A stretch of DNA of 64,000 nt, from positions 12,338,001 through 12,402,000 of the forward strand of contig CM102286.1 in assembly GCA_046563655.1 (NCBI GenBank), given 5' to 3'. The position numbers were made by a program, and so were the translations under genes. Positions 1-64,000 of this stretch are shown here, piece by piece. The DNA comes from Yuukianura sp. NJ FZ-2021. Its lineage: Eukaryota. How positions within the stretch are numbered: the stretch's first letter is position 1; every line of letters starts with the position of its first letter. The notes beneath the pieces are model-generated. The model did not search any database and had not been told where the DNA came from. It was given only the letters and a program-made list of their open reading frames with translations.

Positions 1-2748
1 TTTATAGCAAGCAGTAGTTGAGCCAAAGATCGACTTGAAGTGATCAATGTACATACTGCACATCTCACTGGAGTCAAACTCAAACGTTCCCTTCAGACGG
101 TAGTTTCTCTCTTCAAAAAATTTGTAAACTCCATAGAAAATATCCTTGTCGCCAGTGCGCATAGCCGCATCCAAAAACTTCCTTGCTTGAACTGAATCGC
201 TTCTCCCATAACTCTGAACAAACCTAAAATCATGAATAGAGCAATGAAATGTTGTACTACTTCATTAACTTTCCAAATGAAGTACACAACAGAACATTCT
301 TACCTTAAAGCAGCGATAACTTTCTGTTTGTTAAGGAGGACTTCGACAATTAGATCGTTGGCAATCGATAGCCTCTTCAACATGTCAAGAGCCAACTGAA
401 GAGAGGCTGGATAAACTCCTTCAAGAGAAAGTAGCAGACATGCCAGCGGCTTTGAATCCGTTACGACGTGACACATGAGGAACTGGTGCAGTTGATAGAA
501 AGATTTCCTCCGAACCATGGCGTTAATGACAAGTTCATAGATGTAGTGGTTGACCGGGATTTGATATTGTGTAAGAGAACGAATGTACTCCATCATCACG
601 AAGATTACGTACTGGTCCGTCATGTCTTCCGTCTCTGCTTGTTGGAAATTCGAAAAAATGTTTGTATACAAGTCCTGTTGGTCCACCAAGATCATTCCTT
701 TGGGACGTAAAACTTCTACACGTCCGGAACTCGGCAATGCCATCTATAAAGTACACCAAAAAGCATAAGCGATTGATGAATTAATGTACAAGTCACATCA
801 TTCAATTAATTCACCTGTGTTTGTAGTTCAACGTTGAGAAAGCTTCGGTAGTTTTCATTAATGATATCAAATATTTTCGCAACAACTTGATAGTCCGTAA
901 ACCCCGGCTTGAGAATCGACTCTTGCAAAACGCGAAGCAAATGTTTTTTCCCTTGAGTTCTCTGGAGGAAAAATTCTATTACGCGAACTTTGTCTGGAGT
1001 CAAGTGCCGCAACGGATCAAGTGTCAACTCCAAATTCCATACGCAGCCAAGTTTGGCATCGATAATCACATTAGGTTGAAAAACAACCCAGTTAGTCGAG
1101 TCTACAAAAAAAGTTGAAACATTTCGGTGCTATTTGGTCCATAAATTCCAGGAAAGATTTGCTTAAACTTTAACTTACACAATTCACATTCAATGTCAAC
1201 AGCTTCTCGTCCAGGAGGTGAGGGTACAAGCGGCAATTGAAGCCGAAACGGTTTGATCGGCATCGGAACGACGACTTGTTGATGATAAGTCGAACTTCCA
1301 TCTGAGCCACAGCTCAGTCGCACGTCAAAAAGCATTGAAGTCTATTTCGCAAAAAAATGGACATCATGAAACCTTTAACTTTTTTTAGTTGTTGAAAACT
1401 ATCGTTTACCTTTGAAGCCTGGTGATGTACGATTATCAAGTTGTCAATTACATTGATAGCGAAGCGCCCGCTTGTGTCCAATTTTAACACATGTGACTTG
1501 GTCGTGGAGCCTTCTCTGTTGGTACAAATCAAGCATAACATCAATTATTGGATTATAGCATTATTGGAGTCTCTCCTCGAGTGTAATATTTCAATAGATT
1601 GTAGAGTGTATTGTGCTTTACCTGTTCAAAACATAAACGTCGACTTCTGCTCCAGAACCAGTAGACGTTTTAGGTTTATGTCGGAGTATCAGAACTGCAG
1701 TATGATTGTACAGAGTCACTATTGAGACATCGCGTTCGGGAAAGCTCTGTCGTCCCGTACTTTGGTTTTTCGGTGCACTTGCTAAATCAACTATTGGAAA
1801 ACATATTTATACAATTCAGTCAAAGAATAAAGATACTGATTCAGAAAAAGAGATCAGTTCAAACAATACAGAAACAAAATCCCTCCTTACTGTCAAGTTT
1901 AGGATACTTGTAAAGGGTCTCCGGACCATGATGAAAAGGTTGAAGAATTCCAGCAGAAGATACAAGCAGTGTGCTGCTCTCAGGGGAATGTTGAAACCAG
2001 TCAACAACAATGGAAACACTCTTCAAAAACTTCAGCATCCGCTTTTCAGGGAACACCTATGTTAAAACAAAAAATCTTGTACTAATAACATTACACTCAG
2101 TGTTAAAATAAATAAATAACATGTTACCTGAAATAACTCGAGAGCAACGTTTGTTATAAATAGAATTTCGTTTGCAGCAATCCAGATAAAGCCAAGAATG
2201 TTTCCGTTCTTGCTTTTGCATTTTTGACTATATTCTTGCAAACTGTCTGTCCGATTTTGTATAAAGTTGACGAATTCCTAGAACGAAACATCGAGAAAAC
2301 ATGGTTTTCTTCATATGGCCTTTGAGTCACGTCAAATACTATGTTTCGAGTAATTGCTGAGTATCGTTCTTACGACGGAATGGTTAGTACGTTGTACTGC
2401 CAAGATAGTCTGATCAGGGTTGAACTTGATGGACTGCACTGACCCCTTATCTTCCATTCTAAAAGTACTGTTTAAGTGTTCCTTCTGCCCTTTTACGACA
2501 ACTCCAGTGGCTCCACCACTTCGTACCGCAAATACCTAGAATAGAAACATAACGACAAGAAACTACAAGTTACACATTCCAGTTCCTCGAGTACTTCTTT
2601 TCTAGAGAACTACAGTTACAATACAACGTACCTGCTGATTAGCGTCATCATAGAAGACATTTGTAACCTTCGATACTGGCTCAAATCGGATCGGTGAGGA
2701 GCATAGACTCAAGTAAAACCCATCTTCTGCATGGAATCCTTCCTCCAT
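1..2748 (-). CDS. RMC1: Regulator of MON1-CCZ1 complex (Mic1/C18orf8 family), multi-exon, 3' end runs off the left window edge
   Basis: ATG at 2748 gives MEEGFHAEDGFYLSLCSSPIRFEPVSKVTNVFYDDANQQ. Later exons give GRFAINVIDNLIIVHHQ and MEYIRSL...FYQLHQFL...DSKPLACLLLSLE...QLALDMLKRL (Mic1 domain). GT-AG junctions join in frame; the frame is still open at base 1. Confidence 0.9.
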
Positions 2749-3582
2749 GTTATCGTAGGCAGGCTCAGCCAATCTGTGTTAAAAGAATTCAATTTAATTG
2801 AAATTTTAATTGAAAGTGAAATACACAGTTAAATAGTAAGTACCTAGCTAAGGCTACTTTACTTGCTTTTGTACAAGTAATTCACTTTTAGATACCTCGA
2901 TTTCTTTAGCAATACTTATCAGCGCCGAATTGTTGCAAAGGTGAGGCAAGGGTTATCCACTGATCGTCGGTTGTCATTGAAAACTCCCTCCGCAAATCAC
3001 CTAAGTAATCGTCAAACTTTAGTTCGATTCTAAATTAACTAATTCCGATTTTTGGAATCAATCAGCTGTTATCAGAAATCAGCTGTTGAAAAACTCCCTA
3101 TTTTCATAATACTATTTCTCCCGCCTACAAAAACATAAAATAATCGTGCACTGTAAACATAAAATAATAATTCCAGTAGTAATCCAAATTCCCAGGGGGC
3201 GGCAAAAATGCCTTAGCGACCAAAACCGATTCTTTATTTGTTTACAATTTCACTCACAGTGACGTCACTCCGAGTGAAAATACAGGTTCATCCGAGTTTT
3301 TAAGCTATTTTTAAGTTTGCGGCGAAAGTATTGAGACTAAAATGATGAAAATTTTGAACAACACTGTAAATGAGTGAACTCGGAGTCAAAGAAATCCCAT
3401 AGCAACTCAGTTTTGAAAAAACAATTTTAAACGACCGTACCTATAAGTATTCTATTTACCTTGCCAAATTCCAGTAAACCTCAATCAGTAGGCAAAGCAC
3501 AACAAGTCTGCTGGACACTTCTAGACTTCTTGTAGGAAAGCCATGATTTATTCTCCGTGTTCATCTAAAAATGGTGATTGGA

Positions 3583-5363
3583 CTAGACTAATTGTTCGGA
3601 CGCTGACTGAGCAAATTCTAAAAGTTTCCATGCTGCTCTTGGGTTGAGCTCTGTTCTGTCTCGACACAATACCCAAACGTTGTTCACTCGAAGGACTTTC
3701 TCAGGGTCACCTTGCGTCACTTTTCCTGTCTTGTCTTTGACATATTGTACCTATAAATCAAGCAGCGTTAAAAACATTAATACGTTTAACTGAAGACATT
3801 ACTTTAGAATCAAAGCAAAGTTTAAACTCACTTGCTGCGAGGTAAACGTTACAACTAAGACAGGACCCTGCTCCAGCACTCTGCCCATGGCTAAATCTAC
3901 GTGGGAGATGTCCAGTATCCTACTGTGTATCGTCATGCCCAGCTCCTTGGCCTGTTTAATCGGCTGGGCAATTATTGCAAAGGCCTTTTCGTAACACCAG
4001 TCTTCCAGAATCTGCAATCCACGCATAAGTGCTTAAAACTTTCCAAGTTGAATTCCATCCAGTGTTATTTCCGTGTATATTTGAAACTAACCTCAAGATC
4101 TGCTCTGCAACACGCTTCTAGAATATTTGGAATTATATCTTGCTCAACATCTTTCAGAAATTTTTCTTTGTCAAAGCTTGGGTCAAGTTGTATAATTTCC
4201 GTAAGTGCTTCAGATAATTCAGTACGCTGAAAAAGACCACCCATGATATCTGATACCTACAATACACAAATACAAAGGTGTAACATTGAGATTGACCTGA
4301 TGTGCGGATACCCGGGCCAGTTGATTGTTGTGATTCTGATTTACCTTTTCAGTAAGGAGTCTCGATGCTCGAACGACCGGATTCTCGCTCTCATCATATT
4401 TGATCTTCCAATCTAACACTTTGTTGACATAAGGGTTATTATCTTTAAACTTTTCCCAACTTTGGTAAAACCTGAAACCAAGTTAGAAAAAAAAACAATT
4501 CAAGCGAAACTAGAAGACTTTAACAAAACATAGGTCAAGGAAAATCAGTTGCTAACCTTGAATCTTTATGTAGCTCCAATCCACGCGCTTCTTCGTTTGG
4601 TTGAATAACTACTTCAGGTCCAACGACCTCAACACGTTTTCTTAGGGTCACCGGAGGTTTGTATATCCTGCTATCTGAGTTAGCATCTACTATTTCATCT
4701 CGTACAACAGCCGCTGCACCGGAAACAGCACGGAATGGTGTCGTGCTAGCAAGCTTACTACCATGTTCAGCTACTGTGTCAGCAACATTTTGAGCTTGTT
4801 TCCCTAGTTGCTCGCCAACAGCACCTAGGAAGCACAACAATTTTGTAAACTTATTGAATATTTCAGTGGTATTGGAGTAACTGAGAAAGATTGTAACCTA
4901 AAACTGACCTGCCTTCTTAGCAAATTCTGTTTGACTGGCTGTTTCCGCAACTTGTTGTAGTTTCTCCTTCACGGCGTCCATTTGTTCCTTAAATACTTCC
5001 GATCCTTTCGAAGCTTCGGATTCAACAATTTGAAACTTCCGTCGGGCCTGTTTTAAAGCGTCTGATTCTTCTAGTTTCTGTGCCTCCTCTCGAAACTTGG
5101 CAATATTATCTTTCATTTCTTTGTTTTTTGAGAACTCGTTTCGGATGTTGTCAATCAGTTTGGAAACAAATCCTGGCTGCTTTGAATACTGATGTCTAGA
5201 AATGTATTCGCCATGCTAAAAAAATGAATGAAAAGAAAAGTTGCATTGTAATTTTATTAGTAGGGTCACCTACGTTAGGCGGTCTAATGTTTTTTAAGAA
5301 GAAAACGGAAGTATTTACCCTCGCAATATTTAGTTGTATAGCTTTACTGAATAGTCGATGCAT
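3583..5363 (-). CDS. TIMM44: Mitochondrial import inner membrane translocase subunit TIM44, multi-exon
   Basis: MHRLFSKAIQLNIAR presequence-like exon, then KEMKDNIAKFREEAQKLEESDALKQARRKF, LELHKDSR, YDESENPVVRASRLLTEK, ILEDWCYE and GPVLVVTFTSQQ. TAG at 3583-3585. Confidence 0.93.
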
Positions 5364-6282
5364 TTCGTCTCCTTTTCGCTAATTTATAGCTGTCCAAAGA
5401 AAGTGGAATCCCGGCTTGAAGACGTAGTTGCTTTGAATTCAAATCCAAATCAGAGCTAGGTAGCAGTGACGCAAGATTTTACCCGGTTTGACAGGCTGAA
5501 ATTGTACAGACAAGCAAGAAATGAACTTACAGTTTGTCGCGACGTACCTGCGAGGATTATGATTAATATTCAACCACCTAAATTAATGTTAACAACAGGT
5601 CAATCAATTAAAATTGAAAATGCTTTCCTTTTGAATAGTACAAAGTGAAACAGTGAAAGTGATGATGAAATTGAAAGTTATTTTCCAAAGGTTGGAAATG
5701 AAATGAACCAGAATGGGGTCCGGCTAAATGTCGGTCTTCGGATTCCTCGGATTTGGATGAGGGTACACATTGGCATTTTCAAAAATTTGTTAACCTAAAG
5801 AGTTAGACTTTAGTAAAAACATTAGCAAACCAAACCACTGAAATGTAACTGCAAATTCGCGGAGTTTAAGCGATTTTGAAATGTGGTATTTAAACATCTG
5901 AGGAGTCTGAGCTATAGAATCCGAGGAATCAACATGACAGAATTCTCCCCTCATACAAGATCCGCGAAATTCGAAAAGTCCGACGTCAGACGTTTAGACA
6001 CACCCGCCAGACTGAATGAAATGATGATACGGTTCAAAATTACTTCCCGCCACTTCTCTAAACGTGTTGAGATTTACTCTACTTGTGATAGCCAAAGCAA
6101 AGGCAATAACTTATTCAAGTTAACACCCTTATACACATTAATTAAAATTATAAAAATTTATAATATGCAAAAACCAATTTCTTGCCTTTCTTGGAGTTTT
6201 ATTTTACGGTTGGAGGTTTTGAATTTAATTTATGTTTAGGAAAATATAGTTCCAATTAGCAGAATTAGGCTGAATCATGGAA

Positions 6283-7312
6283 TTATCGTTTCTTTGACTT
6301 TGGTTTTTTGTCGGCTGCTTTGAGTTTTGCAATTTCCCGCTCAACGTTCTTCCACATCTTGGCCTGGAATTCCTTTCGGTAGCCAAATGCAAACATAACT
6401 TCCAACAGAACAAACATCGGAGCCATTCTATTGATTTAAAACCAATAAAAATTAAACAGTATTTGATTCTTAATTACTTCAAAATAATTTTGAACCTACA
6501 AAAACGCTTGTACAAGGTTGTCCAAAAGCGCTGGAGCTCGTCCTTCAAAAACACCATGCCCTATAAACTATTGAAGAAAATCAATCAATCACTGGTTGGT
6601 GTTTAACGTTGAGTTATTCCAGCTTTGACTAACGTACTTGGAAAGCCCATGAAAATACTTGGACAGCAGCAGCAACCTGCCATGCCGGGTAGCCAGTAGA
6701 GGTCAATGAATTCAGAAAGAATTCCCTTCCGGTAAACAGGCAAGCGAAGACCAACAGCGCCGCCAATGATCCAGCGCTAAAAGCAAGCATAGTTTATATT
6801 AATAAATTTAAGTAATATTTATAACATATTATTTAATATTATACTACATATTTATATTTTATACCGTTTATCCATCAGAATGTACGCTACGGCATAGAAG
6901 GTGGCGGCCAAGAAAGACACATTGACAGGATGAAGAGCTGAAACTGGAGCCAGAAATGGAAACGAAAGTTCAAACGGAACGTACTGGGTTAGCACAAAAG
7001 CACTCCATAAAATTGGCCAAACGCAAAATATCTATTTAAAAAACAAAAAAATTAAAAAAAAATTGACAAAAGATAAAATCAGGAGCATTTTTACCCCAAC
7101 TTAAATGCAGCAAATTCTAAGCAATAACTTACGTGAATTAACTTATTGAGCCGGTCATGATGATAGGAAGCGTAGAATGTAAACTGTGAAAAAAATAACG
7201 ATTTTTATTACTTCTTAGTATACATCTCATTACACAAACAAGTTTTCATGTGAAAATTTTTTAAGTTACATGTGAATAAGCTTACTTGTTCGTCCAAATC
7301 TGTAATACCCAT
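6283..7312 (-). CDS. Mpo1/DUF962-family ER membrane protein (2-hydroxy fatty acid dioxygenase-like), 6 coding exons, 198 aa
   Basis: Exons 7312-7286, 7183-7133, 7031-6865, 6776-6638, 6567-6500 and 6427-6283, all GT-AG, total 597 nt. Translation: MGITDLDEQFTFYASYHHDRLNKLIHIFCVWPILWSAF...AYILMDKRAGSLAALLV...[45 protein letters not shown]...KKPKSKKR*. The FYxxYHxxxxNxxIH and [19 protein letters not shown] motifs match the family. Missed by the ORF track because the exons are short. Confidence 0.88.
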
Positions 7313-10300
7313 CGCTTAACGCTGAATTTTGTTTAATTGCTAGTTTCAAGCTGCTCGAGATGACTGTCTGATGGATTTGACCTGTCACATGAAATTATAT
7401 TGAAGCTCTTCTGGAATTCAAAGTTTAAATCCAAGTTATATGATAAATCCGCTCTTATCATTATCAAGATACTCAAACCTGAGGGTTGTTTTTGCACAAA
7501 ACTTTGCAACAACAAAACAATTGAAATGAAAGCTGGTTTCTGCTATAGTAAAAAATTTATTTGGATTATAACAACTATGTGAACCAGCATTTGACGTGTC
7601 TATTACATACGCTGAACCTTGTAAACAATTAATTTCGCGATTCTCACGCTTCAAACAGCTGAGACTAGTAAATAATTCCGTCCGTGTATCATACGCCTAC
7701 GCAAACGCAATAACGTGCACCCCTATTGTCTTCATTCTTTTTTCAAAAGTGCGTCAATTTTGCAATGACTGTCAAATTTTTAACGTAACAATACAAGGTT
7801 GCTGTTGAACCCTATTCATACTTTAGTCTTTCAGATTGAAAAATTTTTGAAAACTTTTAACTTAAAGGTTTCGGATTGGGTCATGGAGTTGAGCGTCAAA
7901 AATAGACAAAAATTATGAATGTGTCATACATTAACATTAGTATTGCATACGGCTTTTCTCTTTGATCGCTAAATTTTTATTCTCATTGAAAAAATTTACA
8001 AACTACTAAATTGCTGAAAGGTCACGAACTTTTGGTCATATTATACCTTACGGTGCAAAATTTGTAAAGGTCTTGTTGTAAACATCGTTTGTATAAAAAT
8101 GATCCACCCACGTTCGGAAAGAATTTACACGGGATCATCTCATCCCACGGAACACTTTGTTTTAAATTTGTATCGAAGTGTGTTGAAAGTTGTGTAAATT
8201 CCTTTGATACACAAATCCTGAATGATGAGCAACGGAGCGAGAGATGGACTGGCGGATTAAGGTGAAAGTCAAAGGTTACGTCATTCCGTTTTAGAGAGTG
8301 ATTCATCCATTCATTCTCTCCAAAATCCTTGGTCCAAGTCCCTCCAGCACATCTTCAGTACTCAAGTATCTTGCTTGGACGTGCAAATAAAAAGAAAGTC
8401 AAAAGAACCCTGTTGACGTAGGTTTGGTATTTAGAGTTCCTGTTCTGTTTGTATCAAGTTCCGTAAAAAAATTACACATCCGCCTAAGATTTCAGCAAAA
8501 GAGAAGGTTAGGTCAATTTTTTGTTAAGTTGAATAAAATGTAACGTTAGTCCCAAATCAGTCGGATCAGAATTGAAAATAAAACTGACAGAATTTTATTT
8601 TTGAATGAATTCAGAACAAAATTTTGAATTCGTCCGCCTTTTTTTGGTAAAAGGTCAAAGGTCAAGCATTTTCAAAACACAGTCTAAGTTAAACTTAATA
8701 CGCTAATAACTTAAAAAATTGCAAACTGTTTTAAAACATAAATGGCACGGCGTGAGTCACTTGCAAGTGTAAACATCAATTTCTGCTTGTGGAATTTTCC
8801 GTTTTTCTTGCTTTTTTAATTCAAAACACACAAAACGGCCAATTTAGTTTAATGAAAAGCATATTCGGAAAAGTAAATAAGGTTATGTGTTGATACTTTC
8901 AAAATTGAAGCACTATTTGCCAGAAAGGAAAAAGTTGATGCCAAAAATCAAACTGTTTACGTCAGAACATAAACGTGTGTGGGTTCCTCAAAATGCCAAA
9001 AATCAAAATCGCGTTCCACAGTATACGCGTTTCAGAATTTGTTGGGTAAAAATGGCATCTCTGACGTTTCACCGTTCTGCCGGGTGATAACGTATATGTA
9101 ACTGATACACGAAAACCTAACATAAACCTAAGAAAAAAACTAGCCTTTGATATTATCTAAAGGTCAAATCATGTTTTTCAATACACATTAGATACACTCT
9201 GCGGACCACTTTTCTTTTCACTCCTTAATTGAAAAATAAACCATATTACGACTTTCTCTTTTTTTAAATTTAGACACGGCCATGGCCAAAAGTGACGCCA
9301 AACCGTCACAAATCCAATCATAATTTTCTACACAACTCAAAGAAAAAGAAGTCTTCAATGTCAAATTATTGGCTATAACTTTCTAACAAAAAAAAACGGA
9401 CTGTTTCAGTCCAAGTAAATGAAAAGGAAGCCATAAAGTTGTCAGCGTTATAAGCAAAGTTAAAAAAAAAAGTCCTAGAAAGACGCCTCTGTCTTAGACC
9501 AAGAAAATTCAAGGAGAAAACTTACGATAGAAGAAAAAAAAATTTTTTTTTCGGTAAAATTGGAAGAATATTAGACATTTTATTGGGATTGGCACTGGCA
9601 GGAGTCAGCAGAAGAACAGAGGAGGAATAGATATGGTAGTCTTAAGGCCAGCCCTGACAACTTTAACGATTTCATACATTCGAATAGACCCCAGCCAGCG
9701 ACTTTCTCTGACGTACTCTACAGATCGACGTCAATCCTTGCGTCACAGGCCTACAAAACATAGCCTTTCCCTGACTTTACTCAGCAAAAGTTTGGCTTCG
9801 GCTATACACTGGCAGCAGCCTTTAGTTCAACTTTTTTGGCTTCGTTCAAATCCAACCAGGGAAAGCGCCATGCACCTTCTGGATCAGACTCTCAGCTAAA
9901 CTTTCCGAACCTCCGAAATGTTGAGTAGTCTAGGGCAGAATCCGTAGGTCGAGGCTACACGATAGTACTAGAACAGTCTAGCATGCCCAGTTCTAACTTA
10001 TACACTTCAAAAACGTAACGTGTGATACTACGCTCACTCCGAAAAAGCCTTTTCTTCCTACCCGAACTTTTACCCAAATCCCGAATTGAGCTTTTAGTCC
10101 CCCACTGGACGGAAGAGACTCTAGACGCGACGGTCACGGTTGGTCCTTATCCAAGACAGTGTTAATAGCTCCCTGAAGTGACCGTGTGAGAGTCTCTTTT
10201 GTTGACATTGACCTCTGAGCAAGTTAGGTTGCTGCCTTCCTGACCTAACATTTTCAAAATTTGGAGTCTAACTTAAAAGTCAAAATTTTGAATGTGTAGT

Positions 10301-11644
10301 TAACAGTTTTTTCAGAATCAACGCTTACAAAAAAATCTTAGGTTTTGGTTCATCAAAAAACGAAATTTGTGTCAAGTCCAGCTCCAATTCAGCTTTTGTG
10401 ACTCACGCGGACGCATTAATTGTAAAAGCTTGAAGTGGAGTTTCCTGTGTCTACTGCAATTGACTAAATAAGCTGTGTCGTGACCTCTTTACATTTCGAA
10501 AAAAAAAATTCACACCTCCGGTTATGACTGTTTACAGTTTTTCGCAAATTCTGTTCTGAACATCCGAAAGTGAAGGAAGTGACGAAATTTCCGTTTTGGT
10601 CATTTTTGAAGAAAATCTGGAACCCATTTTTACTGTTCCACTGATTCTGTAAAAGAAAATTTGGAAATAACAAAAAGCATTATGAAATTCTGTTTATAAC
10701 GTAAAAAACTTAGTTTTTAGTAGAAAATAACAGATTTTTTCTAGTTTTTACTGTTAAGTTACAGTTTAGATTTGCTCTAGTGCTCTTGAAATCGTGAGTA
10801 TTAATTGGTTGTGAGCCAAGAAGGACAAGGTCGGAGTCAAATCGAGATCAGTAGTGCTGGTTGGAGACGAATCCATCACTTCAGCAACTAAAAACATAAA
10901 GTAAAATAACTTAAATTTGTGTTATGTTAACTTTTAAATGTTAAGTTTAATTTTAACTTGTGAGAGTTTGAATTGTAATCAAAGGCAGCAGAGAGTCAGT
11001 GACTCCTACTAATCATAGGATTTAGGGCATCGTGTGCGTACACATCTGGGTCTGCATTTATCAGTTGTCTATTGTGCTATTATTACCATTACAAATTTAA
11101 GTTAGTACGTGATAAGGTCAGAAGGTATTGCAACTCACGGTTTTTTGGCAGTTGCAAGTACTAGGCACAAAGTTTATTACAATTTTGTATAGTAAAAAAA
11201 AGGCTATTCAGGACAATAAACTTTAGTTTTAACAAAAGTAAAGAAGATACACACGGGTGGTTTTAGTAAAAAGTTTTTAGTAAAAACGATATCCAAAGGA
11301 CTGTTTTGATATCACTAGTGTAAATAACTTTTAGTATTAAAATTGTGAAAATGTTTAACAATGAAAAAGTGTTCACTAGTCACTAGTTTTGAGCAGTTCA
11401 AATACAGTGTTCGTCAGGATCAGCGGCAAATGCTTACCGAAACGACAGTATACGAATTATTGGTGACTCATCGTCACTACTGTCGTCATCCCGCCACCTA
11501 ACACATCATTGTCACTCTGAGACAATTAATTGATTAATGTGCATTTCATTCAAATGTACTAACTGTACATACTTGAATTTAACACAAAGTAAAAGGAAGT
11601 GCTAAACGGCAACATCCGCAAAAGCATCTGCGCAACCGCAGTGA

Positions 11645-19026
<7,382 letters not shown>

Positions 19027-19495
19027 GCCCTTGACCCTGAAAACTACTCATCAATTTTCTAGTCAGTTTTAGTACAAGGTGTGCCCTGTTTCCTTGTACC
19101 TCCGCTAGGCTAGCTCTCTATGTCCTTCACAAAGGCAGCTTCTTGTCTAGTACTAGAGTACATAGAAGAAGCTCATGTTGTAGCAATAATCGTGGCAACT
19201 TAAAACTTAACGAGGCACCAGGCAACAATGTTTATTTTAGTACCAGTATTGTACTGTGGGTTTAGGTTAGGACGACATCAAGAGAAAATAGCTTAATAAA
19301 TCAGCCATAGATCGCCTACCAAGTGACCTTCATGCCTTCGATTAAGAATCTACTTTTTAGTACTCCTTGGTATAAAAAAAATCAAATTGAACGAGGTACG
19401 TACCCCTTTTGAAACCTAGTGGCACAGTTCTGACGCAGTGCTGCTGTGTTGTATAATGGCAATGGCGCCGTCCTTGAGTCATTCAGTATTCAGTG

Positions 19496-20280
19496 TCACT
19501 CTTTCTTCAAGTTCAAGCATTCCCAAGGTTCGGGTATTCTTTCACTAAAAATGTCTGTTCCTGTTTGCCGTGCTTTCATGAACGCTTCTTCGGCAGTTAA
19601 TTTTTCTTCTTCCGATGGTTGCACTGGCTGTCCATTATCATCTAAACTTCCCTTCCTAAAAAAAATACTTGTATTTTAGCCATTGTCATTGTCAACATAA
19701 TTCGTTTTCCAAAAGTACAAACGATAAATTACGAACTGAAAGTCTTTCTGGATCTTGTCTGCATAGATGAACTTGAATAGGGATTTTGCTGTAAACTCTG
19801 GTTCCACCGTTTCGTTCGCTCTGTATGAAACGTATGGTTTGAGCTGCAAAACATAAGTTAATTATAAATAGATATAATTTATAGATGAAACGCTAAGTCA
19901 CGGATAGCATTTATGGCTATAACATACCGGGCAATCCTTCAAATCGGGCACCACCAGTTCAGGAATCATTTCGGGTACTACTCTAAAATTCTTGCCGTAC
20001 TTGTACCCAATCGGTTTATGGTCGGCTGTAAATAGTCATGTAATTATTAGATTAGTACATTGTGGTTTTGCCAGAGTTTCTTACTGTACACAGGTATATC
20101 TGGATAGCGGTCCTCGTCCAGGGCCCTTGCCTCTTTGAAAAACCGGGTACCGCGTTTGTTTCCTAGGAACAGTTGTCGAAGGTTCCTTCTTCCCAGAAGC
20201 TCAGCAGTCGTAGAAATTTCCCTTCTCGAGTATGGTACATAACAACCTGAAATAGACCAATGCATCGATTCCATCGTCAT
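19496..20280 (-). CDS. mRpL41: Mitochondrial ribosomal protein L41 (mL41), 4 coding exons
   Basis: NKRGTRFFK, then FRVVPEMIPELVVPDLKDCP|LKPYVSYR...FTAKSLFKFIYADKIQKDF, then GSLDDNGQPVQPSEEEKLTAEEAFMKARQTGTDIF. TGA at 19496-19498. Confidence 0.88.
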
Positions 20281-21114
20281 TGATTATGCTGGAGCTGGAA
20301 AAGCATTAAACACAATGCGTTAACAGACTTACCGGAATTCGGGAACAGGCGATTCGGTTTGGAGGTAAGTTGGGTCGTTACACGGTGAACTATTGACATG
20401 GCTAGGTTATACCTCACTCTACTGTAGTTTACTAATTAAATTTTACAAAACGTTATTTAAATTGGTTTTAATAAATGATTTAATCTTTCTTTATGTTTTC
20501 ATAGTAGTTAGTACTTATGTTTGTAATTTGATGTGTTTGCTGGGGTGGGCTGCCCACCATGGGCATGGACAAAGTTTCAGACAATGTATCAAATTCACTC
20601 CAACAATGGCCAAAATGCACAAACATTTCTATACAATAATATTTTAAATGAATTCATAACATTTATAATTTACTTAAGTGATAACAAGATAATTAAGTGA
20701 TAACATTAAATCAATTGATCAAATAAATTTTTTGTTGCACATACCTGTGTGGGATGATGAACTCGGTAAGTAATTTTTAGCAAAACCAGTTTGTAATGTT
20801 TTTTGAATTTTTTAGACTTCTTCCCGCAGTTTTGAAGACGCCAGCGTTACACGCTTATCGTGACGAAACTTTCTCCAACTTTCTTTTTCTAAAAGTTTTA
20901 TTTCAGAATTTTTATAAGTTATTAGTTACTTGCTAATTAAATGCTGAGTTGAAATGTATTTATTTCCGCTTCTGTTTTTGAAATTTTTAAATATCTATTT
21001 ACAAGACCTAGTTGATTCCACTCCCCTTGTGCGTACAAAAATAAGGAAACTACAAACAATCCTATCGATGTGAGCATAACGAAGATTGCCTAACTTTCTA
21101 GAATTTTAATTGAC

Positions 21115-24873
<3,759 letters not shown>

Positions 24874-27800
24874 GGTGTTGTTGGTGTTAGTGTAGTTTTA
24901 GGCAAGAATTGCTTACTTTTAGTGTTCAATTTTAGAAAAAGAGCTTGAATATGCCACGGCTCAGTAGCTACTGAAGACAAATCGGTAGGAACTATTAACC
25001 TATTATAGTCAAATCCAATTCCAAACATATTTAATATTTTAAGCGATCAAATTAATGACGCAGATCGCTGAATCTCCTGGAACGTAAATACTGCAGACAT
25101 GTTCAAACCACGAGAGGAGTTAATCGAAAAGAGACCCGAATTTTTTGAAAATTATAAAAAAAAAAAAATTTTTTTTATAGTTTCAAGGAGCATTGCAATA
25201 ATACCTCCGTCACCAAATGAAAAATTCAGGATACGGGATACGAAGGGGATTCAAATGACGTAAATCACTAAACGGCTGTTTTATGAAATCTGATTTTCGA
25301 AAACCACAAAATTCGACAATACGCTGCAAAACAAAAAACTTTTTACTCCTACATCCACCTTCTATCAAATGTTCAGTTTGAAGCCGATGCTGGAACTCCT
25401 GGATGCTGGATTGTCGCCTGGCTGTTGATTCCTTTTCACAAGTACTGCACGCGTTGTCTATTTAACTGACGAAGGAGTTATCCCGCAATTTCTCTTTAAA
25501 TTTCTTTTTTGTAAAACCGAAAACTTGTTTTCAAATTGAAAGCTTTTACGAAATGAATCTTGTATGTTTTCCACTCCATATCATAAGTATTATTTGAATG
25601 CAATTAATCATTGTCGAAGTTTGTAGTTTATCATCCTCTGCAGCTTTTCTATTTAATTTCGATAGAAGAAAAATTGCACTGTGAAATTATTATAAAAATA
25701 ATAAAAAATACTAATAATTAAATCTATTATGAAATTATATATTATATTAGAACTACAGGAAGAGATTTTAGAAATAATCTTGTTCAACGTGAGTATGTAA
25801 AGTCCTTTTCCGAATTTCAAAATTTCGCCTTATTGAGTGCGAATCATTTCCTTTTAAATTTTTAAAAAGGAATTCTAAAAAAGGAAAAAGCAAAACAAAC
25901 TTTTTTTTTCAAAATCTTTTAGTTTACACGTTTGCTGTACCGAAAATCATAGTTTTCGTTTTTCCTTGTGACTTAATAGTAACCAGTGGTCCTTGGAGGG
26001 ACGTGCCCCTTGACACGAATAATTAAGACAAGGGTTTATGGCTGTACACATGGCATCCCTTAGGCCCACATGGATCTCATTAGACAAAGTCCAACCTTCC
26101 AAGGGCACCCAAGAGTCACACATAACTTAAACTTAGTCCGAGTCCAGAAGCATCTTCCAGGTAATTTCTCAATTCAGCCCTTAACTAAATCTGTCAAATT
26201 ACGGGTAGCCATAGACCACAAATCACTCCACAAACGACCTCGGAGTCCTTAGGCCATAATTTAAACTTAACCTTCCAGCACATCCCTACACCAATTCATC
26301 ACTCCTCTGATTGGTCCGCTTACTATCGTTCTGCACAGAAGACGATCCCGAGTTTTGAAAAAACCGCCAAGGAAACTTCCTTTTGCTGCAGAAAGTTTGG
26401 CGGTTTTTTCTCAAAACTCGGGAACTACTTCTGTGCAGAACGAAAGATGTCCAGAACCTTCTGCAGCACTTGCGAACTATGTTGAACAACCGGAATTAAC
26501 TAGTTGCTGGTTCCTCACCAGAAGCATCAATAGTCTTGTTCACAGTTCCACAGTAAGAAGTGGACATGTGATTGTTCTGGATCAGTGGTTGTCAGTTGAG
26601 CAAATCATGTAAAAGGCACTACTTAATCACAATATAACATAGTTAATCAGTGGATTTAAGGAGTTAATTACTTTTGGTGTATAGTTAAGTAGGCACCACT
26701 TTTCTAGCCAGTAGCATTCAACTGTGATGACCCCTGACGATTCCTCTGGCCTTCCGTTTTTTTCAAGATTAAAACGGACAGGCTCGTCACTGTCAAAAAT
26801 AGGCAAGAGCAGACCAAAAGTCTGCCAGCATCCAGGCCAGATAGCGAAAATATCAAAAGTAGCTCATATCATATATTTTTTCAACTTTTTAAAGTTAAGT
26901 TAATGTTTTGAATTGAGGCGAAAATGAATGGAGGGTGAAGCTTTTTACAAGTTTAGCGTCGGTTCAAAACGCTGCAGCTCATTTCTACTAATTGCTATAA
27001 CATAACTTTTTTTTCGACTGCGACAAAAAGTTAAAAAAAATGTGCACGTACCCATTTTCATTGACTCCAGTGCTGCAGAAATGAAAAAATGAGTCAAATG
27101 ATTCGTTCAAGTTCGTCAGCGACACATGAAGCGAGGTAAGTTTCAAGTGTTTTTTTGTGGTGGCGGCAACTTTCAAGATGAAAAGACGTCAAAATGTTGA
27201 AGCGATTTGGAAACAGATTCGCTTCGCTTCAAAAAACTCGATCCGTGACGGAGAAGGTCATCAGAGCTCGGCAAAGGAAAATTCGACTGAAGTTTTTGAG
27301 CGAAAACAAAAATGTTGTGAAATTGGTGGAGAAATTCAAACTTTCTCTTAAAATCACTTTCACTTTTCAAGTTTACTTGAAACTTTTTTGATCAGGTTGA
27401 ATTGAATTGCAACACGTTAACAAGTTGGGCGTTGGCGGGCGTCTGGTTTGGCGAAGTGTAAGACATGCAGTCTGGCTGGATGAAGTTATAATCGAAGCGT
27501 GCCTAACATTTGAGTTGATTGTTGTTCGTTGTGTCTTCATTTGACTGTGACTGTTCTGGATGAAGATGAAGATGATGAGGAGATGAAGATGCTGAGGCTG
27601 TGTTGATCTGAGTCGGAAGATGACGATATTGGATTGGTTGGTGGGCTCAGTTGGCCTTATGCATTTGGGAATCAATGGCGCATGGAGAGATGAGGTTTGG
27701 TTCCTTGGAGATCTCCGCCTCCTTGGTCCAGCCCAAGGAGGCTCCCAGCGACTCCTTCATCCATCCAATCCGCCTTCAGCCCAAAGGAATTCGGATCTTC

Positions 27801-30800
27801 TTCAACAAATCTCTACCCAACCGAACTACTACTAGAATAGCAACGGAAGTGAGGCAGGGAAAACAACATTTCACGTACAACTAATTCAACATCAATTCCC
27901 ACACAATCACTACAAAATCATCTCGCTTCAGCTCATTCAAAACGTCAATAATTTTGGCAAAAGGATCTTGCTAACGACACAAATTGTTCCAAAATCCCAT
28001 TCCCAACTGAAGAGGCACGAAATCCCTCAAAATAGAAGTATCATGATGTGCATTAAGCGCAATTAATTGCTTACTTCTTTTTATAAATATTTTTTAGAAC
28101 AATTTGTAGAAAAAGTTACCAAAAGCACGTCATTTGCTTCCAACGAAAATTTGGGTTAGCGATGAACGCTTATTTTATTTTACCGAAGAATTGTTTCAAT
28201 TTTTTTTCAACTATTTTTGGCTAAAATTATTTACGTTGTAAAGTCAATTTAACACAATGGTATTTGAATGTGAACGTTATAAAAAAAGTTTCAGTAGTAG
28301 AGATCTGTTCTTCTAATGCTTCTTTAGAAACATCTTCTAAGCTTTAAAAAATATTTTAAAAAAAACAGCAAACTTCGGTTAAAAGATACTGTAATTCCAT
28401 GGATGTTATTTTTAGTTGACGGTTTTTGTTTTTGTGTTTTTTTCTCCAATTTTTTCTTCAAAGTTTGACCAAAAGAATAGAAGCTCTGGAATTCGAAACT
28501 TGCGAATAATGACAAAATGAACAGTGTTTCTGTGAAGTTTTAAAAATTTTCAAATCTTTTTGTCTCGGTTTGGTAAAAATTTTGTGGTTTGCACGTACAG
28601 TGTAGTGGAAGTTGATTTAGTGAAGTGTTCTGGGAAGAAAGTCCCGGGATTTAATGAAGCTTAGGTTAGTTAAGGAACTCCGGCAGCCTAAGACATAAAG
28701 TCATTTGATACTCTCCATTTCATACACGGTCTAGCACAACAGTTTCTTCAAACCAACCACACCCAAAACAACCGCAACCGAAAACAGAGGGTTTCAGCCT
28801 ATTCCAGCTTAAAATGTCCATATCCAACAACACCAAGATCTTAACTTAAAAAAAAAACTTTTGCAGCTCCAGTTTCTTTTATCGCTTTTTCTTAGATTTC
28901 ACAAATTGTGCTCAACCAGCTAAAACCGCTCATTTTACATTCCGTAAATTATGCCATCACATACAGCGGACAGTTTTTTAAATTGAAAAAAACTCAAATT
29001 ATTTTTCTTTTTCAAAATTTTTATGAAATTGTATCAGGTTTTCCTGTTTTGCCTAAATTGTAAAGTTGCTCACAATCGGTAAAATTTTTGTTGCACTGCT
29101 GCAAAGCTTTGAGCAATTTAATTTCACTTCAACATTAAAACTGAATTTAATTTGAAAATCATAAAAATTTTTGAAGCAGGGATTCTTTCCATCAAAATAA
29201 CTTTTCCTCTGTATTAAGCTTTTCAAAAAAAGTAGTAGTTTTTTCTACGGGCGTCTAGACTATACAACAAACCTAATAAGAAGTGGCGCTTGAACAAGAA
29301 CCTAAAAACTTTTTTTCCTCTGTTCTTTTCATTGCTTCATCTGAAGATCGTTTCCTTGAAGGTTATGGATCTTCCTGGACTGGAAAAGTTGACATATGCA
29401 AGACATTACGACCAGCGATAAACCAAAATTAAGGACCCATAACTCCCTAAAACTTTCCCATCTTTTACTTATATGATGAAACTGCATAAGCATAGGATAA
29501 GTACATCTACATGTATAACTTCAAAGTTAACTTAATTTGGGATGCTGGGAATCTTGAGAGGGAAGCCGCCGTTGGGGAAATGACGTAAAAGATGACGCAA
29601 TTCCCACCGAGATAAAAATCCGACATTTATGCAACAACGCTCAAAAACATTACTGAAAAACAAGTATTAGACAAGCCTATAGTTAAAGTTAAAAATAAAA
29701 ACTTACATAACGTAAAGCTCTATTTTCAGAATTTTGTTTTCCAAAATTTACTTTAAAGTACCAACTTTAGTCAAAAACTTTTTAATTTGTAGTTGTATTG
29801 TACACTTTTTGTTGGATTTTGCCGGTATTCTAAGGATTTTTTTTATTTGCATGAATTTTTGCTTCCATGTTGTATGCTAAATTCTCCAATTTTTAGTAAG
29901 GGCCTTGCGTAACACCAGTGTGACATTAAAATTTATTCGTTTTTGGCTTACGTCAACTCAAGTGTGTCGAATGGAAATGATGCAGTGGAGGTATTGTTCA
30001 AATATTTATGAGAGAATTTTCTAAATTAGCGTTAAAGACCAAGAAGCAGTTTGAGAAAGCCGAAAAAGCAGAACCTGAAGAAGATTTATTGGAAGTAAAA
30101 GTTGGATAGAAGGGGAGGCAAGGACAAGAGGGCTTGTTGCATTTAATTCTAAGAATAAGTTATTAGCTTCTAGGCAGCCAACAGAAAATTAAGTTCTTTG
30201 AAGTCTGGAATTGTCGCCGAAAGACTTACAGAAGGAGAAAAAAGTTGTAGGAAGTAGAATGTGATTAAAATCAAAATGGGAATGTCGCTCTACATCAAAA
30301 ACTTTTCTGGAAAAAGATGTCCTAGAAACTCTTAAACTTGAAAGCGGAAACTGAACAAAACGCTTTTAAACTTTTTTTATTCTAAGTTCATTCATATTCC
30401 AACTCGGTTTTTATGCTGTTTAAAAAACTTCGATCCAAAATTAGCTTTTTGAAACGTCCTCAATGTACTTTTCTATTAAGACGCTTGTCATTTTTTCGCT
30501 TCAACTCTAAAACTAAAAAAAGTAAGTTAAAAAAAAAAGGTTTTTTTTCAAAAGTAGATCACAAAAAAGCGGTAAATTTAAATAGGTTTGTTCTAGTGTT
30601 TGGTTTGGCAAAGACGTTCAAACTCACATAGTAAAAAATGACATCAAAATTAATGTGAAACTTGACCCAATAAGTCTCAGTAGACAAAATTTTTAGAACA
30701 ATTTTAATTAAAAAATGTAATTAGAACATACACTCTGCCTCAACACCATCGCCGACGCAAAACTTTTCAATGTCGGTGCGGCTTTGCATTTACGCCTAAC

Positions 30801-31852
30801 CTAACCTAATAAAAGTTAGTTCTTGATTCTCATAGTTCTGTTTATATAAAAATTCATGTTTGGAACGCCTGTTTTAAGCGTTTGGACAAGCATATTTTTA
30901 AAATTCTTTGAAATTACTTGAGAACCAACACCCACTTCACCATAAGTCTGGTTTAGCGTGACCTTAAACTTGACCTGCCACGCTGAATTTGGATTGTACA
31001 AGGTACACCGTACCCTGCGTGACCCCACTGAAAATTGACACTTTCCTTTAGTCCCAACCCACAAAGTTATGCTATTCCCTTTCAGTTTCTTGTGAAGAAG
31101 GGGGCGGTTAAGGGCTCTTGTTCCTGAAAGGGCCCCGCCATGCCCTTCCTCAAGGGGTCCCCTTATGACAAATCTCAAATCCATATGTTTTGGTTCGGTT
31201 ACTCATTATAAAAGGCATATTTCTTAGGACTCACTTCCAGAAACATGTCAAACTATCCGATGAACTTAAGCCTTAAACAAAATTTCAACTTTACTTTCAG
31301 ATCCTAAGGGCCTCACATTTCATCAAAAACGAAAACTAACCTTTACCAAATTCTCCGCCCACAAAAACCGAAACTGGAAAAATAGCGGAACGGAATTGAA
31401 TTTTTGAAGGCATAAAATTTACGACATCGCTGGAAAGTAAATAAAAACAAAACGAAATTTTGAAAACACTACCCAAAGAAATACCGCAAAATCTTTTTTT
31501 TTAATATACAAAATTGAATTTTAAGAAATACAGTTTCGTAACATTAGCCTTTTCCGAGTTTAAAAAAATCCGCTCTGGACATGGCCGCATGCCAAAATTC
31601 GGACTGGACTGAAGTTGCAAATTGGCAAGAGGAAAACCAAAGAAGCCAGAAAAAATTGTAAGCTCTGCTTTGCTTTGAGAGAAATCCAATTAGTGATTCT
31701 GGAGTGTTAATTAACGCAAAAGTGGAGAGTTAAGTCTTAGAATGTCAATTCTGGAAAAGTTTAGACGTTAGAACTTGGTTGACAAAACCGCAAGCAATTG
31801 CAACTGTGCTGACGCATCTTCCATTAAATTTCAAAATCCAGTTCAGTTCAAA

Positions 31853-33878
31853 ATGCCTACGAAGGAAGAGTCGGATCCTGAGTACTGCCAATTGCTCAAA
31901 GAAGTTGAAAGTTTGAAAGAAAAATTGGTCCAGGCACAACTGGACGCTCGAGATGCAGAATTGAGTAGCATTGTGGGTGACTTAGCGGAAGCACCGAAAT
32001 TGAAATTAATTGGAAAACGAGTCCTTAAAGCTCACATTCAAAAAGTAAATGGAGTCGACTTTGCTGGAGCTTCACGGTAACGATATCCTACCCTTACTGA
32101 ATAATTTTTGTTGTTGTTTGTTCCAATAGCGTTTTCCCATACTGTCGAAAAACAAATCACAACAAGGAACCTTATGTTTATGTCTAATTTTTTTTGTACA
32201 AAACGCCTTGTGAATAGCGCAATAAGAACTACCTACATTGAAATTTTTGTTTCTGTCAAAAACGCTTAAAACTTTTTACGGAAATTGTTTGCTCCGACAT
32301 TTTTCTTTAGTCGATTTTGAGCCTATGTCAACCTTACAAAAACTACTGTTTTGCTTCCGAGTTTTGCAAATTTTGAGCGTTTGTTATGGGTGTGGCAGCC
32401 AAAGGTAGACACCTTAAATTCGTTGTTAGGGGTGATCGACGAAAAAATGGTAAATAATGGGGGGAGAATTTAGCCAAATTCAAAAATTGTCAAAAGTCAA
32501 AACAATTTTGCACCGAAGCGCAAAAATTTGTTGCGCTTCGGTCCAGGTTTTCTCCCATAGTTACGAAAATAAATAAGATATTTATAATTGAGGTGTCTAC
32601 TTTTGGCTGCCACACCCGTAGGTTACTCGTTTCTGGTGCACTGGATGGAAAATTGATAGTTTGGGATACTGGGACTGGAAATAAGATCCAAATTATTTCG
32701 CTACGCTCTAGTTGGGTTATGGCCGTGGCCTTTGCACACAGCGGACGCTTCATCGGTAAATGTCGTATTTTTTTTAAAAATCTAAAGAATTTTTTGAAAA
32801 CCAACGTTAATGTTAACCAAAGCCAATAATTACAGCAAGCGGTGGAATGGACAACTGTGCCACAGTCCATGACATCAAAAACAAAAATGAACGGGGAGAA
32901 GCCAAAATTGTAAAATAAAAAAAAGACACTTAACATTGCGACTAAAATTCCAATAACCAAAAATCTCTAAATACCGTAAATGTTCAGGTTCGAGAACTCG
33001 GTCCTTATGATGGCTTTCTCTCAAGCTGCAAATTTCTCAACGACACAGAACTTGTCACTGGAAGTGGAGATATGAAACTGTAATGAAAAAAAATTATAAA
33101 AAATAAATAATGTAACAATTAAAAAAAAATTATGAAGATAATAATGTAACTCTAAAAAAAATTTGGCGCTGGTGATATTTCCAGTACAAGATGGGATCTA
33201 ACATCGGGAAAACGAACTTCGGAACTCCTAGGTCACTCTGGTGATGTAATGAGCATGAGCCTACACCCAGCCGATGTCAACATCATTGTCACTGGTTCAG
33301 TGGACCAAAGTGCCAAGCTGTGGGACCTAAGAACGAAAACTTGTCAACAAACATTCTTTGGGCATGCAGCGGATGTCAATTCTGTGCATGTAATTGCTCA
33401 TTTTTTACTTATAATTTACCAATTTTTTTCAAATTCTTCCACAACATTTGAAAATTCGCTCCGTATTTTCAGTTCCATCCAAGTGGATACGCTTTTGCAA
33501 CAGCATCGGAGGATTTCACTGCTCGCCTCTTCGATATCAGATCGGATCAACAAGTGAGCCAATATGAAGCCAACGATATCGGCTTCACATCCACAGTTCT
33601 AAGCAAGTCTGGAAGATACTTGCTTGCTGGAGGTCACGACGGAGCAATCCACTCGTGGGATGCGTTGACTTCTGCCTACCTCGGTATGTAAATACTGTTA
33701 AGCTACATTACAACCTAAAATATATAATTGAATGAATATATAATTAAAATAATAATCATGTAAAATTTTAGGTGCGTTAATTGGACATGAGGACAGAGTC
33801 ACTTCGCTTTCTCTCAGCGAAACTGGAATTACGCTTGCGTCGGCTTCTTGGGATCAAAACATCAGGCTTTGGCTATAA
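31853..33878 (+). CDS. Gbeta76C: Heterotrimeric G-protein beta subunit, visual/Gbeta76C (Gbeta-e)-like WD40 protein
   Basis: [103 protein letters not shown]. The LDGKL, GGMDN, GFLSSC, GSGDM, GSVD and RLWL signatures resemble the arthropod eye G-beta rather than G-beta1 or G-beta5. Confidence 0.82.
32387..32618. mobile_element. Tc1/mariner-type MITE (232 bp, 28-bp TIRs, TA TSD) in G-beta intron 1
   Basis: TA|TGGGTGTGGCAGCCAAAGGTAGACACCT ... AGGTGTCTACTTTTGGCTGCCACACCCG|TA; the TIRs match at 26 of 28 positions. Confidence 0.85.
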
Positions 33879-34088
33879 AAATAATCGTTTCAGATATGTA
33901 CGAAATAATTTGGGGATAGTTCAAAAGTTGGAAAGAAAAGGAAGCTGTGGAGGAATCAAAATTAAAAAATATCATACTCGTTTACTTCCCACTAAAATTT
34001 TGAACGAATGTCAAGGAGTACAAAATTGACTAAAAGAGTTTGGGGACTGGGAACGTGTCATGTAAAATTATAACCGAGAATTTTGATT

Positions 34089-37000
34089 TTAAGAATTTTG
34101 AATTTCATTTTGATTTTGTGAGTTGGATTGTTCTTGCTCATACTGTTGCCAAACCCTTTCGAACATTGGTCGACATCGAACTTTCCCTTTGAGCCTGAAC
34201 AAAAATCAAGAACAAAAAATTGAAAAACATGTAGTGCGTAAAGTTAGAAATGATGAATATTTTAAGTTAGTGAACTCACCTGGCACAGAGTAGAAATACT
34301 CCAGACAACTTCCTGTGGAGGGAATAAATTTCTTCAGGCGGAGGACAAAGTCGTTCCTTGACCATGATTGGCACCAATTCCTGGAGCCTTTGTGTGATCT
34401 TCTGTGTTCCAAAATTGTACGTCGAGTTTGCGTTGAGTCGAAACGGTTCTCCCAGAATCATGACCGATTCAAGGTGAGCGTTCTCCATGGCCTAAACATT
34501 AAGCACAGTAAATTGATCATTTCACTCATACAAATTTTTAATTAACTTCGAAAAAAAACTTCCAGATAAAGTGTACCTTCGATTCGTAGCCAGTGAGGAA
34601 TCCAATTTCACGAGATACTTCCAGTATCAACTGAGTGTCCTGCGTTGCAGCGCCCTTGAGGATTCTCAAGTATCTGTCCGCAAATACTTTGCTATATTCT
34701 CGAGAGGCACCAAAATCCAGCAAACCGATCTACAAAGAAAAATTTAGTATTCAGTATTACGAACTTCAAAAATTGAAATTCGTAACTCACCTGTCGTGTT
34801 TCCTCATTGTATAGGAAATTTGACCAGTTTGGATCTGTCTGCATGAATCGAAATTCAAAAAGCTCTCGGAAAAATAAGTCCAGCATTAAAAAGCAAATTC
34901 GGTCTCTCGTATCTTGGTCCAACTTTTCACATTTATCAGCAGGAATTCCTTCAATTAATTCAGTTGTGTAAACTAATTTAGTAGTGAACTCATCTGAAAA
35001 GCAGAGTAGTAAAGTAATTACCGATTTTCATAATTTGAAAATATTTTTCCACTAACGAACCTATAACTTCTGGTACGTAGTAGTCGGGGTAAGGCTCCAG
35101 CAGTATTTTGAAACGTTTAGCACACTCCATTTCTCTGATGTAGTCAACTTCCCACCGTAGTTCTCGTTTAGCAACTTTAATAATATTGTCGGCAAAAATA
35201 CCTAGAGAGAAAATATTGGGAATAAAATCTATTTACTAATGAGAAGTTACAGTTTATTGTAATTCCGGAATTAATTTGTTACTTATTGATTTTCTCACTC
35301 TCAAATTTTGAAAACTTCAAGTGAAATATTGAAATACAACTTCTCTATGTATTTTATAACTTCCCCAGTTAGTATGACCCACTAAAACTTTTCCAAAATA
35401 TTACTCCTTGAAAACACCTACTACATAGTTTCTAACTTTCTAGCGTATTAGTACTTTTGTAGAGAGTGATCGTTACGCTAAAAAGTTATTTCGATTCAAT
35501 GGCACTTAGGCGTAGCCCCACCAAGCATGTGTAGCATGCTAGTAATTCTACTAAACAAAATGCAAAGCTACTTGGAACGAATTCAACCTAAAGTAGTATA
35601 GCTCACCATCAGGTAATATGTTCCACACGTTGAGGACACCCATTAGGTTATCGATGTCGCTTTCGATTCCTTTAGCAACCCCTGGGTACTGTACTTTTAT
35701 TGCTACTGGTCTGCCATCTAACAATTTCCCTAAATGGACTTGTCCAATTGAGGCTGCAGCGAAAGGCTTCATTTCAAATTCCAAAAGTTTCGCTTTCCAG
35801 TCATGTCCCAGCTCATCCGCCATCATACGCTGCAAACCAAACCAATTTCAACGTAAGGTTCAACTTTTCGCACTATAAGTCACAGTAAAAGAATTTTAGC
35901 AAAATCAAATACCTCCATTTGCCAACCAGGCATGAAGTCCGCTGCGTGTCTAACTCGTTCGAATATCTGCTGGAGCTTTGGATTTATCATTGAGTCATCT
36001 TGAATACTTAACATTTGTCCCAACTTTAATGCAGCTCCTAAAAGTAAATTAGCAAAATATCAAATATTTTGACAACGTTTCAATAAATATGTCGTTCGTT
36101 TTGCTTATAGGTACCCTCGAACCTCTAACCCTGCACAATGTGTCGACGATTCGTTCGGCGTTAGCATCGCTCAGAAATGGATTCAGAGCAGAATCAGAAT
36201 CCGTAAGACCAAGTGATCGCTTTGTTACTTCTGTCAATGCTCCAATTCCCAAACCAGCCGCTAGCCCACCGTATGAAACAAGCCGACTGATTCGCGACGC
36301 TGGAACCTTCCGTTCTTTCGACGTTGTCCCGAGCCTCTAAACAAAAAAAAAATTCCGATTGGTTGCAATCTTGCAATGCTAAAGACATTCAGTTACTCCG
36401 CAAAATCTAGTTCTACGATTTTACCGTGCACTAGCTTACAGATTCTGGTTTGCCCTTCGACAGAGGTTTCACATTTTGTCGTAGTCGTTCTCGGTCGTAG
36501 TCGAGTTGGTGCGGTAGGGAATTCATTACGTTCTTTACTTCGGTCATTTTCCGGGTTCCAGACGCATCATCCTTGAATTCTTGTCCTTCTAAACTTTGTT
36601 CCTTTATAAATTGTATCACTGGAGAGTTCAACAAGGTTTCGTTTTGAAATTCCTGGGAGGATGGTTCCAATTTAGACAAATGGTCCTGCTGCGAATTCGG
36701 GTGGCAAATACGATCATCGGTGACGGAATCTCCGTATTCCGGTTGTCCATTTTCTTTTTCTTGTAATAATTCGACTCCTAATGATTGGATGTAGATCCCT
36801 TCAAGGTCTTCCTCTCTAATAAGCATGATTTCTTCTTCCGGCAACTTGCCTTCGCTAGGCAACATTTTCGATTCTTGAATGAATTTGGGTAAAATGGCGT
36901 GTTGACAGTAAGCTTGGATACCCAGTGGAACCATTGACGCCCGTTCCAGTGTATTTTTTGGATCCCGAAGCCATCCTTGCTGTGAAATAAAAGTTTAAAA

Positions 37001-37307
37001 TGACAAGAGTAATCAAAAGAAACAAGTTCCTAACCAAGAACGAAAAAGAAGTGTGACTGTAAAGTGAGTAACCCCTTTATCATTTAGTTCACTTCCGTTC
37101 TTGCATTCGCAAGTAGTATTTGAAATAAAAACTTGCGAGACTTACATTATTCACAAATTGGGTCAATTGTTGTGAAGTGACGTTGATACTTGAATTGTGT
37201 AATTTCGTCTCAAGTGCAGCCTTTTCAGCAACTGCCTGTGCGGTTAAAACCTTTTGCAATCCACTGAACACCAGTTTTATATCAGTAAAGAAGCTGTGTT
37301 TCGACAT
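34089..37307 (-). CDS. COQ8: Atypical kinase COQ8 (ADCK3/4, UbiB/ABC1 family), multi-exon
   Basis: [103 protein letters not shown] at 37307, TAA at 34089-34091. Confidence 0.93.
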
Positions 37308-38583
37308 TTTACAAATTAACAATTGCGGTTAACTAATCAATTTAAGTGAACAACCAAAAATCATAGCGAATTTAAAAAAATTAAATGCAGGCTGACTAAA
37401 CCTGAGATATCACCTGATTTCCTAGGGGAAAAATTTTTTGCCGGGTTTCCCGCGCAGATACCAAGGGCTGGGCAGCGTTATTTCACACGCTTTTGCTTAT
37501 TTGCTTCCAGCTTAAGAACTACATTTCTCAGAAATCTTTCACCAGTTAACTAACCGTGACAAGTCTTGCTGTATTTATTTTGTAAATTCCTAATCCCAAT
37601 AAAAATTAACTTGCAAAGTTGATGTGAATTAAATAGTTTTAGGTTAGCTAATTAAAATTTGACACTTCTGCTTAGCTAGCTTTGACTGTGTGAGTGTGTT
37701 TTAGAGCAGTCTGGAAAACAAATTTTCGCGGGGTTTAAATACTCTTCATTCCAAAAATCCAAGAAGCCGGGAATAAATGTTACTTCACTTTTGGAAATGA
37801 ATTAATTCTATTTTGTGGTTAATTAGCGGTTTAGTTACTAAGATTATAGTCAGTTAAAATTAGTGTCAGTTGCAATTGTACACTGCGTGCCATGCCAGAA
37901 TCGATAGGGTTACGAATCCCTCTTAATTTTAGTTAGCATAAGCCATAAAGCAGCTTGTACAAGTGCAAAAATTCCCAAAATATTGGACGCGGTAACATTT
38001 GATTTAAGAAACTCATCGCTAACTCACACCTGTGCATTGCTTGGATCGCCGAGCCAAGCGATCCGAGCCAACAGAAACTGCAGCGATCCACGATCCGATC
38101 CGAGCCAGCAAATTGTTGTCGCGATCCGAACCGAGCCGAGCCAGAAAGTAAAGTCAGCGATCCGCGATCCGATCCGAGCCAGAAAATTTTTGTCGCGATC
38201 CGAACCGAGCCGAGCCAAAGAGGAAAGTCAACGATCCACGATCCGAACCGAGCCAGCAAAAGTTGTTAGCGAGCCGAACCGAGCCGAACCAGCCAAAAAA
38301 CAGCTGCTTGGATCGCTGGCTCGCTAAAATCCGCTGTTGGTTCGGCGATCCAATGGACAAAAAGCATGAGGGGAGACCAATTGCTTTAAAATCAAGTTTA
38401 CAACCAATAAAATAAAACAAAATAACAGAAGTCGTGATTGTATATTAAAATAGGCAATTAATTATATCTAGAAATATTTATTACTAATAATGTAAACTAC
38501 TAATTATAATAAATATACAAAAATTAGGCTAATAGTCCATTGCTTGCATTACACGTATCTAATGTAAACTGGTATACTAATCC

Positions 38584-39024
38584 CAGTGTTGATGGACGCT
38601 TAAACATCCAGTGGCTTAATTGTCACTTCCACTGGATACCCACTGGAAGAAATTCACGCGAAATGGATGAAACTTTTAATGGATGGAAGAAATGAAGAAT
38701 TTAATGCAAAATTCAAAAAAAATTCCAATTACAAAATAATATCACAGACGTTTCTTTCGGCGTTAAAATTAATTATTTAATTAAAACTGATAGAAAAAAG
38801 ATATTTCCTTCGTTTTTATACGGTATTTTGAATTGTTTAAGCTTTTCATATTTTGAATTATTTATGCTTTTCGTATTTTGAATTTTTTAAGCTTTTCGTA
38901 TTTAACTAATTTAAACCCCGCGGCTGAAGTTCTGCCCCACTGGGTTCATATATTTCGTCCATTTCTTCCACTGTATATCCAGCCATGGACGAAATATCGA
39001 AAAAGTGGATATCCAGCAACACTG
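38584..39024. mobile_element. Degenerate hAT-like MITE nested in the larger element
   Basis: CAGTGTTGATGGA ... TCCAGCAACACTG TIRs (12/13). Flanks actaatcc and aataattc match 6/8, consistent with a decayed 8-bp TSD. ATCCA/TGGAT motifs are repeated subterminally. Confidence 0.65.
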
Positions 39025-39118
39025 AATAATTCATCGAATTTCTAATTATATGCGATATACTAGTTTGATCAAAGACGTCTTATTATCAACGTACATAATT
39101 AACAATGCAATCGTGATA

Positions 39119-39335
39119 CAGTAATGGCTCTATTTTAGAAACCACGCTATATCCCTCTGTCTCCCTCCTCTTATACCGCCAACTTCCAACAAGTGGAGGG
39201 AAGGCGAGAAGAGAAATTGTGCAAACTCAACTCAATGTAAGAGTTTTGCACATTACTCGAAGTTTTACGGTAACCGTGGGAGGAGTGAAATGAGAAGAGC
39301 CAATCAGAGGAGTTTCTAAGATAGGGCCATTACTG
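39119..39335. mobile_element. pogo/Tc1-type MITE (217 bp, TA TSD) nested in the larger element
   Basis: TA|CAGTAATGGCTCTATTTTAGAAAC ... GTTTCTAAGATAGGGCCATTACTG|TA; TIRs match 22/24. Confidence 0.85.
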
Positions 39336-39478
39336 TATTTAAAAATTAGTTGCCTTAAATTGTAATGGAAATTAATAAATTTCATTATTAATTAATTTTT
39401 ACCCTGTTTTTGGACACAGTGTTTCAGGTGACGCTAACAGTACACTTGATTATTGCAGTATTCGATTATATTAAAGTA

Positions 39479-39923
39479 CAGGGTGTGGCACGTAAAACTA
39501 GGCGCTAGAAAAATAATTTCTTTGTTTATTTAGGGAATTATGGGGGAAAACTATAGCAAATAAACACTTTAGGGAATATTTTAGCCTAACCGTGACTTCT
39601 GCCAAAACTATCCTGTGGAAACTCAGAAGGTGTGATGATGTTTTTAATAAACAATATCTTGGAATTTTTTAGACTTCTATAAATAAGGAAATTGCACTTT
39701 AGTGAGTTTGTTAGCCTAATCCTGACTTTTTCCAAAAGTCCTTTGGTGAAAAATTAGGTGTGATGGAGTTTTTAAAAATCAATATTTTAGGGCTTTTTAA
39801 ATTTCCATAAATGAGGAAGATACAGTTTAGGGAGCATTATTTCCCCCCACATGATAAACAGTTCTGGGTAAAGTTGCCCTTAGCAATGAATTTCAGCCGT
39901 TTACTTCTGCACGCCACACCCTG
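39479..39923. mobile_element. Degenerate Tc1/mariner-type MITE with an internal duplication of about 130 bp
   Basis: TA|CAGGGTGTGGC ... GCCACACCCTG|TG. The TIR tip resembles the MITE at 32387. The block ttagcctaa...ggtgtgatg...caatat...ataaat occurs twice. Confidence 0.65.
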
Positions 39924-39944
39924 TGATGCTAACAACAACGTTAT

Positions 39945-40200
39945 TTAAATTAAACTGTTCAATTATTATACTATAATCATAATTATTATTATTATTATGA
40001 TTATTATTATATTATTATACTATAATTACTAATTAATTTTAAAAACATGAATATTAGAATAATATTTGTTATTTAATAATTAATATAATCATTAATAATA
40101 ATTATTAATATTAATGTTATTTATTATAATTATTATTGTTATTAATTATTAAGAATAATAATATAATAATGTGAATTAGTATGATGTAGTTATTCATAAT
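39945..40200. repeat. AT-rich low-complexity (TTA/TAA)n tract
   Basis: Almost pure A/T with repeated attatt/aataat units. Confidence 0.8.
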
Positions 40201-40839
40201 TTGATGCTAAGTAAGGGTAACCTATCTCCCCTCACACTTCTGATTTTCCTGTTGGATCGCTAAAACAGCGATCCAAAATGTGGAAATTGCTGGCTCGGCG
40301 AGCCAGGCGAGCCGATCCAACAAAATTTGTCGCGATCCGCGATCCGATCCGAGCCACAAAATTAAGTAAGCGATCCGAGCCGAGCCGAACCAACAAACTT
40401 TTGGCTCGATCCACGATCCGAACCGAGCCACAAATTTAAGCCCGCGATCCGAGCCGAGCCGAACCAGTCAAACGCAGCGATCCGATCCGAACCTGGCTCG
40501 CTGGCTCGGATCGGTTCGGCTCGGCTCGCTGTAGCGATCCAGCCTGGATCGCTATTTTGGCTCGTGCACAGGTGTGCGCTAACTTTTGTTGTTTTGTTTG
40601 CCTTTGCTTTTGCATCGTGATCGTCTTCGTCCAGCACAGAAATTTATCAATCGATCGACTTGGAACTTTGAGTTCACGTTAGATAGACAGTCTAATTCAA
40701 ACGATTACTTTCAGTGACTGACCGCTGCGAAGTTGAAATTGATGTCAACAAGTTGCGAATCTTTGCTGAGAAACAATAGTGGTTTTTTCGTTCTGTGAAC
40801 TCAACTTTGGTTTCGAAGCGGGTCTCCGCTGATGAAAAC

Positions 40840-42080
40840 ATGATGTCGTGGATTTTTGTAACATTGTTCTTAGTTTTTAATGTGTACTCTGGTGTTGCTC
40901 ATGGTCCACATAATATCCAGCTAACAGATGAAAATTGGGATCAAATGTTGAATGGAGAATGGATGGTGGAATTGTAAGATTTCATATTCTTAAAATACCG
41001 TTAAACGTAAGCACAGAAAAAAAAACTAACAATTTTGGTTTTTGTTTAGTTTTGCTCCTTGGTGTCCTGCCTGCCGTAACCTGCAACCGGTTTGGGATGA
41101 CTTCTCATCCTGGAGCAATGACTTGGGAATTCAAATTGGACAAGTGGACATTACCAACAGTCCCGGACTTAGCGGACGATTTATGATCACCGCCTTGCCA
41201 ACAATTTACCAGTTAGCAGTCTTTCCTATACCTTTTGTCGTTTTGTATGAATCCGCGTGAAGAATACATTGTATTTACTGATGATTTATTGCTTTCAGCA
41301 TCAAGGATGGAGTGTTCCGCCAATATCGAGGTTCCCGGACAAAGGACGACTTCCTAATGTTCATAGAAGAGAAGAAATGGAATGATATTAGCCCAATACC
41401 AGGGTGGCAATCACCTTCCTCATTCCAAATGACTGTCATTTCCCAATTCTATAGGCTTTCCATGTCATTGAGGGTAAGTCACAATGCTCTCAAATCATTG
41501 TCTTCGTCAACATGTCGTTCTTATTTCAGAATTTCATGAACTTGATGACCACTGAATATGGTCTTCCTCCATGGGGTACTTATGTGATTTTTGGAGTAGG
41601 AACAATTTGCCTTGGGTTATTTTTCGGACTGGTAAAGACTTTTCGGCATGTTGGTATTACGAATATGACGACGATATAAATGTGATTTCGTTTGTTTTGT
41701 TTATTCCGCAGCTCCTTGTGTGTCTCATTGATTTTGTTTACCCACCAAAGAAGCCTCAGCAAAAGAGTACTGCTACTTCTCCCGGTCCATCTGCGGCAGA
41801 TGATGGTACCAATCAGCCTGAGGTGAGTGCGGTTTGATGATATTCGTCTAACTCATTTGGCTTTTAGGAACTTCATGACATCTTGTTTATTTCTAAGCAG
41901 GAGGATGACGATGACTTCGAAGAGCTGGAAGATGATGATCTTGGAAGGAAAGAAAATGACGACGACGAGGGCGCATCGTCCCAAGCAGAACCAGAGGAGC
42001 AGGAAAATAAGTCAGCTCCTGGCAGTCCAGCAACTGGAAACAAAGATAATGTTCGACGTCGACCGAAGAAAATTGATTAG
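40840..42080 (+). CDS. TMX1: Thioredoxin-related transmembrane protein (TMX1-like)
   Basis: Signal peptide, then GEWMVEF|FAPWCPACRNLQPVW (CPAC motif), PGLSGRFMITALPTIYH, FRQYRGSR, a TM helix and an acidic tail ending VRRRPKKID*. Confidence 0.88.
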
Positions 42081-43289
42081 GTAGCGTGATGATCTAATGC
42101 CCTTGGAAGTGAACCTTGCCTTTAACCCCTGCACATGCTTGGCCATGACTTCTTAACGTCATAACTGACCTGGAACCTCCAAGGGCATCTAATATCATCA
42201 CTAATTCTATTCCTATTCCTAAAATTTCTCTAACTTTGGGTCTCACCGTACTAAAATTTAGTTGTTTTTGTTCTTAAATTTTAAAAAATACTAATCAGGG
42301 TCATCCTGTTTAGTATTTTTCCATGCTTAAGCTAAGGGTTGTCGCAATGTTAAGTTAACGTCCCCTCCCCCCGGGGTTACTTCTAAGTTCATCGACAGCG
42401 CAAATCGGACAACGCTTTCCTTGAACTAAGAATCCAACCCCAACATGATGTAATTTACTAAGATTAATAGCGAATCGCTTAAGTTTCAGTCACGAGTTCC
42501 AGAAAAAGCCAGATTTCCGTTGTACCTTGTACTTAAAAGTCACCTTCAAATTGATCAGATTCCCATTTGCCAAAAATTACTTGTGCAACAATGTTCTGAA
42601 TTTGTATCATCATGAGTTAAAACTTTGTTAATTTTACTAAAAATCCTAAAACGGATCTGATCGGAGAATTTAACATAGGAGAAAGTCAAATACTAAGAAT
42701 TGCGATGCTTTCCATTAATTTTTAACGATAAGTGACCAGTCATGAGGCAGGAACACGAATGTGTATCAAATAACGTCAAGTTTTGGTTAATTAAGTTTAG
42801 GATGCGTCAAATAAACTAACGAATGCTTTCATTGTTTGAAGGTTAATTTTTTATTGTAATAATACTGGGCACAACAGTTGAATGCTGCAATAACTTAGGA
42901 TCACTCTATAAACTAGAAAAAAAAATCTCCGGGAAAGTGTCAACGATAAGCTTGATTTTGTAACAATAATTAACTGGATTTGCAAATAAAATAAGGATTT
43001 AACATTACATAAAGTTGGGATATAACAGTAACTGTTGAATATTACGTACAAACACTAAATTTAAAAACAAAAAGTAACAGATGAAGTTCGGGAAGTTGTA
43101 ATTTAAAAGCCATTTTGGGTGGGAACTTAAAGTTGTGTTTGTCCTTGTCACGAAAAGTCATCAACTGCTTGTATTGATTTAAAAAAAAAAGTTCTGAAAT
43201 TTCGAAAAAAAAATCGCCTTTTGTATAAATGTCCGTTGTCTGCTTGAGTATTGAAAAGATTTGGTTATGTGAACTTTTTTTGATTTTTT

Positions 43290-43917
43290 TTATGAAACGT
43301 TTGTATTTGCTGTTGAACTGGCGGAAGTGATTCCAAAATTTAGAAATTTGATGCACCACTCTCTTGTACTTTCACGCCTTTCACAGCACATTGTCAAGGC
43401 AAGACGGGATTTTGTCACTTTGGCACAGCGCTGACACAGTTCACGAGTTGTGTTCTGAAATTTCAAAAATATAAAATGTAAAACTTCCGGTTTAAAAAGT
43501 TAAACTTAAAAAGTCGCCTGTCGATGCAATTTGGAGTGGACCAAGCTTTCAAAAGTTTAGAGCTTCGATTTTTAAAAAAAAGAAGATCTTTTTTGTTAAA
43601 AAATCTTTTTTAGATGAAGATAAAATGAAGAATTTTTAATCTTAAAATGCGTTAAATTTTTAAAGAGATGAACGGAAATCTTTTTTTGGTGTCAATTTTT
43701 TTTACCCTATTTCCCGGAAATTTGTGTATAAAAGTGAAAGTCGAGTGTTAAAACTTACGGAATTTTCACAGTCGTTGACAACAGGCTGTTGGTCCTCATC
43801 CAGTCGATTGCGATACCATCCACCATTGTACGCTGGACTTCCATGAGTCATTTGGCTCCAGTTGATCGTAATGGCAGTGACTAAGATGATCAGTGTAAGC
43901 AGTACTAAACGATCCAT
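43290..43917 (-). CDS. Small secreted cysteine-rich peptide (107 aa, 6 Cys), candidate neuropeptide/neurohormone precursor
   Basis: Exons 43917-43759 and 43454-43290 (phase 0, GTAAG/TTCAG) give MDRLVLLTLIILVTAITINWSQMTHGSPAYNGGWYRNRLDEDQQPVVNDCENS|NTTRELCQRCAKVTKSRLALTMCCERRESTREWCIKFLNFGITSASSTANTNVS*. The ATG directly follows a ttttccag acceptor. A candidate non-coding first exon ends at the AAG|GTAAGC donor near 47492. Confidence 0.75.
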
Positions 43918-44679
43918 CTGGAAAAAATTCCATTAAAAGATAACCGGATTTTAGATTTTAGTTTTCACTTTCCTCAAAGACCAAAAGTCAACTGTTGACT
44001 CTCAGGAAAGCTCTTGGAGACAATACGTTAGGGTTAGGTTAAACCAGGATTTAAATAGCAACTACTTTTTACCATTATCCTTGGACTTGGCTCATTGCAT
44101 GTATAGCTTATGTGATCTTGCCACTTCCTACTTATTTACTTAACCTTTCTTACTAATTACTTTGCAAATCACAAATATCCTTTCGATGTTTTGTATATTA
44201 GAACACTTTGGTAGTGACCGCGATTACTCTTCTGGAGAAGTTTGTGTGTCTCTGGCTTTGAAAAATTTGACGAAAACATTTTATGTAAAAGTTCACTGCG
44301 AAAGCGACAAGCTTCTCTTGTAATCTCCCATAGTTAACCTTAGCTAAAACGATACAACATGGGGCATATGTCACTTTTTTCTAAAGTTGTTGATGGACAC
44401 AAAGTACGTAAATGCTTCCCTATACTATATGTATACACAATTAAGCCGTATAGGTTAGGTTAACATAACATTTTGGACAACGATTGGGATTTGGAAATAC
44501 ACAAAGTTAGGTTAACAGAATTTTCAAATTAAGCATGTGTTAATACCACCACAGTGTCAGCACGTGAAAGCGTAAAGTCCAGACAAACAAATCTCAGGAG
44601 AAAAAATAAGTTCCAGAAAAATGTGAGAAGCTAATCTTTAACGATTACATGAACATATGTCATATTTGGGAATAACATA

Positions 44680-44925
44680 CCGTATTTTCCCTAATATGCT
44701 AATACTATTTTCGACTCCTACGTGTGGTGTACCAAGATTCCAAGACGTTTATGAACGGTCGCTTGCGGACCAGTTTTCTTTTGGACGGTCATTGAAGCAC
44801 ACATAAGCTAACCTTAGAATTTTCAAAAAATTCGCGGTACATAAATGGCCGTCCATAAGTATCATGCTAGAAAGTATCGGAATGTATAGCAATTGGGACG
44901 TGGCGTTCTATTCGGGAAAATACGG
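44680..44925. mobile_element. Tc2/pogo-like MITE (TA TSD)
   Basis: TA|CCGTATTTTCCCTAATA ... TATTCGGGAAAATACGG|TA. Confidence 0.8.
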
Positions 44926-46808
44926 TAACGTAGGTTGAGACATTCTCAAGAGCTGAAGCGTGTTACTGAACAAGAAGATCAAAGGTGACGATGACGTTTT
45001 TAAAAGTGTGACAGTGACATTGGTAAAAAATTTTTTGGTTGAAAGTGTCAAAAAATCCCTAGGGTAGGTCGATTTCATTAGATTATGTTGGAGAACATTC
45101 TGGGAAGTACATTGTCGATTGTACCGCAGACAATCCGGCTTCTTGGGAAAAAAAATGTTACATTCAGAAAATGAATGTAATGTTTTATCTGCCTAAAAGA
45201 CACTTTGGTGAGGGTATTCCCCAGGAAAAACCGCATCTTTCGTCTGTTAAGTCGGAAATTGGCAACGTTTTTTTTCTCTGATTTTTTTTTGAAAAATGAT
45301 ATCATTTCCATTGCATTTGACTTATTGACTTTGACATTTCAAGAAGACAGACTAAAATCCAGCACGTTTTTTCCGTCGGTAGAAAATGTTGTCTAGAAAA
45401 ATGTTTTTGTGTTTTCCATAATTAGCCAATCAAAAATTGCGAAACGGATTCTTTTCCCTTACTAAGCAATTTTTCAGATTTTGGAGTTCATTGTTTTGAA
45501 TAAAACCTTTGTCTCAACAAACTGCAGAAACAACAACTTCGAAATTTTTGCCAACGTTGTCATTTGGAATTCGACACGAGCTGAACAACATTTAAGGTTA
45601 AACGGCAAAGTAGGGGTCAAAATTGGTTGGGGTGACGTTACATTTTTACTTGACAGTAACCGCCATAACCTTTTATAACCACTGGATGGTTATAGTCAGG
45701 CGGTAACATAACTTAAAAAAAAGATCATGAGACTGGTTACAGTGGAAGCAACTAAGACTTACCGCAACCACTTAATCTGCTAAATGATAAATCTTAAGTT
45801 TTTTTTTGGAACCTGATTTCAGATTGCCCTTGAAGAGTGATTTAGAACAAGGAAAATAAAATTAATTCTACACTCAGGTGATTCCCAACCTTGACTTACA
45901 TTTTCCAATTAGTCTGCAAACCTCAAGCAATGGTTTAGTAGCTTTTTACAATTTTATTTTGAAAAAAAATAAAGTTCCGTGCCAAAAACCGTCCCCATTA
46001 ATTCGCATCGACCCAGACGCCGTGCCGGTCACAGCAAAAGAAGATCAAGCCCGAAATGACTTTTTGACCTAATTATACCAAACTCGAATTCTTTTAAATG
46101 CCAATTTCAGGTTTTGGCCTAATTTTTGCCTTTTTTTTTTTGCCAAAAAGAAAATGTAGAGAAAACATGCAATTGGTGTAACCGAGGTTGACGTTTGACT
46201 TTTTGGCATTGCCCTTTTAAGTTAACTTTTTAGAATTCTGTGAACCTTGTAATCAAATGTCGCTTGTACATGAGCAAGTTATTTTTGTTCCAAGATATTT
46301 TTTTTTGTTAAGTTTTGTGCTTAAGCGTAATTTTAAGTACACAGGTCAACTGCAAGCCAATTTCAAAAGATTAAGATAAAACACAAGGCGATGACACCCC
46401 AACACACAAGTTTCATTTTATCTAAAAGTGGGGCTAAAGAAAGCACTTTGGCTAATAAAATTCTGTTACAAAAAATAAGTAGGAAGTTGACACACCTAAA
46501 ACTGTTAGCTTTGAACCATCAAAAATTGTTACTAGTGATTTCACAATTAGGAAGAAGGAGGAAAAAACATGTCTAGGGATTGATTGACACGTATTTTTGG
46601 CGAAATGAAAAAATTGCTGTTGCGAAATTTTTTTGATGAGTGACGTTTTTGGCGTCTTCCAGGAGAAAAAGTTTGACATCAAGAAATTCAGTGAACCAAA
46701 ACGGGATACTATACCGTATTGATTCAAAAAATATTTTATACAGTCCACCTCCACGAAAAGAAACATTTCACTGAAAATGGAACAAATTTGAGCGATTAAT
46801 GGTTCTTA

Positions 46809-46884
46809 CCGTAAAATTGCTTGTACACGCCCGGGCGTTTTTAAATTCTTAACTTTCACCCCCCGGCGTGTACAAGTCTTACGG
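46809..46884. mobile_element. 76-bp palindromic mini-MITE (TA TSD, CCGTA termini)
   Basis: TA|CCGTAAAATTGCTTGTACACGCCCGGG ... CCCCGGCGTGTACAAGTCTTACGG|TA. Confidence 0.7.
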
Positions 46885-47869
46885 TAGTGTATGGAATAGT
46901 TTCCATAATCATTCAAAGATCTGTACGGATCTTGATACGCTTTGCCTATAAATAATCTAAAACTAGACCTACTCAAAGTGGGACTTTTATAAGTGAGTCA
47001 CTTTCTTGGCTTAGTTTTTAGTGAACTCACGTCCACCGCGTGACAAAAAATAATGTAGAAAATGGTTCAAAAGATCGAAAAACTCGGTTACGCATTCTTT
47101 AGGTATGTGAGAAAAAAAAGTCTTTGAAAAAAAAGTGTCGCGTCGTGATTAATTGAAAAACAGAATGCTAAAAAGCTAGCGAAAGTGGAGTGAAACAACC
47201 CTAAAGAAAGCAAAAAATAATAATAATAATAATAATAAAGAGATAGATACAATAACGTAAAATATTTTTTTTTTGTAAAAAAGAAACAGAAACGGTTAAT
47301 TTGCATTCGTAAAGCATACACGCATAAATGTTAAGCGGAGAAAGTTAAGTAGGGCGAGAGAGTGAAAAAAGAAAATAAAAAAAAGTACGCTTGTTGAACC
47401 CTCAGACTACAGTACAAAATTTTTCTAAAATATTCCAGGTTTCTGCCTTTTTGGTTTTGTTTTAAAAATATGAAAATGGAAATTGAGCTTACCTTTAGGA
47501 AGATTGTGAGTTGTGACTGTTGTTATTAAGTTGAACTTTTTTTTGAATTTTTCAAATTTCAGGAGGAGAAAGTTGTCTTTCTTTGCGGTTAAGGAGGGTA
47601 AACTTCCTTAAGTTTCTTGCAGTCCGTCGTGCTCAAGCGTTTCTGAATGAATGAGGGTTCGAGAGACAGTACAGACTAAAAGTTGTTGCTGGGCCACCAA
47701 GCAAAATGAAGTCTTGGTTAGTTCTGTAGCCTCGTTGTGTCCTCGAGGTAGTAATTTAGAACAAGTGCGCCGATCAGGGGCCTAAAAGTGTTAATGACAA
47801 ATCAAATTGTTTACAAGGGATGAATCTTAATGCTAAGCTAAGCAGATTCGTCAAAGATCTTTACAGATC

Positions 47870-50399
47870 ACAATGAACTGTAATAGTTTGGCGTCGCGTC
47901 GACAACATCTCCCCTCTTCAACAAAAAGTTTATAGAATCTGTACGCGTGGATGAGGAAGAAGATTTGCACGGCCCAGGACAGGAAGGAAGAAATTGGTAT
48001 TGTAGACAATGTGAAATCCAATTACCGGTAATCCTAAAAACAAATTTAGCATTTATTAAACGTTGATGCCCACGTAGACTATGTTAATTCTTGGATTAGT
48101 CACTTTACCGGAAGAGTGACAGAAACAAAGCATGTTTCCGACATGCTTTGTCCAAATGCAAATTGAATGAGTCAAACAAGGATCCAGTTACACAATACTT
48201 CCGTTGACTTCTTCAAGCAGCCTCTATTTGGTACACACTGAAAGTGAAGAAGCATTTGTTTGTATTAAAAAAAATGATACCATATTAGCAGGGTTGTCAA
48301 AAATATGTGCTAAAAACGACCGAAATATTGACAAGAAATATTTTTTTTAAATCGCCCAAGGTTTTCGTACAATGTGCAAACCTTAAGGCCAAGGGAACCC
48401 TGACCTTTGGATATGCAAAAAGCGTTGCTCCCTTCCTGAAGTCCTGTGCCAAGTACCTTGCCTGCACTCAATGCGCACGTCATTTAAAATTACAAAATGC
48501 AGATTTGACAAGGTACCCTAAGTTACCTAATGCTATTCAACACCCTAACATGTTATTATGTCTTGAAAACGTCTTTTTAAGGTCATCAACTTTTTGCATT
48601 ATTTCGCATTCGCTTGTGCCACAAAAGTTTTTGGCAAAGTCAACAACAAATGGACCAATTTTTGTTTTTGGATCAGGAACCAGGAACCAAAATTCAGTCG
48701 TCCACTTGACTAGTGCTTACGCATGAACTTCTTACGTCGTTGCAATTAAAATGTCCCCAATATTGTACTTCCTGGAAGGGAAATGTCCGACGTAGACGGA
48801 AACAGATTTCCATATACGAAAAACGAATTTGCGTTAAAAAAAAGTGAAAAAAAACAGGACACGATGTGTAACAAGTTTTCCAGCACAAGTTTGTCACATG
48901 CACATCTGATGTGCGTCTACTGTGTTTGTGAATTCGCTGAATTTTGGTTTTGCGATGTGGTATTTCCATTGTCGTCATCACTTCGTAGCTATTTCATTGG
49001 TGATCGGTAAAGGTCAAACAAACTTTCGGTGTCACTGGCTCTTCTTGTGGAATGAATCTGCAACAAAGGAAACCTGTCTAGCATTGGGTATTTTCGAAGA
49101 AACAATTATTTTTAAACTATTTTCCCCATTGAAGGTCACAAAGTTCAGGGCCAGGGTGAAAGTCCAAAATTTTGGTAAGTCCCAGTCACTGTTGTAGCAT
49201 CGTTCAGTAGCATGTATTAGTCGGACCTTTGATCCTAAACATAATAAAACGAGTCAGGTTTGTTATGAATCATAGATTGATTACAAAAAATATAAGTGAC
49301 ACAGTACCTGGACTCAACTGGACATGTTGTTTGGTTGACTCGAATCCAAACTCAATCGGTGGAAGAAGCTGCCTACAACGTTGGTTACCTACAAAAAACT
49401 TCAACCACACACAGACATGCAGACTTGGATGAATGTGGATAAGAAAAACAAAATTGTTAAAATGTCAAAAAAACCTGCAAAACACATATTTTCCATCAAA
49501 ACTTTTAATTCTGGTTATAGACTTATTAGTAAGGCTTACGTGGACAACAAGTTAAAGTCACCGAACAATAAAAAATTAATTAAGGCTAACCGGAGGAACA
49601 AAATAATACACCAACAGGAAGAGAATTAGGCATTAGCGGATCGGTTTTAAAAAAAATTAATAGAAATATACATTTACGACAAAAATTAATTTTGAAGGTC
49701 CTGTGAATAAGAAAAATAATGCATATGAAAGGGCTTACTCACTAACAATATGAATTTCAATTTCAAAAAATCTATACGATAATCCATGACTACACTGTAC
49801 TATAGGCGTAAACTAAACACTTACATAACTTGAACCGCTAAAATACTAATTTCTTAGGCGTTGGATCAGTCTACAGAGAATCACTGCATCTTGCTCTGGC
49901 TGAATTTCTTCGTAACAACTTTAGTACCAAACAGCATCACAGGTATCCCATTTACCTAACGCTCTTGACAGTCCCGCTCGCATTTGCATTCGTGGCTGCA
50001 AGGATTTCCACAGACATGTGAGCATTCCAACACCTTATTACAAATAGCCATACAAGGAGGCGGGAAACGTTCGCCCTTGCAAATTCGGAATTTCTGAAAG
50101 AAAAACCAAATGATACTTTGGAAAAAAAAACGTTTTGAATTTGCCTCCCATGACACACGTAAGCAATAAAATGACGTTTGATCCGCGATTACCTGGTGTC
50201 CACATTTCCTCAAGTCAACCACTAGACGAGTACATACTTTGGGACATTGATGAACTTCATCGATGTGTACTGCAGTGAGGCAACGATGACCACAATCACC
50301 CGGGTATGCTTTCTTGCAAATGTACCAGCACCCATTAGGCTCCGATGCCATTTTGATACGGTCCAAATCCAACTTGCCGCCAATGGACACTTTCAACAT
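47870..50399 (-). pseudogene. NF-X1-type zinc-finger (ZNFX1-like) fragment, probably truncated or decayed
   Basis: The exons at about 50399-50193 and 50095-49961 give PNGCWYICKKAYPGDCGHRCLTAVH...CPKVC...CGHQ|...PPPCMAICNKVLECSHVCGNPCSHECKC (NF-X1-like Cys/His repeats). Further exon-like, GT-AG-bounded segments run down to about 47870, but I could not join them without stops. No helicase domain is seen. Confidence 0.45.
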
Positions 50400-51848
50400 T
50401 CCACTGCTCAGTATTTTAATTTAAGTACGTTCCACTTATTGATTGTCCTGTAAAACAGAGAGGCGAAGAAATCAGAAATTCGTTCAAAGTTATAACCAAA
50501 CTATCAGTTCAATTAACAACATTCTTAGAAAATCAATTAGCTGCCTTACTTGTGTTTGTCTTCTAGTAGGCAGTATCCGCAAGGGCACGTGATGTTGATA
50601 GGTATCTTTCTCCACTGAAAAAGCTGTACGTGCGGTTCAACAATTGTATCATCACTCCAGTCCACTCGATCCAGTATTAAAAAACGTTGTGGTAACGGAG
50701 AATGATAAAACCGAATCTCAGAATCCTCTCCAATAAACCGTCGTCAGTTATAAACTTTATAAAGTGAGAATAGAATGAATGTGAATGAATAGAAATTCCG
50801 CAAAAGGCGTCTGCGCTTCTCGTCGTAGTAAGTAAAATGATGCTCCATTCATCATCGTATTACATAAGAAGCCATCGTGTAAGTGTAAAAGTGTACCGTG
50901 ATATGGACTAACTATTCCTCCGATTAATCGGATGCGCGGCAATATGGAGGCGAATATTGTTGAAAAATCCCAATCCTTTTATATTTATTTGATAGAAAGT
51001 AATATTAGTAATTCAAATTATTCAAAATATACTACACATTCTGCAAATACCATACACGGTTTCCTGTCTTATTTTGTTCTAAAAACATTTCCAGTTCTTC
51101 CAAACTCTAATGTAGCGTAGCACATTTAAACCAGTTAGGTTAGGGTAGTTTATAATTAGTCAGGATTCCAAATGCTAACTATATAGTAATAAATAACCTA
51201 CCTTACTGATTACTCCTTAGTCCTTCCTTAGCATTGAAGATGAATAGTAGGAAGAACATTACAGCCGGATTTAAGTTTGACAAGGCAAAAGTTAGCGATG
51301 CCGTTAGACGTCACAAGGATAGACTAGTACTTTATTATTTTTTTTATTACGCGCGAAAATCATAAACACGCGGAAGTCCACTTGAATTTGAATTGAATGA
51401 AACCGAAACGTCAAAATCAAAACACAGACAACAGACAGAAATGTGAATTTGAAATTAATTTAGCAAACTTGTTCGTATTAAAGCAAAAGTAATTAACGTC
51501 GAGTAATTAATTGAAAAAAAAAACACCGAGTTAGGTACTAAGTCAATTAGTGTGTTGATAAGTTACAAGTGACATCAAGTTAGTCAAGTAGTGACGACTT
51601 CACAGTTCACACTATTAGCTAAACTTGACTGAAGTTGAAGAAAGTCTGATTATTAGTACATACCGTACCGTATCGTAATCCTAAATCTAAATGCTAATGT
51701 AAACAAACCGCTGTTCTTAACTGCACTTTAGGTTTATAGGACGAACTGACTTTCCGCACGTCAAGAAAGTAAAATCAAGAAAACTCCAATTACGCTCCGG
51801 TTAGACTTGCAGTTGCAAGTTGCAACCAATTACTGGCAAGTGGCAACC

Positions 51849-55020
<3,172 letters not shown>

Positions 55021-56441
55021 GATAAGAGATAGAGAGTTATACAGTAAAGGCATCGTACGGCAGAGGCATGTTGCGTTGTGGGTTAAAGCCGTTAAACTGC
55101 CGAGTATTCAACTTAATTATATTTCTAGTTGTTTTTTTTATACATGGTTTGATAATAATTAGCCAATTATTAATCATTAAATAAAACTATAGATATGGGG
55201 ACAAAAATAGTAAGCAGAGTTCCAATTAAAATTCAGAAAAAGTAAGAAATGTTACACGAGGTCGTAGTTATCGGCCATGAAACTAAGCAATTCGAATCGG
55301 AAGCAATAGGCGTACGCTGAAGAAGCCTGCAGTCTGAAGGTGACGCTAACCGCGACTGATTTCGCAAATGAGGACCATAAAGCGTACTTCAACCAATGTT
55401 TGTTGTGTTTGTTTTCTGCAACCATTCATTAGCCGATATGTAAATAAGACCTCTTCAAGGGTCTGGCTAAAGGTCGGATCTGCGACGCCTTTGATTTCGT
55501 TCAAATATTTACTAGTAGCTATGAATTTACTGTTAGTAAGTTATCGTTATAAAACGATATAGTAGCTATATTGCTATTCCATTATATGTTTTATCATATT
55601 GTGTTGTTAGTATTTGTCATGCTAGAGATGTGGTTTTTGGAATGCCATGGAATAAAACGTTCAGAGTGCGAGGAATCCGGCGTCACGTTGTGCCCCGCTC
55701 AAATCAGATCACATGAATCTGGGATTCCTGCTTTTCGCCAGACCCCCTAGCCGTTCCTAAATTATTTTAACGGATGGCGTAATGTTTAACATGCGTTAAC
55801 TCGTTTCGCCTCTTACGACCATAGTTCGAAGCTACCATACGCGGCTACACCTGAATGGCAACTTTATGCAGCCAGTTTAGTTTAACTGAAAAGTAACCAC
55901 CAAACCACCCAATGCGCATGAATAGTGTTAAGCTGTGTGGTAACAATAAGCTACGCTAAACATTACTCCAACCATATTTTCATCCGAATTCCTCATTGTT
56001 GGTCGTCATCAGCTGTTTTTTTTTAAATTTAGCATTGTTGTTTTATTACATACAATTTGAAGTTCATAAGTTCATTTGGCTTGTGTGAATCATCTTCATC
56101 AATCACGGACATAATGAATACCATGGACTAATACTGTACGAGTAAACTGAAACTGACATCACAATTCTAATTGGAAGTGGTGAGCAGACGACACAAATTG
56201 TAGATTGGCCTCAAGTTGAGGCCGTCAACAATTTGTGAGCCTACATCATAACTTTCTTCTTTTCGTTCTATCTTAAAACTCGTAAAAATCTTAGAATGCG
56301 GTCCGCGGGCGGACTGACATGTGAATTAATGAACCCTTAATCAATATTATACTTAAGACACCTGATTGAAATTTACCCTAGGATAATCGACTTGTACTAT
56401 ATTCATGACTTATGACTATTTCATTTAATTTGATCTAGATC

Positions 56442-59400
56442 ATGTCTTTCTCATGTTCAACCAGGCTGTTGAATTGTAAACACTTCTTCGATCAAGGCAG
56501 ATGGAGAGCATTATCGACCTACAGGACTTTCCTCTCTTCACGGTCAACGACAAATAACCCAGTATTCAAGGCTGCAGATCTAAAGATTAAGAATGGGCAG
56601 GTACGTTGTTCAACCATTTTGCCGTACAGTTTTTTTTTAAATATTGAATACTTAAGAGTGTATATGACCAATTTGAGCCAAGTGACCAGTTTATCACTAT
56701 TTAACCTTACCCCGCCGGACTAATTAGTAAAATCATAGCTTAGTGTGTCAATTTTATCAAACAGAAGCAGCGAACGGGCAGTTTAGAAACGGATCGGGAT
56801 CGTACCATTCCGAATCACAAATCGTTATCGTCTCGATAATCCTTGTCAATCGCCAGCTTATAGTAACGCCTACACAATTCATTGCTCAAGTTTATCAGCC
56901 AACGTAATTCATTCAGTACTGGTAAATTCGTAGAAAATGAAACGCAAGGGAAGGACACACAGGCGTAGGTCAAGTAAAGTCAAAGTCACAGAACTCTCTC
57001 AGTCTCGTCATCCAATACCGCTCCATTCAACATCGCCAATAATTCGTATTCTTCAGTACTTGCACAGTCAATCCAGCTACTTCAAAACCGTTAACGTGCA
57101 ACCTGCTTTATTCCATGTACAAGACTCAAAAAATTCAGAGGATGTAGTCTATCGGGGAATTTCCGCAATGAAGAGGATTGGATCTGGCACGGTTCTCTTA
57201 ACCCTCCCGGAGTCACTACTTATTAAACCAGTTGACGTACTGCGACATCTCAAACAGAGTTCATTTGCGTCATCAGATGTTTTGGCCACCTTGCCAATTG
57301 CGTCGTTACTCGCCTTATTCCTGCTCCGTGAAATCAAATTGGGGAAGGAGTCGGAATTTCAACACTACATGGATACGCTCCCGGACAGTTTCTTGGAAAA
57401 CCCAATTTATTTGCCAGAAGAGGAGAAGAATATTCTTCCCGCAGCCTTACAAAAGTATCTCAGTGATCACTTTCAGGATATTCAGAAGCAATTTCAAAAC
57501 CTACGGACGAATTTTGATTGGTTTGACTTCGAAGAGTTCCAGTTTGCCTTCCTAGCTGTGAGTACTCGAACAGTCTTTTACGAACCAGAAGGAGGCCAGC
57601 GACAAATGGCACTAGCTCCATTCCTTGACCTCTTCAATCATTCTCCCATACCTAACAGTGAAACGTCATTTGACAAAGTGACTCGGAGTTACGTCATCAA
57701 GTCGTCTAACCGTATCAATCGCTGGGAGCAAGTTTTTGTCAGCTACGGTCCTCACTCTAATCATGCTTTGTGGCTCGACTATGGTTTTATTCCCACAGAA
57801 CTCAACCCATTCAATATCATTCCGCTGGAATTCAATGCCTTAGTTCAACAGAATAAGTGGCTGGACCAGGTCATGAACGACAAGCGAAAAATGAATGTCG
57901 TCAAACAGTACTCGTTGACTGAGAATTTAGCTCTGCATCAGCACGAACTTTCTTACAACTTATGCTTGCTCATTCACATTGCCCTCTGGAATCCAGCGCA
58001 GACGACTACTTTTGATTTCGAGATTGACTGTGCCAGTGCTCAGTTTAAGGAAATGGCTTTAACCCTCACCGAAAACGAACTTTCTAGTTACAAACAGTCC
58101 TTGGAGAAGCTGAAAGCGTCGCCCGCTACCCCCTCAGTCTCTACCACTACTGATCTTCTGAATAGTTCAATTATTTTTATGCAATCCCTGATCGAATGCT
58201 TAAAGTGAGCAGTGAGTGTTTGAAGCAAGTATTTTGGGGAGCTGAAGTTTAACCGCTTGTTATTTTATTGTTTTATGACGCAGTCCGGATTTTTTTTTAC
58301 TAGTGTTTACTGTTCATGTGTTCCTTTTAGAGTAATCTGTTTCACCCCCAGAGATCCTGTTTTCACCCGGGAGTCAGCAGTCTCGCTCGAGAGGGAATCA
58401 AACTTCCAAGTTCCGCTCAAGAAGTTTCTTCTAGTCACATGCTGAAAGTAATGTTGACCTACATTTGGCCTAAAGTAAGTCCATTTTGTAAAACTATGAC
58501 CATACCGCGTTGATTGGCTAACGTTAAAATGTTCTTTGATTCCTTTCTATTTTTGCTTTTAAGGACAACTTAGAGATTCGTCAACGTGTAATGGTGGCCT
58601 TAGGACTACTCGTTTCGGCCAAGGTTTTAAACGTCTGCGTTCCTGTGATGTTCAAGCTTGCGGTTGATAATTTAGCGCCTACGGCTGCTGCCGGATTAAC
58701 TGACACCGTCTCAACGGTAACCACGTTTTCGCTGGCTATTCTCGTTGGTTGTAAGTACTAATCAGTCATCATTTAGGTTATATCACAGTAAAAATCAAAT
58801 TGACATTCTATCATGTTCTTTCTTTAGATGGATTGGCACGCCTGGGATCATCTGGATTCAACGAGCTAAGAAACGCTGTTTTTGCCAAAGTTGCTCAGAG
58901 AAGTATCCGGAAAATTTCTCGGAACGTGTTTCTACATCTCCACAATTTAGATTTATCATTTCACCTGAGCCGTCAAACTGGAGCATTGTCTAAGGTTAAA
59001 CCTCATTTGTTTATACTTTGAATATCTTTGAAGATATAACTGAAGAGAAAACATGATCAATTATCTTTTGAGCAGACAATCGATCGTGGGTCTCGCGGAA
59101 TTAATTTTGTGCTTACAGCGATGGTGTTCAATATCGTACCAACATTATTTGAATTGGGTCTTGTCTCTGCAGTTTTGGTAAGATAAATCAAGCAATGTTA
59201 AACATGGGTTGCCCATTCTCAAGCGTAATGCATGACTATAAAATTTGTTTGTTTAGGGATATTCTTTTGGTGCAAACTTCGCCCTGGTTGCTGTCGGTTG
59301 CGTTTCAACGTATGCTGCTTATACGCTTACTATGACTCAGTGGAGAACGAAGTTCAGGGTGGCGATGAATAAGGCGGATAATGAATCCGGGAATCGTGCC

Positions 59401-61219
59401 GTAGACTCTTTGCTGAACTATGAAACAGTGAAGTACTTCAATAATGAGCAATACGAGGCAGACAGATACGACGAGAGTCTTCAGAAGTACGAGAAAGCTT
59501 CGTTATTGACCAGTTCATCATTAGCGGCTTTGAATTTTGGACAAAATGCTATTTTTAGCGTAGCTCTAAGTGGAATTATGATCATGGCGGCTCAGGAGAT
59601 TGCTAAAGGTGAGCTGACATGAACTGGAGCGGGAGTGTGATGCGAGCTGGGATGTTTGATTTTATGTCCTTGTTCAGGCAACATGTTTTTTTTTGATTTT
59701 TCATTGCAGGCAACATGTCTGTGGGAGACTTAGTCATGGTCAATGGACTCTTGTTTCAACTGTCTGTACCATTGAATTTTTTGGGATCTGTCTATCGAGA
59801 AATTCGCCAAGCAATGATTGATATGACCACAATGTTTTCTCTTTTATCCGTTCCAACTAAAGTGCGGGTAAGATTCTTGTTATAACCTTTCGAGACGCGA
59901 TTTCTATCTTAAATTTAGAATTTGTGACTATTAACTACGAAATCATCTATGTATAGTCTAACGACGCTGCCCCGTTGCTCAACCTTGGCGGTAATCAAAA
60001 GGCATCAATAGAATTCCGGGACGTATATTTTGGATACAGTGCAAACGCGCCAATTCTCAACGGACTGTCCTTTGTAATTGAACCTGGCAAAAAAGTTGCA
60101 ATTGTTGGAGGTTCTGGGTCTGGGTAAGGTGCCAACGCAACCAAAATACGATAAGTAAAGTTAGTACCGTATTTTCTCGCGTATAAGACACTCTCACTTA
60201 TCGAACCCAGAAACTCTCGAAAGTTCCTCCACGAAGGACCGTGCCACAATTTGAATAGCCAGGAACCACAACCATACCAAAAATGCTGGATTTGATTAGT
60301 TACCATTAGATTAAAACCGTTTCAAGTAGGGTTTAAACGTTTGCCAACAATTCCTACAAATGAACAAAGGTCAGTTTTCACCGAAAAAAAAATTCTTTTG
60401 CCTTCCAAAACTATTCGACGCGTCATACGTGAGAAAATACGGTATGTCTATTAAATAGGGTTTATTAATATTTTCAGAAAGTCTACGATAATTCGACTAT
60501 TGTATCGCTTTTTTGACCCTCAACAAGGAAGCGTACATATTGGGGGTGAAAATATTTCACGAGTAGACCTTGACTCCTTACGCAGATCAATTGCAGTTGT
60601 GCCACAGGTTAGCCCTTGAATTTTCAATAAGAATCCGAATTTTCTTCATCCTGTCTTGTGAATTCATTCCAGGACTCCGTACTATTTCACGAAAGTATAC
60701 TTTACAACCTTCAATATGGAAATCTTCAAGCGCCGATCGACGACGTCTACAAAGCTGCCGAACTGGCTGACCTCCATCTAGCAATTAAAAGATGGCCAAA
60801 AGGTTACGATACACCAGTGGGAGAACGGGGACTCAAATTGTCAGGGGGAGAAAAACAGAGAGTGGCTATCGCTCGTGCTGTATTAAAGAAAACTCCAATT
60901 CTGGTCTTCGACGAAGCTACATCATCGCTCGACTCCATCACAGAGAATGTAAAGTATTTCTACGCAAATGTTTCCCAAATAGTATCTAACTATACAAAAA
61001 TCAATAGTGTCTATTCTATTGCAGAACATTTTGGTGGCATTAAGGAAAGCATCCCTGGACAGGACGTCAATTTGGATCGCCCATCGTCTTTCAACAGTTA
61101 TGGACGCCGATGAAATTCTAGTGATAGAAGGAGGAAGAGTCGTAGACAAAGGGACACACAGTGAACTAATCAACAGAAAATCTTCCCTATATCATTCGCT
61201 TTGGAACGCTCAGACGTAG
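56442..61219 (+). CDS. ABCB7: Mitochondrial ABC transporter ABCB7/Atm1, multi-exon; intron 1 (56601-58330) hosts SETD4
   Basis: Exon 1 (56442-56600) is an Arg/Ser-rich presequence. Exon 2 starts at 58331 (RSCFHPG...MLTYIWPK). Then [38 protein letters not shown] (Walker A), [20 protein letters not shown] and IAHRLST. TAG ends at 61219. Confidence 0.93.
56937..58208 (+). CDS. SETD4: SET domain-containing protein 4-like lysine methyltransferase, intronless, 423 aa
   Basis: Single ORF. The N-terminus [11 protein letters not shown] resembles SETD4. SET motifs [10 protein letters not shown]...[22 protein letters not shown] and [21 protein letters not shown] are present. Confidence 0.85.
   Translation: MKRKGRTHRRRSSKVKVTELSQSRHPIPLHSTSPIIRILQYLHSQSSYFKTVNVQPALFHVQDSKNSEDVVYRGISAMKRIGSGTVLLTLPESLLIKPVDVLRHLKQSSFASSDVLATLPIASLLALFLLREIKLGKESEFQHYMDTLPDSFLENPIYLPEEEKNILPAALQKYLSDHFQDIQKQFQNLRTNFDWFDFEEFQFAFLAVSTRTVFYEPEGGQRQMALAPFLDLFNHSPIPNSETSFDKVTRSYVIKSSNRINRWEQVFVSYGPHSNHALWLDYGFIPTELNPFNIIPLEFNALVQQNKWLDQVMNDKRKMNVVKQYSLTENLALHQHELSYNLCLLIHIALWNPAQTTTFDFEIDCASAQFKEMALTLTENELSSYKQSLEKLKASPATPSVSTTTDLLNSSIIFMQSLIECLK
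60167..60442. mobile_element. Tc2/pogo-like MITE (276 bp, TA TSD) in the ABCB7 intron that splits Walker A
   Basis: TA|CCGTATTTTCTCGCGTATAAGAC ... GTCATACGTGAGAAAATACGG|TA; shares the CCGTATTTTC terminus with the element at 44680. Confidence 0.82.
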
Positions 61220-61786
61220 ATCGGCCTGGTAAAACAATAAATCTAAATATATTCGCTGTTATTTAGTATATTGTTGGATTTTCAGCAGGTTTTTGAAGTA
61301 CTAAACTTTTATTTCGATTCGATATTTGAATTTTAAGTAAGATCTTCCGTTTAAAAGTCTTGGAAAACGGCCAGCAGAGGAATGGTTAGGGACATAAAGT
61401 ACTTATCGTTAGTACGTCTGCAAGGGAAAGGAAATCGGTGAACGTATTGCTTTTGATTGTGGTGTGGTGTGTACAAATATACTTATCCGAATCGGATCAT
61501 CCGATGTTACATTTCAATGGATGGTGCTAGAGTATTGCGAATTTCTTCGGAAACTGTGGGTACAGACTGGCCGAGCGTGTTTACTTCAACCGAAAATTCA
61601 GCGAATTCAGTGGTATAGTCACACCCCTTGTGTTTTTGTTTTCATATTTAAAAGTAACAAGTGTTTTGTTATTTTTTTTTTACAGAGTTTTCACGCCGTA
61701 TTCCGTATTCACAAGGTGGATATTTAGATTTTTGAAGCGTTCGAGCGTTTAGCTGAATACCATATAGGTATCTCCTTAGATCCAAG

Positions 61787-63601
61787 ATGTCGGAGCTGTC
61801 TAACGTCGACATTGGTCGATACAGTAGACAGATGCTACTTCCTGAATTCGGAATCAAAGGTTACCTTGAAGAAATATTTAGAACCGTTTTCGTTTTATAC
61901 TAATTTTGAAACGTTTATGACTCGTCACGACTGTTTCTGAATTAGGACAAAGAGCGCTGAAGAACGGTTCTGCCCTCATAGTAGGTATGGGGGGACTTGG
62001 TTGTCCAGCGGCAATGTACATCGTTTCATCCGGAATCGGTAATTTATTATATATTTTTTCGACTTTATGGATTCATTTTTTTTCGTGTTTGATTTCAGGG
62101 AGAGTAGGACTGGTTGACTACGACATTGTAGAAATAAACAATTTACATCGGCAAGTTCTTCACAACGAGAAGTCACTGAACATTCCAAAAGTAGAATCCG
62201 CCAAAAACTTTCTCAATTCGTAAGTTGCCGATAAGCTGTCAATGTCAACAGTTATATGAATAATTATGTATCAACTTTATTCTGTGATCTTCCAGGCTAA
62301 ATTCGTCTGTGATCGTGCATTGCTTCAACGAACCTTTCACATCTCAAAATGCCCTCGAAATCGTCCAAAACTTTGATGTAATTTTAGACTGCACTGATAA
62401 TCCCGCGACACGCTATCTACTGAACGACGCCTGTGTTCTTAGCAACAAACCCTTGATTTCCGGAAGGTTAAACTCACTTAAGTATAACTTAAGTAATCGA
62501 TGTCATAATTTTATGTAATCCTTTCTGCTTTCTATTAGTGCACTCCGTTTCGAAGGTCAACTGACAACATACAACTGTAATGCTGGTCCATGCTATAGAT
62601 GCCTTTTTCCGAAACCACCGCCAATTGAATTTGTAACAAATTGTTCAGACGGTGGTGTATTAGGACCAAGTAAGATTTTTACTTTGAAGAAATCATGTAT
62701 GTCAATCCCTAATGAAATTCCCTGTAACTAGTACCAGGAATCATCGGAACTCTACAGGCGCTGGAGTGTATCAAGCTAATCGCTGGAATTGGTCCATCCT
62801 ATGTTGGCAAATTGTTGCTATTTGATGGAATGTCGGGGAAGTTCACTGAAATTAAACTGCGAGGGAAACAATCCAGCTGCGCCGTCTGTGGAACTTCACC
62901 TACAATATCAGCTCTTTCAGAAGATTATGCATTTGTATGCGGAGGTGGATACGATGATAAAGTAATAAGCATGTTCAAGTTGCTTCAAGAACAATTAGCA
63001 AGCATCTTTCGGCTATAACAAAGATGTTGAATCAAGGCTTCGCAGGCAGAATAATGTGATCTTGCTTTGGTTTCAGGACAAAGGCATAACGTTGCTTGAC
63101 GAGAGTGAAAGGCTCACACCTTTAGAATACAAAATCATGTCAGAAGCGCCACATGTACTTATTGATGTACGAGATCACCAAGGTTTTGAATTCTGTTCCT
63201 TACCAACAACAACGCTCAACTTACCCTACGACGACCTTGAATCGAGTGGCATTCAGAAACTTAAGGCTCATCTTCGAAATGAAAGTTACGACAAAAGCGT
63301 TCCTGGTAAGTTTTATTTTAATAATTTTTTTGAGTTGTTTAGTGTGTGTACAAATCTTATCGTCTAAATTTTTCACTACTACGATCTACATGTATAACAA
63401 TGACAATTGACAAATGAGTTGTTTTGTAAATTATGCATTATAACAGTTATCGTCGTCTGTCGAAGAGGGAATGATTCACAGCGAGCTGTACAGTTACTCA
63501 AAGAAAAGTTTCCAGCAGAATTCAATTTAAAATTTAAGGATATCAAGGGCGGTCTCCACGGTTGGACTAAGGAAGTAGATCCTAATTTTCCAATGTACTA
63601 A
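61787..63601 (+). CDS. MOCS3: Adenylyltransferase and sulfurtransferase MOCS3/Uba4 (E1-like plus rhodanese), multi-exon
   Basis: [76 protein letters not shown]...NCSDGGVLG, rhodanese loop CRRGNDSQ and C-terminal DPNFPMY*. The start codon is somewhat uncertain. Confidence 0.93.
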
Positions 63602-64000
63602 TAACTGAAATTACGCCACTAATTAAACGCAGTGCGGTGAGTTTATGGCTGTCGAGATAACCTGTTTTAATTATAGACGAATCTGGAAATTTTACGCGCA
63701 GTCATCATTCGTAACCAATTCACATTAAGTCAGACGAAAATAACAGAAAGGCTAAATTATGTCCATGACCTCTCTCAAATTTTGACAGTATTTAACTCTC
63801 CCTCTGTCTTATCACACACTCCCAAGTGACCACCTCATTTGCTCATTCCTAAGTCATGTTTAAGGGTCCAAGTTTAGCAAGCGCAGTTGTCTCCACCTCG
63901 AGCATTCCGAACATCGTTACTTATCGTTATATGATCCGGAAATTCATTGTAGACGTCCACTTCTGTTTCCTGTGCTAGTGCGTTCTTTGCGATTGTATGA

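Follow-up and report, generated by a model that had tools for sequence, protein, structure and literature searches.

The window, by which we mean the whole 64-kb stretch of DNA that was analysed, contains no N and carries on its minus strand a gene of six GT-AG exons lying at 6283-7312 (Table 1). Splicing of these exons joins 597 nt of coding sequence that remains in frame to a TAA stop and encodes 198 amino acids. The preliminary description of this DNA had called an intact, intron-bearing Mpo1/DUF962 gene here, and the same model was obtained when the gene was rebuilt from the window by coordinates. Introns 1 to 5 are 102, 101, 88, 70 and 72 nt long, all run from GT to AG, and have GC contents of 12-36% each (22.9% overall). 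The residues encoded by exon 1 pair in the alignment with MGITDLEEQ, the start of the orthologous protein of the springtail Folsomia candida, and the window exons align cleanly both to that protein and to protein P0004.

Read-through ORFs from other organisms end at the exon boundaries of the window gene, as judged from their protein sequences: P0005 reads through intron 1, has no intron 2 and ends at the intron 3 site, and P0001 (by the same kind of protein-sequence comparison) starts at the intron 2 site and runs into intron 3 in the same phase. Because these ORF breaks coincide with window exon ends, the gene, along with some or all of its introns, appears to be old within the springtail-type clade defined below.

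Table 1. Coordinates of the Mpo1-like gene, its neighbours and other features in the 64-kb window
Feature	Position	Strand	Remarks
RMC1 gene	300-2535	-	downstream of the Mpo1-like gene
Tim44-domain gene exons	3586-4256 and beyond	-	downstream neighbour; PF04280 38.6, 47.7 and 32.0 bits on three ORFs
Candidate polyadenylation signal AATAAA	6198-6203	-	motif match only; 79 nt past the stop
Candidate polyadenylation signal ATTAAA	6224-6229	-	motif match only; 53 nt past the stop
Mpo1-like gene, exon 6	6283..6427	-	E160, last hydrophobic segment, Lys-rich tail ...KSKKR, TAA stop
Mpo1-like gene, exon 5	6500..6567	-	carries invariant H132, E136, R138, P140, D144; Pfam PF06127 23.6 bits, profile positions 59-81
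Mpo1-like gene, exon 4	6638..6776	-	hydrophobic segment ~residues 83-106; last residues ...SWAFQ
Mpo1-like gene, exon 3	6865..7031	-	hydrophobic segments ~residues 27-45 and 61-80; split codon at end (phase 2)
Mpo1-like gene, exon 2	7133..7183	-	FTFYASYHHDRLNKLIH; carries the YHxxxxNxxIH motif; Pfam PF06127 16.5 bits, profile positions 5-25
Mpo1-like gene, exon 1	7286..7312	-	ATG, encodes MGITDLDEQ; donor GTAAGC, phase 0
Protein kinase with SIK-type UBA domain	12221-17272	+	upstream neighbour; PF00069 on four ORFs, PF23312 UBA_SIK3 32.1 bits
74-bp tandem repeat, array 1	38059-38293		3.2 copies
74-bp tandem repeat, array 2	40308-40493		2.2-2.6 copies; related to array 1, ~2 kb apart
Cys/His-rich ORF	49956-50420	-	154 aa, repeated C-x-H-x-C spacing; no Pfam match at E<=0.001
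Single open frame with SET domain	56934-58208	+	424 aa; SET domain 30.4 bits

The encoded protein and its genomic setting

Exons 2 and 5, when scored singly, each match the Pfam family PF06127 (Mpo1-like, DUF962) just under its 24-bit cut-off (Table 1). The whole spliced protein reaches 279 bits (E 1e-87), far above chance expectation, with a profile of the family made from 145 rows that do not include the window, and the family assignment of the preliminary description is right. The alignment to this profile crosses all five exon junctions with no gap at any of them. For comparison, PF06127 gives 76-85 bits, against the same cut-off of 24, on seven full-length relatives, five of which are from arthropods. 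In a 146-row alignment of eukaryotic Mpo1-like proteins, 34 columns show at least 90% conservation, and the window protein agrees with the consensus in every one of the 34, among them Y13, Y16, H17, N22, H26, W125, H132, E136, R138, P140, D144 and E160. The N-terminal motif Y-H-x4-N-x3-H is present as YHHDRLNKLIH (residues 16-26; Y16, H17, N22 and H26 are each conserved in at least 142 of the 146 rows), as are the central blocks W-x2-QF-x-GH-x3-E-x-R-x-P-x-L-x-D and A-P-x-F-V-x2-E, within which W125, Q128, H132, E136, R138, P140, D144, P154 and E160 are each conserved in 144-146 of the 146 rows. The first motif, a second one at residues 128-154 and the Lys-rich tail had all been claimed beforehand and were found as claimed. 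A pseudogene reading was considered and, like contamination (below), rejected on the full conservation of the strongly conserved columns, on composition, on the introns and on genomic linkage.

The length of 198 residues fits a small multi-pass membrane protein (~170-210 residues) as judged by hydropathy, with Kyte-Doolittle hydrophobic segments at about residues 27-45, 61-80, 83-106 and 140-168 (these are hydropathy segments and not the output of a topology predictor). A single-domain architecture of about 200 residues is common to the window protein and to fungal and plant members. For the Folsomia orthologue there is an Atlas structure model (pTM 0.82), and its superposition with a fungal Mpo1-like cluster gives a TM of 0.92; a search of the PDB found no sequence relative (best E-value 0.21). 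We conclude on the strength of the sequence that the gene is an intact member of the Mpo1-like family PF06127 and that its predicted product is a 198-residue multi-pass membrane protein.

The preliminary description had placed the Mpo1-like gene between TIMM44 and SIK2; it lies between a Tim44-domain gene on one side and a kinase with a SIK-type UBA domain on the other, and PAX, G-beta, ABC1-kinase, XPD, SET and ABC-transporter genes are found further along the window; the gene is physically linked to native host genes. The GC content of its coding sequence is 44.6% (44.2% at third codon positions, GC3), and the corresponding values for 18 pooled neighbour exon ORFs are 44.0% and 42.2%. Several other features of the window were observed. 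The two 74-bp tandem-repeat arrays are related to each other and could mark the two ends of a mobile element, a Cys/His-rich ORF resembles an NFX1-type zinc-finger exon, and the frame that encodes a SET domain is of unusual length beside the mostly short exons of the window (Table 1). Rfam gave 0 matches across the window.

Could the gene nevertheless be a plant, fungal or protist fragment that has been misassembled into, or has contaminated, an animal assembly? Apart from the family's non-animal reputation nothing speaks in favour of this. The sequence is gap-free, host genes flank the gene on both sides (RMC1, Tim44, the SIK-type kinase, PAX, G-beta, XPD and ABC genes), its short AT-rich GT-AG introns and its GC3 resemble those of its neighbours, and its nearest relatives are arthropod genes on megabase-scale scaffolds (below). 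The preliminary description, which had used the same kind of evidence, was right to call contamination unlikely, and we consider it extremely improbable. The best overall explanation, to which we give a probability of roughly 85%, is that the locus is a genuine, intact nuclear gene resident in an arthropod genome and that it encodes an Mpo1-like enzyme.

Relatives in arthropods and other organisms

The preliminary description had held that animals lack the Mpo1 family, but is this so? An HMM made by stacking exons 3, 2 and 5, whose rows are non-homologous and which served as a retrieval device only, returned 41 proteins; 39 of these are family members by phmmer comparison with the spliced protein, and the other two (P0002 and P0011) are spurious repeat proteins. 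A word-index search with exon 3 alone gave one match among 15 candidates, the 109-residue read-through ORF P0001 (60% identity), and one with exon 6 alone gave no match among 6 candidates. Cluster look-up of the top matches led to Folsomia candida (including XP_021960422.1), Creolimax, Closterium, Phaseolus, Vitis and an MMETSP protist. A profile search with an alignment of the window, Folsomia and P0004 proteins scored 8000 candidates, of which 2595 reached E<=1e-5, and the best 120 of the 2595 were examined. At least ten of these best 120 are arthropod proteins, as follows: Folsomia candida (2), Orchesella dallaii, O. cincta, Allacma fusca, Bradysia odoriphaga, Pseudolycoriella hygida, Tigriopus californicus (2) and Eurytemora carolleeae. 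Several of them are already annotated as "2-hydroxy-palmitic acid dioxygenase mpo1".

The family is therefore present in animals, contrary to the earlier claim, and a tree published in 2016 (below) adds sea lice and Oikopleura dioica. In the databases searched, at least eight arthropod species already have this gene annotated, so the window gene is one more orthologue and not a new kind of gene. The preliminary description had held that broad, vertically inherited orthologues across Metazoa would remove its novelty; several orthologues do exist, but their distribution is patchy. What we have is a little-studied, patchily distributed animal gene family, and a literature search of titles and abstract openings found no animal study of Mpo1-like proteins.

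Among the matches listed, 24 proteins have 55.1-68.2% identity to the window protein, and the next best has at most 49.5%. The named members of this close group (55-68% identity) are the springtails Folsomia candida, Orchesella cincta, O. dallaii and Allacma fusca and the sciarid flies Bradysia odoriphaga and Pseudolycoriella hygida; its full-length orthologues align with the window protein from residue 1 to 197 or 198. The remaining relatives in the close group come from JGI and Logan and are full-length ORFs without interruption, on contigs whose size (~0.9-1.3 kb) is compatible with their being spliced mRNAs. The two genes of T. californicus and that of E. carolleeae encode proteins with 43-48% identity and are no closer than those of plants or fungi.

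The Folsomia candida protein XP_021960422.1 (P0042) is 64.6% identical over all 198 window residues and resembles the window protein in its start (MGITDL.EQ), its motifs, its length of 195 residues and its PF06127 match (76.5 bits); it differs in its C-terminal tail, and its name, "2-hydroxy-palmitic acid dioxygenase mpo1", comes from automatic annotation. Literature searches found no experiment on it, and the three supplementary files of the Folsomia genome paper contain 0 occurrences of the gene's tags or names. The proteins of O. cincta (Ocin01_11427, P0073) and O. dallaii (P0069) are 62-63% identical to the window protein, and those of the sciarids B. odoriphaga (P0072) and P. hygida (P0075) are 60-64% identical.

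Three side observations concern individual relatives. The two sciarid genes sit on scaffolds of 3 Mb (Bradysia) and 64 Mb (Pseudolycoriella). P0082 from F. candida, a 177-residue GenBank model named "putative ferric transport system permease protein FbpB 1", carries PF06127 and is 100% identical to the Folsomia Mpo1 over 59% of the latter's length, so that its name looks like a mis-annotation. P0013 has 501 residues and two tandem Mpo1-like domains, each half being 37-38% identical to the window protein.

The O. cincta orthologue has a history of its own. Page 105 of File S1 of the O. cincta genome paper gives a tree that contains Ocin01_11427-PA (our P0073) together with two proteins of Lepeophtheirus salmonis, one of Caligus clemensi and one of Oikopleura dioica, the other rows being from Leptospira, conifers, oomycetes, Ectocarpus and fungi (PMC4987106). 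Inclusion among these trees means, in the portion of the paper that describes them, that a gene had reached h>=30, showed linkage to native genes and entered the phylogenetic test (PMC4987106). Through this orthologue the gene was flagged as possibly foreign in 2016; on that page it is treated as a horizontal-transfer candidate and, unlike here, is not called Mpo1 (PMC4987106).

Phylogenetic placement and origin

Trees were inferred with FastTree on 146 rows and then with IQ-TREE (LG+C20+F+G4, PMSF) on 86 rows and 204 columns, the smaller set having been made by removing 18 rows with long branches and by thinning out plants and copepod-type sequences. Both trees contain a springtail-type clade of 24 rows, which includes the window protein, springtails and sciarids and has support of 100/99 in the IQ-TREE analysis. 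Within it the Orchesella group is sister to the window protein (91/82), whose terminal branch is long (0.34), and is its nearest named group; the Allacma group and P0004/P0061 branch earlier; and the sciarids form a group with P0070 and P0071 (100/98) that is nested within springtail diversity (98/90). The springtail-type gene was present before the sampled springtail lineages diverged. Judged by this single gene tree, the arthropod host is most probably a springtail of the Orchesella or Folsomia type. Plants plus charophytes (100/95) and fungi (100/95) are separate clades and the springtail-type clade lies outside both. Its sister, with weak support (79/66), is a mixed assemblage in which Creolimax, protists, stramenopiles and copepods occur together. 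A copepod-containing clade (92/88) joins the oomycete Aphanomyces (98/90); the genus Aphanomyces includes parasites of crustaceans and fish. This clade was seen to consist of P0097, P0136, P0137 and 25 other rows, mostly marine or JGI sequences.

Three constrained topologies were compared with the best tree by AU tests, for which the groups were defined after the first tree had been seen. Forcing the springtail-type and copepod-type sequences into one clade costs 18.5 lnL (p-AU 0.071), placing the named springtails together without the sciarids costs 6.1 (p-AU 0.111), and joining the springtail-type clade to streptophytes costs 2.8 (p-AU 0.217), so none of the three constraints is rejected at 0.05.

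These results bear in different ways on the earlier proposal that the gene was either an old horizontal acquisition that later gained introns or a cryptic retention. The maximum-likelihood tree does deliver a well-supported clade of springtails and sciarids, but it does not separate transfer from retention, neither being rejected by the AU tests. The plant- or protist-like look that the preliminary description saw in parts of the protein does not point to a donor, as the springtail-type clade is separate from those of plants and fungi and from stramenopiles and Creolimax, and is not nested within any donor clade that lacks animals. Nor does an alien-index type of comparison favour a foreign source: among the named rows listed, the best non-animal match (the fungus Viridothelium, 166 bits) is no better than the best copepod match (Tigriopus, 167 bits), which gives an h of about -1 and not one of 30 or more. 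A plant donor was also considered, and the springtail-type clade is not nested in plants.

Where, then, did the arthropod genes come from? We hold horizontal capture and patchy vertical retention nearly even. Capture, for which we would allow close to an even chance, would mean that the gene passed from a microbial eukaryote to an ancestor of springtails and that host introns were added later, that copepods acquired theirs separately, and that sciarids obtained theirs from a springtail-like source. The patchy distribution among animals argues for it, as do the separation of the springtail-type from the copepod-containing clade in the maximum-likelihood tree, the position of the latter with Aphanomyces, the likelihood cost of forcing a single arthropod clade, and the nesting of the sciarids with P0070/P0071 among springtails. 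The O. cincta orthologue, moreover, passed both the h>=30 screen and the genome-linkage test in the account given in 2016 (PMC4987106). Against these points, no donor was found, the clade being nested in no plant, fungal or sampled protist group; the present h value is about -1 among the named rows; the AU tests, with groups named after the first tree, reject nothing at 0.05; and the relatives examined are the best 120 of 2595.

Retention, a tentative reading to which we would give somewhat less than even odds, holds that an ancestral opisthokont or holozoan gene was kept in copepods, springtails and Oikopleura and was lost many times elsewhere. It is favoured by the occurrence of the family in fungi and in the holozoan Creolimax, by intron positions common to members of the springtail-type clade, by the host-like composition of the gene, by the fact that arthropod monophyly is not rejected (the same p-AU of 0.071 whose likelihood cost was counted above for transfer), and by the relationship of the hosts, copepods and springtails both being pancrustaceans. 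What stands against it is that the two arthropod clades are separate in the maximum-likelihood topology and that the sciarid copies would require very many independent losses across insects. In addition, the UniProt BLAST matches from animals that the O. cincta supplement shows for 2016 are only three sea-louse proteins and one from Oikopleura (PMC4987106).

The sciarid genes are a special case. Their hosts are Diptera, so a place among springtails is unexpected under vertical descent, and it hints at arthropod-to-arthropod transfer; the constraint that keeps the named springtails together is, however, not rejected (p 0.11), and the placement is not significant. Taken to its full extent, the transfer account would have animal Mpo1 captured at least twice from microbial eukaryotes, in an ancestor of springtails and separately in copepods, and then passed from a springtail-like source to sciarid fungus gnats, giving its bearers a one-step route for dietary 2-hydroxy fatty acids. 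We regard this complete scenario as rather unlikely.

Probable function and what the gene may mean for arthropods

The founding member of PF06127 is yeast Mpo1 (YGL010w), with which the window protein shares this Pfam family. Yeast Mpo1 is an Fe2+-dependent enzyme located in the ER. By homology to it, the window protein probably carries out a one-step, Fe2+-dependent alpha-oxidation of 2-hydroxy fatty acids. Yeast Mpo1 is the only family member with a demonstrated activity, alpha-oxidation, which the relevant text of PMC10398889 describes as a single dioxygenase step that shortens a 2-hydroxy fatty acid by one carbon. The route that this text describes for the same substrates in mammals runs through an acyl-CoA synthetase, HACL1/2 and an aldehyde dehydrogenase (PMC10398889). 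The net conversion, from a 2-hydroxy fatty acid to an odd-chain acid one carbon shorter, is the same in the two cases, but the animal HACL1/HACL2 route takes three steps by way of acyl-CoA and aldehyde and uses unrelated, thiamine-dependent lyases.

From the homology to yeast Mpo1 we infer the following mechanism. The protein would reside in the ER membrane, a placement that its C-terminal K-x-K-x-x tail supports; the tail of the Folsomia protein does not match K-x-K-x-x, so the ER-retrieval reading of this tail is weak. The invariant residues H17, H26, H132, E136, D144 and E160 would bind Fe2+, and with O2 the enzyme would remove one carbon from 2-hydroxy fatty acids, for example converting 2-OH C16:0 to C15:0 plus CO2. 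Its substrates would come from the breakdown of phytosphingosine and of 2-hydroxylated sphingolipids.

Might it instead be a family member with a different substrate or role, such as another lipid oxygenase or a non-catalytic membrane protein? That yeast Mpo1 is the only characterised member, and that identity to the fungal rows is only about 41-50%, leave room for this. Since all of the strongly conserved columns are kept, every invariant His, Glu, Arg and Asp among them, and the single-domain architecture is identical to that of fungal and plant members, we think a different role doubtful and alpha-oxidation of 2-hydroxy fatty acids the probable function.

Several arthropod lineages carry a conserved and, as far as its sequence can tell, apparently functional Mpo1-type gene, and the window confirms that an arthropod gene of this type is intron-bearing and embedded among host genes. 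As far as is known, these lineages all have fungal or algal diets. Textbook accounts, as they are presented in the relevant part of PMC10398889, credit animals with a single way of handling 2-hydroxy fatty acids, the three-step HACL pathway. If the proposed function and origin are correct, fungus- and alga-feeding animals would burn, in a single step, the 2-hydroxy fatty acids that come from fungal and plant sphingolipids in their food, either alongside the HACL pathway or in place of it.

Follow-up and report, generated by a model that had tools for sequence, protein, structure and literature searches.

The window analyzed here, a 64-kb stretch of springtail DNA, carries on its forward strand a SETD4-type gene directly followed by exons of ABCB7. 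The SETD4 ORF is the longest open frame in the window (424 codons from stop to stop versus 225 for the next), and the statement in the sequence-only reading that it is the only long intronless ORF stands for this 64-kb window, to which it is limited.

Positions 56937 to 58208, + strand: single-exon gene for a SETD4-type SET-domain methyltransferase, 1,272 nt including the TGA stop, 423 amino acids, with an AAAATG start context

The encoded protein contains the Pfam SET domain PF00856 at residues 73 to 271 (E = 5.6e-7; 30.4 bits against a cut-off of 22.4). A homologue search gave 27 matches, of which 10 were named: eight insect proteins annotated as "SET domain-containing protein 4" and two hypothetical fungal proteins. 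The named insect homologues had E values from 1e-23 to 3e-7, at an identity of only about 30%, and sequence matches in the PDB were to Rubisco LSMT and SETD3 (E values of 1e-6 to 3e-5). In an alignment of 10 sequences, A225-H235 (APFLDL.NH), Y282, and F284 were invariant and S269-G271 was nearly so; we take the NH-S motif and the Tyr-containing SYG and YGF motifs to be the cofactor and catalytic motifs of SETD4-type proteins. The C-terminal 130 residues align with relatives, and the protein gave no Pfam match to the Rubisco LSMT substrate-binding domain at E values up to 0.1. By its SET domain, its named insect matches, and its resemblance to the Rubisco LSMT and SETD3 structure sequences, the nested ORF encodes a SETD4-type SET protein, the identity originally proposed for it, and thus a putative lysine methyltransferase. 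SETD4 is a lysine methyltransferase tied to cell quiescence.

ABCB7 (Atm1) is a mitochondrial half-transporter and iron-sulfur exporter. We modeled the exons of the window gene using Folsomia ABCB7 as a guide. Exons 2 to 11 encode 625 amino acids that share 73.8% identity with ABCB7 of Folsomia candida across 622 positions, and they contain the ABC_membrane and ABC_tran domains of a half-transporter.

Positions 56442 to 56600, + strand: most likely ABCB7 exon 1 (candidate), an ATG and 53 open codons ending in phase 0 at the donor CAG/GTACGT
Positions 56601 to 58330, + strand: ABCB7 intron 1, 1,730 nt
Positions 58331 to 58474, + strand: ABCB7 exon 2, phase 0, after an acceptor ...TTTTAG that ends at 58330
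Positions 58564 to 58750, 58828 to 58994, and 59076 to 59177, + strand: ABCB7 exons 3 to 5, Folsomia-guided
Positions 59257 to 59608, 59710 to 59867, and 59957 to 60123, + strand: ABCB7 exons 6 to 8, Folsomia-guided
Positions 60478 to 60607, 60673 to 60948, and 61025 to 61219, + strand: ABCB7 exons 9 to 11, Folsomia-guided

Eight of the remaining nine introns are 65 to 101 nt long and one is 354 nt. Splice sites were scored with matrices built from only nine introns, whose verified donors score 2.6 to 8.0; the donor of the exon 1 candidate, at 6.1, falls inside this range, and with the crude acceptor matrix the acceptor at 58331 scores 5.1, ranking first among the 108 AGs in 56650 to 58331. 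As part of the nested-pair explanation developed below, ABCB7 in the window probably comprises 11 coding exons, the first most likely being 56442 to 56600. The start at 56442, the 53 codons, the phase 0 end at 56600, and exon 2 at 58331 are all present as the sequence-only reading had described them.

Evidence for an ABCB7 coding exon upstream of the SETD4 stop

An in-frame TAG at 58328 to 58330 directly precedes ABCB7 exon 2, and the peptide CFHPG, invariant in all 10 aligned arthropod ABCB7 N termini, is encoded at 58358 to 58372, ahead of the first in-frame ATG at 58439. A coding exon must therefore lie upstream of exon 2. Residues 1 to 51 of Folsomia ABCB7 have no counterpart in exons 2 to 11 of the window gene, and the Folsomia and Orchesella ABCB7 models hold 59 to 108 residues ahead of CFHPG. 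Scanning 58209 to 58330 for starts revealed a single one, at 58275, whose donor coincides with the exon 2 boundary, so that no intron could fit ahead of the CFHPG codons. The missing exon cannot come from the 122 nt that follow the SETD4 stop, and a coding exon is required upstream of that stop. This deduction from the sequence supports the placement of SETD4 wholly within one ABCB7 intron, and it bears out the earlier claim that SETD4 lies on the same strand between the first coding exon and exon 2 of ABCB7.

The candidate exon at 56442 encodes a basic, acid-poor peptide that looks like a presequence and resembles annotated ABCB7 N termini in composition (6 R+K, 1 D+E, and 12 S+T in its first 40 residues). 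Compared with 45 ABCB7 N termini, the exon 1 candidates showed a similarity no better than that of shuffled sequences (z of −0.8 to 1.4, with −0.8 for the candidate at 56442). An N-terminal W-[RSK]-[SAT] motif taken from a small alignment was dropped, being present in only 6 of the 45 N termini, and searching the 48-residue exon 2 peptide against longer proteins yielded five candidates, none significant. There is also an alternative, less likely first exon:

Positions 55368 to 55535, + strand: alternative ABCB7 first exon, 56 codons, phase 0, donor score 5.7, just past the upstream XPD-like gene

If this exon were used, SETD4 would still sit within the ABCB7 intron.

Gene order in relatives

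Four metagenome loci contain SETD4 (L001 to L004), and three of them include downstream DNA. In all three of these informative loci, which come from metagenome contigs and so can be misassembled, SETD4 is followed on the same strand by ABCB7 exon 2, at distances of 56, 118, and 154 nt from the SETD4 stop. The same order is found in the Allacma fusca model P0030 (1,094 amino acids), in which a full SETD4 (E = 3e-62) runs directly into ABCB7, starting with the CFHPG exon. The nesting order, which the sequence-only reading had proposed to check in relatives, thereby recurs in each informative locus and in this model. The layout of L002 is also alike further upstream, with a 62-codon exon 1 candidate that ends in CAG/GTACGT 238 nt before SETD4. 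Synteny of the upstream XPD-like gene was found in neither L002 nor L004.

In a tree of ABCB7 proteins, the window and L001 are sisters (SH-aLRT 99) within a springtail clade of six rows (SH-aLRT 100) made up of the window, L001, Allacma, Orchesella, Folsomia, and L002. SETD4 identities across the springtail clade are 32 to 48%. L004, a non-springtail contig whose exon 1 is only a candidate, sits on a branch so long (2.07) that it was left unplaced; it has the same SETD4-then-ABCB7 order, and its SETD4 contains a 62-nt GT-AG intron. In L003, homology to SETD4 breaks off at a donor-like site. Judging from the shared order and the tree, the SETD4-ABCB7 arrangement is old and common to the sampled springtails.

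Proposed expression of the gene pair

The locus is best explained, in our judgment with a fair degree of probability, as a conserved host-nested gene pair in which SETD4 lies inside ABCB7 intron 1 and is expressed separately, with no fusion of the two products. The gene identities, the need for an upstream ABCB7 coding exon, and the recurrence of the order in relatives are demonstrated at the level of sequence. ABCB7 mRNA would be made by splicing 56600 to 58331, which would remove SETD4 within intron 1. SETD4 would be transcribed from its own start within the intron, somewhere in a 270-nt ATG-free stretch, and would be translated from its own canonical ATG into an ordinary protein with no mitochondrial destination. 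The AG in frame with this ATG, previously read as a splice acceptor, would merely belong to the TAG closing the upstream frame. The pair would be old and no product of recent retroposition, the SETD4 introns more likely having been lost in place.

Positions 56667 to 56936, + strand: ATG-free stretch before the SETD4 ATG, 270 nt, a possible leader and promoter
Positions 56771 to 57036, + strand: stretch covered by an RNA-library contig, 266 nt, depth 2, colinear across 56933/56934
Positions 56909 to 56917, + strand: Inr-like TCATTCAGT, a motif match

An ATG-free stretch of this length has a probability of ~0.015 at the ATG frequency of the window, and a comparable leader is absent in L001, L002, and L004, making it a feature of the window only. 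The RNA-library contig begins 166 nt upstream of the SETD4 ATG and differs from the genome at two sites (56936 A>G and 56965 G>A); the RNA evidence consists of this one contig from one run holding a 0.05 share of the sampled words, and it may represent DNA carry-over or pre-mRNA. The run yielded no splice joints, neither 56600-58331 nor any other, and its missing cover over the ABCB7 exons carries no weight. The Inr-like site near 56909 that had been suggested as a SETD4 start is present, but its TCAGT core occurs 144 times in the window, counting both strands, and the contig begins upstream of it. SETD4 relatives begin at the same basic N terminus, of the M-G-R-T-R-R type. From these N termini, the AAAATG context, the ATG-free 270 nt, and the colinear RNA-library contig, we infer that SETD4 has its own start. 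Comparison of non-coding DNA around SETD4 in the window, L001, L002, and L004 showed nothing conserved at an E value below 0.1, the best match (E = 0.17) pairing the window sequence around the exon 1 donor with L002, and an Rfam scan of 55000 to 59000 found no family.

Processing at the 3' end of SETD4

Positions 58209 to 58330, + strand: spacer from the SETD4 stop to ABCB7 exon 2, 122 nt
Positions 61236 to 61241, + strand: likely ABCB7 poly(A) signal AATAAA, the first after the SETD4 stop, 17 nt past the ABCB7 stop

The spacer lacks AATAAA, ATTAAA, and all 12 variant hexamers examined, and AATAAA and ATTAAA are likewise missing from the corresponding spacers of L001 (56 nt) and L002 (118 nt). 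For a nested gene that is wholly independent, this lack of a canonical poly(A) signal is an uneasy fit. It suits a model in which one primary transcript gives two products without any fusion, intron 1 being removed to yield ABCB7 mRNA or its SETD4 segment being kept to yield SETD4 mRNA. A transcript begun at the ABCB7 promoter, or one reading through from a SETD4 start, would then span both genes; the SETD4 mRNA would end in or beyond exon 2, or would carry exons 2 to 11 as a 3' UTR with the ABCB7 poly(A) site, and the way intron 1 is processed would determine how much of each protein is made relative to the other. The tight spacing in all loci (123 to 336 nt before SETD4 and 56 to 154 nt after it) fits such a transcript, as do the RNA-library contig with its start ahead of the SETD4 ATG and the Allacma model that bridges SETD4 and ABCB7, although the latter may be a gene-prediction artifact. 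L004, however, has two AATAAA signals directly after SETD4, and non-canonical poly(A) signals are common among arthropod genes. On a transcript from the ABCB7 promoter, moreover, translation of SETD4 would be hindered by the preceding ATG of exon 1, with its read-through frame of 94 codons (56439 to 56723).

A donor-like AAA/GTGAGC (score 6.2), which spans the final codon of SETD4 and lies 126 nt short of exon 2, would also suit a shared transcript. Donors following the SETD4 stop were set aside as evidence of splicing to exon 2, as they do not exceed expectation: scores of at least 6 are reached by 4% of GTs, which makes one among about ten nothing out of the ordinary, and L001 has none.

We consider a single transcript with two products unlikely. 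A stronger version, a conserved processing switch in which each transcript becomes either ABCB7 mRNA or an intron-keeping SETD4 mRNA that borrows the downstream ABCB7 exons or poly(A) site, would be somewhat less likely still. If such a switch were real, a single choice of splicing would tie the output of an iron-sulfur exporter inversely to that of a quiescence-linked methyltransferase, a link that would have lasted for hundreds of millions of years.

Origin of the intronless SETD4 gene

The sequence-only reading had suggested that SETD4 arose by retroposition. Whether by this or another route, insertion into an ABCB7 intron that was once short could go with any of the expression models, and an imperfect direct repeat flanks the gene:

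Positions 56621 to 56652, + strand: left copy of a 32-nt imperfect direct repeat, containing T9
Positions 58280 to 58311, + strand: right copy of the same repeat

Dropping one repeat copy and the DNA between the two leaves a 71-nt intron, typical for ABCB7, and the intronless ORF lies amid a neighborhood rich in short introns. The repeat itself is marginal: the copies are 72% identical and seeded by two T9 runs, their score was reached by 12 of 500 shuffles, and no matching flanking repeat exists in L002 or L004. Nor does a poly(A) tract follow the ORF. The order is common to all sampled springtail branches and to L004; an arrangement found in such distant relatives, one of them with an intron-bearing SETD4, speaks against recent insertion. 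We regard insertion as improbable. Retroposition did not hold up, given the missing poly(A) tract, the old shared order, the L004 intron, and the break in L003 at a donor-like site; loss of the SETD4 introns in situ, within this lineage, is the likelier course.

Tandem genes and presequence fusion as alternatives

The genes would not be nested at all if ABCB7 started downstream of SETD4 in a tandem arrangement, either at Met 58439 or with a trans-spliced leader. The exon 1 candidates have no sequence-level match among the 45 ABCB7 N termini, and L001 has an ATG that is in frame with exon 2 and overlaps the end of SETD4 at its stop, so that nesting is not forced there. A tandem arrangement would nevertheless leave the invariant CFHPG segment untranslated despite its conservation and a frame open from the acceptor. 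It also runs against the stop immediately before 58331, the standing of 58331 as the best acceptor of the interval, and the extensions preceding CFHPG in Folsomia and Orchesella, and we judge it very unlikely. Trans-splicing is, to our knowledge, not known in springtails, which counts against the leader variant.

The sequence-only reading further proposed that exon 1 is alternatively spliced from 56600 to 56934, which would attach the ABCB7 presequence in frame to SETD4 and direct the methyltransferase to mitochondria.

Positions 56931 to 56933, + strand: in-frame TAG closing the frame upstream of the SETD4 ATG; its AG (56932 to 56933) is the proposed acceptor

The geometry allows such a product: exon 1 ends in phase 0, TAG/AAA ATG (56931 to 56939) leaves the frame open, the resulting 333-nt intron is within the size range of ABCB7 introns, and L001, the nearest relative, shares an in-frame TAG, four codons before its SETD4 ATG. 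The AG, however, is part of the frame-closing stop itself. An in-frame NAG at or after the last upstream in-frame stop accompanies 568 of 976 ATGs on the + strand of the window and 541 of 983 on the − strand (55 to 58%), so the in-frame AG is not above chance expectation; TAG is the nearest upstream stop for 21 to 23% of window ATGs. With the crude matrix the proposed acceptor scores −1.5, ranking 37th of the 108 AGs, and follows a purine-rich stretch. Two verified acceptors score lower (−3.8 and −5.4), and the score alone therefore does not exclude 56934.

Conservation of the in-frame AG, one of the checks proposed earlier, extends to 2 of 4 loci when the window is counted in, in both as the bounding TAG. 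L002 (TGA) has no in-frame AG and L004 (TAA) no in-frame NAG within 25 codons, so the fusion cannot be made in those loci. The SETD4 proteins of relatives start at the shared basic N terminus, and among homologues with longer N termini none inspected looked presequence-like (P0174, for example, has an acidic extension). In an exhaustive SETD4 search, the best 150 of 2,436 matches were all 650 amino acids or shorter; judged by length only, and with the Allacma SETD4-ABCB7 model not among these representatives, they carry no weight for or against fusions. As to 56600-56934 splicing in RNA, the sole contig, of 266 nt and depth 2, runs unspliced across 56934. With a weak acceptor, an in-frame AG in half of the loci and at the base rate, and an unspliced contig, the fusion is extremely unlikely; a mitochondria-directed SETD4 would have been striking, but the present evidence does not support it.

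Comparison with known systems

Our literature search found no paper naming a SETD4-ABCB7 pair, and a search on nested SETD4 in Drosophila returned nothing related, judging by titles. Because the putative nesting is on the same strand, the cell would have to carry transcription across a whole gene and splice past it. Long-lived nested pairs are natural test cases of whether nesting is tolerated or used, and the SETD4-ABCB7 pair appears unusually tight, occurs throughout the sampled springtails, and joins unrelated functions. It also has a practical side, in that gene predictors can merge both genes, as in the Allacma model, or miss the ABCB7 presequence exon.

As a SETD4-class protein (the Rubisco-LSMT-like SETD3, SETD4, and SETD6), the window protein shares the SET motifs, a basic N-terminal G-R-T-x-R-R-R, and a similar length, whereas it is only ~30% identical to insect SETD4 and lacks a Pfam match to the Rubisco LSMT substrate-binding domain. 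The host gene is like other ABCB7/Atm1 genes in its 74% identity to springtail ABCB7, its ABC_membrane and ABC_tran domains, and an extension N-terminal to CFHPG, but another gene comes between its presumed presequence exon and its remaining exons.

In a 2024 mammalian survey, nested genes of mouse and human are reported to prefer the largest, often the first, host intron, and to show a slight bias to the opposite orientation, the two orientations being broadly similar (PMC11694760). The earlier statement that most nested genes are antisense to their hosts keeps its direction, then, but not its force, as same-strand nesting is nearly as common in that survey. The springtail pair shares with these host/nested pairs a complete gene inside an intron of another gene. 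It differs from them, as described there, in that SETD4 fills about three quarters of a very small intron (1,272 of 1,730 nt, with 336 and 122 nt to spare), in the absence of a canonical poly(A) signal before the next host exon, and in its conservation across springtails. For the idea that one locus chooses between products, the known analogue is the sharing of a promoter and 5' exons by CPNE1/RBM12, where two unrelated proteins are reported to be made from one locus and one strand by a choice of splicing and polyadenylation (PMC2568002). CPNE1 and RBM12 share the exons at the extreme 5' end and the 5' UTR, whereas the candidate exon 1 of ABCB7 would carry the start codon and a presequence.

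SETD4 and ABCB7 at the locus

The main elements of the locus are present as the sequence-only reading described them, including the end of exon 1, the frame entered at 58331, the same-strand SETD4 open reading frame (ORF), and the TAG AAA ATG and Inr-like motifs. The SETD4 frame is the longest open frame in the window (424 codons from stop to stop; the next longest is 225).

Features of the locus, in window positions
51888-55000, + strand: XPD-like helicase gene, upstream neighbor (DEAD_2, HBB, Helicase_C_2)
56442-56600, + strand: candidate ABCB7 exon 1 (ATG at 56442, 53 codons, GTACGT directly after)
56909-56917, + strand: Inr-like TCATTCAGT, upstream of the SETD4 ATG
56931-56939, + strand: TAG AAA ATG, preceding and opening the SETD4 ORF
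56937-58208, + strand: SETD4 ORF (ATG at 56937, TGA at 58206-58208, 423 aa)
58331, + strand: start of ABCB7 exon 2 (acceptor ...TTTTAG ending at 58330)
61921-63601, + strand: ThiF and Rhodanese (MOCS3-like) gene, downstream neighbor

Pfam recognizes a SET domain in the SETD4 ORF (PF00856, E 5.6e-7), and among solved structures the ORF matches Rubisco LSMT and SETD3 (E 1e-6 to 3e-5). Among 27 homologs, the nearest proteins are the unnamed P0002 (47% identity) and P0003 (38%), and those that carry a name are largely "SET domain-containing protein 4" of insects at ~30% identity. The SETD4 motifs (10 protein letters not shown, and SYG...YGF) show little or no variation across ten relatives. Using Folsomia candida ABCB7 as a guide, we modeled ABCB7 exons 2 to 11 at 58331-61219 (625 aa), with identities of 73.8% to Folsomia candida, 73.6% to Allacma fusca, 72.1% to Orchesella dallaii, and at most 70% to the insects in the set. 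In a 25-row ABCB7 tree, the window and the metagenome locus L001 are sisters (SH-aLRT 99) and belong to a springtail clade of six rows (SH-aLRT 100), which identifies the window as springtail DNA.

Evidence for nesting

The codon just 5' of 58331 is an in-frame TAG. Exon 2 offers no in-frame ATG until 58439, which lies 3' of the codons for CFHPG (58358-58372), a motif identical in 10/10 aligned arthropod ABCB7 N termini. Residues 1 to 51 of Folsomia ABCB7 are likewise without a counterpart in exons 2 to 11. A coding exon must therefore splice onto 58331, which is the top-scoring acceptor among the 108 AGs between 56650 and 58331. In the 122 nt 3' of the SETD4 stop, the sole start in our scan is at 58275, and its donor lies at the exon 2 boundary, so that the CFHPG codons could not be preceded by an intron. 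As this spacer is unable to supply the exon, the ABCB7 coding exon is located 5' of SETD4 or, formally, inside it. This reasoning from sequence is independent of recognizing exon 1 and supports the proposal that SETD4 is nested within ABCB7.

The nearest exon 1 candidate with a good donor is 56442-56600, which scores 6.1 versus 2.6 to 8.0 for nine verified donors scored leave-one-out. Among its first 40 residues, 6 are basic, 1 is acidic, and 12 are Ser/Thr, a composition resembling that of annotated ABCB7 N termini. With a second candidate, at 55368-55535, SETD4 would be nested too. Neither candidate is similar to ABCB7 N termini beyond shuffles (z of -0.8 and -1.1); weak similarity is usual for presequences, and the exact exon 1 remains an unproven candidate. 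With 56442-56600 as exon 1, intron 1 would span 1730 nt; eight of the other nine introns are 65 to 101 nt long and one is 354 nt.

The arrangement in relatives

A metagenome scan with the SETD4 alignment yielded four loci, L001 to L004, three of which are long enough to show the layout.

SETD4 and ABCB7 in metagenome loci
L001: single-exon SETD4, stop at 1472-1474; ABCB7 exon 2 on the same strand, 56 nt on
L002: single-exon SETD4 at 2864-4120; ABCB7 exon 2 on the same strand, 118 nt on
L004: SETD4 at 512-1749 with a 62-nt GT-AG intron; ABCB7 exon 2 on the same strand, 154 nt on
L004: candidate ABCB7 exon 1 at 203-388

L002 also has a candidate exon of 62 codons, basic and ATG initiated, whose CAG|GTACGT end lies 238 nt 5' of SETD4. 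At L001 (1471-1674), the closest relative of the window, the SETD4 stop overlaps an ATG (A-TG-A) whose frame continues across the polypyrimidine tract into that of ABCB7 exon 2, so nesting is not forced there. L003 is too short to show the layout; in its 1030-1361 region, the SETD4 homology breaks at a donor-like CAG|GTCACG after residue ~243 of the nearest relative, with no further SETD4 exon in the remaining 320 nt, which probably reflects an intron in a springtail-like SETD4.

Among 120 listed ABCB7 matches, the only SET-domain carrier is P0030, an Allacma fusca gene model of 1094 aa. Its residues 2 to 457 align to SETD4 residues 5 to 422 (E 3e-62), and from residue 459 it is ABCB7, beginning at the CFHPG exon and lacking an ABCB7 presequence. 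P0030 is probably an adjacent SETD4 and ABCB7 merged by the predictor owing to the nested layout, which would make this public gene model a fifth instance of the arrangement. In the ABCB7 tree, the instances span the Allacma lineage, the window/L001 lineage, and the Folsomia-like L002; L004 groups outside the springtails, though on a very long branch and with uncertain placement. These comparisons support conservation of the arrangement among the sampled springtails.

The XPD-like, ABCB7 (56442-61219), and MOCS3-like genes are three successive + strand genes that all touch iron-sulfur or sulfur metabolism, XPD being an Fe-S protein. L002 and L004 show no XPD neighbor on the upstream side.

Origin of the single-exon SETD4

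The sequence-only reading took the single-exon ORF to suggest retroposition of SETD4. Its lack of introns amid intron-rich genes would suit this, as would a 32-nt imperfect direct repeat that brackets it (56621-56652 and 58280-58311, 72% identity), since excising one copy and the intervening DNA would leave a 71-nt intron. However, two T9 runs seed the repeat, 12/500 shuffles score as high, and nothing like it occurs in L002 or L004. Moreover, no poly(A) tract lies 3' of the ORF, the arrangement is common to lineages whose SETD4 proteins are merely 32 to 48% identical, and the SETD4 of L004, at the corresponding location, still contains an intron. Retroposition is thus not supported, and intron loss in place fits better than a recent retrocopy. 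The repeat, with a T9 run per copy just inside both ends of intron 1, could be a vestige of target duplication or chance.

Transcription and processing of SETD4

The proposed splice from 56600 to 56934, joining the ABCB7 presequence in frame to SETD4, is not supported. The AG at 56932-56933 is part of the TAG that closes the frame 5' of the SETD4 ATG, and 568/976 and 541/983 ATGs in the window have such an in-frame NAG with an open frame down to the ATG. As an acceptor it scores -1.5 and ranks 37/108, on a crude matrix from nine verified acceptors under which two true acceptors score below -1.5 in leave-one-out. In-frame NAG codons 5' of the SETD4 ATG occur in the window and L001, each time as the bounding TAG itself, and are missing from L002 and L004. 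Relatives' SETD4 proteins open with the same basic N terminus, and the longer N termini among inspected homologs do not look like presequences; that of P0174, for example, is an acidic extension.

The sole public RNA run found was a metatranscriptome with 5% of the sampled words. One 266-nt contig from it (56771-57036) starts 5' of the Inr-like motif and, across 56934, stays colinear with genomic sequence. It is weak evidence, as its source may be pre-mRNA or DNA, and lends no support to the 56600-56934 junction. The contig differs from the window at 56936 (A>G, one base 5' of the SETD4 ATG) and 56965 (G>A, codon 10), and therefore represents a near-identical strain of the animal in another sample.

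The AAAATG start context and the 270 ATG-free nt 5' of it (P ~0.015; specific to the window) agree with transcription beginning inside the intron. The 3' side does not fit an independent SETD4 gene: the 122 nt before exon 2 lack AATAAA, ATTAAA, and all of 12 variant hexamers, and the first AATAAA 3' of the SETD4 stop is at 61236, after the ABCB7 stop. There is also no poly(A) hexamer in the 56 nt of L001 and neither canonical hexamer in the 118 nt of L002, which has two TTTAAA variants only; L004 has two AATAAA between SETD4 and exon 2. The SETD4 mRNA may use a noncanonical signal or end within or beyond exon 2, and by this pattern the two genes may, though less probably, be coupled in their processing. 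A donor-like AAA|GTGAGC at 58202-58210 (score 6.2, within the top 4% of GTs) falls inside the final codon of SETD4. Joining it to 58331 would excise 126 nt and lengthen SETD4 through exon 2 in a frame other than that of ABCB7.

Comparison with known systems

Intronic nested genes are common, and the SETD4-in-ABCB7 pair is another case of this already known layout. We found no publication naming SETD4 and ABCB7 as a pair; the link between SETD4 and quiescence in Artemia is already in the published literature. In a mammalian survey, nested genes are reported to favor the largest and often the first host intron, and opposite orientation is favored just slightly (PMC11694760); the statement that most nested genes are antisense therefore holds as a slight bias and not as a strong majority. 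A related case is CPNE1/RBM12, in which unrelated genes have a common promoter and 5' exons (PMC2568002).
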